From: an uncultured Bacteroidota bacterium
GTDB lineage: Bacteria; Bacteroidota; Ignavibacteria; UBA10030; UBA6906
DNA: 64,000 bases
NCBI GenBank assembly: GCA_963700635.1
Contig: CAVOYH010000004.1
Coordinates: 448,001-512,000 of the forward strand
Direction: 5' to 3'
Shown here: positions 1-64,000 of the stretch, piece after piece
Numbering within the stretch: position 1 is the stretch's first letter
How the letters are laid out: every line of letters begins with the position of its first letter
Position numbers and translations under genes: made by a program
The notes under the pieces: model-generated
Databases searched by the model: none
Told to the model about the DNA's origin: nothing
Seen by the model: only the letters and a program-made list of their open reading frames with translations

Positions 1-1634
1 CGTTCGGCCGTCTGCTGGAGGTAATGCAGGAAAGAATAAGCGCGTTCCAGGCCGGAAGTATCCAGACCTACGTCGATGATCTCGAACAGACCACCCGCAA
101 CGGCGGAACCGTGTGGACACGCACCTGGACACGCTTCCTGATGAACGAGATCACGGAGAGGCTGGAGATTTGCGGAGTGTCCCGTGATCGGACCCTCCAA
201 CGCCAGGACGATGCCATTAAGCGGGAGGGTGATGCACGACTGGATCTGATTCACCGCTGTGCCCATCTGGGCTTCATCGATATCGACTCCACCACGCTGG
301 ACGTGTTCTGGTCTGACGAGACGTTCCGTCTGCTGGGATATCCTCCCCAGGCATTCAAACCGACGCACCGTAATTTTTTTGAACGCGTTCATCCTGACGA
401 TGTGCAGATGGTGCAGGAAGGGATCTCCGCGCTCCTTATGGAAAACGCGATCTCTGACTCCGAATATCGAATCGTCCGGCCCGATGGAGAGATACGGTGG
501 ATGTACGGGAGAAGCGACCTGGTGAAAGACGATAGCGGGTCACCATTACGATATATCACCATACTGTTTGATATCACTGCGCGGAAGCGGGTGGAGGAGG
601 CGTTAAGTGTGAATGAACTCCGCTTCCGTGGTATGACGGAACAACTCGCCGATATGCTCTTTGTGACAGATGGGGCAGGAATTATCACTTACGTCTCGCC
701 GGCGTGCGAGCGTCTGTTCGGAAAAACCCCCGACCAGGTGATCGGATCGGCTTTTATAGAGTTCCTGCCCGAAGACGAGAGGATACCCGTCTCCAACCTG
801 TTCCGGTCAACGGCAGACCGCGACAATCCGGCACACCAGATGGATCTCGTGTTCCGGCATGCGGATGGAACGCTTTTCACGGGGGAACTAAGCGCGTCGG
901 TACTTGTGAAAGGTGGTTCGGTCAATGGCATGATCGGTCTGGTCCGTGATGTTACCGAACGGAAACGCCATGACCAGCAGCTTAAGGCGTCACTCCGGGA
1001 AAAAGAAGTCCTGTTGAAAGAGATCCATCACCGCGTGAAGAACAATTTGCAGATTATCTCCAGCTTGATCAGCCTGCAGGCGAGCAGGGTCAAAGATGAG
1101 GAATCGAGGATGCTTTTCGACGAAAGCCGTTCGCGCATCCGCGCGCTGGCCCTTGTACACGAGCGCCTGTATTGGTCGGAAAGTCTGGCAAGCATCGACT
1201 TCAAGGAATACCTGAAAGGCGTCATTCAAGACCTTGTCCACTCCTCCGGGAATGAACATATTACCATCAACCTTGACGCGGAAATGGTGTCACTCGACAT
1301 CGATCAGGCGATTCCCTGCGGTCTCATCGTGCACGAACTCTGCACCAATGCTCTCAAGCATGCGTTTCGGGACAGACCCGGGGGCACGATATCCGTGTCA
1401 CTCCGTCAATACGCCGGTGGCACCGTTCTCCTTTCTGTGCAGGATGACGGGATCGGCCTTCCTACCGGACTTGATGTGTTTCGGGAGAGTTCGATGGGAA
1501 TGACCCTGGTGACCTCGCTGGTCGATCAGATCGGCGGGTCGCTTTCGGTAGACTGCACCGGCGGCACCGCTTTTACCGTCACCTTCCATCCGCAGGCACG
1601 TACGGAACCGGTCTCGAGTGCGACCCCGGTTTGA
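1..1634 (+). CDS. Multi-PAS sensor histidine kinase (HisKA_2 type), 5' end probably outside the window
   Basis: PAS/PAC motifs (VHPDD...EYRIVRPDGEIRW; YVSPACERLFG), H-box EIHHRVKNNLQ, HATPase motifs ELCTNALKHAF and DDGIGLP. The frame is open from the window edge to the ATG at 24. Confidence 0.9.
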   Translation, partial: FGRLLEVMQERISAFQAGSIQTYVDDLEQTTRNGGTVWTRTWTRFLMNEITERLEICGVSRDRTLQRQDDAIKREGDARLDLIHRCAHLGFIDIDSTTLDVFWSDETFRLLGYPPQAFKPTHRNFFERVHPDDVQMVQEGISALLMENAISDSEYRIVRPDGEIRWMYGRSDLVKDDSGSPLRYITILFDITARKRVEEALSVNELRFRGMTEQLADMLFVTDGAGIITYVSPACERLFGKTPDQVIGSAFIEFLPEDERIPVSNLFRSTADRDNPAHQMDLVFRHADGTLFTGELSASVLVKGGSVNGMIGLVRDVTERKRHDQQLKASLREKEVLLKEIHHRVKNNLQIISSLISLQASRVKDEESRMLFDESRSRIRALALVHERLYWSESLASIDFKEYLKGVIQDLVHSSGNEHITINLDAEMVSLDIDQAIPCGLIVHELCTNALKHAFRDRPGGTISVSLRQYAGGTVLLSVQDDGIGLPTGLDVFRESSMGMTLVTSLVDQIGGSLSVDCTGGTAFTVTFHPQARTEPVSSATPV

Positions 1635-1691
1635 CCCCCCTTCACTTTTTTCGTATTTTAAGAAGTTGACCATGTTATCACCAGGAACCCC

Positions 1692-3374
1692 ATGTCTCTG
1701 ACCGAAAAGACCGATTTTATACGCGATATCATCGCAGAAGATCTCCATTCCAACAAATATCAGGGGCGCGTCCATACGCGTTTTCCCCCGGAACCGAATG
1801 GATACCTTCATATCGGGCATGCGAAATCGATAAATCTAAACTACGGCATTGCCAGGGAGAATCCGGGCGGAATCTGCAACCTGCGCTTCGACGACACAAA
1901 TCCTGAAAAGGAAGAGCAGGAGTACGTGGATTCTATCATTGCCGATGTCCGCTGGATTGCCGGGCGTATTGACCCGAAGGTTCTCTATGCCTCGGACTAT
2001 TTCGAGCAGATGTATGCGTGGGCGATTGATCTCGTACAAAAAGGGAAGGCCTATGTGTGTGACCTGAACGCCGAAGAGATTCGCGAATCCCGCGGGACGC
2101 TGACGGAGCCCGGCACAGATAGTCCATACAGAACCCGCAGTGTCGAAGAAAATCTTGATCTGCTTTCACGTATGCGCAAAGGCGAATTCCCTGATGGCGC
2201 ACGAACCCTCCGGGCGAAGATCGACATGGCCTCACCGAATATCAATCTTCGCGACCCGATCATGTACCGGATCGTTCACGAGCACCATCACCGTCAGGGG
2301 AGCACGTGGTGCATCTATCCGACGTACGATTGGGCGCATGGACTTGAGGATTCCATCGAAGGTATAACTCACTCCATCTGTACTCTGGAATTCGAGAACC
2401 ACCGGCCTTTGTACGACTGGTTTCTGGACGCACTGGAGATCTACCATCCGCAGCAAATAGAATTTGCAAGGCTCAATCTCAGTTACACCGTGCTCAGTAA
2501 ACGCCGGCTCCTGGAGCTTGTCCAGGGGCACCACGTAACCGGTTGGGATGATCCGCGTATGCCGACCATCGCCGGGTATCGCCGCCGCGGATATACCGCC
2601 GAGGCCATCCGAACATTCTGCGAGAAGATTGGTGTATCAAAAAAGGACAGTATCATCGATGTGGCGCTGCTGGAGTGGAGTATCCGGGAAGATCTGAACA
2701 AGCATGCACAGCGGGTGATGGCCGTTCTTCATCCCCTCAAGGTTGTCATTACAAACTACCCGGAGGGAACCAGCGAAGAACTTCCGGCACTGAACAACCC
2801 GGAAGATGAGAGTGCCGGGACACGGCTCATACCGTTCTCCCGGGAAATGTACATTGACCATGACGACTTCCGCGAGGTTCCTCCCCCAAAATATCACCGA
2901 CTCTCTCCCGGTAAGGAGGTGCGACTGCGCGCCGCGTATATCATCAAGTGTGAAAACGTGGTAAAGGATGCGGCCGGAAAGATTGTTGAGCTGCACTGCA
3001 CGTACGATCCCGAGACGAAGAGCGGAGGTCCGGCGGCCAACCGGAAAGTGAAGGGCACAATACACTGGGTCTCCGCCCCGCACGCAGTCGATGGGGAGGT
3101 ACGCCTGTACGACCGTCTTTTTCTCAAGGAAGACCCCAATGAAGACGGGAGTTTTCTTTCAAACCTCAACCCTGATTCGCTGCAGATTCTGTCCGGATGC
3201 AAGCTGGAGCCCATGCTCGGATCAGCGGCGCCAGGAGAGAGATTTCAATTCGAACGTGTGGGATATTTCTGCGTGGATTCCGCACGGACCGATTCGGGGG
3301 CGCCCGTATTCAACCGCACAGTGACGCTCCGGGATACGTGGGCAAAGATTGCACAAAGGGGAGCGGGGGTCTAA
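1692..3374 (+). CDS. glnS: Glutamine--tRNA ligase
   Basis: [17 protein letters not shown] (HIGH), [79 protein letters not shown]. Confidence 0.97.
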
Positions 3375-4757
3375 CGCCGGTACCGCGAAATAAACTCCTC
3401 GACTTCCGGGATCCCTCCCTGAAAAATGAGATATCCGTTGCTCGGCTCACGATCGGTAATCTCCCCTGCAACAGGTGTCATCATGATCTCCCTCACCTTC
3501 TCGACAGGTCGTCTGCTTTGGCCGAGTGCCCATCCCAGTTTCATGTACGCGACCTCCGGGAGCATGTTGGCTCCCGGGATAACGCCCAGTTCCATCATGT
3601 CGCGCCCCGTGTCATAGACATACATCTGAACATACCCCCACAACGTCTGAACAGTCATGTACACGGCAATCCCCTTCTGATGGGCCTCTTCGTAAGGAGG
3701 GATAGAGGGGTTTGTTAACATGGCCGAGCCCCGTGCCCGCGATGACGATCCCCCGGTACCCGTTGTCAATCAACGACTCGATAATGTCCGGCTTCATATT
3801 CGGGTAGTAGTACACGATTGAGACTTTTTCCTCGAACGCCGTATTGACGACAACCCGGTGGTCATCCCGCCGCCTCCGGTAGTCCTGGCGAAGCGGGGTG
3901 ATACGGTCCCGGCTGACCATGGCGAGCGGAATATCGCCGATCGTACGAAACGTGGAACGGTAGCTGGAATGCATTTTGCGTACCCGGGTCCCGCGGTGCA
4001 GAAGACCGTACTCATCGGAGGTCGGACCAAACATGCACACCGTAATCTCCGCGATGTCACTTTCCGCGGCAGTTTTCACGCTGTGCATGAGATTCAATGC
4101 CGCATCCGAGGAAGGGCGATCACTCGAGCGTTGTGAGCCGACCATGACGACAGGGACCGGGGAATCCTGGATCATGAAGGAGAGGATGGCCGCCGTATGA
4201 TGCATGGTGTCCGTCCCGTGCCCGATAACAATACCCTGAACCCCTTTTTCGATCTCACGTCCGATGGCCTGTGCTGTACCGATCCATTGTTCAGGCCCCA
4301 TATTCTCACTGAAGACGCCATACAGTTTTTCTGTTTCCAGATTGCAGATGTCGGCGAGTTCCGGCACGGAACCATATAATTCACCGGGCGAAAAGGCGGG
4401 GATAACCGCACCGGTGCGGTAATCCAACCGGCTTGCTATGGTGCCGCCCGTCCCCAGGAGTTTTACGCGCGGTTTCTGCGGGTCGTACGGAAATTCCTTT
4501 TCGGGGATCTTATAGTGGGCCTCCTTGCGTCCGTGGACGCTGATCTGTTGAACACCGGACGCTGCGATGCCGACATTGTATCCGCTTCGGAGTTTCAAGA
4601 CGATGTGGTGGGGATCAGCAGTTTCTGATCTCGGGAGCACAATGCCGACAAATACACCGTTCGCCGTATGGATCTCCACATCGCTCCAGACCTGCGCGCC
4701 ATATGCCTTCAATGTCGAAAGCGCTTCCTCGCGATACCCTCTGAAATCGCCGTTCAT
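3371..4757 (-). CDS. gatD: Glu-tRNA(Gln) amidotransferase subunit D (archaeal-type GatD), split by a single-base frameshift near 3685
   Basis: GatD N-domain ([13 protein letters not shown]), [54 protein letters not shown]. The C-terminus ([10 protein letters not shown]...VYDTGR...[16 protein letters not shown]) lies in ORF 3371..3769. The ATG at 4757 overlaps the gatE stop (ATGA). Confidence 0.9.
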
Positions 4758-6670
4758 GTCCGGTTCTCCATAAGGAGTGCGACAATCAGTTCTGCGACCT
4801 GCGCGCCCTCGACCCTGCCTCGTAGCTTCTGCATCACGCATCCCATCAGGACTGTCGCCGTGTGCTCTGGGTGACGGATGTGTATGCCTGTTATGTGTTC
4901 TTTGCACGACGTGATGACCGAATCCAGCTCGTCACCCGTACATCTGCCCGGGAGTTGTTCCCTGGAAAATGCCCTGCCTTCGGCGATGCCACGGAGGGCG
5001 GGGAGTACACCTTCGCGGGTTAGCACGCCGTCTCTCAACGCACAGAGAAGCTCCTGCATCTGCTCGCGTGTAAATGTTTGGGGACGGCCCAGTGACCGTG
5101 TGACACGTTTGGGAAGCTGGATAAGAATGACGGCGACAGCCGTAGGCCGGAGTCGCCAAGCCGTGACGGCTTCGGCAAAGAGATCTGCGTAGTGTGAAAT
5201 GCTCAATGGACCCACACAATCTTCTGGAATGTGCAGCGAACGGTACCACTGTTCGCGTTCCCAGACCGGTTGGGGGACGTTTGCACGAATACGTGCGAGC
5301 CGTTCGGCCGAGATGCGCAGTGGCGGGAGATCCGTATCAGGGTACATCCGGTTAGGTCCGGGCAGGATACGTTCAAATCCGTTGGTACCATCCCGGAGCG
5401 CCTGCCTGGTTTCGGATGGGACGCCGTGGGTCGCCTCTTGCGCCCGGATGATGATCTCGGCCGCTCCGGCAGGTCCATCCTGTTTGCTGCCCCAGACGAG
5501 GACCAGTGCATCGTCTTCTGCCGCATTGAGTGTGCGTCGCACACTTTGCCATTCGGATGAGGCGAGTGTTTCGCTCGGACTGTCGGAGTGGATAATGTTG
5601 GGCAGTGTTGTAAGGCAGGCAACCACCCGAACACGATCGGAAATTTCCCTGGAGAAATATGTGTCAGTTTGTGTCTGCCACCGCAGGAGATCCCTGAAAC
5701 CAAAAAGCGCGACAGCGTAGACGAACTTGCCCCCCGCGATTGCGTCCCGTATGGGCTGGTAGAGGGTCCGCCGCAGAAGTTTGGTGACGTCTTCCGTGTG
5801 TGAGCGAAATGTTTCCGAGGTAATACCACGGCGGTGCAACTCGTCGCGAAGCCGGAGGAGCTGGACCTGACGCATGGCTTCATGATAGGTCAGAAGGGGG
5901 ATATCCGGGATACGCGGGACACCTTTGATTTCGATCCGCGTTCCGCCTGTCACGCTGACGTTTACGTCCTGTCGCGCGGCCCCGGCACCCGTGCGGACCT
6001 TTCCCGTACTCCGGACCAGCTGCCGGAGGATCTGCGCCACCTCGGCAACTTCAGCCGGCGTGTGCATGTCGGGGGCAGTGACGGTTTCAATCAGCGGCAT
6101 CCCGAGCCGGTCGGTAAGATACGTCCGCCGGTGGCCGACATCGCTGACCTCACGGCAGGCGTCCTCTTCGAGTCCAAGCTGGAGAATGCGGATATGCCGG
6201 TCCTTATAGGGTGTTGAGCCTTCCACCCCCACGATGGTGGTGCGTTGAAACCCGGTGGGGATACTGCCGTCGAGATATTGTTTCCGGGCAATGTGAATCT
6301 CATCAACCATCGTGCATCCGTACAGCATTGCTACTTCGAGGGCGATGTCCAGAGCCTCCGGGTTGAGCTCAAAAGGGGGGGTGTCGTCCATTTCATACGT
6401 GCACACCGTGTCGCGATGAATAAGATAAATGATCTCCTTCTTCGTCTTAAATTCCATCAGGGCCGTGCCGTCATATTCCCCCAATTCCGACAGCGTGGGC
6501 CGCATATGCCGCAAAATCTCCGCGTTACATTCATCGCTGTAGCGTCCGGATGGGCACCGGCAGAACAGCTTCTTTGATGTCAGGAGTTGCTGATGGATTT
6601 CCAGACCGGATTTGAAACCGATGGCCGCATAGTCTGCTTCGGTCATCTCGTGGAACGGCTTGAGAGTCAT
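4754..6670 (-). CDS. gatE: Glu-tRNA(Gln) amidotransferase subunit E (archaeal-type GatE)
   Basis: GLEIHQQL..KKLFCRCP, RPTLSELGEYD, EMDDTPP, RKQYLDGSIPTGFQRT, LEEDA, DRLGMPLIETVTAPD, RSTGKV...RQDVNVSV.GG.RIEIKGV, an insertion domain (IIHSD) and GVPSETR...LPGPNRMYPDTDLPP. At 638 aa it is longer than GatB. Confidence 0.93.
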   Translation of the reverse strand: MTLKPFHEMTEADYAAIGFKSGLEIHQQLLTSKKLFCRCPSGRYSDECNAEILRHMRPTLSELGEYDGTALMEFKTKKEIIYLIHRDTVCTYEMDDTPPFELNPEALDIALEVAMLYGCTMVDEIHIARKQYLDGSIPTGFQRTTIVGVEGSTPYKDRHIRILQLGLEEDACREVSDVGHRRTYLTDRLGMPLIETVTAPDMHTPAEVAEVAQILRQLVRSTGKVRTGAGAARQDVNVSVTGGTRIEIKGVPRIPDIPLLTYHEAMRQVQLLRLRDELHRRGITSETFRSHTEDVTKLLRRTLYQPIRDAIAGGKFVYAVALFGFRDLLRWQTQTDTYFSREISDRVRVVACLTTLPNIIHSDSPSETLASSEWQSVRRTLNAAEDDALVLVWGSKQDGPAGAAEIIIRAQEATHGVPSETRQALRDGTNGFERILPGPNRMYPDTDLPPLRISAERLARIRANVPQPVWEREQWYRSLHIPEDCVGPLSISHYADLFAEAVTAWRLRPTAVAVILIQLPKRVTRSLGRPQTFTREQMQELLCALRDGVLTREGVLPALRGIAEGRAFSREQLPGRCTGDELDSVITSCKEHITGIHIRHPEHTATVLMGCVMQKLRGRVEGAQVAELIVALLMENRT

Positions 6671-6819
6671 GGGGTGTTTGTCCAGGACAGGCGTAAGGAT
6701 ATTTTCTAAAGGTCCACAAACAAACCAGGAAATGCAACCTCCCCTTGCTAATGCTTCTTTTCGTCCCTAAGTTATTTTGATCCATCACTCATCCCCAGAC
6801 ACTTCGTTGAACCAAGTCC

Positions 6820-8719
6820 ATGACACCCAACGCGCTCACTGCACTTCTTGAGAATATCCGGCACGCCAGAATCGGGATACTCGGCGATTTTTTTCTGGAC
6901 GTGTACCTTCTCCTTGATCCGGCAGCATCCGAAGTATCCGTTGAGACCGGCCTTGCCACGCGGGCAGTTCGGAGTCAGCGGTACTTCCTCGGCGGGGCAG
7001 GAAATGTCGCCAGCAACCTGCTGGCCATGGGAGCGGGGCAGCTGTCTGTCTTCGGCGTCATCGGCCGCGACCCCTTCGGCGCAGAAATGCAGAGTATGAT
7101 GTCGGAGCAGGGTGTCAAGACGGACGGTCTCCTTGTCCAGCGGGAGACCTGGGACACCCACGTGTACACAAAGCCACACGAACGGGAGCATGAGCAGCAC
7201 CGGATTGACTTTGGTAACTTTAACCAGTTGCAGGCCTCGACCGGTCGCCAGCTTCTCGAGCTTCTCGAAAACGCTCTGCCTACGCTTGACCTCGTCGTTA
7301 TCAATCAGCAGGCTATCCGTGGACTTCACTCCGCCGAATTTCGCCAGGGATTGACCGAGCTTATACAGCGGCATCCGGAATTCCGGTTTATCGTGGACTC
7401 GCGCCATTACTCCGATGTGTACGCCGGAGCGATGCGCAAGGTGAATGTTCTCGAAGCGTCCCGGTTGTCCCGGGTGCAGGCGGCAAGGGGCGACTCCCCG
7501 GATGGATCCTCCATTGAGACACTTGCGCGGGAGCTGTTTGAGCGCTGGGGAAAACCGCTTTTCCTGACGCGGGGCGAACACGGGTGCAGCGTCTGTGACG
7601 ATTCAGGATATAGAGAGATACCGGGTCTGCTTATACTGTCGCCAGTGGATCCCGTGGGTGCCGGAGACAGCATGCTCGCCGGGATCGCTGCAGCCCTGGC
7701 GACGGGGGCAGAACCGTACACAGCAGCCGAACTCGGCGACACTCGTGGCAGGCGTGACGGTCCAGAAGTTGATGCAGACGGGCACCGCATCGCCCGAGGA
7801 AATCCTCAAGTTAGGCACCGATCCTGATTTCCGTTACAAACCCGATCTGGCCCGGCAGCCTCGCAAGGCAACGTACCGGCCCGGTACCAACATCGAGATT
7901 GTCTCGATTCTTCCGGAACGCCGTCGGTTTACGCATGTCATCTTCGATCACGATGGGACACTGTCGACGTTGCGGCAGGGGTGGGAAGATATCATGGAAC
8001 CCATGATGACCCGGGCTATTCTTGGAGACAAGGCACACGACGTGGATGAGACACTCTACAACGAAGTTCGAAGTGCCGTCAGAGATTTTATTGATAAAAC
8101 AACGGGTATCCAGACTCTGGTCCAGATGCGGGGGCTCATCAATCTTGTGCGGCGCTTCAGGTGTGTTCCGGAAGGTTCCATTCTGGACGAGGCAGGGTAC
8201 AAGAGCATCTACAACGAGGAGCTTCTCGGCATGGTCAATGGCCGGATTACGCAGCTAGCGAAGGGAGAGCTGGATGTCGAGGATTTCACTATCAAGAACG
8301 CCGGAGCGTTGCTTCGCGAGCTTTCTTTGCGGGATGTTGAACTGTATCTCGCCAGCGGCACGGACCACGATGATGTTGTACGTGAGACAGAGATGCTGGG
8401 ATATCGAAACCTGTTCGGCGGCAGGATCTATGGTGCAGTCGGGGATGTGACGAAAGAAGCAAAACGTATGGTGCTTGAACGGATCATGAACGATATCGGG
8501 GATGCAGCGCACGAACGCATTCTGACATTCGGGGACGGTCCGGTCGAGGTTCGTGAGACCCACAAACGCGGCGGGTATGCGGTTGGTGTGGCGAGTAATG
8601 AGATCCGGCGTTACGGACAGGATCTACAGAAGCGGCGAAGACTCATCGAGGCTGGTGCCGATCTGATCATTCCGGATTTCTGTCAATTGGATTCGCTCGT
8701 CCAACTTCTGTTCCCGTGA
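6820..8719 (+). CDS. PfkB/HldE(RfaE)-like sugar kinase fused to a HAD hydrolase, split by a frameshift near 7736
   Basis: GDFFLDVY, LGGAGNVASNL, LTRGEHG, VDPVGAGDS (PfkB). Removing one base gives AELATLVAGVTVQK, which continues into the HAD domain (IFDHDGTLSTL, LASGT, FGDGPVE, GADLIIPDF). Confidence 0.8.
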
Positions 8720-8745
8720 TTGACTCTCCCTCCTCGCATGCGCGT

Positions 8746-9495
8746 CTATTCTGCGGAGAGTTCGACGATCTGCACAGAGATATTGTCCGATCCACCCCGT
8801 GCGTTCGCCAGTGACACCAGTTCGAGCACCCCTTCGTCCGGCGGCGTCCGCACGACGACTTCATGGATTTCGCCTTCTTCCACATGATTGGTCAGACCAT
8901 CCGTGCAGAGGACAAATCGAATCCCCCGCATCAGCTCCAGCGGCCCCACGAGCTCCATGTCCACATGTGGGTGCAGGCCAAGGGCGCGTGTGAGAAGATT
9001 TCGCTCAGGATGGATCCGCGCCTGGTCACGTGTGATCACACCGCGGGAATACAGGTCCCATACCCGAGTGTGATCTGTCGTGATCTGGCGAATATGACTC
9101 TCTGTGACCAGAAAGGCCTTGCTGTCCCCGACGTGGGCAACCCACGCCGAAGATCCCTGTAGCACGAGAACGGTGCATGTTGTTCCCATCCCAGAGAATG
9201 CCGGGGAAGAGGACCCCTTCTGGTACACGCTGCTGTTTGCTTCATTCATGGCAGAGGAGAGGAGACCTGGCAGAGCGTCCGATTCGGCGCCGGAAAAGGT
9301 TGAGATGATGGTCGATACTGCCAGCTCGCTGGCATGGCGGCCAGCACGATGGCCACCCATACCGTCAGCCACAACGAAGAGGACACCTCTGGAGTCTTCG
9401 AGGGTTGTTGTCGCCTCCGGAGTCATTCCCAGAGTGTCCTGATTCTCGGATCGCACCAATCCTCTGTCGGAGTGCTGACCATAGCGGATCTTCAT
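8746..9495 (-). CDS. PP2C-family Ser/Thr protein phosphatase (Stp1/PrpC-like)
   Basis: SDRGLVRSENQD, VADGMGGH, GMGTT, AHVGDS, RNLLTRALG, LCTDGL, GGSDNIS. Confidence 0.93.
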   Translation of the reverse strand: MKIRYGQHSDRGLVRSENQDTLGMTPEATTTLEDSRGVLFVVADGMGGHRAGRHASELAVSTIISTFSGAESDALPGLLSSAMNEANSSVYQKGSSSPAFSGMGTTCTVLVLQGSSAWVAHVGDSKAFLVTESHIRQITTDHTRVWDLYSRGVITRDQARIHPERNLLTRALGLHPHVDMELVGPLELMRGIRFVLCTDGLTNHVEEGEIHEVVVRTPPDEGVLELVSLANARGGSDNISVQIVELSAE

Positions 9496-9691
9496 AACAA
9501 CACCACGGAAATTCTTGCGGCACGGTGGGTGGATACCATGCGGATACGCTCCTTTGATCGTCGGTGACTCCGGGTGTCGGCCCGGCAGGGTGCGGCGCTC
9601 TTAGTCTTAGCGTGGCCCATCATGAATTGAATGTACCAAAGAAAGAACGGAGATTCAAAGTCCCCCCGAGTGGAGAAGGGCGGCATGCGTG

Positions 9692-9730
9692 ATGCCGGTG
9701 TGACCTGGAAGCAAACCCAGACACACCGGC
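9692..9730. terminator. Stem-loop downstream of the Omp85-like gene
   Basis: TGCCGGTGTG...CACACCGGCA inverted repeat with an inner CTGG/CCAG pair. No clear U-tract. Confidence 0.4.
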
Positions 9731-9748
9731 AATACCAGGAAATGCAGA

Positions 9749-11394
9749 TTAGAAAGGTCTGCTGAAACGAAGAATAAATCGCGCAGGTTCACTCTTGTCC
9801 GTGCGCCAAACGACCGCAGCCCGTACGGACCCGCTGACGTTGGCGATGCCGACGCCCACATCGCTCCTCAGGTCGTTCCACCGGATACCCCCGAACCCGG
9901 ACAACGCGGAGACGTCTGGAGCAACGGTACGCACGACACCGGCATCGGCGAGGAGTATGAAGTTAATATGCCGGAGCAGCCAGCTGGGCCAGAACGAAAG
10001 ATCGTGTAACACATCTCCGTTAAGCAGATATTCGGCGTTCAGGAGGATCATCCTGTTCGCGCCTGTACTATCCCCCGGGAACGAGGAAAACCCGAAGGCG
10101 GGAATCGTCCCGGGCCACCCAGCTCATACGTCTTCTGACGGGGCAGCAGTCCGTGGGCGGTGCCTGCACGCAGACGCATGTTCAACCGATCATAGGATCC
10201 CAGGGGCTGATAACGTCGCACTTCAACCACATATTTTTCGAACTCAAATTCGCCGCCAAAAACACGCGGGTTGGAGAATTCCGTAAACGCGTAGGCGGTC
10301 CAGCCCCGAGGGATTTTTGATTCGCTGATTGCAGAGCTGACTCCCAGATTTGCGGTGATGCTGCGCATGCGACCGTCATCTATCTGAGGATTTGGCCGAA
10401 ACGTCCGGGCTCCGCCAAAAAGTGCCCAGGAGGTGTTGTCAGCAACGGAGGCATAACGATCGGCAAGGAACGAGAGTTTGGCTTCGGCGAAGACGTCAGT
10501 TGTTCGGTAGTACGCCGCAACATGAGCAGTGAATCCCTCGCGCTGAAAATAGTCCCGATAGTCAGCACGAAGGAAAAACGCAGCCGCACTGTTCTCGGCC
10601 TGTCCGATGATCCATGGATCCTTGGTGTCGGTGAGAGAGTATCCTTCGACCCCGGCTTCCAGAAGCCAGGCATCGGAATCTGAAGGGAGGGCAATTTGGC
10701 GGGCGATACCGATATTTCCACGCCAACGGTGTGAAACAAATCCATACCCCACAGACCCAAATGCATTAAACTCACGTTCCCCCGCCCAGTTGTATTTCTT
10801 CGGGGTGCCCAGGCCCACAAAGAGCCCTTCTACACGGTTATACCTGAGAAAGAACGGTGTGGTAGTCCATGTCTCGCTTGCCCAGGGTAACGGGCGGCGG
10901 ATTGGGTGGAATGTCAATCTGGACTCCTCAAAGGTGCCGGTCCTGGGGCTTCGGGATTGCTCAAGAGTTCCTATGATAGCAGCATCCTGATCGCGTAAAA
11001 GTGTGGTTTCCCTCAACCGGACATTACCGGTGATCCGCGACCCCGGACGCATGGAAATTGTCCCTCCTCGGGCGACGATGTCTCCATCCAGCATCCCCGA
11101 GATGCTCAGAACAGCGTGGTCCAGGAAAATTGACCCGCGCAAGGTGTCTCCGGTCTGAATGGTAGTGTCCGAGCGAATTATGCGCGTGTGCATCATGCCC
11201 GTTGAGTCAATTGCCGGCAGCCGATTTTCTGGCGAAAAGTCGTCAAAAATTGTCTTCATGAAACGGTCGAATCCGACCTCAAATCGGGTCCAGAAATCGT
11301 CCGGAAGTCCCTCGTTGTTTCTGCCTTGTGAAAAGCACATGGAGGACGAGAGAAGCAGCAGAAGTCCCCACACGAAAGGTCTGGAACTTTTCAT
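9749..11394 (-). CDS. Outer-membrane beta-barrel protein (Omp85/BamA-TamA-like) with an N-terminal beta-helix segment, split by a frameshift near 10110
   Basis: Signal peptide, RYNRVEGLFVG, alternating beta-strands and YELGG.GT-like loop. The C-terminal part (MILLNAEY...DAG...SDVGVG...FILRFSRPF, terminal Phe) lies in ORF 9749..10051. Confidence 0.7.
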
Positions 11395-11506
11395 AGTATC
11401 TCCGCACATTGAGCAGCAGGGATGAATATACCACCGTCTACGTATCCGCGAAGCAGAGGTTTCAGTGGGTTCAGTGGTATATGCTACACCCGGACATGGA
11501 GGAAAT

Positions 11507-12229
11507 ATGGAGCAACGGTTCGGAAAAGCTGTGGTGGTCCTGTTACTGTCGGCGGTCGTCGGTGTGTGCCACTGCGGCGATCCACAGGTTTCCGGGACGC
11601 CGGATGTCTACAGTAGAAGAAGGGCAGAAATGGTGGATTCGCAGATCGCCGGAAGGGGCATTGCTGATACCGCCGTTCTGAGGGCAATGCGGACTGTCCC
11701 ACGACATCATTTTGTCCACCCCACGGACGCGGCCCTGGCCTATGAGGATCACCCCCTCTCCATCGGATACGGGCAGACGATTTCTCAACCGTACATCGTC
11801 GCTCTGATGACAGAGCTCGTCAGGCCAGCCGGTTTACACCGCGTCCTGGAGATTGGTACGGGCTCAGGCTATCAGGCAGCTGTCCTTGCAGAGCTCGTGG
11901 ATTCGGTGTTCAGCATTGAGATTGTTGAACCGCTGGCGACAACGGCTGCAGATCGACTCGCTCGATTGGGGTATAAGAACATCGTTGTGCGCCGGGGTGA
12001 CGGATACGCCGGCTGGGTAGAGAAAGCTCCGTTTGACGCGATCGTGGTTACTGCCGCGGCGCCCACAATCCCACAACCACTGGTAGACCAGCTTCGGGAA
12101 GGCGGACGGATGGTAATCCCGCGCGGGGAGGAGTCATCGGTGCAACAACTCCTCCTGCTGGAAAAACGAAACGGAACAGTAACAGAGCACGTTGTGTTGC
12201 CCGTGCGATTCGTCCCCCTTGTACACTAA
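11507..12229 (+). CDS. pcm: Protein-L-isoaspartate(D-aspartate) O-methyltransferase
   Basis: VPRHHFV, AYEDHPLSIGYGQTISQPYIVALMT, VLEIGTGSGYQAAVLA, GDGYAGW..APFDAIVVTAAA, VRFVPL. GGAGGA RBS before ATG 11507. Confidence 0.95.
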   Translation: MEQRFGKAVVVLLLSAVVGVCHCGDPQVSGTPDVYSRRRAEMVDSQIAGRGIADTAVLRAMRTVPRHHFVHPTDAALAYEDHPLSIGYGQTISQPYIVALMTELVRPAGLHRVLEIGTGSGYQAAVLAELVDSVFSIEIVEPLATTAADRLARLGYKNIVVRRGDGYAGWVEKAPFDAIVVTAAAPTIPQPLVDQLREGGRMVIPRGEESSVQQLLLLEKRNGTVTEHVVLPVRFVPLVH

Positions 12230-12308
12230 AGGGACGGTATCAGACCCGACAAATTGGTATATTAGACACACATTTCCTTGATTCGTTCCATGCACAAAGG
12301 AGTCCGGC

Positions 12309-13961
12309 ATGCGTGTTCATCGTAAGATCTTCTATCTGCTCTCTGTGTACTTCCTGCTGATCTGGTCAGAACCGGCCTCTTTGCTTCGGGCCTGCACGAA
12401 TATCCTCGTGACAAAAGGAGCCTCGAAGGACGGATCGACGATGATCACCTATGCCGCTGATTCTCATACGCTGTACGGTGAATTGTACTTCCGGCCCGCC
12501 GCGGATTATCCGGCCGGAACCATGATGGATATCATTGACTGGGATTCCGGAAAGTTTCTGGGCCGGATCCCTCAGGCACGGCACACGTTCTCCGTGGTCG
12601 GGAATATGAACGAACACCAGGTTTCCATCGGAGAAACGACGTTCGGAGGGCGGCCGGAGCTCGTGGACAGTACGGGGATCATCGATTACGGGAGTCTGAT
12701 GTATATCGCGCTGCAGCGTTCCCGCAGCGCCCGGGAGGCGATCCACGTGATGACATCCCTCGTTGCAGAATTTGGCTATAACAGCTCTGGCGAGTCGTTT
12801 TCGATAAGCGATCCTCAGGAAGTCTGGATTCTGGAGATGATCGGAAAAGGGCCGGGACAGAAGGGAGCCGTTTGGGTGGCTCGCCGTATTCCCGATGGGT
12901 ACATCGCCGGACACGCAAATCATGCACGAATCATGACGTTCCCGCGTGGAGATACTCTGAACTGCCTGTATGCGTCCGATGTGATCAGTGTCGCCCGCGC
13001 ACGGGGCTATTTTACAGGCAAGGATGACGAGTTCAGTTTCTCAGACGCGTATGCGCCCCTTGATTTTAGTGCAGCACGTTTTTGCGAAGCACGTGTGTGG
13101 GCGGTCTTCAACCGAGTTTCGAGCGGGATGGAGAAATATATCAGCTATGCCCGTGGGAGTGACCTGACGAACCGGATGCCGCTCTGGATCAAACCCGACA
13201 AGAAACTCTCCACCCGTGATGTGATGGAACTCATGCGTGACTACTACCAGGGGACGGAATTTGATATGAGCAAGGATGCAGGCGCCGGTGCCTTTGGATG
13301 TCCGTACCGCTGGCGCCCCCTTACCTGGAAGGTGGATTCTGTCACCTATCTGAACGAACGGGCAATCGCAACCCAACAAACCGGTTTTTCATTTGTTGCA
13401 CAGGCACGCTCGTGGCTTCCCGACCACATCGGCGGCATTCTCTGGTTCGGGGTAGATGACATTTATCATACGGTGTACACCCCGATGTACTGCAGCATGA
13501 CCCGGGTGCCCCATGCGTTTGCAGAGGGAAATGGCGCTATGATGGAGTTTTCGGACGACGCGGCATTCTGGGTGTTTAATCAGGTCTCCAATCTCTCGTA
13601 CACCCGTTTTGATACCATCAGCGTGGATATCAGAGTGAAACAGGCGGAAATTGAAGGCAAATATCTGGCGCTGACTCCTGCCATTGACAACGCAGCTTTG
13701 TCGTTGACAAAACAGAACAGGGAGCAGGCAATTCAGTTTCTGACAGAGTATTCCGTAGGTCAGGGTGAGTCTACCCTTCGTGAATGGAAACAACTCTACC
13801 GATCACTTTTTGTAACCTACATGGATGGAAACATCAAGACGAAGGTTCCAAATCAGTTGAATCCGAAGGTGAAACAGCCCGGATATGGACCGGCATGGTA
13901 CCGCAAAGTGTCCGAAGAGACGGGGAACAAACTCAAGGTGGTCAGTGGAGCGGGGCACTAG
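12309..13961 (+). CDS. C69-family dipeptidase (Ntn hydrolase), exported
   Basis: Signal peptide followed by CTNILVTKGASKDGS (N-terminal Cys nucleophile), NMNEHQVSIGETTFGGR, ALQRSRSAREAI, HANHARI. Confidence 0.88.
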   Translation: MRVHRKIFYLLSVYFLLIWSEPASLLRACTNILVTKGASKDGSTMITYAADSHTLYGELYFRPAADYPAGTMMDIIDWDSGKFLGRIPQARHTFSVVGNMNEHQVSIGETTFGGRPELVDSTGIIDYGSLMYIALQRSRSAREAIHVMTSLVAEFGYNSSGESFSISDPQEVWILEMIGKGPGQKGAVWVARRIPDGYIAGHANHARIMTFPRGDTLNCLYASDVISVARARGYFTGKDDEFSFSDAYAPLDFSAARFCEARVWAVFNRVSSGMEKYISYARGSDLTNRMPLWIKPDKKLSTRDVMELMRDYYQGTEFDMSKDAGAGAFGCPYRWRPLTWKVDSVTYLNERAIATQQTGFSFVAQARSWLPDHIGGILWFGVDDIYHTVYTPMYCSMTRVPHAFAEGNGAMMEFSDDAAFWVFNQVSNLSYTRFDTISVDIRVKQAEIEGKYLALTPAIDNAALSLTKQNREQAIQFLTEYSVGQGESTLREWKQLYRSLFVTYMDGNIKTKVPNQLNPKVKQPGYGPAWYRKVSEETGNKLKVVSGAGH

Positions 13962-14028
13962 GGTCAGACGAAAAAGAAAGTGGCTGGCACTATAGGACGG
14001 GGCGTTAGCTCCCAACTGGTTACAAACC

Positions 14029-14061
14029 GGCTGGCACCATCAGGATAGAGGGTGCCAGCCA
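14029..14061. terminator. Hairpin between convergent genes, likely bidirectional terminator
   Basis: GGCTGGCACC-N12-GGTGCCAGCC perfect 10-bp stem. Confidence 0.55.
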
Positions 14062-14169
14062 GTCGACAAAGACACACTTCAGTACATCAACTTCTTTCGG
14101 ACATCACACAACAACAGTGCCATTCCCCACACAAACAGCGCCGATGCGGCTCAGGTCAGGCGCGTTGTC

Positions 14170-15948
14170 TTATTTCATCAGGACCATCGTCCGCGTCTGC
14201 ATGAACCCGGCTGCCTGAAGGCGGTAGAGGTACACTCCGCTTGCACGTGTTGAGGCGTCAAACGTCAGCGTGTGTGGGCCCGCATCCTTCTGCCCGTCCA
14301 GCAACGTTACAACTTCCCGCCCCAGGAGATCGTACACGCTCAGCTTCACGGGCCCGCTCTGGCCCAGATGGAACGCGATCGTTGTGGACGGATTAAACGG
14401 ATTCGGATAATTTTGATTGAGAGCGTATGTTCCCGGCACCACCTCAGCATCCGGGACATCAAGCGCGAGGTCGACCGCATCAAAGTATACATCCTGAGGT
14501 CCATACCCGACATACGCGACATTTCCCCTGTACGAAGTCCCGCCCAGATCACGGTCATGACCGACTACCGGAATAACGGTTCCTGTAGGCCTGAATTGGC
14601 TCACGGCCCGGGGCGTCGCGGAATACAACCCGGAAAGTTTGTCCATTACAGCTTTATAGTAAATAACGTCGGAGCCCTCGCTGGACCGGTATGCAGTTCG
14701 CCAGTAGTATCCGGCTGCCCATGGAGCATAGGCTACGGAGGTCAATTCTTCGTTGTCCGTTGACGTTGCGATACTGTCACGCGTGAAGGTCCTGAAAAGG
14801 TCCGTGGAGTACAGGTACATTGCATCGTTATATGTTGGCGCGCCGGTGGCCCGCGTGTAGGTGATCATCGCATTACCCCTGACCGGATCAATAGCCAGCG
14901 ATGGGTCAAAGTCGTCCTTCGGGGTACTGGGGTACGAAATGGTCCATGAAGCTGGGAATGTAAAAGAGTTGCGTGCAACCCTGATCGATCTGGATGGAGC
15001 GGCAAAGCGTGTGAACGCGACAACCAGGCTGTCGGGAGATGTGCTCCAGTCGATTGCGATTGTGGGAGTAGCCTCCTGAAATCCTCTTACCGTGGTATCG
15101 GGCGTTAGCCAGTTTTTCCCCCAGTTGGTCGTCCGTGTGATCAATAACCCCCGTGACAGATCGGTCGACGGGGTAATGTACTCTGTGGCAATGTAGTGAT
15201 ATGTCATCGACGGCGTGAACAGTGTTCCATCGGTGCAGATGCTGGGATTGCGGTAGTTGGTCGACGCATCTGCGGCGTCAATAAGGGTGTATCTCCAATT
15301 TGACCCATTGCTCAACATGCTTCCCCAGTAGAGATGTCCGCCACCGTTACTACTGAGATCACTCTTGGTTATAAAGACAAAACCCAGCAGCCATGTTCCT
15401 GCAGATGAGTCAGTCACGCACATATCGAATGATTGGATGGCTCGCCCCGCAGACATGAATCCGCCGACGTAACTCCAGGTGCGCCCGCCGGTCGTGGAGC
15501 GATAGGCCCTGAGGATCGAGAGCGTGTCCTGATATCGTGAATTGATGGCAAGAAATATTCCTCCAAGCGTGTCAACATCAAGTGCGAGCTGGCGTCTGCC
15601 GTGGGAGTACATCGGACCCGTGTAGACTTTGACATCATCTCCCCAGAGAGGCCCGGCAGCTGCATCAAATGTGTCATCCCGGTTGTCCTGGTACACCGGT
15701 GGCGCCGCGTCCGGGGGGAGTGATGGCAGGGTCTGGCAGATATCCCGCTCCAGTTCACGAACCCGGGTGATGTCTCCGGCTTTACGCGCCAGCGACAACT
15801 CCTTTGTCAGCCGGTGCAGGTTGTCAGATGCAGGTACTGCTGATGTAGCTTGATCACTGCGCAGTTCCTCATGAGTCTGCGGTGCGGCATATGCTCCGCA
15901 TAGCGCCACGCAAACCAGAAACACGACGACCAAGCGTAACCGTGTCAT
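14170..15948 (-). CDS. Secreted BNR/Asp-box beta-propeller protein with T9SS type A C-terminal sorting domain
   Basis: Signal peptide after a GGAGGA RBS. Asp-box-like YRSTTGGRTW, RTTNWGKNW and YSTDLFRTF. C-terminus YALNQNYPNPFNPSTTI...VYDLLGREV...ASGVYLYRL...MVLMK. Confidence 0.85.
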   Translation of the reverse strand: MTRLRLVVVFLVCVALCGAYAAPQTHEELRSDQATSAVPASDNLHRLTKELSLARKAGDITRVRELERDICQTLPSLPPDAAPPVYQDNRDDTFDAAAGPLWGDDVKVYTGPMYSHGRRQLALDVDTLGGIFLAINSRYQDTLSILRAYRSTTGGRTWSYVGGFMSAGRAIQSFDMCVTDSSAGTWLLGFVFITKSDLSSNGGGHLYWGSMLSNGSNWRYTLIDAADASTNYRNPSICTDGTLFTPSMTYHYIATEYITPSTDLSRGLLITRTTNWGKNWLTPDTTVRGFQEATPTIAIDWSTSPDSLVVAFTRFAAPSRSIRVARNSFTFPASWTISYPSTPKDDFDPSLAIDPVRGNAMITYTRATGAPTYNDAMYLYSTDLFRTFTRDSIATSTDNEELTSVAYAPWAAGYYWRTAYRSSEGSDVIYYKAVMDKLSGLYSATPRAVSQFRPTGTVIPVVGHDRDLGGTSYRGNVAYVGYGPQDVYFDAVDLALDVPDAEVVPGTYALNQNYPNPFNPSTTIAFHLGQSGPVKLSVYDLLGREVVTLLDGQKDAGPHTLTFDASTRASGVYLYRLQAAGFMQTRTMVLMK

Positions 15949-16043
15949 AGGGGAATCCTCCGAATGGTGTGGTAAAAGCGTGGAGAAGGAGTCGTTCGAA
16001 ATGCTTCTCATGTATATAGTACGCAAGCGAACGCAAGTGAAAC

Positions 16044-16063
16044 AATACCGCATTCGCGGTATT
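16044..16063. promoter_or_regulatory. Palindromic operator (NarL-family 7-2-7 geometry) upstream of the T9SS cargo gene
   Basis: AATACCGC-ATTC-GCGGTATT, just upstream of a candidate minus-strand promoter TTCACT-N17-TATATA (16041-16013). Confidence 0.55.
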
Positions 16064-16108
16064 TCGTGCTGTGTGAGCCAGTGGGAGCGTACGACGGAAG
16101 AATAAATC

Positions 16109-16771
16109 TTAGAGCAGGTGTTCGTTCAGGGCCTTTGCGACGGCGCCCGTACGGGTGTGTACGTGCAGTTTGGCATAGATGTTCTTGATATGCGTGTCGA
16201 TCGTGTGATAACTGAGGATCAATTCGCCTGCAATTTGCTTCTTTGTCAGCCCATCTACCATAAGTTTCAGAATATCATGCTCCCGATGGGTAAGCGGACT
16301 GGGTGTACGGGGTCCCGCCAGCTGCGTAAACATCGTCAGCACTTTGCGCGCAATCTGGCCATTAATGGGCGCGCTGCCCTTAAACACTTCCAGCATCGCG
16401 CTGATGATCTCCTCAGGCGGAGAACTCTTCAGAAGATATCCGGAGGCCCCTGCGCAAAGCGCGTCAAAAACCTTCTCATCGTCCTCGTGAATTGTCAGAA
16501 TTATTACGCGGGTGGCGGGAGAGATCTCACGGACCTTCATGGTCCCATCAATGCCGTTCATGCCGGGAAGGCCGATATCCATGAGGATCACATCCGGTGC
16601 GGCTTCCGTATCCAGTGCCCGCAAGGCATCCTCACACCGCGAATATGTATGCTCACAACGGATGCCCTCCACATCATGCAAAAGGCCTGTGATGGTCTTC
16701 CGATAAAGGCTGTCGTCCTCTACAACCCAGAGTTCCTTTTCCTCTACAGGCGGAGTTGTTCTTCTCGGCAT
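16109..16771 (-). CDS. NarL/LuxR-family response regulator
   Basis: VVEDD, PDVILMDIGLPGMNG, GASGYLLK, HTH LTHREHDILKLMVDG...TIDTHIKNIYAKLHV. Confidence 0.95.
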   Translation of the reverse strand: MPRRTTPPVEEKELWVVEDDSLYRKTITGLLHDVEGIRCEHTYSRCEDALRALDTEAAPDVILMDIGLPGMNGIDGTMKVREISPATRVIILTIHEDDEKVFDALCAGASGYLLKSSPPEEIISAMLEVFKGSAPINGQIARKVLTMFTQLAGPRTPSPLTHREHDILKLMVDGLTKKQIAGELILSYHTIDTHIKNIYAKLHVHTRTGAVAKALNEHLL

Positions 16772-16861
16772 TGTGTGCTTGCCCCAGATTGACGATTCTA
16801 TTGCGGGAAGGGCAGTTCTATTCCAATGTATACAGATCATCCTCCCGAAACGATACCGTAT

Positions 16862-19800
16862 TTACGGTAATTTTACCTCCAGCGAAACAATCGTCCCTTT
16901 CTCCGGGCTGCTGGTCACGATGAGGGGGGCTCCCAGTCGTTCCGCCCTTCTTCGCATCGTGGTAAGCCCGTTTCCGGCGGTTGGCAGTTGAGGGTCAAAG
17001 CCCCTCCCGTTATCTGAAACCTGCAACGAGAGGTGTCCCTGCCGTTCTCCAAGCTGAATCGATACTCGCGTTGCGCCGGCGTGCCGGACGACATTGCTCA
17101 GAGCCTCCTTGTACAACAGCACAAGATCTCGGCGAAAAGTCATCGGGAGCCGCTTTGAAACGGCACGGTCATCCACCTGAAAGGTGTATTCCATTCCGGC
17201 CAGAAGTTTGGCGGCGATACCCTGCATACGATCTCTCATGTTATCTGTTGTGTCGTGCTCGGGATTGACAAACCAGACAATATCTCGCAGCGAGTCCGAC
17301 GTCGTGCGTGCGGCGCGGCTTATATCCTGCAGCTGATCGGCAACCGTCGCCGTGTCCGCGAGACGTCTGCGCACGAGATCTGCAAGGACGGCTATGCTGG
17401 CAAGATTACTTCCGATCTCGTCGTGAAGGTCTGCGGCGATGTTCAGACGCATCCGTTCGACTCTTAACAACGATGCGACACGAAGCCGGTAGGCGATGGT
17501 AATCCCGGCGATGCAGAAAAGCCCAATACCTATCCGGAACCATAACGTCTTCCAGAACGGAGGTGAGATCGTAATCCGCATGGATACGCCCGAATTATTC
17601 CAGATCCCATCGTTGTTCGCCCCGCGGATCCGGAAGACGTACTGTCCGGGCTCAATATTCGTATAACTCGCCATCCGTCGTGTTCCTGCCATCACCCACG
17701 TCTTGTCTATCCCTTCAAGGATGTACGCGTAGGTATTACGATCAGGGAGTGAGAAATCCAGAGCTGCATATTCGAAGGAGAAGAAGTTGTCCTCGTAGCT
17801 CAGCGTAAGGGCGTCGGTTGCGAAGGGTGCGAGGTGGTGCTGGAGAGGCCGGTCAAATACCCGGAACCCCGTAATGACGATGGGGGGAACATGCGGATTT
17901 GTTCTGATGTCTCCAGGACGGACACTATTAAAGCCATTCACTCCGCCGAAAAACAACGTACCATCAGGGCCCAGACATGCCGCGTTGTAGTTAAACTCAT
18001 CCGCCTGGAGGCCATCGTGTTTTGTGAAGTTCTCAAATGTCGACTTCACCGGATCAAAACAGGAGATCCCCTGGTTCGTGCTGAGCCAGAGTTTCCCCTC
18101 CGCATCTTCGAGCACGGCGTACACCACGTTGTTCGGGAGACCCTGGTGTACGGTGAAGTGAACACACTCTCCGGAAACGGGGTCCAGTTTGTTCAAACCG
18201 CCCCCGAATGTCCCCACCCAGAAGGTGCCGCTTGTGCTGGGAAGAATCGCCTGAACATAGTTGCTGCTCAGACTGCGCGGGTTAGCCGGATGTTTCCGAA
18301 AACTGGTAAAGGATTCGGTGGCAGCATCATAGCGGCCGATCCCTCCGCGTGCCGTTCCGACCCAGAGGGTGCCGGATTGATCGACCGCAAGAGAACGGAT
18401 GTCATCGTCGGGCAGACTCGAAGGATCTTTGCTGTCGTGGGTGAAAACCTTCAAGATGGAACCGGAAGGGTTGATCATGGCTAACCCGACAATCCAGGTT
18501 CCTACCCAGATGTTCCCATTCCGGTCCTGCTCGATCGCACTGATGTATGCATTCAGCCGTCTCGATGGATTGTCCGGGTCCATCCGGTATCGATGGAACC
18601 GTTCGGTACGGCGGTCAAGTCGTGCCAGCCCTCCGCCGTATGTGCCGACCCAGACAGATCCCTGTGCGTCCGTCATCAGGGCCGACACATAGTCGTGGGG
18701 CAGACTGGCCGGATTTGAAGGGTCGTGGCGGTAGTGGAGGAATGTTCCCGTGCGGGGGTCAAACCGGTTAAGACCACCGTCTTCCGTGCCGATCCACACG
18801 AATCCGGCTGAATCCATGCACATGGCAAAGACCCTTCTTCCGCTCAGAGAGTGAGGCTTTCCTCCGTCAGGAGTGTACAATCCGAACTTCTGGATGTACG
18901 GAGAAGAGACGCATAAGCCATTGGCTGTGCCGAACCACATCACTTCGGCGGCATCTTCGAACAACGCGGTAACAACATCATCGCTGAGCGAAGTTTTCGG
19001 AAAAGGAGAATAGCTGAACCTGGTAAAACTCCGGGATTGCCGGTCAAAGAGGGCAGCACCGTCCCCCACCGTCCCTATCCACAATCTGCCCTTACGATCT
19101 TGATACAGTGACCGGATGATGTCACCCGGGATTGACCGCGTGTCATCCGGGGAGGTTCGAAAATGTTCGAACTTCCGGTGGGAACAGTTTAGCCGATTGA
19201 GTCCCCCCCCCCACGTGCCTACCCACAAGTCTCCGTTATCATCCTCGCAGAGTGAGAGGATCCTGTCATCAGAGATCGATGTGGCGTCCCGGAGATTATG
19301 CCGGAATTCACTTACGGATCCGCTGCGGGGATCGTATGTGAGGAGACCTGTGAAATATGACCCAATCCAGATGATCCCGCTCCTGTCTATCAGCATGCAG
19401 AAGAGATCGTCCCGAGGAGCCGTGGGAAGGGAAGCAAATACGTTGGGCATCCGGGTGAAGGTTCGGGACGCGCGGTCAAGCCGGTTTAGCCCTCCTCCCG
19501 CAGTGCAAATCCAGAGAAATCCGAGGGAATCTTCCGAGATCGCTGTCACGCGGTCATGACTGATCGAAGTGGAGTCCGACGGATCGGTCTGGTACCGGGT
19601 GAATGTGTGATGAACAGGATCATGACAGGTTAGACCACCCCCCCATGTCCCGATCCAGATAAGCCCGTCCCGGTCTTCGTGTAATGCCCAGATGTAACTG
19701 GAGGAGAGCGAATTGGAGTCGATGGGATCGTGCCGGTACGTTACAAAGTTATGACCGTCATACCGATTCAACCCGTCTTCCGTTCCGAACCACATGAACC

Positions 19801-19966
19801 CTCTGTTGTCCTGGATCACACAGAGGACCACGCTTTGTGAAAGTCCTTCGTCGGTTGAGATCCGGTGGAAGAGTAACTCGGAAGGTCGGACTTGTCCGCG
19901 GGCCGTCAAACACGCGCCCAAGAGTGCCGCGACGGGGAGAACTCTGGCGAGGCACGTCAAATACAT
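16862..19966 (-). CDS. Beta-propeller (Reg_prop/Y_Y_Y) sensor histidine kinase, HisKA_3 type
   Basis: About 14 repeats of D..G.lWiGT.gGGL..d, Y_Y_Y domain (YAYILEG...YTNIEPGQYVFRIRGAN), TM PPFWKTLWF, IAADLHDEIGSNL, KEALSNVVRHA, DNGRGF, GNGL. The start could be at 20026. Confidence 0.93.
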   Translation of the reverse strand: MYLTCLARVLPVAALLGACLTARGQVRPSELLFHRISTDEGLSQSVVLCVIQDNRGFMWFGTEDGLNRYDGHNFVTYRHDPIDSNSLSSSYIWALHEDRDGLIWIGTWGGGLTCHDPVHHTFTRYQTDPSDSTSISHDRVTAISEDSLGFLWICTAGGGLNRLDRASRTFTRMPNVFASLPTAPRDDLFCMLIDRSGIIWIGSYFTGLLTYDPRSGSVSEFRHNLRDATSISDDRILSLCEDDNGDLWVGTWGGGLNRLNCSHRKFEHFRTSPDDTRSIPGDIIRSLYQDRKGRLWIGTVGDGAALFDRQSRSFTRFSYSPFPKTSLSDDVVTALFEDAAEVMWFGTANGLCVSSPYIQKFGLYTPDGGKPHSLSGRRVFAMCMDSAGFVWIGTEDGGLNRFDPRTGTFLHYRHDPSNPASLPHDYVSALMTDAQGSVWVGTYGGGLARLDRRTERFHRYRMDPDNPSRRLNAYISAIEQDRNGNIWVGTWIVGLAMINPSGSILKVFTHDSKDPSSLPDDDIRSLAVDQSGTLWVGTARGGIGRYDAATESFTSFRKHPANPRSLSSNYVQAILPSTSGTFWVGTFGGGLNKLDPVSGECVHFTVHQGLPNNVVYAVLEDAEGKLWLSTNQGISCFDPVKSTFENFTKHDGLQADEFNYNAACLGPDGTLFFGGVNGFNSVRPGDIRTNPHVPPIVITGFRVFDRPLQHHLAPFATDALTLSYEDNFFSFEYAALDFSLPDRNTYAYILEGIDKTWVMAGTRRMASYTNIEPGQYVFRIRGANNDGIWNNSGVSMRITISPPFWKTLWFRIGIGLFCIAGITIAYRLRVASLLRVERMRLNIAADLHDEIGSNLASIAVLADLVRRRLADTATVADQLQDISRAARTTSDSLRDIVWFVNPEHDTTDNMRDRMQGIAAKLLAGMEYTFQVDDRAVSKRLPMTFRRDLVLLYKEALSNVVRHAGATRVSIQLGERQGHLSLQVSDNGRGFDPQLPTAGNGLTTMRRRAERLGAPLIVTSSPEKGTIVSLEVKLP

Positions 19967-20109
19967 CTCTGTTTGAGAGAGGATTCTGGACCATCGATCG
20001 GGAAAAGATCTGGGTTCAATGTCCATGGCACCTGCGTTGGTACTTACGGTGGCAGATGCCTTAAGATAGGGGAGGATGGGGGGAATGTCAACTTTTCCCC
20101 TGCGGGCTT

Positions 20110-20991
20110 TTACGCCTTTTTGAAAAGGCCTATATATCCCCATCCAGAATTCGAGAAGTACGGGATCGAATATCGACGAAGGGATGACTCCAGGAGTGCC
20201 TCCGTTCGATCCAGCAGCGTGCGGGGAAGAACACGCAGACGACGCGCGAGTCTGAACTCAAAGCCGAAAGTCATTCCATCAACCCGTTCTAGTCCGTAAC
20301 GGCCGAGGAGTCGTTCGTACGCGGCGATGTCGTACGATTTGTTTGAATACTGACGGTTCTTGAGCATCCAATCCGACCGCGCCGCATATCCGAGTTTCTT
20401 GACTGTAACATCTTCCTCTCTCCTCCGGGAGAAGAGAGAAAGCAACTTCTTACGAAGATGGAAATCAAGGTCTGAGAGGGAGTAGAGATTGGTCACATTG
20501 ATAAGGACATACCCCCCGGGTTTGAGCACCCTCAAGATCTCGGCGAGAGCCTTCTCATCCGCCAGGAGATATCCGAGTACACCGATGCAGAGAACGAGAT
20601 CAAATTGTTTGTCTCCGGCGGGAAGATTTTCAATGTCCCCCAGAAGAAGGTCGACAGTAGGGGTGGATGGCCCCAGGGAGGCAAACCGCCTACTACAGGA
20701 GGCCAGCATTTCCGGAGAGAGGTCTACCCCCGTAGCCCTGTATCCCATCGTGACAAGTTCCTCGAGATATGCGCCGGCTCCGCACCCGATATCGAGTGCG
20801 GTCTGATGAGCCGATTGTGGGACCCCGTGAAGCATGTTGACGGCATACTTTTTCCTGCGCTGGATCAGCCGGGAGAAGTATTCGTCCTTCTTTTCGTAGA
20901 ACTCTCCCTGCCAGGAGGTACTCTCATCGAAAAAGGAACGAACACGCTCCTTCTGGACGGATTCCGTGACGGCGGCAGTGTCTTCACGCAT
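20110..20991 (-). CDS. Class I SAM-dependent methyltransferase
   Basis: ALDIGCGAG, GVDLSPEML, GDIENLP...FDLV, RVLKPGG. Last gene of the left EPS arm. Confidence 0.9.
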   Translation of the reverse strand: MREDTAAVTESVQKERVRSFFDESTSWQGEFYEKKDEYFSRLIQRRKKYAVNMLHGVPQSAHQTALDIGCGAGAYLEELVTMGYRATGVDLSPEMLASCSRRFASLGPSTPTVDLLLGDIENLPAGDKQFDLVLCIGVLGYLLADEKALAEILRVLKPGGYVLINVTNLYSLSDLDFHLRKKLLSLFSRRREEDVTVKKLGYAARSDWMLKNRQYSNKSYDIAAYERLLGRYGLERVDGMTFGFEFRLARRLRVLPRTLLDRTEALLESSLRRYSIPYFSNSGWGYIGLFKKA

Positions 20992-22192
20992 GGGGGGCAG
21001 CTCCCTTTCTGATTCCGTTTGCGGTATGTCGTTTGGCGAGAAACCACGAATCCATCAGAAAGGGGACAGGGTCGCGCATGGAGTGTACGTGATACACTTT
21101 CTTCCCCATGTATGACCGTAACCAGGTGCCGATCGTCCACTCGCCGGTCTTCCGGTAGTCCATGAAGGCTTTTACATCTTTGTTAAGATCGATCCACTTG
21201 ACGCCGTGTTGGAGATCTGGTTTCAGAGGGGATTCGGCGCCGATCAAATCGTAATAGGCCAGGGCGGTAATATTGAGTCCGCTACCGGTGGCAAGGTATG
21301 CCCACAGACTGTTTCGCGTGTGCATTTCCATGATCTTTAGTGCGCGTGTTTTCCGGTCGCGCTTAAATTGAATGTTTACGTGTCCGCGCAGCCCCAGACG
21401 CTGTGCGGCCTTTAAGGCGGTATCCGACATCTCGTCATCCCGTACTGTTTCCACGATGGAACCGACGCCTGCGTGAACGGGATAGATCCGGAGCTTGTGT
21501 CCGATAAAATGGGCAAGGGGTTGTTCATGCGCGTTAAAATACAGATTCACGCTGTACAGGTCCAGGTCATCCCCATCAATGTACTCCTGCATAACGACCG
21601 CAGGGTTTATCTGGACAACCTTCCTGAACATGGTGAGGAGTGATTCCCGGTCTTCGCAAAGGATCGCTTTTCGGTATGGCCCGACGAGTTCCAGAAACCG
21701 TGGATGCCACCAGTCGTCCTTGTGCGATGGCTTCAGAATGCAGGGGAATGCCAGCTGGCTGGAATAGTGATCAGCCTCTTCCACCGAGGCGGGCATGAAG
21801 GATTTTGGGACCGGCAGGGAGAGTCGTTCCGCCAACCTGGCAAATGCCCGTTTATCCAGGATCGAGTGTACAAGATCATGATCGGGCAGGTTAAAGTAAT
21901 AGTATGGCGCAAGTTCGTCCCTGAACTGCGAGAATGTCAGGACAGCCCTGTCGTCGTCGCTGAAGAAGGCCATTTTTCGCCCCTCTTCTTTTCCGAGGGC
22001 GATGAGCCGATCGACAAAATCCCTGGAAAGAGAGTGTGAAAAATGGACCCTGCGGGTGCAGTATCGGGAATAGTATGCGATGTTGTCATCATAATATGAT
22101 CCGACATAGACCGGAATGCCCACCTCGCCGAGACTGCGAACGAGTCCGATTTCGCCGCACACAAGTGCGGGTACGGGGGATCGGGTGGTCAT
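20984..22192 (-). CDS. ATP-grasp carboxylate-amine ligase (D-aspartate ligase-like)
   Basis: VRSLGEVGIPV, ILDKRAF..LA..L..PVPKS, FPCILKP, VMQEYIDG, NIQFKRD...KIMEMHTR. Confidence 0.8.
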   Translation of the reverse strand: MTTRSPVPALVCGEIGLVRSLGEVGIPVYVGSYYDDNIAYYSRYCTRRVHFSHSLSRDFVDRLIALGKEEGRKMAFFSDDDRAVLTFSQFRDELAPYYYFNLPDHDLVHSILDKRAFARLAERLSLPVPKSFMPASVEEADHYSSQLAFPCILKPSHKDDWWHPRFLELVGPYRKAILCEDRESLLTMFRKVVQINPAVVMQEYIDGDDLDLYSVNLYFNAHEQPLAHFIGHKLRIYPVHAGVGSIVETVRDDEMSDTALKAAQRLGLRGHVNIQFKRDRKTRALKIMEMHTRNSLWAYLATGSGLNITALAYYDLIGAESPLKPDLQHGVKWIDLNKDVKAFMDYRKTGEWTIGTWLRSYMGKKVYHVHSMRDPVPFLMDSWFLAKRHTANGIRKGAAPHA

Positions 22193-23364
22193 GGGTTGTT
22201 TTCCTTTCTTCGAGAATGTGCTGCGGCAGCGAGGAGTTCCATCACCGTAGAGACATGATGAGAGAGATCGTAGTGTTCTTCAATACGCTTCCTGCCCCTG
22301 GCCCCCATTTCGAGGCACCGCGGGGGGCTGGATCGCAGTGTGCGGAGTCTGTCGCGGAGGAGGTCCAGGTCATCAGGCCGGACCAGAAACCCGGTCTCGC
22401 CGTCGACGACGATATCGCTGATTCCGCCGACATCGGATATGATGACCGGGAGGCCCATCGCCATTGCCTCCAGCGCCACGATGGAATAAGTATCCGCTCT
22501 TGTCGGGAGCACAAATGCGTCCGCTTCGGCGTAGAGGGCCACGAGTCGGGAACTGTTCGGTTCAAGGTCTGAATGCACAACAATGTTCGGTCCCGATTTG
22601 CCAACAGGCGAAGATGTCACAAAATGGAATTCACAATCGCGGAATTCCGGTTCCTGTGCAAGGCGGAGGAGGAGGTCGCCTCCCTTCCTCTCAAAGTTCC
22701 AGCCGACGTGGAGTACTCTGAATGGCTTCTGCACCCCGCGCGCGTAGGAGGCAATGCGGTCCGGGGGGTTCCACTTGTTCAGATCAATTCCCGGAGGCAG
22801 GACTGTGATCCGCTCCGGCGGGATGCCATATTCATTCACGAACGAATCGCGGACGGCCGTAGACCACGGGAGGAGATGGTACGCACTGGCGTAGACACTC
22901 CGGGTTATCCGGTGCTTGAGCTTTGATATGTGGGACTCTGGGTCAAATTCCGGAACTGCGTACCAGAGTTTGTGTTTTGCGCAGAACAGAGGTGTTATAT
23001 CGGTCGAGAGCAGATAAGGAACCCGCCGCCGGAAGCCCCAGAGAAAGGTAAGGAGACTGTGCTCGAGGAAATACGCAGCATCCAGAGCGCCGTGCTGCCG
23101 TACAAGGGGACGCATTCTCAACCAGGTGGCCATGGAGTTTTTCCATGACCCGTTCAACGAAATGGGGGGAATTTTTGTGATCCAGTCGTCAGGATACATC
23201 TCGATGGGCAGCCAGGATACAGTCACATCATTCCGTGTCTCGAGGGAACGTTTCAGGTTACTGTAAACGGTCTGGATTCCTCCCACCATCCAGATGGCAA
23301 AAAGAAAATGATTGCGGAGCGCCGTCTGGGTGAGAGGATGAGTCAAGTGTTGTGTCCCGTTCAT
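22189..23364 (-). CDS. Glycosyltransferase family 4
   Basis: ERKGGDLL, ADAFVLPTRADTYSIVALEAMAMGLPVI.SDVGG..DIV.DGETG. Confidence 0.9.
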   Translation of the reverse strand: MNGTQHLTHPLTQTALRNHFLFAIWMVGGIQTVYSNLKRSLETRNDVTVSWLPIEMYPDDWITKIPPISLNGSWKNSMATWLRMRPLVRQHGALDAAYFLEHSLLTFLWGFRRRVPYLLSTDITPLFCAKHKLWYAVPEFDPESHISKLKHRITRSVYASAYHLLPWSTAVRDSFVNEYGIPPERITVLPPGIDLNKWNPPDRIASYARGVQKPFRVLHVGWNFERKGGDLLLRLAQEPEFRDCEFHFVTSSPVGKSGPNIVVHSDLEPNSSRLVALYAEADAFVLPTRADTYSIVALEAMAMGLPVIISDVGGISDIVVDGETGFLVRPDDLDLLRDRLRTLRSSPPRCLEMGARGRKRIEEHYDLSHHVSTVMELLAAAAHSRRKENNP

Positions 23365-24587
23365 AATGCCGCCGCCTGTGTGATCGTGTGCCGTCGTGGA
23401 GCCGGTCGTGTTGAGAGTGATGCATACTGCGCCAGAAGCGTTTCTCCAATCTTATCCCATCCATGCTGCGCGTGGACCGCCTCTAACGCCCTTGCGGAAA
23501 GAGTGCCCCGGAGCGTGGGGTCCTCCAGGAGACGCACGACCGCGTCTGCAAATGCGTCGGGGGTGTCGGCAATGAGCAGATGTTCGTTGTGCCGGACCTC
23601 CAGACCTTCACACCCGAGGGAGGTGGAGACCGCCGGGATGCCCATTGCCATGGCCTCCAGGAGTTTTAAGCGGGTTCCCCCGCCCGCGTAGAGTGGTGCG
23701 ACGAAGACAGCAGATTCTTCGAGGAATGGCTTGACATCATCCACGAAACCAGTCACGCGAACGGATGGTGAGGCGGCACTACGGACGGCCTGGGATGGAT
23801 GCCCGCCGACAATGGTCAGATGTGCTCCCGGCACCCGCCTGTGTATGATCGGCAGGATCGCGTTGAGAAAATACTGGATCCCGGAGTCGTTTGGCTGATA
23901 ATTCAGCATACCCACAAACAGGACGGAGAGAGGTTTCCTCCTGTCCGGACGCGCTACAAACTCTGCAAGATCGACTCCGTTCGGGACCAGTGCGATCGTG
24001 GTTGAAGGAGCCATCGTTCTGAATATCGCGCGGTCCCGGTCGGAAACGGCCAGAACCATATCACAACGCTGGCAGCTGAGTGCTTCCTCCTGCTTCAATC
24101 GCCATGCAAATGCCTGAAAAAATATTCTCCGCAGGAGGCTGCCTGACTCCCGGGCTACACGGACCAGATTGTCATACTCAACATTGTGCGCATCGGCCAC
24201 AACCCTTGCAGCGGGAGGGAACCGGTACATTCTGAGGAGTGGATTCGTGATGTGAACGACATCAGGCATGGACTGTGCACACAACGCGTCGATCGCACCC
24301 TGCACACGGGCCCTGTGCCAGTGGCGTACCCATCCCCAGCCCGTGAGGATATACAGCACGACGCGCAGGACTCTCCGCCACCCGTGGTTCTGTACATCGG
24401 CGACAACGATTCTGTGTGCACGCTCGCCATAGGCTTCGCGGAACCCTGCGTCGTCATGGCCTGAACCCAGAATGAGGAGCGACACCGTGTGTTCTCTGGC
24501 GGCTTCCAGGAACAGGTGGAGATTTCTTCGTACGACGCCTGATCCCGGCGGGAAGAGGGCTGAGTGTGAAATCATGAGGATATTCAC
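23361..24587 (-). CDS. Glycosyltransferase family 4
   Basis: DAHNVEY, VPNGVD, GFVDDV, APLYAGGGTRLKLLEAMAMGIP.VSTSLGCEGL. The GTG start overlaps the upstream stop (GTGA). Confidence 0.9.
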   Translation of the reverse strand: MNILMISHSALFPPGSGVVRRNLHLFLEAAREHTVSLLILGSGHDDAGFREAYGERAHRIVVADVQNHGWRRVLRVVLYILTGWGWVRHWHRARVQGAIDALCAQSMPDVVHITNPLLRMYRFPPAARVVADAHNVEYDNLVRVARESGSLLRRIFFQAFAWRLKQEEALSCQRCDMVLAVSDRDRAIFRTMAPSTTIALVPNGVDLAEFVARPDRRKPLSVLFVGMLNYQPNDSGIQYFLNAILPIIHRRVPGAHLTIVGGHPSQAVRSAASPSVRVTGFVDDVKPFLEESAVFVAPLYAGGGTRLKLLEAMAMGIPAVSTSLGCEGLEVRHNEHLLIADTPDAFADAVVRLLEDPTLRGTLSARALEAVHAQHGWDKIGETLLAQYASLSTRPAPRRHTITQAAAL

Positions 24588-25927
24588 TTCTGCTCCCTCG
24601 CTATCACAAGAGACTTGTCGGGTTCGCGGGCCTTCTGAATCGCATCCGACAGGATTGTGCCGCATCGTTTCACACAGTAGGATAGAAATCCCGCTGAGAA
24701 GACGCCATGTTTGCGTGCATGGTGCGCAAGGTACGACCACTCGTGAATCGAACGCCGGACCAGGGCATCGCGGAGGAGTCGCGCGCTGTGTAGCAACTGT
24801 GCCTTCCTGCCTCCCTTGCTGTACATGAGCAGAGTCCAGTTCGGAACGTTTACTGCGCCGAGCGTATACTTGTACCGTTCCGTTCCACGCATAAAATCAT
24901 ACACTTTTACGCCCAGCGTATGGCACTCGCGCATGATGTGCATCAGGAGGACATTGCCTGGTGAATACCGGTTCACTTTCGGGGTCTCGAATGCCCCCCC
25001 GAGATATGTCGAGCATTCGGAACGGTAGACCAGTCCGTAGTCTCCGACAAACCGTTTCCCCTCCATTTTCAAGAATGCGAGAAGTAACCATCCCCTTTTC
25101 ATCAAGAGGGGGGCGACGCCGCGGTGGAATTGATCGGTTATTGAATCGGCAAATACACCCTGGTGTCCCACCACATTCCAGCGAGACTGATGCATCCGGA
25201 TAAAATCATTCATGGCCGATTCGACCTGTCCGAAATCCGTTACATGTTCGAACTCGGCGCGAAATTCCTCGCTGATGACCCGCATGCGCTTCATGAGGCG
25301 GTTACGGTGTGCGCTGGGGAATGTCGCGACGGTATCTGTCCACGTCTCCCGCAATGTCGTGCGGGGACAATATTCGCTCAGAAAACGCTCACCCGAGAAT
25401 CCGGCGGCAGAGAGTGCGGTTCGTAATCGGTCATGGGTCAGGGAGCCATCATGGATGTCTTCCAGCAGGACGATGTCAAAGTCCTTTCGGCGTAGGGCCA
25501 GATGTCGTGCGACCTGCGTGCATACCAGATCTTCTTTTCCACGCTCGACGATCAGGTCAAGATAGTCGGACGTTCCTCGGCCTGTAAAAGACAGCCTCCG
25601 GTATCCGAGAGGTCCGAGAACTGCGACCCGCTCTATGTACAGGGGGGCAATCCCGATGAGGATCTCCCCCTCGCGGACCACGATCATGTGGAGTCGTGAG
25701 CGTTTGTCCGGCTCCCCAAAATGCCTCCACCACGTCCGTTGCCATTCAAAAGTCTGGAAGACACGGGATTCGCTTCTGTCCAGCAGGTCATCCCATTCCC
25801 TTTGCAGGGCATCAAATTCGGTTGAAGTGTTCAGAAGATGCACCTGGATGGGGAGGTCCATCTTCACCATGGGATCTTTTCTCAGTGTGGGGGTCGTCGT
25901 CATGGTATGTTGGAATTGTGTATTCAT
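24584..25927 (-). CDS. GNAT-family acyltransferase (CelD/BcsL, Acetyltransf_6-like)
   Basis: WDDLL...FQTFEWQRTWW, LIGIAPL, SDYLDLI, MHQSRW, YSPGNVLL, YDFMRGTERYKY. Confidence 0.85.
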   Translation of the reverse strand: MNTQFQHTMTTTPTLRKDPMVKMDLPIQVHLLNTSTEFDALQREWDDLLDRSESRVFQTFEWQRTWWRHFGEPDKRSRLHMIVVREGEILIGIAPLYIERVAVLGPLGYRRLSFTGRGTSDYLDLIVERGKEDLVCTQVARHLALRRKDFDIVLLEDIHDGSLTHDRLRTALSAAGFSGERFLSEYCPRTTLRETWTDTVATFPSAHRNRLMKRMRVISEEFRAEFEHVTDFGQVESAMNDFIRMHQSRWNVVGHQGVFADSITDQFHRGVAPLLMKRGWLLLAFLKMEGKRFVGDYGLVYRSECSTYLGGAFETPKVNRYSPGNVLLMHIMRECHTLGVKVYDFMRGTERYKYTLGAVNVPNWTLLMYSKGGRKAQLLHSARLLRDALVRRSIHEWSYLAHHARKHGVFSAGFLSYCVKRCGTILSDAIQKAREPDKSLVIAREQK

Positions 25928-26712
25928 CAGAACCCTTTCCGGATTTCGAGCGGCGTGGTCTGTCCCACGATGCGGCGGGCTTTCCACCAGGCCCATAATC
26001 CCAGTTTTTCTGCACCTGACAACTTCGCCCCAAACCGGAGGCCTTGTGCGTTCGTGGTTACGTTGACTCTGCGGATTTCCCAGCGGTCACTCCCCGGATG
26101 GAAGGGCCCCCCGTTTACGGCAAATGCACAGAGATATCCGGCGCTCCGCAGGGCGTTCTTTGATCTGCCATCAATATGGCTGTACGGGTAGGAAAAAGCC
26201 CTGGATCCGGAACCGGTTATATGCTCGATGTTCGCTTTTGAGTCCATAAGCTCCGCATACAGATCTTTGTCGCTCAGGCCCGGCAGAGAACGGTGTGTAA
26301 GCGTGTGCGATCCAAACTCTATTCCGTGGCCCGCCATCTCGGCTATCTGCCCGGGCGTAAGGAGCCGGGTTTCCGGAATGCCGAGAGGGACGTCCCACCA
26401 ATTTGTCCGGCGTGAAAAATCGGCCACGAGAAATATCACCGCCGGGATCTTATACTCTCGGAGAATCGGGAATGCATGAATGTAGTTGTCTTCATAGCCG
26501 TCATCAAACGTAACTAACACCCGTTTTGCCGTCTGTCCGACTGCTCCGCCATCGTCAGAAAGGAGCTCGTCCAGAGTGACCGCACGGTACCCGTGAGCAA
26601 GGATGTATTCCATCTGCCGGCGAAAATCCGACTCGCGGACGACATACGTCGACGAAAAATCCTCCCGATCAGAACACACGCGGTGGTACACAAGCGGCTG
26701 GATACTGCTCAT
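25927..26712 (-). CDS. Polysaccharide deacetylase (CE4/NodB)
   Basis: LVYHRV, VTFDDGYEDN, FGSHTLTH, FSYPY. ATG 26712 overlaps the upstream stop. Confidence 0.92.
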   Translation of the reverse strand: MSSIQPLVYHRVCSDREDFSSTYVVRESDFRRQMEYILAHGYRAVTLDELLSDDGGAVGQTAKRVLVTFDDGYEDNYIHAFPILREYKIPAVIFLVADFSRRTNWWDVPLGIPETRLLTPGQIAEMAGHGIEFGSHTLTHRSLPGLSDKDLYAELMDSKANIEHITGSGSRAFSYPYSHIDGRSKNALRSAGYLCAFAVNGGPFHPGSDRWEIRRVNVTTNAQGLRFGAKLSGAEKLGLWAWWKARRIVGQTTPLEIRKGF

Positions 26713-27920
26713 CGGGGCTCCTTTGTTGACGATATGGCCTCTCGTGATGTACGTATCCATTGTGATGTATCTCCGGTCGTTGCAAGACGGAGATAAAGAC
26801 GGATCTTCCAGAGTGCGTACCGGGGCACATAGCGCAGCAGAGAAAGGATCTCCCGAAGCGCGCCGGCCGCGGCAAATCCCAGGAGGGCATGGATCGTGCC
26901 CATAAGGGCCGTAAGACCCCAGAGGAAAAGGAACAGTGGACTCTGGAGGACGCCAACGGCCCAGAGGACCCCATTCAGGAGAATCATGGAGAAAACCCAG
27001 ATCATGACGGTGATGAAGGGAGGTGTCAGGAGGTCGATCCATGCATCCAGGAGCCTGAATGACCGGTTCCTGATCGCTGCAGCCAGCAGGGGCCAGGCGT
27101 AACGGCGGATAACCGGGACACGTCCGCTTTCCCACCGTGCGCGCTGGGATTCAGCGTTCCGCGCATCGGTGGGCATCGTGGCAAGCACCTGTGCTTCAGG
27201 GAGGAACCACACCCGGATCCCGTGAAGAAGGAGCACCAGCCCGTATTCCAGATCTTCGGCCCTTGAATACGCTGCCCAGGGTATCTTCCGCAACGTGTCA
27301 ACCGTGAATGCCATTCCATTACCGCGGAGCCCGGCAGAACACAAAAGCGCCGACCGGCCCAGCGGCCTCGCAAAATTGTAGAGCAGGAATCCCGCGCGTG
27401 TGGCTTCAGCGCTCCAGGAACCGGGTGTCGGCCTCACCTGGTCATTACACTGACAGGCGGCCGCTCCATGTTCGAATGCTCCGTTGATGTCCGCAAGGAG
27501 GTTCGATGAAACCACGGTGTCGGCATCACACACGACAAATCCTTCATACGAATCCTGTAAAAGAGTGTCGAATGCCCACCGTAAAGCATATCCTTTTCCC
27601 TTTTCACCGGAAGAGGTCCGCACGAGAACCCGTGCCCCCTCGGCCCGGGCAAGGTCCGCGGTTTCGTCCGAACAATTGTCGGCGATGACCACCACGTCAA
27701 ACAGGGAGGCAGGATAGGATACTGCCTGCAGACTTCGCACAGTCTCGGTGATGGAAGCTTCTTCATCGTGGGCCGGAACGACGAGCGCAAAGCGCCGGTG
27801 TGTCAGTGTCTCCGGAATATGTTTCCGTGGCACGAGATACGCCAGCACACTCAGCAGCGCGAGATACGCCAGAGGGAGGCCCAGCAACAGCAGGAGAACG
27901 ATTTGGATAAGGTTGATCAC
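26709..27920 (-). CDS. Glycosyltransferase family 2 with TM helices
   Basis: VPAHDEE, ADNCSD, GKGYAL, CDADT, GNGM, AEDLEY, SQRARW (QxxRW). Confidence 0.92.
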   Translation of the reverse strand: MINLIQIVLLLLLGLPLAYLALLSVLAYLVPRKHIPETLTHRRFALVVPAHDEEASITETVRSLQAVSYPASLFDVVVIADNCSDETADLARAEGARVLVRTSSGEKGKGYALRWAFDTLLQDSYEGFVVCDADTVVSSNLLADINGAFEHGAAACQCNDQVRPTPGSWSAEATRAGFLLYNFARPLGRSALLCSAGLRGNGMAFTVDTLRKIPWAAYSRAEDLEYGLVLLLHGIRVWFLPEAQVLATMPTDARNAESQRARWESGRVPVIRRYAWPLLAAAIRNRSFRLLDAWIDLLTPPFITVMIWVFSMILLNGVLWAVGVLQSPLFLFLWGLTALMGTIHALLGFAAAGALREILSLLRYVPRYALWKIRLYLRLATTGDTSQWIRTSREAISSTKEPR

Positions 27921-29137
27921 GCCTTTGCCACTCCCTCAGCCATCCGGGACCGGAACACCGCAGCATACGCGTCGTTCAGTTGGTTTCCGACGACTGACCA
28001 ATCATACCGGGCGCTGACAAGTTCATGCCCGTTCTCGACGAGTGATTTCCTGAGCCGTTGATCCCGCATCAGCTGTACTGTCGCGTCCGCAAAGGCCGCT
28101 GGTTCATCCGCGATAAGCGCCGTTCTGCCGTGCTCGACATCGATCCCTTCGCATCCGATGGATGTCGTGACGATCGGCCGGCGCATGGACATCGCTTCAA
28201 GCACCTTGAGTCTGGTTCCCCCGCCAATACGAAGAGGCACAACATAGACGGATGCCCGTTGCACGTAGGGACGCACATCCGGAACAAATCCGGTAACAAT
28301 AATATTGGAGGAGGCATACCGCCGCACGGATTCCGGCGGCGCGTTACCCACCACGTACAATTTTACTTGCGGTACCTGTCGCTGGATTAAAGGGAAGATG
28401 TCCCTGATAAAATATTCTATCCCTTCAGCGTTTGGAAAGTAATTGATCGCACCGGTGAAAACGAGCGAGTATTCTTCCGGCGTAGTGTCCGGAAACTGGA
28501 AGTACGAAGTGTCCACACCGTTCGGGATAACAAATTTTGGGACATCAGGCACATCCGCCTCGAGCATGTTGCTGTCACGCCTCGATGTCAGAAAAATGGC
28601 GTCCTGCTCCCGGCAAATGGATATTTCCTGTGGATACAGTTTGCGATACTCATAGTCAGCCCACCATCGCCGGACAAACCCATCTGTGGATTGTGCTACC
28701 CTCCGGTGGATGTCATATTCTATGTTTGCAGCATCGAGGACCCTGACCGCTTGAGTGTTGAACGTGAAATACCCCATGACCGGGTAAGCGATCTGGACCA
28801 GATCGAACGACTCCCGCTCCAGAATCCGATCGAGAGCGCGCTGCATCGCCCGGTTCCTGGACGTAACCTCTGTGAATGAGGTATTCCGGATTAGTGCGTA
28901 GAGTTGTCCGATCCTCTTCCATCGTTCAGCGAGCAGAGGGGGCTCGGGGAGCATGGTGGTCTTTTCTGCCGGATGGCCGAGTGCGCGTTCCAGCGCTCGG
29001 GCGTCGCCTGCAGTGCCGTAACCCAGTACCTGCACGTCATGGTACCGGGTCATCCATTGCAGAAGGTGGAAGACACGAAGACCCCCGCCAAAGGTCGGCG
29101 GCACCGGCGCGTACGGTATGAGGTTCAGGATCTTCAT
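27917..29137 (-). CDS. Glycosyltransferase family 4
   Basis: FGGGLRVF, IPNGVD, FTGAINYFPN, VPLRIGGGTRLKVLEAMSM..PIVTTSIGCEGI. Paralogue of 23361..24587. Confidence 0.9.
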   Translation of the reverse strand: MKILNLIPYAPVPPTFGGGLRVFHLLQWMTRYHDVQVLGYGTAGDARALERALGHPAEKTTMLPEPPLLAERWKRIGQLYALIRNTSFTEVTSRNRAMQRALDRILERESFDLVQIAYPVMGYFTFNTQAVRVLDAANIEYDIHRRVAQSTDGFVRRWWADYEYRKLYPQEISICREQDAIFLTSRRDSNMLEADVPDVPKFVIPNGVDTSYFQFPDTTPEEYSLVFTGAINYFPNAEGIEYFIRDIFPLIQRQVPQVKLYVVGNAPPESVRRYASSNIIVTGFVPDVRPYVQRASVYVVPLRIGGGTRLKVLEAMSMRRPIVTTSIGCEGIDVEHGRTALIADEPAAFADATVQLMRDQRLRKSLVENGHELVSARYDWSVVGNQLNDAYAAVFRSRMAEGVAKA

Positions 29138-30630
29138 GACTTGACGGATCTCCCGGTCAGAAAGAACCCCCGGAGGCCCGAGGACGAGATCGTGGATCTG
29201 ACAAAGGCCCTGTCCTCCGGCTGGATCGCCCCGGTCAGAAAGATAGCGCCCACATAGACCCCGGCTCCTGCAAGGGCCTGGAGAAGCCAGTGGACCTGGA
29301 GTGTACTGAGACCCCAGATGCAGAGAGCCAATGAAATGCCGGCGAGTATGGTTCTGAGCGGCTGATGAAATCGTTTTTTGGGAAAGAATCCCCGGGGGAG
29401 CAGCAAGAGCGCAGTAATAAGGATTCCCAATTCCGTGATATTGGTTGCGATCGCCGATCCGATTCCGCCATTTCCTGCCACATCCTGAAAATACGGTATG
29501 AGGAGGGCGTTCAACCCGATGCTGAAGGGTATCGCCGCGAGTGCAACCCACGACCACTGACGCTGCCTATCCATGGCAATCAATGCCGTCACAAGAACAA
29601 AATCGATATACACGAGTATCAGACCGGGTGAGAGTGCTGCGAGCACTGCAACGGAACCGGCGTAGTCCGTCGCACCGAACAGCGTCGTAATAATTTCTTC
29701 GGAAAACGCATACGTGCCGATGGAAAGAGGGATCGCGACCATGAGGATTATTTCAAGACTTTTCATTGTCGTCATCACCACGGTACCTTTTTGATCCACA
29801 CTCCTCGAAAGCACAGGAAATACGGCGATAGACAGAATGCTGGGAAAAAACATGAGGATATCAAAAAACCGGAACGCCGCGCCGAACCACCCCACAACTT
29901 CTTCCGGCACCATCAATGAGAGCATCACAGCGTTGATCCGGTAGTAGATAACGGCGAAGATGGCCATCATCAGATAGGGGAGCCCCTCGCGGGCGAGCCC
30001 CGCTACGTTCGCCCAGTTCACGCGGGGCAGATGGGGAACAAAAGGCCGGAGCCGGCGGAACGCAATAACACAACCCAGAAGCGTGCTGGCTCCCATAATA
30101 ATTGCAATGGTGAAAGAGGTCCCACCCATCACAAGCGCGGTAACACCTACGACGGTGAGGAATACTCGTTCTACGATCGACACCACAGATCGGTGCACCA
30201 TCTCCTCAAATCCTTGAAATGCGCTGATAAACACTCCCAGAGGGCCTTCCCAGAGTTTCGCGCCGACGAGAATGAGAATGACAACCTGCACAGGCCAGGG
30301 ATATCCCACGAGCCAGGAAAAGAGTCCAAGAAGCAACAATGAGACAACGCTGAGGATCATCCGGAAGCCAATAGAGTCCGAGATCAACGACGGGGCGTGA
30401 TCGTGATGCCGCGCGATTTCTTTCGCGATAAAATACGCACCGCCGAAGTCCACAAAGACCTGTGCGATCATGGCGACGGACATCGCGAGGTAGAGTCGGC
30501 CAAAATCCTCACTGCCGAGATATCGCGGCAGGAAGAGCATCAACACGAACGACGAGACCCACGTGACCACCTGAGATCCCATCATCACGGTGGCGTTACG
30601 GGCTATGGATGTGGCTATCTCTTTGCTCAT
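29134..30630 (-). CDS. wzx: Wzx-type polysaccharide flippase
   Basis: IARNA...LPRYLGSEDFG, DFG, about 14 TM helices, VGWFGAAFR, LNALLIP...GIGSAIAT. Confidence 0.88.
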   Translation of the reverse strand: MSKEIATSIARNATVMMGSQVVTWVSSFVLMLFLPRYLGSEDFGRLYLAMSVAMIAQVFVDFGGAYFIAKEIARHHDHAPSLISDSIGFRMILSVVSLLLLGLFSWLVGYPWPVQVVILILVGAKLWEGPLGVFISAFQGFEEMVHRSVVSIVERVFLTVVGVTALVMGGTSFTIAIIMGASTLLGCVIAFRRLRPFVPHLPRVNWANVAGLAREGLPYLMMAIFAVIYYRINAVMLSLMVPEEVVGWFGAAFRFFDILMFFPSILSIAVFPVLSRSVDQKGTVVMTTMKSLEIILMVAIPLSIGTYAFSEEIITTLFGATDYAGSVAVLAALSPGLILVYIDFVLVTALIAMDRQRQWSWVALAAIPFSIGLNALLIPYFQDVAGNGGIGSAIATNITELGILITALLLLPRGFFPKKRFHQPLRTILAGISLALCIWGLSTLQVHWLLQALAGAGVYVGAIFLTGAIQPEDRAFVRSTISSSGLRGFFLTGRSVKS

Positions 30631-31448
30631 GAGTTTCCTGGAATCCGAATGCTGGTATCCTGTCCGAGCCGCGCCAGGGATTTCAGGCGCATCCGCTTAA
30701 TCCGCTCGCGAGGGCCAAAGACCTGCATCGCAAGCCCCAATGGTCCTACGGTGATCCCCACGGGGCGGCGCCCGATTTCATATAGGTCTGTCCCAAACAC
30801 GGTCGGGGATGCACCACCCCCGACTGCAAAATCATATCCGGCTTTGATTACCATCCTCTTGATCGCCGGCGTGACGGCATCGTGTGGGTAGGCGCAGCTG
30901 TGCACAGGCATGTCGAGCAGATCCTCAATGAGTGCCTTCGATCGGGTCAGTTCGCCCTCAACGACCTCTGCTGGAAGTGAGGGCAGCGGCCTCCCCGTGC
31001 ACGTCAGAGAGCCGATCTCACTTCCGGTTTCCGCGAGAGCATGGAGGTGATCGCCGCACGCGGCAAGGGTTGATCGGGTGTGTGTGTGAGTTGTTGAAGG
31101 GTCGCCGCTTGCCACAAACACCACCGCCCGGCCACCGATCTCACGGAACACGTGGAGAAGTGTGCGGTACAGCTCCGGCGGACCTCCATCAAATGTCAGC
31201 ACGACGGGCTTCCGGGGGAGATGCAGCTCACCTTTCAAGAACAGCCGGCAGTCGGAAAGGGTGATGAGGGTGAAACCCCAGCGGTCCAGAAGATCAAGAT
31301 GTCTCCGTAAAATATTTCCGGGAGGCACATCCCGGCTCCCCCTGGGAGGCGACAAGTGCCGGGACGGGATGGTATAGCGCAGTACTGTGATGCCATACGG
31401 ATCACCCTCAGCAAGCATTCCCTGTGCCAGTCGTGTTGTGAGATTCAT
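30627..31448 (-). CDS. Polysaccharide deacetylase-like protein with degenerate active site
   Basis: CE4 layout (LPRKPVVLTFDGG, EIGSLT, ELTRSKALIED, CAYP) but lacks the TFDDG and H-x-x-x-H metal ligands. Confidence 0.75.
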   Translation of the reverse strand: MNLTTRLAQGMLAEGDPYGITVLRYTIPSRHLSPPRGSRDVPPGNILRRHLDLLDRWGFTLITLSDCRLFLKGELHLPRKPVVLTFDGGPPELYRTLLHVFREIGGRAVVFVASGDPSTTHTHTRSTLAACGDHLHALAETGSEIGSLTCTGRPLPSLPAEVVEGELTRSKALIEDLLDMPVHSCAYPHDAVTPAIKRMVIKAGYDFAVGGGASPTVFGTDLYEIGRRPVGITVGPLGLAMQVFGPRERIKRMRLKSLARLGQDTSIRIPGNS

Positions 31449-31455
31449 TCTTCCT

Positions 31456-32334
31456 TCACTTTTCGGTTTCAGTCAGTGGTTGTGCGACTCTATGCGAGCG
31501 GACAGGATGGGCCGTCACCGAAATCTGTCGCGCCAACGTGCGCGCGACAAACATGGGGATCTCCAGAAACACTCGCTGCCATTTTGATGCGGGTTCATGC
31601 GTAAAACGGTATCCCCATTCAAGGCCGAGGTTCCTGATCCATTCGGGCGCCCGCGGTTTTTCGCCCGAGAGGAAATCAAACAACCCGCCCACGCCGATGC
31701 AGATTTTCGCGTGGAGGTCGGAACGATGGTTGGCGATCCACGTCTCCTGGGCAGGAGTGCCCATACCAACAAGGACTACATCGGGTGCGGCGTCGTTGAT
31801 GGCCCGGGCTACCTCCGCAGCAGTCTCTGCCGGGAAGTGCCCGTGTCGTGAGCCTGCGATGACAAGTCCCGGATACCGGGCAGCAATCGTGCTAATACAT
31901 TTTTCAAGGACCGGGGGTCGCGCACCGAGCAGGTACACAGATCCCCCTGCTGCGACCAGTTCATCGAGTATGCGCGGAACAAAATCAGTTCCGTTCAGAT
32001 TCTCCGATACCGGCTTCCCGGAGATCTTGCCGGCAAATGCCAGGCCTGACCCATCGGGGAGAACCAGATCGGCCTCCCGCAGAGCCTTGCGCAATGCATG
32101 GCTCTCGCGCGCCACATGGATACTGTGCACATTCACGAAGAAGATTGTTCGCGGGAGACGGAATTCAGATTCGGTCAGGTAGTGTCGTATGATGGAAAGG
32201 GCCGTTCCACTTGAGATATTATCAAAACAGACTCCGTCAACACAGAGCCGCTCGGTATCCGACAACGGTGCGGTCCGACGCTGATGTGCTCCCGGGGGCG
32301 TTTGACCCGGGGCGACGAGGCGGGTCGGCGTCAT
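31456..32334 (-). CDS. WecB/TagA/CpsF-family glycosyltransferase (GT26)
   Basis: FVNVH, ADLVLPDGSG, NLNGTDF, YLLGA, HGHF, VGMGTPAQETW, GVGGLFDF, RAPEW...LEWGYR..EP..KWQR. Confidence 0.93.
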   Translation of the reverse strand: MTPTRLVAPGQTPPGAHQRRTAPLSDTERLCVDGVCFDNISSGTALSIIRHYLTESEFRLPRTIFFVNVHSIHVARESHALRKALREADLVLPDGSGLAFAGKISGKPVSENLNGTDFVPRILDELVAAGGSVYLLGARPPVLEKCISTIAARYPGLVIAGSRHGHFPAETAAEVARAINDAAPDVVLVGMGTPAQETWIANHRSDLHAKICIGVGGLFDFLSGEKPRAPEWIRNLGLEWGYRFTHEPASKWQRVFLEIPMFVARTLARQISVTAHPVRSHRVAQPLTETEK

Positions 32335-33911
32335 CGGGAGCCACTCCCCGCCGGTGCTGATTCGCCCGTCCGGAGTTTCGTGGCGGCGTCCTGCTCAGTC
32401 TTGAGTGTGGCCTCCAGTACGGAAAACAATCCCATCAACGCACCCATATATGTCATGGTCCGGTACCGTACAAGATGAAGATCAAAATATGCGGCGACGA
32501 GTTGATTGATAACCGCGACAATAATCATGATACCCACAGCTTTTAAGTATGGGTTCTGCAGGTGTGAAACGATCATTGCTCCCCGGGCCCCGAAGATATT
32601 GATGAACAGCCAGAACAGGAGGAATCCGACTCCTCCGACCTTGACGAGGAGCCAGAGGATATTGTTATGAGCCATGTAATCCCGGAGTGCATAGTTGATC
32701 TTTACCAGCTCAAGCGGTTGGTAGTACTTCGTTCCGAATCCGATGCCGCCGACGGGGTAAAGGCGAACTGTGTAGGCAAGGTTGAAGTTCTCAATCTTGC
32801 GGTAGAGGTTCGAGTAGTAGTTGCGGTCCCCGAGTGTTGCGTAGTCATCCACGAACCCGGACCGAATCTGATTGAGGGGAGCCGCAAGCGGGCTGGCACT
32901 GCCCCAGAACACTGCTGCATAGATGCCTATGATGACGATCGCGGGCAGAGATCGTTTGATGACCTTTGTGAGTTTCTCCTTCGGCAGGAGGGCGGCAAAC
33001 GTGACAAGCGATGCGGCCAGGGACGCGAATGCGGCGCGTCGGTTGGCGGCATAGAATCCCAGAAGGAGTGGAACAAGCGCCCAGAACAGGGCGGTTCGTT
33101 GTACCGACCGTACGCCATTCGCCGCAAAAGCGAGCAGGAGAACCCACAGGGTGATAAAGAAAATGGGGTCTTCATGGGTAAGTAATGCGTCGTGCCCCCC
33201 CAGCGTGAATCCCAATCCGGCAAACCGGATTGTTCCTTCCAGAGCCTTGACGGTTATAGCGGCGATGACCACCCATACCACATTGCGCACCTGGTCAGGG
33301 GTGCGGATAATCTGTGCAAAAAAAGTATACACGATGAACAGGTAACCGAGCCCGCGGAGTTCCCAGAGGGCAGCAGTCATGTCCCCGCCGCGGCCTGACC
33401 CCGCGATAAAACCGAGCACAAGCCAGACGACAAATGCCAGAGCGAATGGCCAGGCCACCGGCCTGCGCAGGGGTGGCATGGTCCGGAACAGAAGTCCTGT
33501 TAACCACACGACAAACAGGAGGCCGAGATGGAGATCCATCGGGCTGAATGCAGCGACTTCAATGCGCGGGAGGTATGGAATGACATTGATGTTGTTGAAA
33601 TAGTTTGTCTTGTACGTCAGCGAGGTAAACTCGGGAACTTCAAACTGATCGATCAGAAGGACCGTTCCCAGGAAGATGTACAGCCCCCATTCAAGGCGGT
33701 AGAAGCTGAAAAAGACTACGCCAAGAAGGCAGACAAATCCGATTGCACCGATGGGGGTGTCACCTCCGAAAAGGATGAGACCTCCGATCAGTGTAGAGAC
33801 AACGATGGCGATAGCCAGTCCCGAAGCACGTGGAGATTGGCCGCGGTTCTTTGCTTCAAACCATGTCTCTTCAGAGGACAGTATATGGGTTCCCGAATCT
33901 GACATCATCAT
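32331..33911 (-). CDS. Wzy polymerase / O-antigen ligase family membrane protein
   Basis: About 12 TM helices, RRAA motif, periplasmic loop with R..E, GGIGFG, AHNNILWLLVKVG.VG. Confidence 0.8.
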   Translation of the reverse strand: MMMSDSGTHILSSEETWFEAKNRGQSPRASGLAIAIVVSTLIGGLILFGGDTPIGAIGFVCLLGVVFFSFYRLEWGLYIFLGTVLLIDQFEVPEFTSLTYKTNYFNNINVIPYLPRIEVAAFSPMDLHLGLLFVVWLTGLLFRTMPPLRRPVAWPFALAFVVWLVLGFIAGSGRGGDMTAALWELRGLGYLFIVYTFFAQIIRTPDQVRNVVWVVIAAITVKALEGTIRFAGLGFTLGGHDALLTHEDPIFFITLWVLLLAFAANGVRSVQRTALFWALVPLLLGFYAANRRAAFASLAASLVTFAALLPKEKLTKVIKRSLPAIVIIGIYAAVFWGSASPLAAPLNQIRSGFVDDYATLGDRNYYSNLYRKIENFNLAYTVRLYPVGGIGFGTKYYQPLELVKINYALRDYMAHNNILWLLVKVGGVGFLLFWLFINIFGARGAMIVSHLQNPYLKAVGIMIIVAVINQLVAAYFDLHLVRYRTMTYMGALMGLFSVLEATLKTEQDAATKLRTGESAPAGSGSR

Positions 33912-33933
33912 TCCGATCGCTGGTCCACCGGCA

Positions 33934-34116
33934 TCATGATCCGCCGCGCCCCGTGGGTGGCGCGTCCATGAGAAACATACTCACGATCACAATGAGGACT
34001 TCGATCAACACCGTGACGCCGATGACGAAGATTATTCCAGGGCCGATTCTTTGTGCATTCTTACCGAGCAGGACTGCCACGATGTAGCCGGCGAAGAGCG
34101 CTGCGAGAGAACTCAT
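33934..34116 (-). CDS. Small hydrophobic membrane protein (60 aa)
   Basis: Two hydrophobic segments. The ATG overlaps the upstream kinase stop (ATGA) and the ORF fills the operon gap. Confidence 0.55.
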   Translation of the reverse strand: MSSLAALFAGYIVAVLLGKNAQRIGPGIIFVIGVTVLIEVLIVIVSMFLMDAPPTGRGGS

Positions 34117-34961
34117 TCCGTCTTCCTTCGTGAAGCCCGCTTCCGCTCTGCTCCGTTGTACACAAATCCGAGTATCCTTCGCTCGTTGAGCAGCTGCAGG
34201 GCGTGGTCCAGATCCCCCTGCTTGGTCACTCCTCCGTGAACGACAAATAGCACACCATCCAGTTGGTTGGTGAAGAGGAGGGGAATGAGGTGTTCGCGAA
34301 CGGCCGGCATGTCAACGATCACGAAGCTGAAGACGCCTTTCAACGAGTAGAGCACATCCCGGAAGGCTGCGACCTGTTCGAGTTGAAGGGATGGTTCGAG
34401 ATTGTGATCTCCGTCGTCCATGACAGTGCTAAGGCCACCGGCAAGACGTCCGTTCGGAATGCCTGCGGTAAGAACGTAGAGGTCACTGATCGCCGTGCCA
34501 GCAACCTGGATAACGCCCCCGTCGCCGACCGCTTCCAGTAATCCCGGTCCGATGGACACATCAAACACCTCGTGGAGACGGGGTTTGTGTACATTCATGT
34601 CCACCAGGACCGTTTTACGCTGATAGGCGACGGTCAGCGAAATCGCCAGATTACTGGCCACAAGAGTTTTCCCCTCCCCTGCGTTGGCGCTGCTGACACC
34701 CACGGCAATGTTCATATCTTCGCCGCCGTTTGAGAGCAGGGCGTAATTGAAGGAGTCGTAGAATTGTGGCGAGACGATCTTCGCATCAACACGGCGTCCG
34801 GCATCGGGACGAAAGATCACAGGTCGGCGAAGGCGGATTAGTTCGGCGTGAGATTCCTTCGTGTCGCCTTGGTCTTCTCTATGGTGCGCGCGCATGCCAA
34901 TCGGATTCCGGGTTTCGTGCTTGGTTGTTTGGTCTAGTGAGATGGGGTCATTCATAATCAC
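34113..34961 (-). CDS. CpsD/CapB-like BY-kinase (P-loop) domain protein
   Basis: Walker A SSANAGEGKT, LVDMN..KPRLH, Walker B VIVDMP, DGVLFVV, LGFVYN. Confidence 0.85.
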   Translation of the reverse strand: MIMNDPISLDQTTKHETRNPIGMRAHHREDQGDTKESHAELIRLRRPVIFRPDAGRRVDAKIVSPQFYDSFNYALLSNGGEDMNIAVGVSSANAGEGKTLVASNLAISLTVAYQRKTVLVDMNVHKPRLHEVFDVSIGPGLLEAVGDGGVIQVAGTAISDLYVLTAGIPNGRLAGGLSTVMDDGDHNLEPSLQLEQVAAFRDVLYSLKGVFSFVIVDMPAVREHLIPLLFTNQLDGVLFVVHGGVTKQGDLDHALQLLNERRILGFVYNGAERKRASRRKTE

Positions 34962-36313
34962 GATCGATGGACTCCTTCGGGGATCAGGGCGATAATCGGC
35001 TTCTGATACACTTCAATCTCGCGCGGGGATCGGATTGTCGTATCAAGCAATTCCGCTGCGGCAGCCGCGAGGAGGCCGAGCATAAGTCCTGCAATCATAC
35101 CACCCGCAATGATAAGTGAACGTTTCGGTTTTGTGGGCTTGGTCGGCACACGCGCCGGGTCGATGATGATAAAGGCATTCTGGGCGTTCCTCCCGAGTTC
35201 TCTGGCAATCCGTGCCTGTTCGAGTTTTACACGCATGTCATTATAGAGCTGCTGGTAGAATGAATAGTTGGATTCTGTTTCCTTGTCGACCGTTTGTGAA
35301 ATAGAAGACGCGGTTATCACCTGCACCAGTTCGGCGCGTGATTTTTGTATATCCGACAGACGGGCCGTGAGGATGCTCATTTCTGATTGCAGGATGACAC
35401 GGGTGCGTTCCAGAAGGTCCAGAATGCGCGCTTCAAACCGTGTTACCTCTGGATGCTTTGGAGTGTATCGAACGGTAACACTGTCGTAACCGGCGGTCAG
35501 CGAACGCAGGTCTGCAGCATTGGCAATGTCAGCCGCCTCGAGCTGAGAAAGGGCTGCCCTGCCCCGTTCAGTCCGGAACGCCGCCGGGAACATGGCGATG
35601 TTCTGCAGTGCACGCTCCCTGTCCCGGATCCGTTCAGATGTTTCGCGCACCCGTTCGCTCATGATATCAAATCGTCCTGAAAATGACGTGGTTCCACCGG
35701 GCAATTCCTTGGATCTCTGCCGGAGCAGTGAGACCACGGAAGCCTGGGTTTCGCCGTACTTCTTTTCATATTCGTTCAGTTTGTTTTCAAAAAACTGGAC
35801 CGTATACTCATTCCGCTGAAACTCTGCGCGGAGCCGGGTCTGTATGAACATGTTGGCAAGCGTCGTTACCGCGCGCTGTGCGCGCACCGGGTCAGTGTCT
35901 GAAAAGAGCATGGTGAATGAATCCGATCCGCTTCGGTCGGTCCGGATGCTGGACTTTGTCCGGTCGATAAGCTCATCCCAGGCCGCCTGTGTTTCCACGC
36001 TGCCCCGCATTTCCAGGCTGTCCATAAGTGCCTCGATCGTCTGACGGCTGTACACAATTTCGTTAAAGGTCCGCAGCCTGTCTTCGGAAGCGAGCTGCAC
36101 GGCCATCGTGAAGCTGACGAGAGGGTTGAGAATCTCATCCCGCTGAACCCAGATCGTTGTGCTGGATTCATACCGGCGGGGGAGGAGGTACGCGCCGATG
36201 GTCGTGATAATGCTGACCAGAATAAAAGGAACAACAAGCCACACCTTGCGGCGGCGAAGCATTCCAAGCACCAGATGCATGCTAATTTGAGGGGATCGCA
36301 AGATTCTCTCCAT
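34958..36313 (-). CDS. Polysaccharide chain-length determinant / co-polymerase (Wzz/GumC-like)
   Basis: N-terminal TM, YESSTTI, DPVRAQ...N, coiled coil, IIDPARVP..P.KPKR, C-terminal TM, LLDTTIRS. Confidence 0.88.
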   Translation of the reverse strand: MERILRSPQISMHLVLGMLRRRKVWLVVPFILVSIITTIGAYLLPRRYESSTTIWVQRDEILNPLVSFTMAVQLASEDRLRTFNEIVYSRQTIEALMDSLEMRGSVETQAAWDELIDRTKSSIRTDRSGSDSFTMLFSDTDPVRAQRAVTTLANMFIQTRLRAEFQRNEYTVQFFENKLNEYEKKYGETQASVVSLLRQRSKELPGGTTSFSGRFDIMSERVRETSERIRDRERALQNIAMFPAAFRTERGRAALSQLEAADIANAADLRSLTAGYDSVTVRYTPKHPEVTRFEARILDLLERTRVILQSEMSILTARLSDIQKSRAELVQVITASSISQTVDKETESNYSFYQQLYNDMRVKLEQARIARELGRNAQNAFIIIDPARVPTKPTKPKRSLIIAGGMIAGLMLGLLAAAAAELLDTTIRSPREIEVYQKPIIALIPEGVHRS

Positions 36314-36340
36314 AGTGGTTACGATGATCGTTGACGATGG

Positions 36341-36357
36341 TGCAACGTGTGTGCCAA
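36341..36357 (-). promoter_or_regulatory. sigma54 -24/-12 promoter for the left EPS arm
   Basis: Minus strand reads TTGGCACACACGTTGCA, an exact match to TGGCAC-N5-TTGC. Confidence 0.85.
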
Positions 36358-36538
36358 GATGCTCGTACTGTTGATTCCCGCACGCATCGCGTACAATGGA
36401 GGGTCGGGGCGAGAAGGATAGGCGAAACCCGGGCGGAATTTTGTGCCGGGAGGGTACAGCAAATTATCGGGGTGTATCCAGAAGAGACACTCTTGCGCGC
36501 ACACGTTGTGAGAACGCCGGAAACACGGACATTCTGGA

Positions 36539-36555
36539 CAGGCACGGTTGTTGCA
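36539..36555 (+). promoter_or_regulatory. sigma54 -24/-12 promoter for the right EPS arm
   Basis: CAGGCACGGTTGTTGCA (GG-N10-GC), about 64 bp before the wza start. Confidence 0.8.
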
Positions 36556-36618
36556 AAGTCTTGTCCTGTCAAGAACGAGCCTCGTTCGGAACACACCGTT
36601 GTCTAATTACAGGAAGCC

Positions 36619-37326
36619 ATGAAGAGACACCACGTGCGCGGAATAATTCTCAGCAGTCTGGTTATGATCTTCTTCTGGGGATGTGGCAGCGACCAGTTGA
36701 TCACGAAGGATATTATGTCGTGGTCCGCCGAACGGAAGCGCCAGAATGAGGAATCGGAAGAATACGTTCTTCAACCGGGCGATCAGCTGGAAATTACGTT
36801 CGCGGGTTATCCGGAGTTTAATGTCTCGGAGGTCATCCGTGAAAATCAGCCGATCAAGATACCCCTGGTGGGTGAAATTACTGCGGAAGGGGTTACACGG
36901 GGACAACTTACGGAGCTGATTATCAAGCGGCTTTCCGGCTATGTGACTACCACGGTAGTCCCGACAATACGGATCAAGGGCGTTCTCGAGCAGAAAGTCA
37001 TTGTGCTGGGCTCGGTAACCGGACAGGGCACGTATACCGCAACTGCTCCGGTTTCACCCTTTCAAGCCCTCGCAATGGCTGGAGGGCCCTCTTCGAACGC
37101 CGACCTCCGGCATATCCGTGTGTTCCGGGGGGGAGATGCCGAGTCAACCATAGAAATTGATCTTTCGGCATCACTCTCCAGTTTGCCCGGCCGGAACGAG
37201 ACCCTGCCGCTCGTCTATCCAGGGGATCTTATTTATGTCCCGAAGGAAGAAAATGTGATCCGGGATTTTGCCGACCTCTTGCGTGACGTCATCGTCTTGT
37301 TCGGTATTTTCGCGATTATCCGATGA
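36619..37326 (+). CDS. wza: Polysaccharide export lipoprotein (Wza/OPX, Poly_export plus SLBB)
   Basis: Lipobox FWGC, YVLQPGDQL, IPLVGEI.AEG.T, VLGSV..QG, ALAMAGG...ADLRHI, PGDLIYVP, C-terminal amphipathic helix. Confidence 0.88.
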   Translation: MKRHHVRGIILSSLVMIFFWGCGSDQLITKDIMSWSAERKRQNEESEEYVLQPGDQLEITFAGYPEFNVSEVIRENQPIKIPLVGEITAEGVTRGQLTELIIKRLSGYVTTTVVPTIRIKGVLEQKVIVLGSVTGQGTYTATAPVSPFQALAMAGGPSSNADLRHIRVFRGGDAESTIEIDLSASLSSLPGRNETLPLVYPGDLIYVPKEENVIRDFADLLRDVIVLFGIFAIIR

Positions 37327-38252
37327 TCTCTTTGCGCCGACATATAGCATACATTATGGCCGCGGTGGGGGTCACGCTCTTCCTGTCAGCTGCTGCGCAG
37401 TCCCAGGCGCCATTCTACTACACCGTCCGTCCGCAAGGGCATGGGATGCGGGCTGCTGCACTGGCAGACGCATCGAGCGCTGACGCATCGAATGTGACCG
37501 GAATGTTCTGGAATCCGGCGAGCCTGTCGTTCCTGGGGAGCGGGGGCATCATCGGGACACACACACTGGATGTCAAAACCCGGCTGCAATCAGAATATCT
37601 TGCTGGCGTTGTACAGGTGGGACGTGGTCTTACCGTTGCCGCATCCGGAGTCTACGCACATGCCGGAAAACTGGAGCCCGAGGGGGGGCCCGTGGTCTCC
37701 CTGAAAGTATACGGTGCCGATCTCGCAGGGTCATATGCCATCCTCCCGACGCTGAGTGTCGGTGGACTGTTTGGAGCACGGAAGGCGGCCTTCGATGGTG
37801 AGTCCCGGACTATGGGTTGGGGGCAGATAGGGATGTTCTATTTTCCGTCACCGGGAATTTCCTATGGCATGGCGTACCGGGTAATCCGGGGATACACGTA
37901 TTGGTACGCGAATAATCAGAGCGGCGTGGAGCCGGAGCCCGATCTCATCCAGAACCTGGAAATCGGCGCCACAATGTCGTATCCCGCCCGTGCCGAACGG
38001 CCAATCGTGACACTTTCCTTAACGACAGAAAAAAGTTTTCCCGGGGTTTCCCTGTTCAGCACCAAGGGGGGGCTGGAAGTGCTGCCGACTCAGTTTCTCT
38101 CACTCCGCCTGGGGTTCAAGGTTGGAACTCTGGAGCGGGTTGCGCGGTATGGGTTCGGACTTCACTTCGGGAGGGTGCATGTAGATTTTGCGTCTGGTCC
38201 CAGCCGCGCAGAGAACCGTTTTTCGGGGGTATCACTGATGGTGAACTTATGA
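37323..38252 (+). CDS. PorV/PorQ-like outer-membrane beta-barrel
   Basis: Signal peptide, G.RAAALADA...MFWNPASL (PorV/FadL-type N-terminus), beta-strands, LSLRLG, GFGL...VDFA. Confidence 0.65.
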   Translation: MISLRRHIAYIMAAVGVTLFLSAAAQSQAPFYYTVRPQGHGMRAAALADASSADASNVTGMFWNPASLSFLGSGGIIGTHTLDVKTRLQSEYLAGVVQVGRGLTVAASGVYAHAGKLEPEGGPVVSLKVYGADLAGSYAILPTLSVGGLFGARKAAFDGESRTMGWGQIGMFYFPSPGISYGMAYRVIRGYTYWYANNQSGVEPEPDLIQNLEIGATMSYPARAERPIVTLSLTTEKSFPGVSLFSTKGGLEVLPTQFLSLRLGFKVGTLERVARYGFGLHFGRVHVDFASGPSRAENRFSGVSLMVNL

Positions 38253-39121
38253 CAGGCCTTGCCGAACGAAAACCGACAGACGACCGGTCATCCAACGATA
38301 GGGATGCGCTGCCATTGAGCTTTGCAGAAAAACACCCCAAACATGCCGTAGGATTTGCATTCGAATCCTCGACCAATCCTGTCATGCAGGACGCCCTCAC
38401 CACGATCAAGCGGATCGCCGCGAGCCACGTAAACGTGTTGATTACCGGGGAACACGGAACAGGGAAGGAGTGGAGTGCAAATATCATACATTCCACCAGT
38501 CCCCGCTCAGCCGGACGGTTGATAACGGTCGAGTGTGCCGCATTACCTGCGGAGCGTCTGGAGCGCGAGCTCTTCGGGCATGAAGCGATCACGTGGAAGG
38601 ATGTTGATATCAGTCCCGGTGCTTTTGAGAGGTCCAGTGATGGGACGCTCGTGTTGAACGAAATCGGACTTGTCCCCCCCACATTACTCATGCGTATTGC
38701 CAGGGCCGCAGAGTATCAGAGTGTGCGCAGGATCGCAGGAGAAATCGACATTGCCGTGAACGTGCGGCTCATTGCCACCATGAGTGTTCCGTCCCACTCC
38801 AATCCGTCCAGAGAGGGGTTGCCCGAAGAGGTACTTCATCGCCTGAGTCCCATACAGGTAGAACTGCTCCCTTTGCGGAAACGGCGTGAAGACATACCAT
38901 TGCTGGTCGGGGGTTTCCTTGCGGAAATACAACACAGGATGGGGTCGGCCTCCCTTCGTATCTCCGATGCGGCGCTGGAGACATGTCTGCAATTCGACTG
39001 GCCTGGGAACTTGCGCCACTTGAGAAACGCTATTGAATATGCATCAGTCATGAGTCAGAACGACACGATTCTCCCGGAGCACCTTCCGGCATACCTCTCC
39101 GGCACGGGCAGGAGGGGATGA
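38249..39121 (+). CDS. Stand-alone, degenerate sigma54-activator AAA+ domain
   Basis: VLITGEHGTGKE, VECAAL..E.LERELFGHE, VRLIAT, PLRKRREDIPLL, WPGNLRHLRN. No GAFTGA, no HTH and no receiver domain. Confidence 0.8.
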   Translation: MTGLAERKPTDDRSSNDRDALPLSFAEKHPKHAVGFAFESSTNPVMQDALTTIKRIAASHVNVLITGEHGTGKEWSANIIHSTSPRSAGRLITVECAALPAERLERELFGHEAITWKDVDISPGAFERSSDGTLVLNEIGLVPPTLLMRIARAAEYQSVRRIAGEIDIAVNVRLIATMSVPSHSNPSREGLPEEVLHRLSPIQVELLPLRKRREDIPLLVGGFLAEIQHRMGSASLRISDAALETCLQFDWPGNLRHLRNAIEYASVMSQNDTILPEHLPAYLSGTGRRG

Positions 39122-41082
39122 TCGGTATGACCACACTGCTCCATCTGGCGATCGCCTTTATTGCTCCGCTCCTGCTCACGCTGGTCCTGACACCACTTGT
39201 GATCAAGCTGGCGCATGCTGTCGGTGCAATCGACCGCCCCAATGCGCGCAAGGCACATACGGTGGCCACCCCGCGCCTCGGCGGCCTTGCCGTTAGCGTG
39301 GCATTCGCGACTTCACTCGTACTGTTGCTGGCATTTGATACCGTTCTGCCGTTTCCGGTGTGGATAACAGGGTCACGCGGTATCATGCTGGGCATCGCGA
39401 TGATTATGGTGGTGCTCCTGGGAGTCTGGGATGATCTCCGGGATATTCGCCCTTCACAGAAATTCCTCGTGCAGATACTTCTCGCGAGTCTCGTGTATGT
39501 TGCCGGATTCCACGTCTCGGGCATCACGGATCCCTTCGGCGAGGGGAAGATCAATCTCGGCGCCCTGGACTACTTCGTAACGGTGTTCTGGATCGTCGGG
39601 GTTACGAACGCCATCAATCTGGTGGACGGACTCGACGGGCTTGCCGCAGGTGTTGCGGGGATTGCCCTCCTGACGATGTTTCCGATCGCGCTGTTGCAGA
39701 ACGATGCAGGCACTGCGATCATTGCACTGGTTCTTGCAGGAGCCGTCTTCGGTTTCCTGCGGTACAATTTTTATCCCGCCCGGGTATTCCTCGGTGATTC
39801 GGGCAGCCTGTTTCTGGGATTTATGCTCGCCGTCCTTTCGTTGCAGAGTTCCACAAAAAGCACCACGGCTTTCGCCATCCTGATTCCCCTGGTTGCGCTG
39901 GGCCTTCCGATTATGGATACACTTCTTTCCATGGTCCGTCGGCTCCTGCGTTCATTCATGCATCATGGACCCCGCAGGGAAGGACAAAAGGGCCGGTGGG
40001 GCGCAATGTTCATTCCCGACCGCGAACATATCCATCATCAGCTGCTCGCGCGGGGATTGTCGCAGCGGCGTGTCGTGCTCCTCCTGTATCTGGTTTCATG
40101 TTCCCTCGGGATCGGCGCGTTTGCCATCACGATTGCGAACAACGCAGAAGCGTCTCTCATTCTTGTCGTGGTGGGAATCGCTCTCGTGTTGGGAGTCCGG
40201 CAACTCCGATACCGGGAAATCGCCGTACTTCAGAATGGGGTCTTCCTTCCCCTTTTTGATCTGCGCCTGCTGAACAGGAATGTGTTCCAGGTGTTTCTGG
40301 ATATCGTCTTTATTATCGCATCCTATGGCGTTGCGCACCTGATCCACGACGGAGTGAACCATGCGCACGACATCCAGCGAGACTTTGTCGTGACCGTTGC
40401 CCTGGTGAGTCTCATCCAGTTTCTTGTCTTCTGGCTTCGTGGAACGTACCGGTTCACCATGCGGCAATTCGGACTCGGGGACGCACTGGCCATCACCAAG
40501 ACCACATTTCTTGCTGTTACATTGTGCGGTTTGGGGCTCGCGCTTTTGTCATCGGCGGTGCCGCACGTCGACCTAACAACGTTGATGCTCGATTTCTATT
40601 TGTTGCTCACCTGTACCATAGGGTCCCGCTTTTCGTTCCGCGTGCTGCACCATATCTTCAAGAAGAACAGGAGCGGAAAAAGAAACGTCCTTATTTACGG
40701 GGCCGATCGTGATGGCGTGTTCGCACTCCAAAGGCTTCTGGATTCAGAGGGAGCAATCCTTGCGCCCGCGGGCTTTCTGGACGATCGCCCGAGCCTGGAG
40801 GGGAAACATGTGAACGGCTATCCGGTATTCGGCGGACACTGGATGCTGGAGCGGCTGGTCTATAGCAAGAGCATCCAAGAGGTGCTCATTTCGAGTGACG
40901 ATATCAAGCCGGAGGTCCAGCGAAGACTTATGAAGAAAGCCCGTGCACTTGGACTGACGGTGCGACGGCTGAATATAGGATTTGATGAAGTGTTCTCACC
41001 GGCCGGTGGCGTCGTGTATGCAGGTATGCCGTCGCTCGTTGATCCAAAGGTAGTTAACAGCAGGATTGATCTCCGGCAATAA
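39118..41082 (+). CDS. WecA/TagO (MraY-like) phosphoglycosyl transferase fused to a membrane plus Rossmann (CoA_binding_3-like) module
   Basis: DRPNARKAH...PRLGG, GVWDD, NAINLVDGLDGLA, FLRYNFYPARVFLGDSGS, PDREHIHH. C-terminal NVLIYGA, GFLDD, GYPVFG. Confidence 0.88.
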   Translation: MIGMTTLLHLAIAFIAPLLLTLVLTPLVIKLAHAVGAIDRPNARKAHTVATPRLGGLAVSVAFATSLVLLLAFDTVLPFPVWITGSRGIMLGIAMIMVVLLGVWDDLRDIRPSQKFLVQILLASLVYVAGFHVSGITDPFGEGKINLGALDYFVTVFWIVGVTNAINLVDGLDGLAAGVAGIALLTMFPIALLQNDAGTAIIALVLAGAVFGFLRYNFYPARVFLGDSGSLFLGFMLAVLSLQSSTKSTTAFAILIPLVALGLPIMDTLLSMVRRLLRSFMHHGPRREGQKGRWGAMFIPDREHIHHQLLARGLSQRRVVLLLYLVSCSLGIGAFAITIANNAEASLILVVVGIALVLGVRQLRYREIAVLQNGVFLPLFDLRLLNRNVFQVFLDIVFIIASYGVAHLIHDGVNHAHDIQRDFVVTVALVSLIQFLVFWLRGTYRFTMRQFGLGDALAITKTTFLAVTLCGLGLALLSSAVPHVDLTTLMLDFYLLLTCTIGSRFSFRVLHHIFKKNRSGKRNVLIYGADRDGVFALQRLLDSEGAILAPAGFLDDRPSLEGKHVNGYPVFGGHWMLERLVYSKSIQEVLISSDDIKPEVQRRLMKKARALGLTVRRLNIGFDEVFSPAGGVVYAGMPSLVDPKVVNSRIDLRQ

Positions 41083-41109
41083 TGTTCGACCACAAGCGAT
41101 AGGATCCTC

Positions 41110-42930
41110 ATGTATATCCTCGGCATATCTTGTTATTATCACGATTCGGCGGCCGCACTTATCAGAGACGGCAAGATTGTCGCCGCTGCGCAGGAAGAGC
41201 GGTTTACGCGAAAACGCCATGACTTCAATTTTCCTTCAGAGGCAATTGCTTTCTGCCTCAAGGAGGCGGGCATAACGGCGAAAGACCTGTCCTATGTAGT
41301 GTTCTATGACAAGCCTCTCCTTAAATTTGAGCGTATTCTGGAAACGTACCTGGCCACCGCACCCAAAGGGATCCGCTCGTTCCTGATGGCAATGCCTCTC
41401 TGGTTGAAAGAGAAGCTCTGGATTCCGTCACTCATCACGGATAGCCTGGGTGTTGATGTCCCCTTACTCTACACGGAACATCATGAATCGCACGCGGCGT
41501 CCGCATTTTATCCTTCTCCGTTTGAGCGGGCGGCTTTTCTTACACTTGACGGAGTCGGCGAATGGGCTACCACAAGCTACGGGGTCGGTGAAGGGAACAC
41601 GCTCTCGATACATGGCGAGTTGAACTTCCCCCACTCCATCGGGCTGCTCTACTCGGCATTCACATATTTTACGGGATTCAAAGTGAATTCCGCCGAATAC
41701 AAAGTCATGGGACTCGCTCCGTACGGCGAACCCCGGTACGTCCAGCGTATTTATGATCACCTGATCGACCTGAAGGAAGATGGATCATTCAGGATGAATA
41801 TGGACTACTTTGATTATTGTTCCGGACTCCGGATGACCAATGACCGGTTTGCAGAGGTTTTTGATGGCCCCGCGCGTCAACCGGAATCAAAACTTACCCA
41901 GCGTGAGATGGATCTTGCACGGTCGCTTCAGGAAGTCACCGAGGAGATTATGCTGCGCATGGCGCGACACGTTCAGAAACAAACCGGTGAAAAGAATCTG
42001 GTTCTGGCCGGAGGCGTAGCACTCAATTGCGTGGGCAATGGACGTTTGCTCCGTGAAGGACCGTTTGAAAACATCTGGATCCAGCCGGCGGCCGGTGATG
42101 CGGGAGGTGCGCTTGGCGCAGCACTGTTCGCCTGGTACGGTTACCTGAAAAACCAACGGGATGTTTCTCCGGAAAAGCAGGATGCGCAAGCCGGATCGTA
42201 CCTCGGACCGGCGTACTCCGATGAGGAAATCGAACACTATCTCCAGATGAACGAAATCGAATATCGCAAAGTCAGCGAGGATGAACTCGCCGAGGAGACT
42301 GCGGAACTCATCGCGAATGAGAACGTCATCGGATGGTTTCAGGGTCGTATGGAGTTTGGCCCGCGGGCGCTCGGTGCACGGAGTATCCTGGGCGATGCAC
42401 GCTCCACCAAAATGCAGTCCATTATGAATCTGAAGATCAAATACCGGGAATCGTTCCGTCCGTTCGCTCCTTCGGTCCTCGAAGAAAACGTTTCCGAGTA
42501 CTTCCAGATCAATACCCCGAGTCCGTATATGCTGCTCGTGGCGGGTGTCACGGAAGACCGACGGATCCCGATGACGGACGATCAGGAACGGCTCTTCGGC
42601 ATTGACAAACTCAATGTGTCGCGGTCTGATATACCTGCGGTAACGCATATCGACTATTCCGCACGAGTCCAGACCGTGTCACGGGAGACCAATCCTCTGT
42701 ACTATGATCTTATCAAGGCGTTCGGACGCAAGACCGGGTGCCCGGTGATCATCAATACATCATTCAATGTTCGCGGAGAACCCATCGTCTGTCGTCCGGA
42801 AGAAGCATACAAATGTTTTATGCGAACAGAGATGGACTATCTGGTGATGGGCAACTTTATCATCGCGAAAACGGCACAGAAACAACTCGAAGAGGACAGC
42901 AATTGGAGAAAGGAGTTCCAGCTTGACTGA
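41110..42930 (+). CDS. Carbamoyltransferase (NodU/CmcH/SxtI family)
   Basis: ILGISCYYHDSAAA, AQEERFTRKRHD, EHHESHAASAF, TLDGVGE, EYKVMGLAPYG, AGGVALNC, QPAAGDAG, FQGRMEFGPRALGARSI, KYRESFRPFAP, NTSFNVRGEPIV. Confidence 0.96.
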   Translation: MYILGISCYYHDSAAALIRDGKIVAAAQEERFTRKRHDFNFPSEAIAFCLKEAGITAKDLSYVVFYDKPLLKFERILETYLATAPKGIRSFLMAMPLWLKEKLWIPSLITDSLGVDVPLLYTEHHESHAASAFYPSPFERAAFLTLDGVGEWATTSYGVGEGNTLSIHGELNFPHSIGLLYSAFTYFTGFKVNSAEYKVMGLAPYGEPRYVQRIYDHLIDLKEDGSFRMNMDYFDYCSGLRMTNDRFAEVFDGPARQPESKLTQREMDLARSLQEVTEEIMLRMARHVQKQTGEKNLVLAGGVALNCVGNGRLLREGPFENIWIQPAAGDAGGALGAALFAWYGYLKNQRDVSPEKQDAQAGSYLGPAYSDEEIEHYLQMNEIEYRKVSEDELAEETAELIANENVIGWFQGRMEFGPRALGARSILGDARSTKMQSIMNLKIKYRESFRPFAPSVLEENVSEYFQINTPSPYMLLVAGVTEDRRIPMTDDQERLFGIDKLNVSRSDIPAVTHIDYSARVQTVSRETNPLYYDLIKAFGRKTGCPVIINTSFNVRGEPIVCRPEEAYKCFMRTEMDYLVMGNFIIAKTAQKQLEEDSNWRKEFQLD

Positions 42931-43333
42931 TATGAAGATCAATGCGTCGGACCGTGAGGTCCGGAAGTTTGGTATCATGTTCAGCATTATCTGTCTTGCC
43001 ATCGCGGCCTTCAGCTTGTACAGGAGCGGCACCGTGTGGCCCTGGTTTCTGGGGGGAAGCGGGCTTTTTGCCATCGGCGGACTGGTCCTTCGTTCTGCTC
43101 TCCGACCTGTCTACATCGGCTGGATGAAATTTGCCTTCGTCCTGGGCTGGATTAACACGCGGTTGATACTTGGTCTGTTTTTCTATGGTATCCTCACGCC
43201 GCTGGGAGTGATCATGCGCATATTCGGCTGGGACCCCCTCACACGCAAGATTGATCGCCAGGCCCCTTCGTACTGGGTGAAACGTGGTCCGGAAACGGCA
43301 TTCGATCCCAAAAAGTATGAACGGCTCTTTTAG
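42923..43333 (+). CDS. SxtJ-family membrane protein
   Basis: RKFG, TM helices, WMKFA..LGWINTRLILGLFFY.ILTPLG..MR..G.DPL..K...SYW. Directly after the carbamoyltransferase. Confidence 0.85.
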   Translation: MTDMKINASDREVRKFGIMFSIICLAIAAFSLYRSGTVWPWFLGGSGLFAIGGLVLRSALRPVYIGWMKFAFVLGWINTRLILGLFFYGILTPLGVIMRIFGWDPLTRKIDRQAPSYWVKRGPETAFDPKKYERLF

Positions 43334-43385
43334 CTTTGCACAAATGTCTGGATATCCGAATTTCACAAAACTGTTAGGAGAAAAT

Positions 43386-43553
43386 ATGGGCACATCTGGA
43401 AAACTGTCGGTCCTGAGTGGCTTATGGGACTTTATGAAAATCAGAAAAAAGTGGTGGCTTGGTCCCATCATCGGGATGCTGCTGATGTTAGGGTTGCTGC
43501 TGGTCTTTACGCAGGGATCAGCCCTCGCGCCATTTATCTATACATTGTTTTGA
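43386..43553 (+). CDS. DUF5989/SxtK-like small membrane protein (55 aa)
   Basis: AGGAG RBS. LWDFMKIRKKWWLGPII, one TM helix, then QGSALAPFIYTLF-stop. Confidence 0.88.
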   Translation: MGTSGKLSVLSGLWDFMKIRKKWWLGPIIGMLLMLGLLLVFTQGSALAPFIYTLF

Positions 43554-43609
43554 TACCCGGTGGCGCAACCCGGAGTCCATCAGATCTTTTGCATTCAGAA
43601 AAGGGAGCT

Positions 43610-44701
43610 ATGAAAGCAGAACTTGTCCTTGAAGACGGCTATCGATGTGAAGGCACCGCCTTCGGCGCCCCCGCTTCAACAGCGGGGGAGGTGGTGTTCA
43701 ACACCGGCATGGTGGGCTACCCCGAATCCATGACCGACCCGTCCTATGCCGGACAGATTCTTGTCCTGACATATCCGCTGGTTGGAAACTACGGAATTCC
43801 TGTCAACGGGAAACCGGAGGAGCATCTTGATCTGATATCGCGGCACTTTGAAAGCTCCCGGATTCACATCCGCGCCCTGGTCGTGTCCCGGCTGTCTGCC
43901 GGATACAGTCACTGGACCGCGGTTGACTCCCTCTCGTCCTGGATGCAGCGCCACAATATCCCGGGAATTCACGGTGTTGACACACGCGCTCTGACAAAAC
44001 GTCTGCGGTCCAAAGGGTGCATGCTCGGGAAAGTTGTTGTGGCTGACAACGATACCGGGTGGGACGATCCCAACGTTCGAAATATTGTAGCAGATGTCAG
44101 CATCCCCGAGCCTCAGTGGTTTCAGGCCGAGGGGGACAAAAAGGTCGTCCTTGTTGACCTCGGGTGCAAAGACAACATTGTCCGGAGTCTTATCCGGCGT
44201 GGGATCAATGTGCTGAAGGTTCCGTGGGACTATGATTGGACGGGAGAAGATACTGACGGTGTCTTTCTGTCCAATGGCCCGGGTGACCCGAAGAAATGCG
44301 AAGAGACTATTCGGATACTCCGGAAAGGATTTGAGCGGGATATTCCCATTTTTGGAATCTGTCTGGGCCACCAGATGATGGGCCTCGCGGCAGGGGGTGA
44401 TACGTATAAACTTAAGTTCGGTCACCGCGGGCAGAACCAGCCCTGCATCGAAGTCGGAACAAAACGGTGTTACGTGACATCACAAAATCATGGATTTGCG
44501 GTTGATGAACGCAGCTTGCCCCCGGAATGGTCTCCATGGTTTTTTAATGCAAATGACGGAACAAACGAAGGTATCCGTCACCGCGGCCGCAGCCTTGCTT
44601 CCGTTCAGTTCCATCCCGAAGCGCGGCCCGGGCCATCAGACACAGACCACCTTTTTGACACGTTTGCGAGATCATTGACCCATGCCATCCACAGCGCGTA
44701 A
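43610..44701 (+). CDS. carA: Carbamoyl-phosphate synthase small subunit
   Basis: GEVVFNTGMVGYPESMTDPSY.GQIL, GVDTRALTK, LSNGPGDP, GICLGHQ, KFGHRGQNQP, TSQNHGFAV, VQFHPEA.PGP. Confidence 0.97.
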   Translation: MKAELVLEDGYRCEGTAFGAPASTAGEVVFNTGMVGYPESMTDPSYAGQILVLTYPLVGNYGIPVNGKPEEHLDLISRHFESSRIHIRALVVSRLSAGYSHWTAVDSLSSWMQRHNIPGIHGVDTRALTKRLRSKGCMLGKVVVADNDTGWDDPNVRNIVADVSIPEPQWFQAEGDKKVVLVDLGCKDNIVRSLIRRGINVLKVPWDYDWTGEDTDGVFLSNGPGDPKKCEETIRILRKGFERDIPIFGICLGHQMMGLAAGGDTYKLKFGHRGQNQPCIEVGTKRCYVTSQNHGFAVDERSLPPEWSPWFFNANDGTNEGIRHRGRSLASVQFHPEARPGPSDTDHLFDTFARSLTHAIHSA

Positions 44702-47700
44702 AATTCTTATCCTCGGCAGCGGGGCCCTGAAAATCGGTGAAGCCGGCGAATTTGATTACTCGGGAAGTCAGGCCCTCAAAGCTCTGAAAGAGGAGGGAAT
44801 CACCACGGTCCTGGTGAACCCGAATATCGCTACGATTCAGACGTCTGAATCACTGGCCGACAAGGTGTACCTCCTGCCCGTAAACCCGGAGTTCGTCACC
44901 GGAGTCATCGCCAAGGAACGGCCGGACGGAATCCTCATCGGATTTGGGGGGCAGACCGCACTCAATTGTGCTCTCACGCTCGCTGATACAGGAGTCCTCA
45001 AGGAATATGGCGTCGAGGTTCTCGGAACTCCAATCCAGACGATCAAGGACACGGAAGACCGGCAGCTCTTTATCCAGCGCCTCGGAGAGATCGATGTGCA
45101 CACTCCGCGATCACAGGCGGTGACGACCGTGCGGGACGCACAGAAGGTAGCCGAATCGATCGGATACCCGATCATGGTACGGGCGGCATTTGCGCTCGGC
45201 GGACTGGGTTCGGGCATGTGCGCGGATGAGAAGGAACTCGAAGACCGCGTCCGAAAGGCCTTTGCCCATTCACCCCAGGTGCTCATCGAAGAGTACCTGA
45301 GCGGCTGGAAAGAGGTGGAATACGAGGTTGTGCGAGATGCCTTTGACAATTGTATCACGGTCTGCAACATGGAGAATGTGGATCCGCTTGGAATCCACAC
45401 CGGGGAGAGTATCGTTGTGGCCCCCAGTCAGACACTCACGGATGCGGATTATCACCACCTCCGGGAAGTGGCCATACGGACGATCCGGCATCTGAAAGTG
45501 GTGGGTGAATGTAACGTGCAGTTTGCGCTGGATCCATACTCCGACCGGTACAGGGTTATCGAGGTGAATGCCCGGCTGAGCCGGAGTTCAGCCCTGGCGT
45601 CAAAGGCCACAGGATACCCCCTTGCGTATGTCGCGGCCAAACTCTCGCTGGGATACAGTCTCACCGAGCTGCGGAATTCAGTGACGCGCACGACGACCGC
45701 ATGTTTTGAACCGGCTCTGGATTACGTGGTGGTGAAGATGCCGCGGTGGGACCTCAAGAAGTTCCGCAACGTCGCCACGCAGCTTGGATCAGCGATGAAG
45801 TCCGTGGGCGAAGTGATGGCTATCGGACGGAACTTCGAAGAGGCGCTTCAGAAGGCACTACGCATGCTTGAGATTGGCGTGGACGGGCTTGTTGCAACTC
45901 CCGGCCCTCACTTCCAGGAGCTTGATGAAGCACTCGCAAAACCGGGCACCGAACGTGTGTTTGCCCTTCCGCAGGCGGTACGGGCAGGATATTCCATTGA
46001 ACGAATCAGATCGTTAACGCACATCGATCCCTGGTTTCTTCAGGCGATTGCCTCCCTTGTTGATGTTGAACGCAGACTGGAATCCTACCGGGGCGGGCAC
46101 TGTCCGAATGAATTGCTCCGCGAGGCGAAGCGGGCCGGGTTCTCCGATAGTCAGATTGCACGGATTCTTACGCTGGACGAGGCGACGGTACGAAGGATAC
46201 GGCATAATGCGGGGATCGTGCCTCACATCAAACAGATTGACACGCTTGCGGGCGAATATCCGGCCCAGACGAACTACCTGTACATGACCTATGACGCATC
46301 CGAAGATGATGTGGAGTGCACGCAACAGAAAAACGTGTTATTACTCGGGTCCGGTGCGTACCGGATAGGCAGTTCGGTTGAATTCGACTGGTGTTGCGTT
46401 AACGCCTCAAAGTCGCTCAGGAAACTCGGATACCGCTCCATCCTCCTCAATTACAACCCGGAAACCGTCAGCACGGACTACGACATCTGCGACCGGTTGT
46501 ACTTCGACGGCATCAATCTGGAGACGGTGCTCGATATTTACGAGCGTGAAAAGTGTATCGGGGTTATTGTCTCCGTGGGGGGACAGATCCCGAACAATCT
46601 TGCGCTGCGGTTACATGAGGCCGGCGTTCGTGTGCTTGGGACCTCACCTATTGATATTGACAGAGCAGAGGATCGCCACAAATTCTCGAGCCTCCTGGAT
46701 GAAATCGGCGTCGCCCAGCCGGAGTGGCAGGAAACATCCTCGTTCGAAGAGTCGCAGGCATTTGCCGAGTCCGTGGGATACCCGGTGCTGATCCGACCGT
46801 CGTATGTGCTGAGTGGTGCGGCGATGGGGGTCGCGACCACCAGGGAGGAACTCCAGGTGTTTCTTGAAAAGGCCGCGGAAGTCTCTCCACGCCATCCCGT
46901 GGTGATATCCAAGTTTTATGAGAATACCCGGGAGATCGAAGTGGACGCCGTGGGAGCGTTCGGCCACCTGCTCACCATGGCAATTTCGGAACATGTGGAG
47001 AACGCAGGGGTTCATTCGGGTGATGCGACGCTTGTCGTTCCGCCACAACGCACATACCTGGAAACATTACGCCGGATCCGCGCGATCACGGAAAAGATCG
47101 CGAAGGCGCTGTATATAACCGGTCCGTTTAATATCCAGTATCTGTCCAAAGGAACGGATGTCCGGGTCATTGAGTGTAATCTGCGGGCATCCCGGAGTTT
47201 TCCGTTTGTCTCGAAGATTTACAAACGTAACTTCATTGAAATGGCAGTCACGGCTATGGTCGGGGGTGATCTGGGGATCTCCGAAAACCATCTCTATGAA
47301 CTTGATTACGTCGGCGTAAAAGCTCCACAGTTCTCATTCACCCGCCTGCAGGGCGCCGATCCCACCGTCGGGGTTGAAATGGCATCGACGGGAGAGGTTG
47401 GCTGTGTGGGGGATGATTTTGAAGAAGCGTTCCTCAAATCGCTGATTTCGGTCGGATTCCGTTTCCCCATCAAGCGTGTGTTACTCTCCACGGGGCCTCT
47501 TGTGGACAAAGTCGCATTTCTCGATAGCGCCCGGCTGATGGACGCAATGGGCATCGAATTTTTTGCCACATCGGGTACTGCGGAATTCCTTGCCTCCTAC
47601 GGGTTCGCCGTGACAGTGGTGCACTGGCCGTCCGAGGGAAAAGAACCGGACGCCGGTCACCTGATCGAACAGAAACTGGTTGACCTGGTTATCAATATCC

Positions 47701-47873
47701 CGAAGAATTTTCAGGAAAGTGAACTTACCAACGACTATGTCATCCGTCGTAAGGCGGTGGATTTCGGCATTCCGTTGCTGACAAACATCCAGCTTGCAAA
47801 CCGGCTTGCCGAGGCGTTGTCCCGAAAAACAATGGGGGATCTTCAAATCAAGGAACTTCAGGCATACGGATGA
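44682..47873 (+). CDS. carB: Carbamoyl-phosphate synthase large subunit
   Basis: GSGALKIGEAGEFDYSG, NPNIATIQT, GIHTGES, EVNARLSRSSALASKATGYP, IGSSVEFDW, RPSYVLSG, HVENAGVHSGDA, C-terminal MGS domain. 1063 aa. Confidence 0.97.
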   Translation: MPSTARKILILGSGALKIGEAGEFDYSGSQALKALKEEGITTVLVNPNIATIQTSESLADKVYLLPVNPEFVTGVIAKERPDGILIGFGGQTALNCALTLADTGVLKEYGVEVLGTPIQTIKDTEDRQLFIQRLGEIDVHTPRSQAVTTVRDAQKVAESIGYPIMVRAAFALGGLGSGMCADEKELEDRVRKAFAHSPQVLIEEYLSGWKEVEYEVVRDAFDNCITVCNMENVDPLGIHTGESIVVAPSQTLTDADYHHLREVAIRTIRHLKVVGECNVQFALDPYSDRYRVIEVNARLSRSSALASKATGYPLAYVAAKLSLGYSLTELRNSVTRTTTACFEPALDYVVVKMPRWDLKKFRNVATQLGSAMKSVGEVMAIGRNFEEALQKALRMLEIGVDGLVATPGPHFQELDEALAKPGTERVFALPQAVRAGYSIERIRSLTHIDPWFLQAIASLVDVERRLESYRGGHCPNELLREAKRAGFSDSQIARILTLDEATVRRIRHNAGIVPHIKQIDTLAGEYPAQTNYLYMTYDASEDDVECTQQKNVLLLGSGAYRIGSSVEFDWCCVNASKSLRKLGYRSILLNYNPETVSTDYDICDRLYFDGINLETVLDIYEREKCIGVIVSVGGQIPNNLALRLHEAGVRVLGTSPIDIDRAEDRHKFSSLLDEIGVAQPEWQETSSFEESQAFAESVGYPVLIRPSYVLSGAAMGVATTREELQVFLEKAAEVSPRHPVVISKFYENTREIEVDAVGAFGHLLTMAISEHVENAGVHSGDATLVVPPQRTYLETLRRIRAITEKIAKALYITGPFNIQYLSKGTDVRVIECNLRASRSFPFVSKIYKRNFIEMAVTAMVGGDLGISENHLYELDYVGVKAPQFSFTRLQGADPTVGVEMASTGEVGCVGDDFEEAFLKSLISVGFRFPIKRVLLSTGPLVDKVAFLDSARLMDAMGIEFFATSGTAEFLASYGFAVTVVHWPSEGKEPDAGHLIEQKLVDLVINIPKNFQESELTNDYVIRRKAVDFGIPLLTNIQLANRLAEALSRKTMGDLQIKELQAYG

Positions 47874-49066
47874 GCACAGGTACGACTTCACCCGCAGGCC
47901 TGTCCTCACGGCTCCGGAACGGAACGCGGACGGTGGTATTGACGACAGTGAGTTGTATCGTCGCGCTTCTCTTTCTCGAAGGGGTGGTCCGCATGATCGA
48001 GCCCCGCGAAGTGATGCGCTACTTCTTCATGTCCTCGGATCCCATTGTGCATCACCGATTCACCCCGGGAGCATCGGGACATTACAAGACCACTGAATTT
48101 GACGTCGTGTATACTATCAATCAGCAGGGTCTGCGTAATCCCGAAACCACACTCCGGAAGCCGGCGGGAACAGGGCGTATCCTCATGCTCGGGGACTCCT
48201 TCACGGAAGGGGACGGCGTGGAATACCATGAAACATTCTCCAGCCGTCTTCAGCAGATGCTTGACTCGGCGGAGATACAAAAACACTGGGAGGTGATTAA
48301 TGCAGGAGTGGGAAGCTACGCGCCCATGGTGGAGTACCTGTATCTGATCAACGGCGGACTGGCGCTCGAACCTGACATTGTCATCCTGAATTTGGATCTT
48401 TCAGACTTTTTTGATGATCTCGGGTATGCCAGCACTGCACGTCTGGACGTCCGTGGTGTTCCGATTGCAGCAGGAGTGGAGGAGGAGAAGCGGCCGGATT
48501 CCTGGATCGCCGCGGGATTGGTGAATATCAAGGATTTTTTCAAAGAACACACACGGCTGTATAACTTTGTCCGTCTACGGATCGACCGGTACCTGGAGGG
48601 GGCGAGGCACACGGTTGACATGTCGGGGAACATTAACAATGACAAGTACGCGATGTTCCGCCCGGGTTCTTCCGTTGTTCTGGAGCGTGATGGCGCGCTG
48701 ACATTCAAACACCTTCTCCTTATTCGTGACACACTCTCTTCAAGAGGTATAGAGTTCCGCATGAACGTGTATCCGTACGGTATCCAGGTGCATCCGCACG
48801 AATGGGCAGCCGGAAGAGAATTCTGGGGCTTTCGTCCGGACACCGTCTATGGGACGCAACCACAGAGTGAAATTGTGGCATGGGCAGCGCGGAACGGAAT
48901 CCCCATAACCAACATGTGTGAGGCATTCCGCTCGTCCAGTGTTTCGTCGTATCCCGTGTATTATGATTACAACGGACACTGGCGGCCTGTCGGGCATGAC
49001 ATCGTTGCGCGCGAGCTGTACCGGGACCTGCTGCCCCGCCTCCGGGGGAGGACAGACTATGAATAA
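47870..49066 (+). CDS. Membrane-anchored SGNH/GDSL-family protein 1
   Basis: N-terminal TM, INQQGLR, LGDSFTEG, INAGVGSY, C-terminal YDYNGHW..GH. Confidence 0.85.
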   Translation: MSTGTTSPAGLSSRLRNGTRTVVLTTVSCIVALLFLEGVVRMIEPREVMRYFFMSSDPIVHHRFTPGASGHYKTTEFDVVYTINQQGLRNPETTLRKPAGTGRILMLGDSFTEGDGVEYHETFSSRLQQMLDSAEIQKHWEVINAGVGSYAPMVEYLYLINGGLALEPDIVILNLDLSDFFDDLGYASTARLDVRGVPIAAGVEEEKRPDSWIAAGLVNIKDFFKEHTRLYNFVRLRIDRYLEGARHTVDMSGNINNDKYAMFRPGSSVVLERDGALTFKHLLLIRDTLSSRGIEFRMNVYPYGIQVHPHEWAAGREFWGFRPDTVYGTQPQSEIVAWAARNGIPITNMCEAFRSSSVSSYPVYYDYNGHWRPVGHDIVARELYRDLLPRLRGRTDYE

Positions 49067-50240
49067 ACCCCTGAAGATCTCAGCGATGGCAAGAACCACA
49101 GGCCTGTTTCTGTTCGCGTGCCTGATCGCCGCCTTGATGGCCGAAGGGATCGTGCGGATCGTCGCTCCACAGCGAATGGAATCGTACAGGCCGATCTATG
49201 AGGCCGACACCCTCCTCGTTTACCGGCTAAAACGTAACTATAACGCTCTCTACCAGCAGCCGGAATTTGAGATCCGGGAATCCACAAACTCGCTGGGACT
49301 CCGGGAAGGAGTTATCCCCCCGAAACAAGCCCACACGAAGCGGATTCTCGGGCTTGGTGATTCCTTCAGCTACTCAAACTCCGTGAATCTTGAGGAAACT
49401 TTTTTCAAGCAGATCGAACGCATGATGTCAGAAAGCGGTGGTCAACGTGTTGAGGTGATCAACGCTGCAGTCCCTGCGTATAGCACAATCCAGGAAATGC
49501 GATATCTCGAACGTGACGGCATTAGACTTGCGCCGGATGTGGTGCTGCTTGGTTTTTATGTCGGGAATGATTTTCAGGACTCCCAGGAACTTTTTGACTC
49601 ATTACAACGACCCACCATCGATGTGGTGGACGGACAGCTCCGGGCCAATGCCTTCTTTCCGAGCGCGCGGTACGACCGGCAGGAACGTTCCTTCAGAACT
49701 GCGACCCTTGAGCTGAGAGCCTTTTTTGCATCACACAGCGCACTGTACGTGTTCCTCCGGGAACGTTTTTCAGAGACCCTGTGGCGCCTCGGATTACGGA
49801 ACAATCCGCCGCCGCCGGACTTCTGCGCCAAGGTCATGTCTCCGTCAATGGAGCAGGGGTGGGAGGTCACAAGAAGCGTGCTGGTTCGGATGGCGGAATT
49901 CTGTTCTGCCCGGCAGATCCGACTGGTGGTGGTAACGCTTCCCACGCAATACCAGGTGCACGAGGACCTCTGGACGCACCACGTGACGACGTTCGGTCTC
50001 AACGCAGCAGACTACGATCTGGACAAACCCCAGCTACTCGTGAAAGAATTTTGCGCGCGTGAAGGCATCGAGCAGGTCGACGTGCTGCCGGCTATGCGGG
50101 AGGCAGCGCGCACAGAACGCCTCTTTTATCCTATTGCGTCCTATATGACCCCGGCCGGCCATGCCCTTGTGGGAAGGGTCGTGAGCGCGTACCTGGCCGG
50201 GGAATCTTTGCCACTCACGGTGTCGCAGGCAAAGCCATGA
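49059..50240 (+). CDS. Membrane-anchored SGNH/GDSL-family protein 2 (catalytic His apparently lost)
   Basis: N-terminal TM, TNSLGLR, LGDSFSYS, INAAVPAY, GNDF. Block V reads PIASYMTPAGH instead of DGHW. Confidence 0.8.
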   Translation: MNKPLKISAMARTTGLFLFACLIAALMAEGIVRIVAPQRMESYRPIYEADTLLVYRLKRNYNALYQQPEFEIRESTNSLGLREGVIPPKQAHTKRILGLGDSFSYSNSVNLEETFFKQIERMMSESGGQRVEVINAAVPAYSTIQEMRYLERDGIRLAPDVVLLGFYVGNDFQDSQELFDSLQRPTIDVVDGQLRANAFFPSARYDRQERSFRTATLELRAFFASHSALYVFLRERFSETLWRLGLRNNPPPPDFCAKVMSPSMEQGWEVTRSVLVRMAEFCSARQIRLVVVTLPTQYQVHEDLWTHHVTTFGLNAADYDLDKPQLLVKEFCAREGIEQVDVLPAMREAARTERLFYPIASYMTPAGHALVGRVVSAYLAGESLPLTVSQAKP

Positions 50241-51262
50241 GGCTCCGAACGACCCCTTCGCAACCTTCAAAAAGATCCGGCTTTCTGGGAACGGCTCTTC
50301 TATTTGTCGCTTCCGTCTGTGTGACAGTTGTCCTTGGGGAACTCTTCGTGAGGGCTGTTGTGCCGGTGCGAAACATTGGGCCCACGTTTTCAGAATACGA
50401 TCCGGCATATGGAAAGCGGCTCAAAAAAGATTTTTCCTGCACACGGATTGCCGCAGAGTTTACCATGGAATTTTCAACGAACAGCCTGGGGTTCCGGGGT
50501 CCTGAGCCAGCGTCGTTTCCATCGGACGGTATCCTCTTTCTCGGTGATTCCTTTACCAGCGGTTACGGCGTGAATGACGGAGAGGAGTTTCCGGCGATCA
50601 TCCGCCGCGCATTGGAGAACACGGGAGGCAGTGCGGCCCCGCCGGTTGTGAATGCAGGCAGCGGAAACATTGGTAACGGGTACTGGCTAAAATTCCTTCA
50701 GACTGAAATGGGACGGTACAATCCGCGCATGGTCGTCCTGGGTTTCTGCGTCAATGATTTTGTTGACAACCAGGTCGAGGGGATGTATCGGGTAGGGCCC
50801 GGCGGTAAGATCGTACTCTCGGATCATCCCCCGCCTCAGGAGGGTGCACGCACGGCTCAGGCGATTATCGAAGCGATCCCCGGACTTTCGTATTCCCATC
50901 TTGTGGGACTCGCCAGGCAGTTTTACTCGGAAGGATGGGGAGAGGGACCCGTTTCCGTGCCGCGCAAAGAGGCCGACTCTCTCACGTATGCGTTGCTCGA
51001 TGCGGTATTCTCGGCCTGCGCGGAGCACCACCTTCCGGCAATTGTGCTCGCCATTGAAGTTGGCAAGGAACGGCTTTCCGTGTTGCGCGACGTTGCCGGG
51101 CGCTATGCCATTCCGGTCGTCGAGGCGCCTTCGAAGTGGGAACGTCCGGAGTTGTATTATCATGTCGATGGACATTGGAATGCGGCGGGGCATGCGTACG
51201 TTGCGAACATGCTGCTGCCATATATCTACCGTCTCGCCAACGGAAACATCAAGAAAGGTTGA
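50237..51262 (+). CDS. Membrane-anchored SGNH/GDSL-family protein 3
   Basis: N-terminal TM, TNSLGFRG, LGDSFTSGYGV, VNAG, VNDF, VDGHWNAAGH. Confidence 0.87.
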   Translation: MRLRTTPSQPSKRSGFLGTALLFVASVCVTVVLGELFVRAVVPVRNIGPTFSEYDPAYGKRLKKDFSCTRIAAEFTMEFSTNSLGFRGPEPASFPSDGILFLGDSFTSGYGVNDGEEFPAIIRRALENTGGSAAPPVVNAGSGNIGNGYWLKFLQTEMGRYNPRMVVLGFCVNDFVDNQVEGMYRVGPGGKIVLSDHPPPQEGARTAQAIIEAIPGLSYSHLVGLARQFYSEGWGEGPVSVPRKEADSLTYALLDAVFSACAEHHLPAIVLAIEVGKERLSVLRDVAGRYAIPVVEAPSKWERPELYYHVDGHWNAAGHAYVANMLLPYIYRLANGNIKKG

Positions 51263-51266
51263 TTGA

Positions 51267-52406
51267 ATGTACTTCCGCGTACACATGTTGCTGTTCTCCC
51301 TGCTTCTCTGTGGATCGACGCTGACAGCGTCGGAACCGTGGGTTACGGCGTACTACGCCGGTTGGATGCAGGGAAATCAGTGGAGCTTTCACCTCCGTCC
51401 GAAGGATATTGACTTTGATGCCGTGACACACATTATCCATTTTTCACTAGGGCCAAATCCCGACGGAACGCTGAACGACGAGGGAAATGGAATCACCGCG
51501 GAGAACTCCGCAGACATTGTCGCGGCAGCTCATAATGCCGGAAAAAAGGTGCTCATTTGTGTCGGAGGATGGAATTCCGAGCGCGGGTTCGCCGGCGCCA
51601 CGCAGAAAGGCACGCGGGAACGGTTTATCATGAACCTCCTCTCATTTGTGAAGAATCGGGGTTATGATGGAATCGACATGGATTGGGAGCCGCTTTCGCG
51701 AGAGAATGTTGGTCAGTATGGAGCATTCCTTGAGGATCTGCGGAAGGCCATGCGGGCTGTGAATCCCGGCCTGCTTCTGACTGTCGCCTGCAATAGTGCG
51801 CCGGAGTTGTTCGGCCGGATTCATCCTGTGCTGGATCAGGTAAATCTGATGACGTATGACTACTCTGGAGCCTGGCCGGGATGGTTCACGTGGCACAACG
51901 CGGCAATCTATGACGGCGGTGCACGGTTTCCGAGTAACGGTGCCGCTCCACCCTCCATCCACGCGCATGTCCAGGAATTCCTCACAGCAGGCGTGCCGGC
52001 CTCGAAGCTCGGCATAGGGATCGATTTCTACGGCTACGTGTGGAACAGCGGAAACGGCACGCCAACCGGCGGAGTGACGGCGCCCCGTCAGACCTGGAAC
52101 ACCGCGCCATGGGTCAAGGATAATGTTCCCTACTACCAGATTATGGAATCCTTCTTTGATGCGGGTGCCTATCGATGGGATTCATCAGCGCAGGCGGCAT
52201 ATTTGTCCATCGACAAGCCGGGATCATCAGAAGACCGATTCGTGTCGTACGATGACGAAACATCGTGCCGCAGGAAGATTGCGTATGTACGCGGGCAGGG
52301 GCTCGGAGGTGTTATCATCTGGGAACTTGGCGGAGGATGGGAGCCGAAGGCAGAAAGGCCTGATCGTCTACTTCAGTCAGTGAAGAAGGCACTCAAGACG
52401 CGATGA
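51267..52406 (+). CDS. GH18 chitinase-like glycoside hydrolase, exported, no T9SS domain
   Basis: Signal peptide, THIIHFS, VGGW, GYDGIDMDWEP (DxxDxDxE), LMTYDY, SYDD, GGVIIWELGG. Confidence 0.92.
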   Translation: MYFRVHMLLFSLLLCGSTLTASEPWVTAYYAGWMQGNQWSFHLRPKDIDFDAVTHIIHFSLGPNPDGTLNDEGNGITAENSADIVAAAHNAGKKVLICVGGWNSERGFAGATQKGTRERFIMNLLSFVKNRGYDGIDMDWEPLSRENVGQYGAFLEDLRKAMRAVNPGLLLTVACNSAPELFGRIHPVLDQVNLMTYDYSGAWPGWFTWHNAAIYDGGARFPSNGAAPPSIHAHVQEFLTAGVPASKLGIGIDFYGYVWNSGNGTPTGGVTAPRQTWNTAPWVKDNVPYYQIMESFFDAGAYRWDSSAQAAYLSIDKPGSSEDRFVSYDDETSCRRKIAYVRGQGLGGVIIWELGGGWEPKAERPDRLLQSVKKALKTR

Positions 52407-52543
52407 GTGGACATCCCAGTTCGAAAAGGGGATTAATGATAATTAATTTGTAATGACATCCTTTCTCTACGATATTAAGATGAAAAATGGCGTCGGGGCA
52501 CTCTCCAGTTGGAGATTTTGCTCGTATCATGGGATGTGATCTG

Positions 52544-52558
52544 TGGCACATGATATGC
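52544..52558 (+). promoter_or_regulatory. Candidate sigma54 promoter for the second GH18 gene
   Basis: TGGCACATGATATGC (GG-N10-GC), preceded by an AT-rich tract at 52430-52485. Confidence 0.6.
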
Positions 52559-52620
52559 GGCAAGACACGTGGGCTCGATCGCTCCGGTTACCCATTTTGA
52601 GATGACATGGAGGGAAGGGA

Positions 52621-54006
52621 ATGAAACGTATCACAGTTCTTCTGGCATGTATCCTGTTGCCCACTTCTGTACTGGTGGCACAGCAGCAACCCTGGGTCAG
52701 CGCATACTATGCGGGGTGGATGCAGAGTTATTGTCCGCCGTCCGCGATCGACTACGGCGCGGTCACCCACATCATACACTTTTCCATAAATCCCACCGGG
52801 GGTCCCAACATCGATGCAAGCGGGAATGGCATCACCAATGCTGCCTCGTCGGCAATTATCCAGGCAGCACACGCGGCGGGGAAGAAGGTGCTGGTGACAT
52901 GCGGCGGGTGGGGGGATGCCCAGGCGTTCGCGAGTGCGACAAATTCGACAAACCGCGCGGCCTTTATCAGCAATCTCGTCAACTTCGTTACAACGCGCGG
53001 CTACGATGGTCTCGATATCGACTGGGAACCCATAACATCAGCGAGCCAGTTCAAACTCTTTATTCCGGAACTCCGTGCCGCGCTGAATGCGGCGAAACCG
53101 GGACTGCTTCTGACAATCGCATCGATGGGTGACAACTCTTCCGCGATCGCCGAAGTACAGGCCCACTTTGATCAGATCAACATCATGACCTATGACATGT
53201 CCGGTGCATGGCAAGGATGGGTCGTGTGGCATAATGCGCCGGTGTTCGATGGCGGTTACAGGTTTCCCGGCACAAACAGCACCGTTCCTTCTGCGGATGG
53301 GGATGTCAAGGATTTCCTGGCAGCCGGTATCGCCAAAAACAAGATTGGCATCGGAGCCGACTTCTATGGCTACGTGTGGTCCGGAGTCACACGGCCACGG
53401 CAGACCTGGGTGTCTACTCCGAGCGTCACAGATAACGTACCGTACTACCAGCTGATGAACACCTATGCGGCTTACACAGCCGAATGGGACACCATCGCCC
53501 ATGCCGCTTTTATCAGTGTTCCCACCGGATCGGGGAAATTTATTTCACTGGACAATGAACAGACGATGGCTGCCAAAGGTGCGTATGTCAAGAGCAAAGG
53601 TATCGGCGGCATGATTATCTGGGAGCTGGGCGGAGGGTACCGTGCGAGCGCTCCTGCCGGCCAGCGGGATAAGCTCCTGCAGGCGGTGAAGCAGGCGTTT
53701 TTCACCCAGCCCACCGATACGCCCGGTTTACAGACAATCAGCAGTGAATACCGGCTGGAGCAGAACTATCCAAACCCGTTTAATCCCGAAACGCGCATCC
53801 GGTTTCAGATCGCTGAGAAAGGACTTGTGAATCTTGGTGTGTACGACCTTCTTGGCCGGGAGGTGGCGCGATTGGTGTCAGATGAGTATGAGGCGGGCGC
53901 CCATGAGGTACGGTTTGATGGGGCCGGGCTTGCTTCCGGAATCTACTTCGCCCGGTTGGAAGTCGCGGGAGCCGTCTTTACCAGGTCTATGGCGCTTTTG
54001 CGTTAG
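52621..54006 (+). CDS. GH18 chitinase-like hydrolase with T9SS type A sorting domain
   Basis: Signal peptide, GYDGLDIDWEP, IMTYDM, GGMIIWELGG. C-terminal LEQNYPNPFNPET...VYDLLGREV...LASGIYF. Confidence 0.93.
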   Translation: MKRITVLLACILLPTSVLVAQQQPWVSAYYAGWMQSYCPPSAIDYGAVTHIIHFSINPTGGPNIDASGNGITNAASSAIIQAAHAAGKKVLVTCGGWGDAQAFASATNSTNRAAFISNLVNFVTTRGYDGLDIDWEPITSASQFKLFIPELRAALNAAKPGLLLTIASMGDNSSAIAEVQAHFDQINIMTYDMSGAWQGWVVWHNAPVFDGGYRFPGTNSTVPSADGDVKDFLAAGIAKNKIGIGADFYGYVWSGVTRPRQTWVSTPSVTDNVPYYQLMNTYAAYTAEWDTIAHAAFISVPTGSGKFISLDNEQTMAAKGAYVKSKGIGGMIIWELGGGYRASAPAGQRDKLLQAVKQAFFTQPTDTPGLQTISSEYRLEQNYPNPFNPETRIRFQIAEKGLVNLGVYDLLGREVARLVSDEYEAGAHEVRFDGAGLASGIYFARLEVAGAVFTRSMALLR

Positions 54007-54032
54007 ATGGTTGTTAAACGGAAGTGCAGTCC

Positions 54033-54066
54033 GCGGCCCCGCCTCCCGGTGGGGCCGTGCTGTTTC
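54033..54066. terminator. GC-rich hairpin between convergent genes
   Basis: GCGGCCCC...GGGGCCGT followed by GCTGTTT. Confidence 0.5.
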
Positions 54067-55076
54067 TAGGCGGATGTCTCAGGGGGCCCCGGGCCCATTT
54101 CCCGCAACCGATCATACAGATACTTTCTGCTCACACCCAATATTCGTGCTGCTTTTGCCTTGTTCCCCCCGTTTGCCTTCAGCGTGTATTCGATCATGAG
54201 CCGCTCGGCCGACAGTATCGTCGATCCGACCGGAATGGTGATAGCTTTGCGTATCGCCTGGTCCCGGAGGAGGCGCTCCGGAAGACACTCCGGCATAATT
54301 TCCGAGTGAGGGCAGGTAATCAGGAGTGCCTCCACGAGGTTGCGCAGCTCTCTGACATTTCCGGGCCACGGGTATTCAGTCAGGATCTCGAGGGTATCAG
54401 AGGAAAAGACCTTGCTGTGATCCTTCACCGCGCCATTAAGGGTTCTTAGAAAGTGGTCCAGAAGGAGAGGGATATCACATGGTCTCTCACGCAAGGGAGG
54501 AAGGTACAGCTCTACGACGGCAAGCCGGTAGTAGACGTCCTCGCGCAGAAGGCCGGATGCAAGGGCTTCCTTCACATCCCGGTTGGTAGCAGAGATGATC
54601 CGTACATCCACCTCGACTTCCTCGTTTCCACCCAACCGGCGGAATCGTTTTGTTTCGAGTGCCCGGAGGAGTTTTGCCTGAACGTTTGGTGACATTTCGG
54701 CGATTTCGTCAAGGAAAAGCGTGCCGCGATGGGCGAGTTCAAAACAGCCTATCTTTTTGGAATAAGCCCCCGTGAACGCCTCCCGCTCATGTCCGAAAAG
54801 TTCATTGTCAATAACGTCCTGCGGGAGAGCTGCGCAATTTACTTCAATACAGGGGTTTTCGGCCTGTGCGCTCTGGCCATGAATGTACTTTGCCAGCACA
54901 TCCTTCCCCGTTCCGCTCTCTCCGGTTATCAGGACCGCTACCTGTGATTGAGCCACCCTGACGGCTTGCGAAAGCAGGTCAAGGATGGGCGGATGCATGG
55001 TCACAAATGCGGATTTTGTTACGTCCGGGCCGGTGATAATGCCTGAACCGGAGGTCCGGGTGGGTCTACATCCCAT
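54066..55076 (-). CDS. sigma54-dependent Fis-family activator without an N-terminal sensory domain
   Basis: ITGESGTGKD, ELFGHEREAFTGA, GTLFLDEI, REDVYYRL, WPGNVRELRN, HTH NKAKAARILGVSRKYLY. Confidence 0.92.
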   Translation of the reverse strand: MGCRPTRTSGSGIITGPDVTKSAFVTMHPPILDLLSQAVRVAQSQVAVLITGESGTGKDVLAKYIHGQSAQAENPCIEVNCAALPQDVIDNELFGHEREAFTGAYSKKIGCFELAHRGTLFLDEIAEMSPNVQAKLLRALETKRFRRLGGNEEVEVDVRIISATNRDVKEALASGLLREDVYYRLAVVELYLPPLRERPCDIPLLLDHFLRTLNGAVKDHSKVFSSDTLEILTEYPWPGNVRELRNLVEALLITCPHSEIMPECLPERLLRDQAIRKAITIPVGSTILSAERLMIEYTLKANGGNKAKAARILGVSRKYLYDRLREMGPGPPETSA

Positions 55077-55427
55077 CGTCTTCCAGGTTGTTGTACTCGT
55101 AAGACTGGTTTACATCCGGTGACGGAGTTACAACGATCCCCGCAGAAGACTCTGGGACAACACGATTCTGCGGCTATTGCAACCGATCGCGTCTCGGGTG
55201 AAATTAGGATTGCGTCGGAAAATAGAATGGGGGACTGTGAGGGAAGGGAAAAATAGAGACGCCAAAGCGAACCAAACGTCTGATCTGCCCGGTACAAATC
55301 GCCCTTCGCAACGCTCATCCCCGATCAATGTGCGACAGAGAAACAAATGATTTCGCGATACCTCGCTAACGGGGTACCACGAGGGTCTCATAGTGTGCAG
55401 ATCAGAAAGAACAGGTTACGCTGACAT

Positions 55428-55456
55428 ATGCTACCAATTATGTGACCTAATGTCAA
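55428..55456 (-). promoter_or_regulatory. Candidate sigma70-type promoter
   Basis: Minus strand reads TTGACA-N17-TAGCAT. Confidence 0.55.
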
Positions 55457-55733
55457 GCGGACGTTGTCTTTTTGTGTTATCAGAGCGGACACTCAGCTGT
55501 ATCAAAGAGCGACACATCCCTGTCGGGAGAGGCAGCAGGGGGAGGATTTCAAAGGAAACTCCGACGCGCCAATTTCGTAACACTAGAGGAAAGAGCGGAT
55601 AATCCGCGTCCGGGGTCGACGAACGTGCTTGGGGATGCGCTGGAGCGGGAACCCGGGACGGATGTACATCGTTAATGGTTACATAATCCTTAGGTCTGAT
55701 CAACCCATTTCCATCCACCACGGAGAATTCTCC

Positions 55734-56789
55734 ATGACGACTCGTAGATGTTCAACACCAGCAGTCTTTGCGTTGTTTCTGGCGCTTGTTTCACAGGCTG
55801 TCGCCCAGCCCCAGCTACCCGTGCCACAACCCAGTCCCGCAGCGACCACCGTGCAGACCATCGGCATCGCCGAGGTCAAGGTAACGTATCACCGTCCGGC
55901 CGTAAAAGGGAGGTCCGTTTGGGGAGGATTGGTCCCCTACGGTGAAATCTGGCGAGCAGGTGCAAATGAGAACACCGTTCTTACTTTTTCGAAGGCAGTC
56001 AAACTCGGGGGGACCGTGCTCGACGCAGGGAGTTACGGTCTTCACATGATTCCCACAAAAGCGGATTGGACCATCATTCTCAGTACGAATGCAACATCCT
56101 GGGGAAGTTACTTCTACAAGCAGGAAGAAGATGCGGTTCGGTTTACCGTGACACCGCGGCAGGGTGAATTTACCGAATGGCTCCAGTATGAGTTTTCAGA
56201 CCTCACTGACACCAGCGGGGTTCTGTCCTTACGCTGGGAGAAGTTGCGTATTCCGATCGTCATCAGCGTAGACACGCGCGCGCAGATTCTGGCGCATGCA
56301 CGCGACGAATACCTGCGCGGACTGGCGGGCTTTTCGTGGCAGGGCTTTAATCAGGCGGCACAGTACGCTCTGCAGTCGAAAACCAATCTGGAGGAAGCGC
56401 TCCAGTGGGCGAACCGCTCCACCGGAATGGTCGAGAACTTCACGAATCTCCAGACGAAGGCCGCGGTGCTGGAAGCACTGGGGCGGAATAACGAAGCCGC
56501 ACCCCTTCGTGCAAGAGCCATGAAGACAGCGACAGAAGCCGAGATTAACACTTTCGGCTACACGCTTATGGCGCAGAAGAAGATGAAAGAGGCGTTAGAG
56601 ATGTTTGCGAAAAACGTAAAAGACCACCCTGATTCCTGGAATGTCTATGACAGTCTCGCGGAAGGGCTCGAAAACACCGGAGACGTAAAAGGCGCCATCA
56701 CAAACTATGAAAAAGCCCTGCAAAGGGTCAACGACGAAGGAAACCGGAAACGTATCACTGAGACGCTCAAAAGGCTGCGCGAGAAGTAA
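55734..56789 (+). CDS. DUF2911 domain protein with C-terminal TPR repeats
   Basis: Signal peptide, PSPAA...QTIG...V.YHRPAVKGR.VWG.LVPYGEIWRAGANENT, WGSY.Y, then TPR helices (NTFGY, WNVYDSLAE). Confidence 0.88.
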   Translation: MTTRRCSTPAVFALFLALVSQAVAQPQLPVPQPSPAATTVQTIGIAEVKVTYHRPAVKGRSVWGGLVPYGEIWRAGANENTVLTFSKAVKLGGTVLDAGSYGLHMIPTKADWTIILSTNATSWGSYFYKQEEDAVRFTVTPRQGEFTEWLQYEFSDLTDTSGVLSLRWEKLRIPIVISVDTRAQILAHARDEYLRGLAGFSWQGFNQAAQYALQSKTNLEEALQWANRSTGMVENFTNLQTKAAVLEALGRNNEAAPLRARAMKTATEAEINTFGYTLMAQKKMKEALEMFAKNVKDHPDSWNVYDSLAEGLENTGDVKGAITNYEKALQRVNDEGNRKRITETLKRLREK

Positions 56790-56798
56790 GGGGTGAAT

Positions 56799-58910
56799 TT
56801 AGTCCTTCATGCCCAGCAGATCGAGCATGAACGCATACTTGAGCGCCGTCAGATGCTGGCGCTCAAACCGGCCTGATTCTCCCGAGTGCCCTGCACCCAT
56901 GTTCACCTTAAAAAGGACCGGGTTTGCGCCGGTGTTGTGCTCCCGCACCTTGGCCACCCACTTGGCAGGGGAAAAGTAGGGTACCTGGGTGTCGTTCAGC
57001 CCGCCGGTCGCCAGGATCGCGGGGTAGCGGGCGTCCTGTACGTTGTCGTACGGGGACCAGGTCAGCATATACCGGTAGTGCTCTTCGATACCCGGATTTC
57101 CCCACTCATCGTATTCAAGCGTCGTGAGGGGGAGATCCGGGTTCTGCATGTCGGTAATAACATCCATCCACGGGACCTCGGCCAGGATACCTCTAAAAAG
57201 GTCCGGGCGCATATTGGTCACGACTCCCATGAGCATCCCACCGGCACTCCCGCCGTTGGCAAAGAGCCTGTCCGCCGACGTGAACTGTTTGTCCACCAGA
57301 TACTGCGCACACGCGATGTAGTCAGTGAAGGTGTTTTTCTTCGTGAGGACCTTTCCATCTTCGTACCACTGGCGTCCCATCTCCTGCCCGCCGCGCACAT
57401 GGGCGATTCCATAAACAAACCCCCGGTCCAGGAGACTTATCACCGATGCATTAAAGTTCGGATCGGAACTGGCGCCGTATGATCCGTATGCATAGAGCAA
57501 CAACGGATTGGTCCCACTCTGCGTAAAAAGAGCCTTCTTGTACACAATGCTGACCGGTATGTGTGCTGTATCCGGAGCCGGGACCCAGATACGCCTCGTC
57601 TCGTACAGTGACATATCATATTTCACTCCGACCTTCTGTCTCTTGAGCAACAACCGTTCGCTGGTGGCGAGATTGTACCGGTAGTCGGACCGTGGTGTCG
57701 TGAGCGATGTATAGGAAAAGCGGATGCTGTCAAGTGTATAGGAATCCGTTGCAGTCGAAATGTCTGCCACATAGGCCTGCTCGGAGAATTCCACATATTC
57801 CGAATTCCGAGTGCGTCGATCCGTAATAAGAATCTGTGTCAGACCGTTGATCTTCTGCTGTGCCACAACGTAGTCGGAAAACACCTCAACTTCTTCGAGG
57901 AGTGCGTCCGGACGATGAGGAACAACGTCTTTCCATCCCGCGAGGCCGGGATTGAGAATGGGCGCGCGAACCAGCTTGAAGTTTCGGGCGTACCTGTTGG
58001 TGTAGATATAAAAGGAATTATCCTCGTGGTCAACCATCGTGTACAGAAGGTCTTTGCGTCGCGGCTGGACGAGGACCGGCGGAGTGGAGGGTGAATCCGC
58101 CGGTATGTACCGGCACTCGCTCGTAAGCGTGCTTCCAGAGGTGATAAAAATATATGCATTGTCCTTCGTCGTTGTGAGCCCGACGTCAAAAGTGCTGTCA
58201 GACTCCCGGTACACTTCACGGTCCATGGACGTCGGAGTCCCGAGCTGATGGATCATGACTTTGTATGGACGGACGGTGTGATCATTGCTGACATAGAAGA
58301 TCGAGGTATTATCATTTCCCCAGGCATAGGATCCGCTCGTATTGGGAATCGTTTCCTGCGTTTCAGCGGACGTCCGGAGGTTTTTTACATGTAATACAGA
58401 ACGGCGGTCTCCAGATGTATCAATAGCGTATGCCACCCACTGGTTGTCGGGACTGATACGATAACCGCGTACGAGGTAAATCTGGTGGCCTGCAGACATT
58501 CCCGGGATATCCAGAAATATCTCTTCAGGGGCACTCAGCTCCCCGTTCTTCCGGCAGTAAAAGGGGTATTGATTGCCCTGTGTATACCGTGTGTAGTACC
58601 AGTACCCGTTGCGCCTGACCGGAAGCGATTGGTGCTCCTGTTCGATTCGTTCGACCAGTTCGTCGTAGATCGTGTTCTGGAGGGGCACGGTGGCTCGAAG
58701 TTTGGCCTCTGTAAAGGTATTCTCCTGGCGGAGATGCCGGATCACGGCGCTGTCGGCCGGGTTGTTAAGCCAGTAGTAATTGTCAACACGCGTCTGGCCG
58801 AACTCCACAAATGTCGTGGGGATCTTTTTTGTTACAACAGGTTCCGGCTGGCCGCAACCGCAGACAAACGCGGAAAGGACCAGGACAGGCAGGAAATGGG
58901 ATTTGCTCAT
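56799..58910 (-). CDS. ptrB: Oligopeptidase B (S9A), probable lipoprotein
   Basis: DNYYWL, YGSYG, SLLDRGFVY.IAHVRGG.EMGRQWYEDGK, GGSAGG, VPWMDV, DTQVPY..PAKW, MGAGH. Confidence 0.92.
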   Translation of the reverse strand: MSKSHFLPVLVLSAFVCGCGQPEPVVTKKIPTTFVEFGQTRVDNYYWLNNPADSAVIRHLRQENTFTEAKLRATVPLQNTIYDELVERIEQEHQSLPVRRNGYWYYTRYTQGNQYPFYCRKNGELSAPEEIFLDIPGMSAGHQIYLVRGYRISPDNQWVAYAIDTSGDRRSVLHVKNLRTSAETQETIPNTSGSYAWGNDNTSIFYVSNDHTVRPYKVMIHQLGTPTSMDREVYRESDSTFDVGLTTTKDNAYIFITSGSTLTSECRYIPADSPSTPPVLVQPRRKDLLYTMVDHEDNSFYIYTNRYARNFKLVRAPILNPGLAGWKDVVPHRPDALLEEVEVFSDYVVAQQKINGLTQILITDRRTRNSEYVEFSEQAYVADISTATDSYTLDSIRFSYTSLTTPRSDYRYNLATSERLLLKRQKVGVKYDMSLYETRRIWVPAPDTAHIPVSIVYKKALFTQSGTNPLLLYAYGSYGASSDPNFNASVISLLDRGFVYGIAHVRGGQEMGRQWYEDGKVLTKKNTFTDYIACAQYLVDKQFTSADRLFANGGSAGGMLMGVVTNMRPDLFRGILAEVPWMDVITDMQNPDLPLTTLEYDEWGNPGIEEHYRYMLTWSPYDNVQDARYPAILATGGLNDTQVPYFSPAKWVAKVREHNTGANPVLFKVNMGAGHSGESGRFERQHLTALKYAFMLDLLGMKD

Positions 58911-59015
58911 CTGGCACGCCTCGTAAGAGATTGTCAGGGTAAGTTTCGATGATCGTAACGTCGGAGTAGAGTACTGATTATTCTGCTGTATCTCAAATGC
59001 CCACTGCCGGTACCT

Positions 59016-60314
59016 TCAGCCGGTTGATGCTGGTCTGCCCGGCGGTGAGTCCACAATCTGCTGTAATCGGCTGACCACCTGGATCATCGAACGCACGGTA
59101 TGGTAGTTGATTTTCCAGCCGTGTCCGAGCACTCCATCTATGACCTTCCCTTCGCGGGATACACGTTCGTACCATTCTCCCCCGCCTTCCATATTGACAA
59201 TGTGGGTGAACAGGAAATCCCAGACCTTCCGGAATGAAGTCCAGTACCGTTCCTCACCGAAGTGAATGTACCCATCCAGCAATCCGATAAGCACTTCCCC
59301 CTGCTGCCAGAACTGTTTTTGTGTATGGGTGGTCGGCGCTTGATCCGGTCCTTCGCAATAGACGCCGCCAAACTCGTGGTCAAAGCCGTAACGGAGACAG
59401 TGATCGCACATGTTTCGGAGTACCGCCGTATAGTGAGCCGGGTCCAGACCGAGGACTTCCGCTGCGTGCAGTAACAACCAGGCAAATTCAACGTTATGTC
59501 CGTATGAGGTAAAGTCCAGCGGATGGGTCGACCCGTCGTCGGGTGCGGCGTCACGTCCCCAGGCAGTAGCGAAGATTATTGCAGGCAGCGGACGAAAATC
59601 GTACGTAAACTGTGCATACCCAGTGCCGGATCCAGGGCGGAGCATCCGGGCGAGCAGCAGGTCGATAACCTCAAGAAGGCGGCGGCGATGGGTGGGATGG
59701 CCGGTCATTTCGTAGAATGTTGTTAGTGCCTCCATCATGTGCATATGCACATCCAGGCTTTTCCTGTCGCCACCAAAACGTCCGGGGCGTTCCGGTTGCC
59801 AATCCCGCTGCATGAGTTCGATGAACCCGCCGTGCCGGGTATCAACCATGTGCTCGCACACTACCCTGTAGGTCGCCTCCGCAGCGGTGCGGCCCCGCTC
59901 GTCGCCCGTTGCGAGGAAGTATTCACTAAATGCGTAGATTCCGAATGTATGACCGTATCCCACTTTCGCGGTGTTGGTCGGATTCCCCTCGCGGTCGGCT
60001 ATCCAGTACCAGCCTCCATGTTCCGCGTCCCAGTAATGATCAAGGATAAACGTGGCGGCCATTTCGGCCAGTTCCGCACAGCGCCCCTGGCCGTATCCCG
60101 CCCGGTGCGCGCTTGCCATCGTGTACAGCATCCGAATCTGAGAGAGGAACGTCTTTGTCGTCTCACCCGTGGGTTTGCCGTTCCGGTCGAAGTGTACAAG
60201 AAACCCCCCTGTTGACGGGTCAGGGGAGCGTTCCATCCAGAAGGGGAGCAGGGATTGCGTCAGATAGGATCGGGCATGGGTCAGAAGATCGGTAACGTCA
60301 GCTGTCGCGGGCAT
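59016..60314 (-). CDS. AGE-family epimerase (cellobiose 2-epimerase / N-acylglucosamine 2-epimerase-like)
   Basis: LLPFW, Q.RMLY, D.EHGGWYW, KSLDVHMHMMEA, SYGHNVEFAWLL, WQQGE, GEWY, WKINYHTVR. Confidence 0.88.
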   Translation of the reverse strand: MPATADVTDLLTHARSYLTQSLLPFWMERSPDPSTGGFLVHFDRNGKPTGETTKTFLSQIRMLYTMASAHRAGYGQGRCAELAEMAATFILDHYWDAEHGGWYWIADREGNPTNTAKVGYGHTFGIYAFSEYFLATGDERGRTAAEATYRVVCEHMVDTRHGGFIELMQRDWQPERPGRFGGDRKSLDVHMHMMEALTTFYEMTGHPTHRRRLLEVIDLLLARMLRPGSGTGYAQFTYDFRPLPAIIFATAWGRDAAPDDGSTHPLDFTSYGHNVEFAWLLLHAAEVLGLDPAHYTAVLRNMCDHCLRYGFDHEFGGVYCEGPDQAPTTHTQKQFWQQGEVLIGLLDGYIHFGEERYWTSFRKVWDFLFTHIVNMEGGGEWYERVSREGKVIDGVLGHGWKINYHTVRSMIQVVSRLQQIVDSPPGRPASTG

Positions 60315-60466
60315 ACTCTCCTCCGGGTGATTGCCGTTTGGGTAAAACGGAACAGTACGCGATGGGAATTGAGGTACCGGGATGTGCGCATGCGGTACGT
60401 GTGTAAGATGCGTAACGCGAGATGCATTAGCAAGAGAGGTAGCGGAGCGAGGGCAGCGCTCAAACG

Positions 60467-60499
60467 AACAGGGGCCGGATGTGTGATCCGGCCCCTGTT
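60467..60499 (-). terminator. Intrinsic terminator after the YidB gene
   Basis: Perfect 14-bp stem AACAGGGGCCGGAT-N5-ATCCGGCCCCTGTT with a T-rich tail on the minus strand. Confidence 0.7.
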
Positions 60500-60528
60500 G
60501 TGGAGCGTGAGGGTAATGCGTGTGTAGT

Positions 60529-60927
60529 CTACTTCATGAGCCCTTTCAGGAGCCCCATTCCCTGCGACATGATGTCACCCTGCGGGATTTTTCCGCCCGC
60601 GGTGAGTTTATCAACCACGTCGGGAAGAAGTTTGGACAACTGGGATGTCACGTCGCCGGGAGCCATCCCTGCAGTTGTTGCAAGGTCCGTGATCGTCTTC
60701 GTCCCAAAGCCCTTCTCCACCTGCTGAGGTGTGATCGGGAGGTTCGTCCCGGTACTTATCCACGAATTGACGATGTCGCCCAGCCCCTGTCCCGCAAATT
60801 GTTTCACAAGGCCTTCAATCCCGCCGCTCTTCGGGTTTCCGATAAGTCCCATGACTGCAGTAATCAGCTGACTCTGTGAGCCGCCTCCGCCCATAACCTG
60901 TCCGGCGATGCTTTCGAGTATTCCCAT
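60529..60927 (-). CDS. YidB/DUF937-family protein
   Basis: GGIEGLV..F...GLGDIVNSWISTG.NLPITPQQV...LP.VVDKLT..G. Confidence 0.9.
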   Translation of the reverse strand: MGILESIAGQVMGGGGSQSQLITAVMGLIGNPKSGGIEGLVKQFAGQGLGDIVNSWISTGTNLPITPQQVEKGFGTKTITDLATTAGMAPGDVTSQLSKLLPDVVDKLTAGGKIPQGDIMSQGMGLLKGLMK

Positions 60928-60992
60928 AATATCTCCTTTTGTGATCGGTTAAAAAAGTAAGTTGTCATTCAGAACGTTACCTCTCCGCGCAA

Positions 60993-61021
60993 GGAGCCTC
61001 CGGCGGGGCCGGAGGCGCTCC
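60993..61021. terminator. Hairpin after the OmpA gene
   Basis: GCCTCCGGC-GGG-GCCGGAGGC stem extended by GGAG/CTCC. No U-tract. Confidence 0.45.
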
Positions 61022-61033
61022 TGGCGGATAGAA

Positions 61034-62554
61034 CTATTTCGTGCGATAGAACTCGATACGTCTGTTCTGCGCACGACCTTCAGGCGTCGAGTTGTCCGCA
61101 ATCGGGTTCTCGGGGCCATATCCGTTCACCGCGATGCGGCCGGGTGCGATCCCCTTCATCACAAGCCACGCCTTGACGGTTTCTGCACGGCGTAAAGAAA
61201 GGTTTTTGTTGCTCGCCACCCTGCCCACGTTATCGGTGTAGCCGCGAATCTCTACGGCAATGGTCGGATTGTCATTGAGGGTGTTGAGTGCATCCATCAG
61301 ATTCTCCTCGGATGCCTGTTCGATGGTAGACTTGCCGGACCCGAATACGATTCCTTCGAGCACGATAGCCTTCCCAACCTCTATCGCCTGGATGGCCTTC
61401 TTCGGGACGTCGTCCTTCGGATCAAGAGGGTTCTTGCCTTTGGCAATTTCCTGGCCATCACTGACGGTGCCACCATCGGTATCTGCCTTGAGGGGACTGG
61501 TGCGATATTTGACTACTTCGTCGCTATCACTCAGGCCATCTCCATCGGTGTCGGCTTTCAGGGGGTCCGTCAGGTATTGTGAGACTTCCTCTCCATCGTT
61601 CAAGCCATCAGCATCAGTGTCTGCTTTTAACGGGTCGGTGTGATGTTTGTGGATCTCATCACCGTCCTTAAGCTTGTCACCATCAGTGTCAGCGTTTACA
61701 GGGGAGGTATGGAATGTAATAACTTCCTCGCCATCCAGCAGGCCGTCCATATCGGTGTCCGCGACCTTCGGGTCGGTGTTGTGCTTTGCCAGCTCTTCGT
61801 AGTCAGTCAGACCGTCACCATCGGTGTCCGGCTTGTTCATATCGGTACCGATGGATTTCTCGTACCCGTTTGTCAGGAGGTCGCCGTCAGTATCATCATC
61901 GTCGCTGTCGCCGAGATAGAAGTTGACACCCAACCGGCCTGTGGGGTACCAATCGGTTCCCAGAAAATTTTCGGTGCCGGTTGTAAAATTATCGGTATTC
62001 TTGTCCATGATGCGAGCGCCGAGGTCCACGGAAAGAGCCACGCCCCTGGAGAGCGCGATTTCCATACCGACTCCGACCGGGACATGAATCGAAGTGTAAT
62101 TGTCCTCCGCGGGCCAGCCTTTGTCACCTGCGATCGTTCGCTTATAGGAGATCATGCCTACGCCCATATAGATATACGGCGCAACAGTCTTGCCGGCATT
62201 CAGGTGGAACCATGCAACAAGGTCACCGCTCATCCCTTTTGCCGAGAGGTAGGAATTCTGAAGAGCGATCGGGGCCTGGGGCACATTGGACTCTTTTGAG
62301 GTAAGCTCATCCCACCCGCCCATCAGACCAAGCGAGAAATCACGCGTGAATGAATAACGCAGGAACGCGTCTCCGCCTGCGGTGATCGTCCGGGTGTCGA
62401 AATCATTGACCCACATGTTTCCTCCACCCTGGACCCCGAAGGACCAGCGGCCGGAATGGTTAAACCAGCCCGGACTCTGTGGAGGGGCCACCTGTGCGAG
62501 GCCAAAAGTGGCTATCAGGGGCAGCAGAAAGAGAGCAGAAGAAAGTCTTTTCAT
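61034..62554 (-). CDS. OmpA-family protein: beta-barrel, Ca-binding repeats and OmpA C-terminal domain
   Basis: Signal peptide, 8-strand barrel, DTDGDGL.D.EE repeats, EIRGYTDNVG...N..LS.RRA, GYGPENPIADN...GRAQNRRIEF. Confidence 0.92.
   Translation of the reverse strand: MKRLSSALFLLPLIATFGLAQVAPPQSPGWFNHSGRWSFGVQGGGNMWVNDFDTRTITAGGDAFLRYSFTRDFSLGLMGGWDELTSKESNVPQAPIALQNSYLSAKGMSGDLVAWFHLNAGKTVAPYIYMGVGMISYKRTIAGDKGWPAEDNYTSIHVPVGVGMEIALSRGVALSVDLGARIMDKNTDNFTTGTENFLGTDWYPTGRLGVNFYLGDSDDDDTDGDLLTNGYEKSIGTDMNKPDTDGDGLTDYEELAKHNTDPKVADTDMDGLLDGEEVITFHTSPVNADTDGDKLKDGDEIHKHHTDPLKADTDADGLNDGEEVSQYLTDPLKADTDGDGLSDSDEVVKYRTSPLKADTDGGTVSDGQEIAKGKNPLDPKDDVPKKAIQAIEVGKAIVLEGIVFGSGKSTIEQASEENLMDALNTLNDNPTIAVEIRGYTDNVGRVASNKNLSLRRAETVKAWLVMKGIAPGRIAVNGYGPENPIADNSTPEGRAQNRRIEFYRTK
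61409..61909 (-). repeat. Seven ~23-aa TSP3-like Asp-rich coding repeats inside the OmpA gene
   Basis: Consensus DTDGDGLxDGEEVxxYxTDPLKA repeated in tandem. Confidence 0.85.
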
Positions 62555-62683
62555 AGATTTACTCCAATGTGTGATAAGATAGTTCATTGTCACGCTTTGC
62601 GTGGTCGGTTCGTCTACCCCGGATGCTCAAACGGGTCGGCGAGCCTCTTTGGGATTAGTCATGTGACCGATCATTGTATATAT

Positions 62684-62699
62684 TGCGAAACCCGTGCCA
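62684..62699 (-). promoter_or_regulatory. sigma54 promoter for the OmpA gene
   Basis: Minus strand reads TGGCACGGGTTTCGCA (GG-N10-GC). Confidence 0.7.
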
Positions 62700-62797
62700 T
62701 GATTCTAGTCAAGAACGGGGAATTGCTAATGTGTTTATTAATAACAGGTTATCGGATCTTTTCCAGACGGCTACCGGTTGAGATGCTTGAAATGTCC

Positions 62798-62829
62798 CAC
62801 GATATATAGCGGTCTCACGATATATCGTG
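62798..62829. promoter_or_regulatory. Tandem palindromic enhancer (UAS) pair
   Basis: CACGATATATAGCG at 62798 and the perfect palindrome CACGATATATCGTG at 62816, on an 18-bp period. Confidence 0.65.
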
Positions 62830-62877
62830 GGATTCGTGGGTGACGAGAGTAGTGTAGATCGTGGGGGTGGGGGATTG

Positions 62878-64000
62878 TCAGGAAACCGGGTGGAATCCGC
62901 TTTCTGTTCTCTCTATTCCCAGTTTCTTGATCCGGCTTCTGAGGGTTGCGGGTTTGAGGCCCAGAGCAGCAGCCGCACCACGGGGTCCTTCGATTACGCC
63001 GCCGCATTCTTCCAGCGTACGGAGAAGGTGCTGGCGCGCCATCTCGTCATACGTCTGTTTTTTGTTGCCCGTTTGATGCTGCACATGAACAAGCGCGAGT
63101 TGACTTTCTTCGAGGGTATTTCCTTCGCATACAATCATGGCGCGTTCGATAACATTTGCCAGCTCCCTTACGTTTCCCGGCCAGCTGTAGCCCATCAGAG
63201 TGCGCATGGCCTTTGGATCGACAGAGGTAACGTGCTTGTTGGTCCGGCGCGCAAAAAGACGCAAGAAATGTTCGGTGAGCAGCGGTATCTCCTCCGTACG
63301 ATTTCGAAGGGGGGGGATATGAAGGGGAAAGACGTTCAGTCGGAACAGCAGGTCTTCACGGAATCGCCCTGCCTTCACTTCTTCGTTGAGATCACGATTC
63401 GTGGCGGCGACGACCCGGGTATTGATCCTGATGGCATGCGTCCCGCCGACGCGCTCAAATTCCTGCTCCTGCAGGACCCTCAGAAGAGTCGACTGGGTGG
63501 GGAGTGGCAGCTCTCCGATTTCGTCCAGGAATACAGTCCCTCCGTCTGCAAGCTCAAAACGACCGATACGTTTCTGCAGAGCGCCTGTAAAAGCTCCCTT
63601 CTCGTGCCCGAAGAGTTCGCTTTCGACGAGATTTGCAGGAAGTGCCGCGCAGTTGACTGTAACAAGCAGTTTCTTGCTGCGATTGCTCAACCGGTGGATC
63701 TCTCTCGCGACCAGTTCCTTGCCCGTGCCCGTCTCTCCCGTGATCAGTACCGTCGTGTCCGTGACGGCAACCTTGGCAAGATCTTTCATGAGAGCCTTCG
63801 TCGCAGGGGAGGATCCGACAATTTCAGACGTCCCCTGGTTTGTACTCAGGACTTCATGCAGTGTCAGGTTTTCGGTTTCAAGTTTTGAAATCCGGGCTTC
63901 GGCCTGTTTCTGTTCTCGGAGATCACGCCCGAGATACACGACGCCGTGTACAACATGTTCCCCGGTGTCGAGCGGGGCACGCGTGAAACTGACAGGGATA
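62878..64000 (-). CDS. PAS-containing sigma54 activator (FhlA/HyfR-like), 5' end outside the window
   Basis: ITGETGTGKE, ESELFGHEKGAFTGA, GTVFLDEIGE, FREDLLFRLNVFP, WPGNVRELAN, IEGPRGAAAALGLKPATLRSRIKKLG. The frame is open to the window edge with a PAC-like segment. Confidence 0.93.
   Translation of the reverse strand, partial: IPVSFTRAPLDTGEHVVHGVVYLGRDLREQKQAEARISKLETENLTLHEVLSTNQGTSEIVGSSPATKALMKDLAKVAVTDTTVLITGETGTGKELVAREIHRLSNRSKKLLVTVNCAALPANLVESELFGHEKGAFTGALQKRIGRFELADGGTVFLDEIGELPLPTQSTLLRVLQEQEFERVGGTHAIRINTRVVAATNRDLNEEVKAGRFREDLLFRLNVFPLHIPPLRNRTEEIPLLTEHFLRLFARRTNKHVTSVDPKAMRTLMGYSWPGNVRELANVIERAMIVCEGNTLEESQLALVHVQHQTGNKKQTYDEMARQHLLRTLEECGGVIEGPRGAAAALGLKPATLRSRIKKLGIERTESGFHPVS

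Follow-up and report, generated by a model that had tools for sequence, protein, structure and literature searches.

The question raised by this locus is why a bacterium that carries a glutaminyl-tRNA synthetase (GlnRS) should also encode, immediately beside it, the GatDE amidotransferase, given that reviews, in their passages on this enzyme, describe GatDE as restricted to archaea and link it with a lack of GlnRS and with a tRNA-Gln that has an A1-U72 pair. The window, by which the whole stretch of DNA analysed is meant, comprises 64,000 nt (positions 448,001-512,000 of the forward strand of contig CAVOYH010000004.1, assembly GCA_963700635.1) from an uncultured Bacteroidota bacterium, placed by GTDB in Bacteroidota; Ignavibacteria; UBA10030; UBA6906. 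The reading put forward here, which we consider probable, is that of a gatE-gatD operon of bacterial type, resident in the genome and inherited vertically, whose product is predicted to act as a Glu-tRNA(Gln) amidotransferase alongside GlnRS and GatCAB.

Identity of the genes and conservation of their motifs

On the forward strand, glnS (1692-3374) encodes an intact glutamine--tRNA ligase of 560 aa, which scores 715.8 bits with TIGR00440 (cut-off 425.8) and has the full set of Pfam domains, i.e., tRNA-synt_1c and both anticodon-binding domains. The minus strand holds gatE (4754-6670), encoding the intact tRNA-dependent kinase/transamidase subunit of 638 aa, and gatD (3371-4757), encoding the glutaminase/asparaginase-type subunit, which this assembly splits between two frames, as an N part (4757-3711) and a C part (~3685-3371). 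As described in an earlier note on this DNA, gatE and gatD overlap by an ATGA (4757-4754), formed by the gatD start (ATG, 4757-4755) and the gatE stop (TGA, 4756-4754), and the stops of gatD and glnS overlap at 3371-3374, where the TAG of gatD (3373-3371, minus strand) and the TAA of glnS (3372-3374) have two bases in common. Two neighbours lie outside the system, a PAS-domain sensor histidine kinase (24-1634, forward strand; NCBIfam PAS S-box and histidine-kinase matches), which is also syntenic in the same-genus locus L100, and a PfkB-family sugar kinase gene (6820-8719, forward strand), which is split in the window.

The pair had been taken for a true GatD and GatE, and the protein models and structures bear this out. 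GatE reaches 538.2 bits with NF003107 (cut-off 456) and 450.3 with TIGR00134 (cut-off 319.55), while the best GatB model gives 140.9, under its cut-off of 338, and TIGR00133 (GatB) matches residues 97-284 at 129.7 bits, also under its cut-off. Full-length alignments were obtained with 1zq1_C (query 12-634, chain 8-628, E 5e-101) and with 2d6f_C (E 2e-93), and the architecture of the protein is that of a catalytic cradle with an inserted domain and a YqeY-like tail, with Pfam GatB_N at residues 21-457, spanning 275 profile positions, and a weak GatB_Yqey match at 496-631 (22.3 bits, cut-off 27). The N part of gatD alone gives 401.6 bits with TIGR02153 (cut-off 324; profile positions 1-315) and matches 2d6f_A (E 8e-95), and the C part gives 93.8 bits (profile positions 319-403); the Pfam domains are GatD_N (PF18195, residues 23-74), Asparaginase and Asparaginase_C, and the type I asparaginase model scores 286.1, lower than TIGR02153. 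An identity as GatB or as an ordinary asparaginase was rejected, since both proteins pass the equivalog cut-offs and match the archaeal GatDE structures.

Every motif quoted earlier for the two subunits is found in the translations. In GatD, TGGT, HGTDT and RKMH are aligned to 2d6f_A, and each active-site residue is presumed to have the role that goes with its motif. Through these motifs the protein has the Thr-Lys-Asp triad that, together with a Thr nucleophile, is given for GatD in the account of the active site in PMC2330236. GatE contains EIHQQ, LEEDA, PLIE, RQDVNVS, RKQYLDGSIPTG and VRTGAGAARQD, the first three of which are aligned to the P. abyssi enzyme and hold the Mg-binding residues of the kinase site, namely His15, Glu157 and Glu184 of M. 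thermautotrophicus in the description of that site in PMC2330236, this numbering having been mapped by motif. The Mg-ligand columns are invariant both in the archaeal GatE alignment from which the archaeal consensus was taken (A1; H17, E161/E162 and E188) and in the bacterial-type alignment (A2; H23, E166/E167 and E193). The suggestion that the motifs which seemed deviant point to a diverged clade of bacteria is likewise supported, as RKQYLDGSIPTGFQRT is nearly invariant in A2, whereas the A1 consensus at the same place is RKxVIDGSNTSGFQRT.

Conservation across phyla and residence in the genus

The supposed rarity of bacterial GatDE is not upheld, given that at least 328 relatives, spread across many bacterial phyla, were confirmed in one search and at least 597 stretches, of the 598 candidates listed, in a second, and that NCBIfam already names these proteins. 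Bacterial-type GatDE is already annotated in public genomes, and the window pair is nothing unusual within this very large bacterial group. In 80 loci that span several phyla, identity to the window is 75-91% for the GatD N part and 57-79% for GatE, and the order gatE-gatD is maintained. The bacterial-type clade is deep and occurs in many phyla; when the tree is rooted with GatB, its sister is the archaeal clade as sampled here, and the window protein lies deep within it, its closest relatives being from Ignavibacteriota and Bacteroidota.

Closer to the window, gatE is over the cut-off in all six genomes of the genus, the window's own included, and in 11 of 41 genomes of the family and order, with two more in which it is in pieces. 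The order kinase - gatE - gatD - glnS is common to four other genomes of the genus (L097-L100). The synteny of glnS and gatD, which the earlier note had proposed to follow in relatives, does not extend further, the tight convergent adjacency being limited to one genus among the 80 loci compared.

A recent archaeal import, or a chimera of assembly or binning, would agree with what the reviews say of GatDE as an archaea-only enzyme and with the contamination estimated for the assembly (6.7%), but this explanation is already contradicted by the contig context, the synteny in the genus and the trees, and we regard it as extremely improbable. The 1.02-Mb contig with the operon also carries gatB, gatA and a tmRNA gene, the last of which marks the host as bacterial; the G+C content of the window is even (0.53-0.58); the same gene order recurs in the four other genomes of the genus; and the branches that separate the window protein, deep in the bacterial clade, from 27 archaeal rows have SH-aLRT values of 98 and 99.

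The frame break in gatD

In this resident operon, gatD is not read in a single uninterrupted frame, and the frameshift mentioned earlier is real in this assembly, where one extra base within 3682-3687 (minus strand ...AGAGGCCC...) breaks the frame with zero residues lost. The extra base is unique to the window in an alignment with 11 relatives, the frame is single in 72 of the 72 related loci that hold both parts of gatD, and six relatives have an intact gatD ORF of 460 aa.

Two explanations may be given for this break. The frameshift may be real in this strain, in which case GatDE would be in the course of being lost and the pair would be a fresh pseudogene, an outcome that would follow from GatDE being dispensable where GlnRS and GatCAB are present and the host is redundant for Gln-tRNA synthesis. 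The gene is indeed broken in the sole available assembly, the inserted base does more than lengthen a homopolymer run, and frameshift-like junctions were found in only one of 93 sampled genes orthologous to one same-genus genome, so that assembly indels are uncommon and a real mutation is conceivable. The distribution of gatE among relatives is also patchy, with fragments in G008 and G018, although the pieces in G008 are weak evidence of decay because that assembly is 61% complete and has several frame breaks at the same locus. A pseudogene is harder to reconcile with the absence of further lesions, given that gatE is intact and that gatD beyond the break retains 78-88% identity to relatives, as conserved as among intact ones, with about 8 of 113 residues read out of frame. 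Furthermore, a near-identical environmental contig of 151 bases, in which two other letters differ, omits one base at 3687 and keeps the frame intact, and an isolated one-base insertion near 7737, 4 kb away, splits the unrelated and conserved PfkB-family gene (GGCGAC in the window, GGGAC in L097, L098 and L099), a gene that three genomes of the genus have as one ORF of 633-667 aa; this second lesion points to local consensus errors. The loss of the pair is a possibility that we hold to be rather doubtful, and the break in gatD probably arose as an error of assembly or, very recently, in this strain alone, rather than by long-term decay.

Predicted role and comparison with known systems

The direct (GlnRS) and indirect routes to Gln-tRNA are encoded side by side, as had been claimed, given that the sole glnS of the genome adjoins gatD; by the same adjacency, GatDE is not here the sole route in a host that lacks GlnRS, as its use as an archaeal signature would have it. 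The host genome further encodes GatB, two GatA, AsnRS and a single GluRS, and the proposal of GatDE as a gap-filling partner is not sustained: with GatCAB and AsnRS present it is a third, redundant element, and with GlnRS and GatCAB present there is no evident need for it. A back-up, a proof-reader and an enzyme for a new substrate had been put forward earlier as candidate roles. All four tRNA-Gln genes have U1-A72 with G73 and not the archaeal A1-U72, and the archaeal rule thus does not hold in this host, a difference that concerns the substrate and not the membership of the sequences. As archaeal GatDE is reported to require an A1-U72 tRNA-Gln (in the passages of PMC2330236 and PMC9499178 on tRNA identity), either the recognition of the tRNA differs from that of the archaeal enzyme, or the substrate is another. 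The host GluRS has an Arg that corresponds to Arg358 of T. thermophilus, which is also found in three of six GluRS from genomes with GatCAB only, whose GluRS must be non-discriminating.

By homology, GatE would phosphorylate the Glu side chain on Glu-tRNA(Gln), while GatD would release ammonia from Gln or Asn and pass it to GatE, yielding Gln-tRNA(Gln); chemistry and substrate in this host are predicted from sequence, the substrate being the Glu-tRNA(Gln) that the single bacterial GluRS would form on a U1-A72 tRNA-Gln. Among 201 genomes of the window's class (45 with gatE and 156 without), glnS is present in 43 of the 45 gatE-carrying genomes, and in 17 of the 18 that have gatE and no gatB. 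The absence of gatB is found in these 18 of the 45, versus 8 of the 156 without gatE, which suggests that GatDE may be able to stand in for GatCAB. The link between gatE and glnS was not reproduced in Phycisphaerae, where glnS is present in 5/7 gatE-carrying genomes and in 85/121 overall.

The presence of gatE in 18 of the 26 gatB-less genomes of the class sample might also reflect a different or wider substrate, i.e., Asp-tRNA(Asn), alone or together with Glu-tRNA(Gln), and a full replacement of GatCAB. GatD is, after all, an asparaginase homologue, the A1-U72 identity rule is inapplicable here, and neither an asnB-family gene over the cut-off nor asnA was found in the window's genome, so that Asn may be made on tRNA. 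This genome retains GatCAB for Asp-tRNA(Asn), however, and the archaeal enzyme is Glu-specific in what PMC2330236 states of its substrate. Moreover, of 25 genomes checked, 23 have asnS and 21 have asnB-family genes, most of the gatE-carrying, gatB-less ones being among these, so that no need for an Asp-specific amidotransferase is seen there and GatDE is not needed for Asn. A substrate other than, or beyond, Glu-tRNA(Gln) appears unlikely to us, and Glu-tRNA(Gln) is retained as the predicted one.

Given that hundreds of bacterial loci combine a conserved GatDE with GlnRS and a U1-A72 tRNA-Gln, neither the rule of GlnRS absence nor that of A1-U72 holds for bacteria. It may tentatively be proposed that bacterial-type GatDE is an old sister of the archaeal enzyme, adapted to U1-A72, and not a recent import, and that in bacteria with GlnRS it is a second transamidation system able to replace GatCAB. 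If this old sister lineage is real, GatDE would be no archaeal signature, and the view that both amidotransferases predate the split of bacteria and archaea would be directly supported by living bacteria. The questions raised are how GatDE recognizes a bacterial tRNA-Gln, why an amidotransferase is kept beside GlnRS, and whether it replaces GatCAB. The window contributes little to these questions beyond a clear case of a genome that has all three systems, with glnS adjoining gatD.

When compared with archaeal GatDE (M. thermautotrophicus, 2D6F; Pyrococcus abyssi, 1ZQ1), the window pair has the same two subunits, domain order and full length, the same catalytic motifs and coupled gatE-gatD genes, and it passes the NCBIfam equivalog models. 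In contrast, the host is a bacterium with GlnRS, GatCAB and AsnRS, its tRNA-Gln has U1-A72 where the archaeal one has A1-U72, and GatE is only 32-38% identical to the archaeal representatives and falls in a deep clade apart from theirs, which has signature motifs of its own, such as RHMRPTLSE, YDGTALME and RKQYLDGSIPTG. Within the bacterial-type clade (Ignavibacteriota, Aminicenantes, Planctomycetota, Zixibacteria and others), the pair is typical and has the same operon order, and differs from other loci in the tight convergent glnS neighbour, seen in the window's genus only, and in the frame-broken gatD, seen in the window's assembly only.

With respect to GatCAB, GatE is a paralogue of GatB and, by homology, the overall reaction would be the same; in the class sample, gatB is lacking chiefly from genomes that carry gatE. 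The glutaminase of GatDE, on the other hand, is the asparaginase-type GatD and not the amidase GatA, there is no GatC, and GatE has an extra inserted domain, visible in the Pfam GatB_N match at 21-457 for 275 profile positions. Finally, Deinococcus, Thermus and Bdellovibrio keep GatCAB despite having both GlnRS and AsnRS, according to PMC4206432, and they resemble the present host in retaining an amidotransferase though both direct synthetases are present; theirs, however, is GatCAB, which serves for Asn on tRNA, whereas here GatDE is found on top of GatCAB.

The gatE and gatD genes and the frame break in gatD

The glnS gene lies at 1692-3374 on the plus strand (560 aa) and gatE at 6670-4754 on the minus strand (638 aa), both being taken from the list of open reading frames and their translations. 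The gatD gene, located in the minus-strand reading of 3300-4960, begins with an ATG (4757-4755) that overlaps the TGA stop of gatE (4756-4754), and ends at a TAG (3373-3371) that has two bases in common with the glnS stop TAA at 3372-3374.

When compared with the NCBIfam models, glnS scored 715.8 bits (cut-off 425.8), gatE 538.2 on NF003107 (cut-off 456) and 450.3 on TIGR00134 (cut-off 319.55), and the N part of gatD 401.6 on TIGR02153 (cut-off 324), while the GatD-specific N-terminal domain was found by Pfam. The models of asparaginases and of GatB, the paralogue of GatE, scored lower than those of GatE and GatD and below their own cut-offs, with the one exception of the broad type I asparaginase subfamily model, which reached 286.1 bits against a cut-off of 260.5, yet less than the GatD model. 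For both proteins, full-length alignments to the known archaeal structures were also obtained (GatE to 1zq1_C, E 5e-101, and 2d6f_C, E 2e-93; the GatD N part to 2d6f_A, E 8e-95). The motifs from which the earlier note had recognized the pair can all be read in the translations, and its identification is upheld by the curated models.

The gatD gene matches TIGR02153 in two frames, one for profile positions 1-315 and the other for 319-403, so that it is one base out of step with nothing missing, and an alignment with 11 relatives places the extra base at 3682-3687 of the minus strand, within ...AGAGGCCC.... The two parts share one frame in all 72 related loci that hold both of them, and six relatives present an uninterrupted gatD of 460 aa. 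The public sequencing runs provided DNA matches of small share, with patchy contig cover of this stretch, and neither an RNA run nor the reads of the source sample were found among them. One of these runs (X4) includes a 151-base contig over 3564-3715, a single contig of depth 2, which has two other letters and omits one base at 3687, indicating that an almost identical strain has an intact gatD frame.

After the break, gatD is 78-88% identical to its relatives, though some 8 of the 113 residues are out of frame, in comparison with the 84-95% mutual identity of the same part among the intact relatives, and no sign of decay was seen in this comparison. A second isolated one-base insertion occurs near 7737 (GGCGAC in the window vs. 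GGGAC in three genomes of the same genus), in the stretch 7700-7770 of a PfkB-kinase gene (6820-8719, plus strand), which is split in the window and forms a single ORF of 633-667 aa in three same-genus genomes. Both insertions break up three consecutive G of the coding strand. The break in gatD is probably either a consensus error or a very recent change private to the strain. A real pseudogene of fresh origin is less likely. The simple explanation by assembly error is weakened by the presence of a frameshift-like junction in only one of the 93 G000 genes with orthologues in 400 kb of another genome of the genus (G000 being the genome of the window). That single feature (contig C4:326321-327947) consists of two frame changes within about 50 bases, i.e., a compensated shift. 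Elsewhere, gatE is in two frames in L107 (genome G008) and L108 (G018), as is gatD in L107; G008 is estimated to be only 61% complete despite its 40 contigs, and may be an indel-rich assembly.

Phylogeny and spread of the bacterial-type GatDE

A scan of one genome per species confirmed at least 328 relatives of the window GatE, the best 80 of which are all bacterial, with 57-79% identity, and belong by record title mostly to the Ignavibacteriota, Bacteroidota, Kapabacteria, Chlorobiota, and Aminicenantes. In these 80 loci (L011-L090), gatD is found downstream of gatE, and the N part of GatD is 75-91% identical to that of the window. GatD is, by these figures, far more conserved across phyla than GatE, the proteins of Aminicenantes and Ignavibacteria being about 83-85% identical to the window GatD. 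In four loci (L030, L052, L069, and L079), the two genes are separated by some 0.4 to 3.4 kb, and not by a few bases.

A search of 1.84 billion cluster representatives returned 665 matches to the window GatE at E <= 1e-30, which form two bands, of 40-58% and 32-38% identity. Of the 80 loci found from an alignment of the 32-38% band, 79 have archaeal titles, and of the 80 found from an alignment of basal members of the 40-58% band, 77 have bacterial titles, the other three being labelled Thermoplasmatota. Among these 77 are Planctomycetota, Myxococcota, Zixibacteria, Coatesbacteria, WOR-3, Fermentibacteria, Krumholzibacteria, Cloacimonadota, Calditrichota, and Acidobacteriota.

A FastTree phylogeny of 269 rows was built, with the G000 GatB as the root. 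Besides the window, it comprised 157 of 160 loci, those with a full-length GatE, and 110 representatives with lengths of 590-720 aa. GatE splits in two in this tree, with every archaeal-labelled locus in a clade of 156 rows, and the window and all 78 of its close loci among the 112 rows of a second clade (support 99, branch 0.35). The same split was repeated by an IQ-TREE quick tree (LG+G4, SH-aLRT) of a chosen subset of 94 rows. Of the 78 close loci, 12 were included, of the archaeal loci every third (27 of 79), and of the 72 basal-band loci 48, those labelled Ignavibacteriota, Bacteroidota, or Chlorobiota having been left out; six GatB from archaea and bacteria completed the set. Here, all 27 archaeal rows group in a single clade (98). 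The second clade (99, branch 0.41) contains 61 rows, of which 51 are labelled bacterial, eight lack a domain label, and two are labelled Thermoplasmatota. The window GatE is thus placed apart from the archaeal rows, in a bacterial-type clade such as the earlier note had proposed. Given that the archaeal sampling is partial and the GatB root lies on a long branch, the position of this clade as sister to the archaeal GatE is tentative.

In a 125-row tree, one Thermoplasmatota-labelled bin has GatE in both clades, its second copy falling among the archaea, and two further bins with this label have the bacterial type only. The bacterial-type GatE of these three bins (loci L202, L205, L271/L285, and L283; genomes G046-G048) is found near the base of its clade. 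It could be explained by mis-binning or by gene transfer, or it could hint at how the clade originated.

Genes for Gln-tRNA formation in the host genome

The G000 assembly has 4.2 Mb in six contigs and is estimated to be 97% complete, with 6.7% contamination. The contig of the window (C4, 1.02 Mb, of which the window is 448001-512000) bears a tmRNA gene, gatB, and one gatA, and the G+C content of the window is even throughout. A chimera or a recent import was rejected on the basis of this contig size, the tmRNA, the even G+C, the synteny within the genus, and the trees.

G000 has single copies of gatB, asnS, a bacterial gltX, glnS, and the gatD/gatE pair, and two gatA over the cut-off. Neither asnA nor an asnB-family gene that passes the cut-off was found. 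The direct and indirect routes to Gln-tRNA are encoded together, as previously noted from glnS and gatD/gatE, although GatDE is a third, redundant element here, and not the sole indirect route. The tight convergent arrangement of glnS and gatD is kept in the genus of the window, where alone it was found (L097-L100, L011, and L015); a general linkage was rejected, as the two genes adjoin in only two of the 80 best loci (L011 and L015) besides the loci of the genus. In another genome, G022, glnS lies 7.6 kb from gatD. No gene for GluRS, AsnRS, or GatA was found near gatED in the 80 best loci.

Arg358 of Thermus thermophilus is presumably the marker of a discriminating GluRS. The single GluRS of G000 has Arg at this position, and the residue is uninformative in the class of the window, since three of six genomes with GatCAB only share it. 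Two GluRS types, with Arg or Tyr at this position, occur in the class (L306-L341), several genomes having both, and two GluRS genes were present in 6 of 30 genomes searched. At these same loci, gltX adjoins glnS in many families, and in the family of the window it lies some 4-5 kb from asnS (G000 C2:210744-217553).

In G000, ARAGORN found two tRNA-Gln(UUG) and two tRNA-Gln(CUG) genes, all four of them with U1-A72 and G73, and with a shorter D-loop than its tRNA-Glu genes. Passages of two reviews (PMC2330236, PMC9499178) report that the archaeal GatDE recognizes A1-U72 of tRNA-Gln, and rejects tRNA-Glu through its extra D-loop bases. Given that all four genes have U1-A72, the first rule cannot apply in G000, while the rejection based on the D-loop could.

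The 47 tRNA genes found by ARAGORN over the six contigs include no tRNA-Asn, despite the presence of asnS, and this gene may lie in an assembly gap. Two tRNA-Glu(CUC)/tRNA-Gln(CUG) pairs occur in G000 (C4:107078-113464 and C3:1912940-1920966), each with one of the gatA paralogues, which both pass the cut-off, at a distance of 5-6.5 kb; these sites were rejected as strain duplicates, with only the 153-base tRNA pair being alike (95%). No tRNA gene was found in the window, and a linkage of gatED to tRNA-Gln was also rejected, as none of 60 loci scanned from the 80 best has a nearby tRNA-Gln (two have a tRNA-Leu).

Co-occurrence and the proposed function

Of 41 genomes from the genus, family, and order, 11 have a gatE that passes the cut-off, among them all six of the genus, and two more have it in pieces; glnS passes its cut-off in 33, and GatB-type matches are present in nearly all. 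Among 201 genomes sampled from the class, all with a completeness of 90% or more, 45 have gatE, 104 have glnS, and 175 have gatB, these genomes being kin, so that the counts overstate independence. The glnS gene is present in 43 of the 45 gatE carriers (the exceptions being G060 and G197) and in 61 of the 156 other genomes. In turn, gatB is absent from 18 of the 45 carriers vs. 8 of the 156 others, 6 of these 26 genomes being identified by their absence from the list of matches. In one family of the class (f23), gatE and glnS occur together in 8 of 13 genomes, seven of them without gatB, and the other five have gatB only.

Bacterial GatDE commonly co-occurs with GlnRS. The association of gatE with glnS seen in the class is not general, however, given the independent sample of 121 Phycisphaerae, in which five of the seven gatE carriers have glnS, vs. 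85 of the 121 overall. A need for GatDE in Asn supply is unsupported, as asnS (23 of 25) and asnB-family genes (21 of 25) are found in most genomes checked, including those with gatE but without gatB.

By homology, the GatDE pair would most likely convert Glu-tRNA(Gln) to Gln-tRNA(Gln). An active amidotransferase able to stand in for GatCAB would fit with the strong conservation of GatD across phyla, with the maintenance of the operon, and with the way in which gatB is lost among gatE carriers.

Passages of two reviews (PMC2330236, PMC9499178) call GatDE archaeal only. Literature combining GatDE with the Ignavibacteria was not found in the searches, and no title or opening of an abstract dealt with a bacterial GatDE, including those of work since 2013 that names GatDE. 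Public family models, on the other hand, name these genes correctly, and the clade is very large, so that the pair of the window is an already known kind of gene pair, and the gap concerning GatDE is found in the literature, and not in G000.
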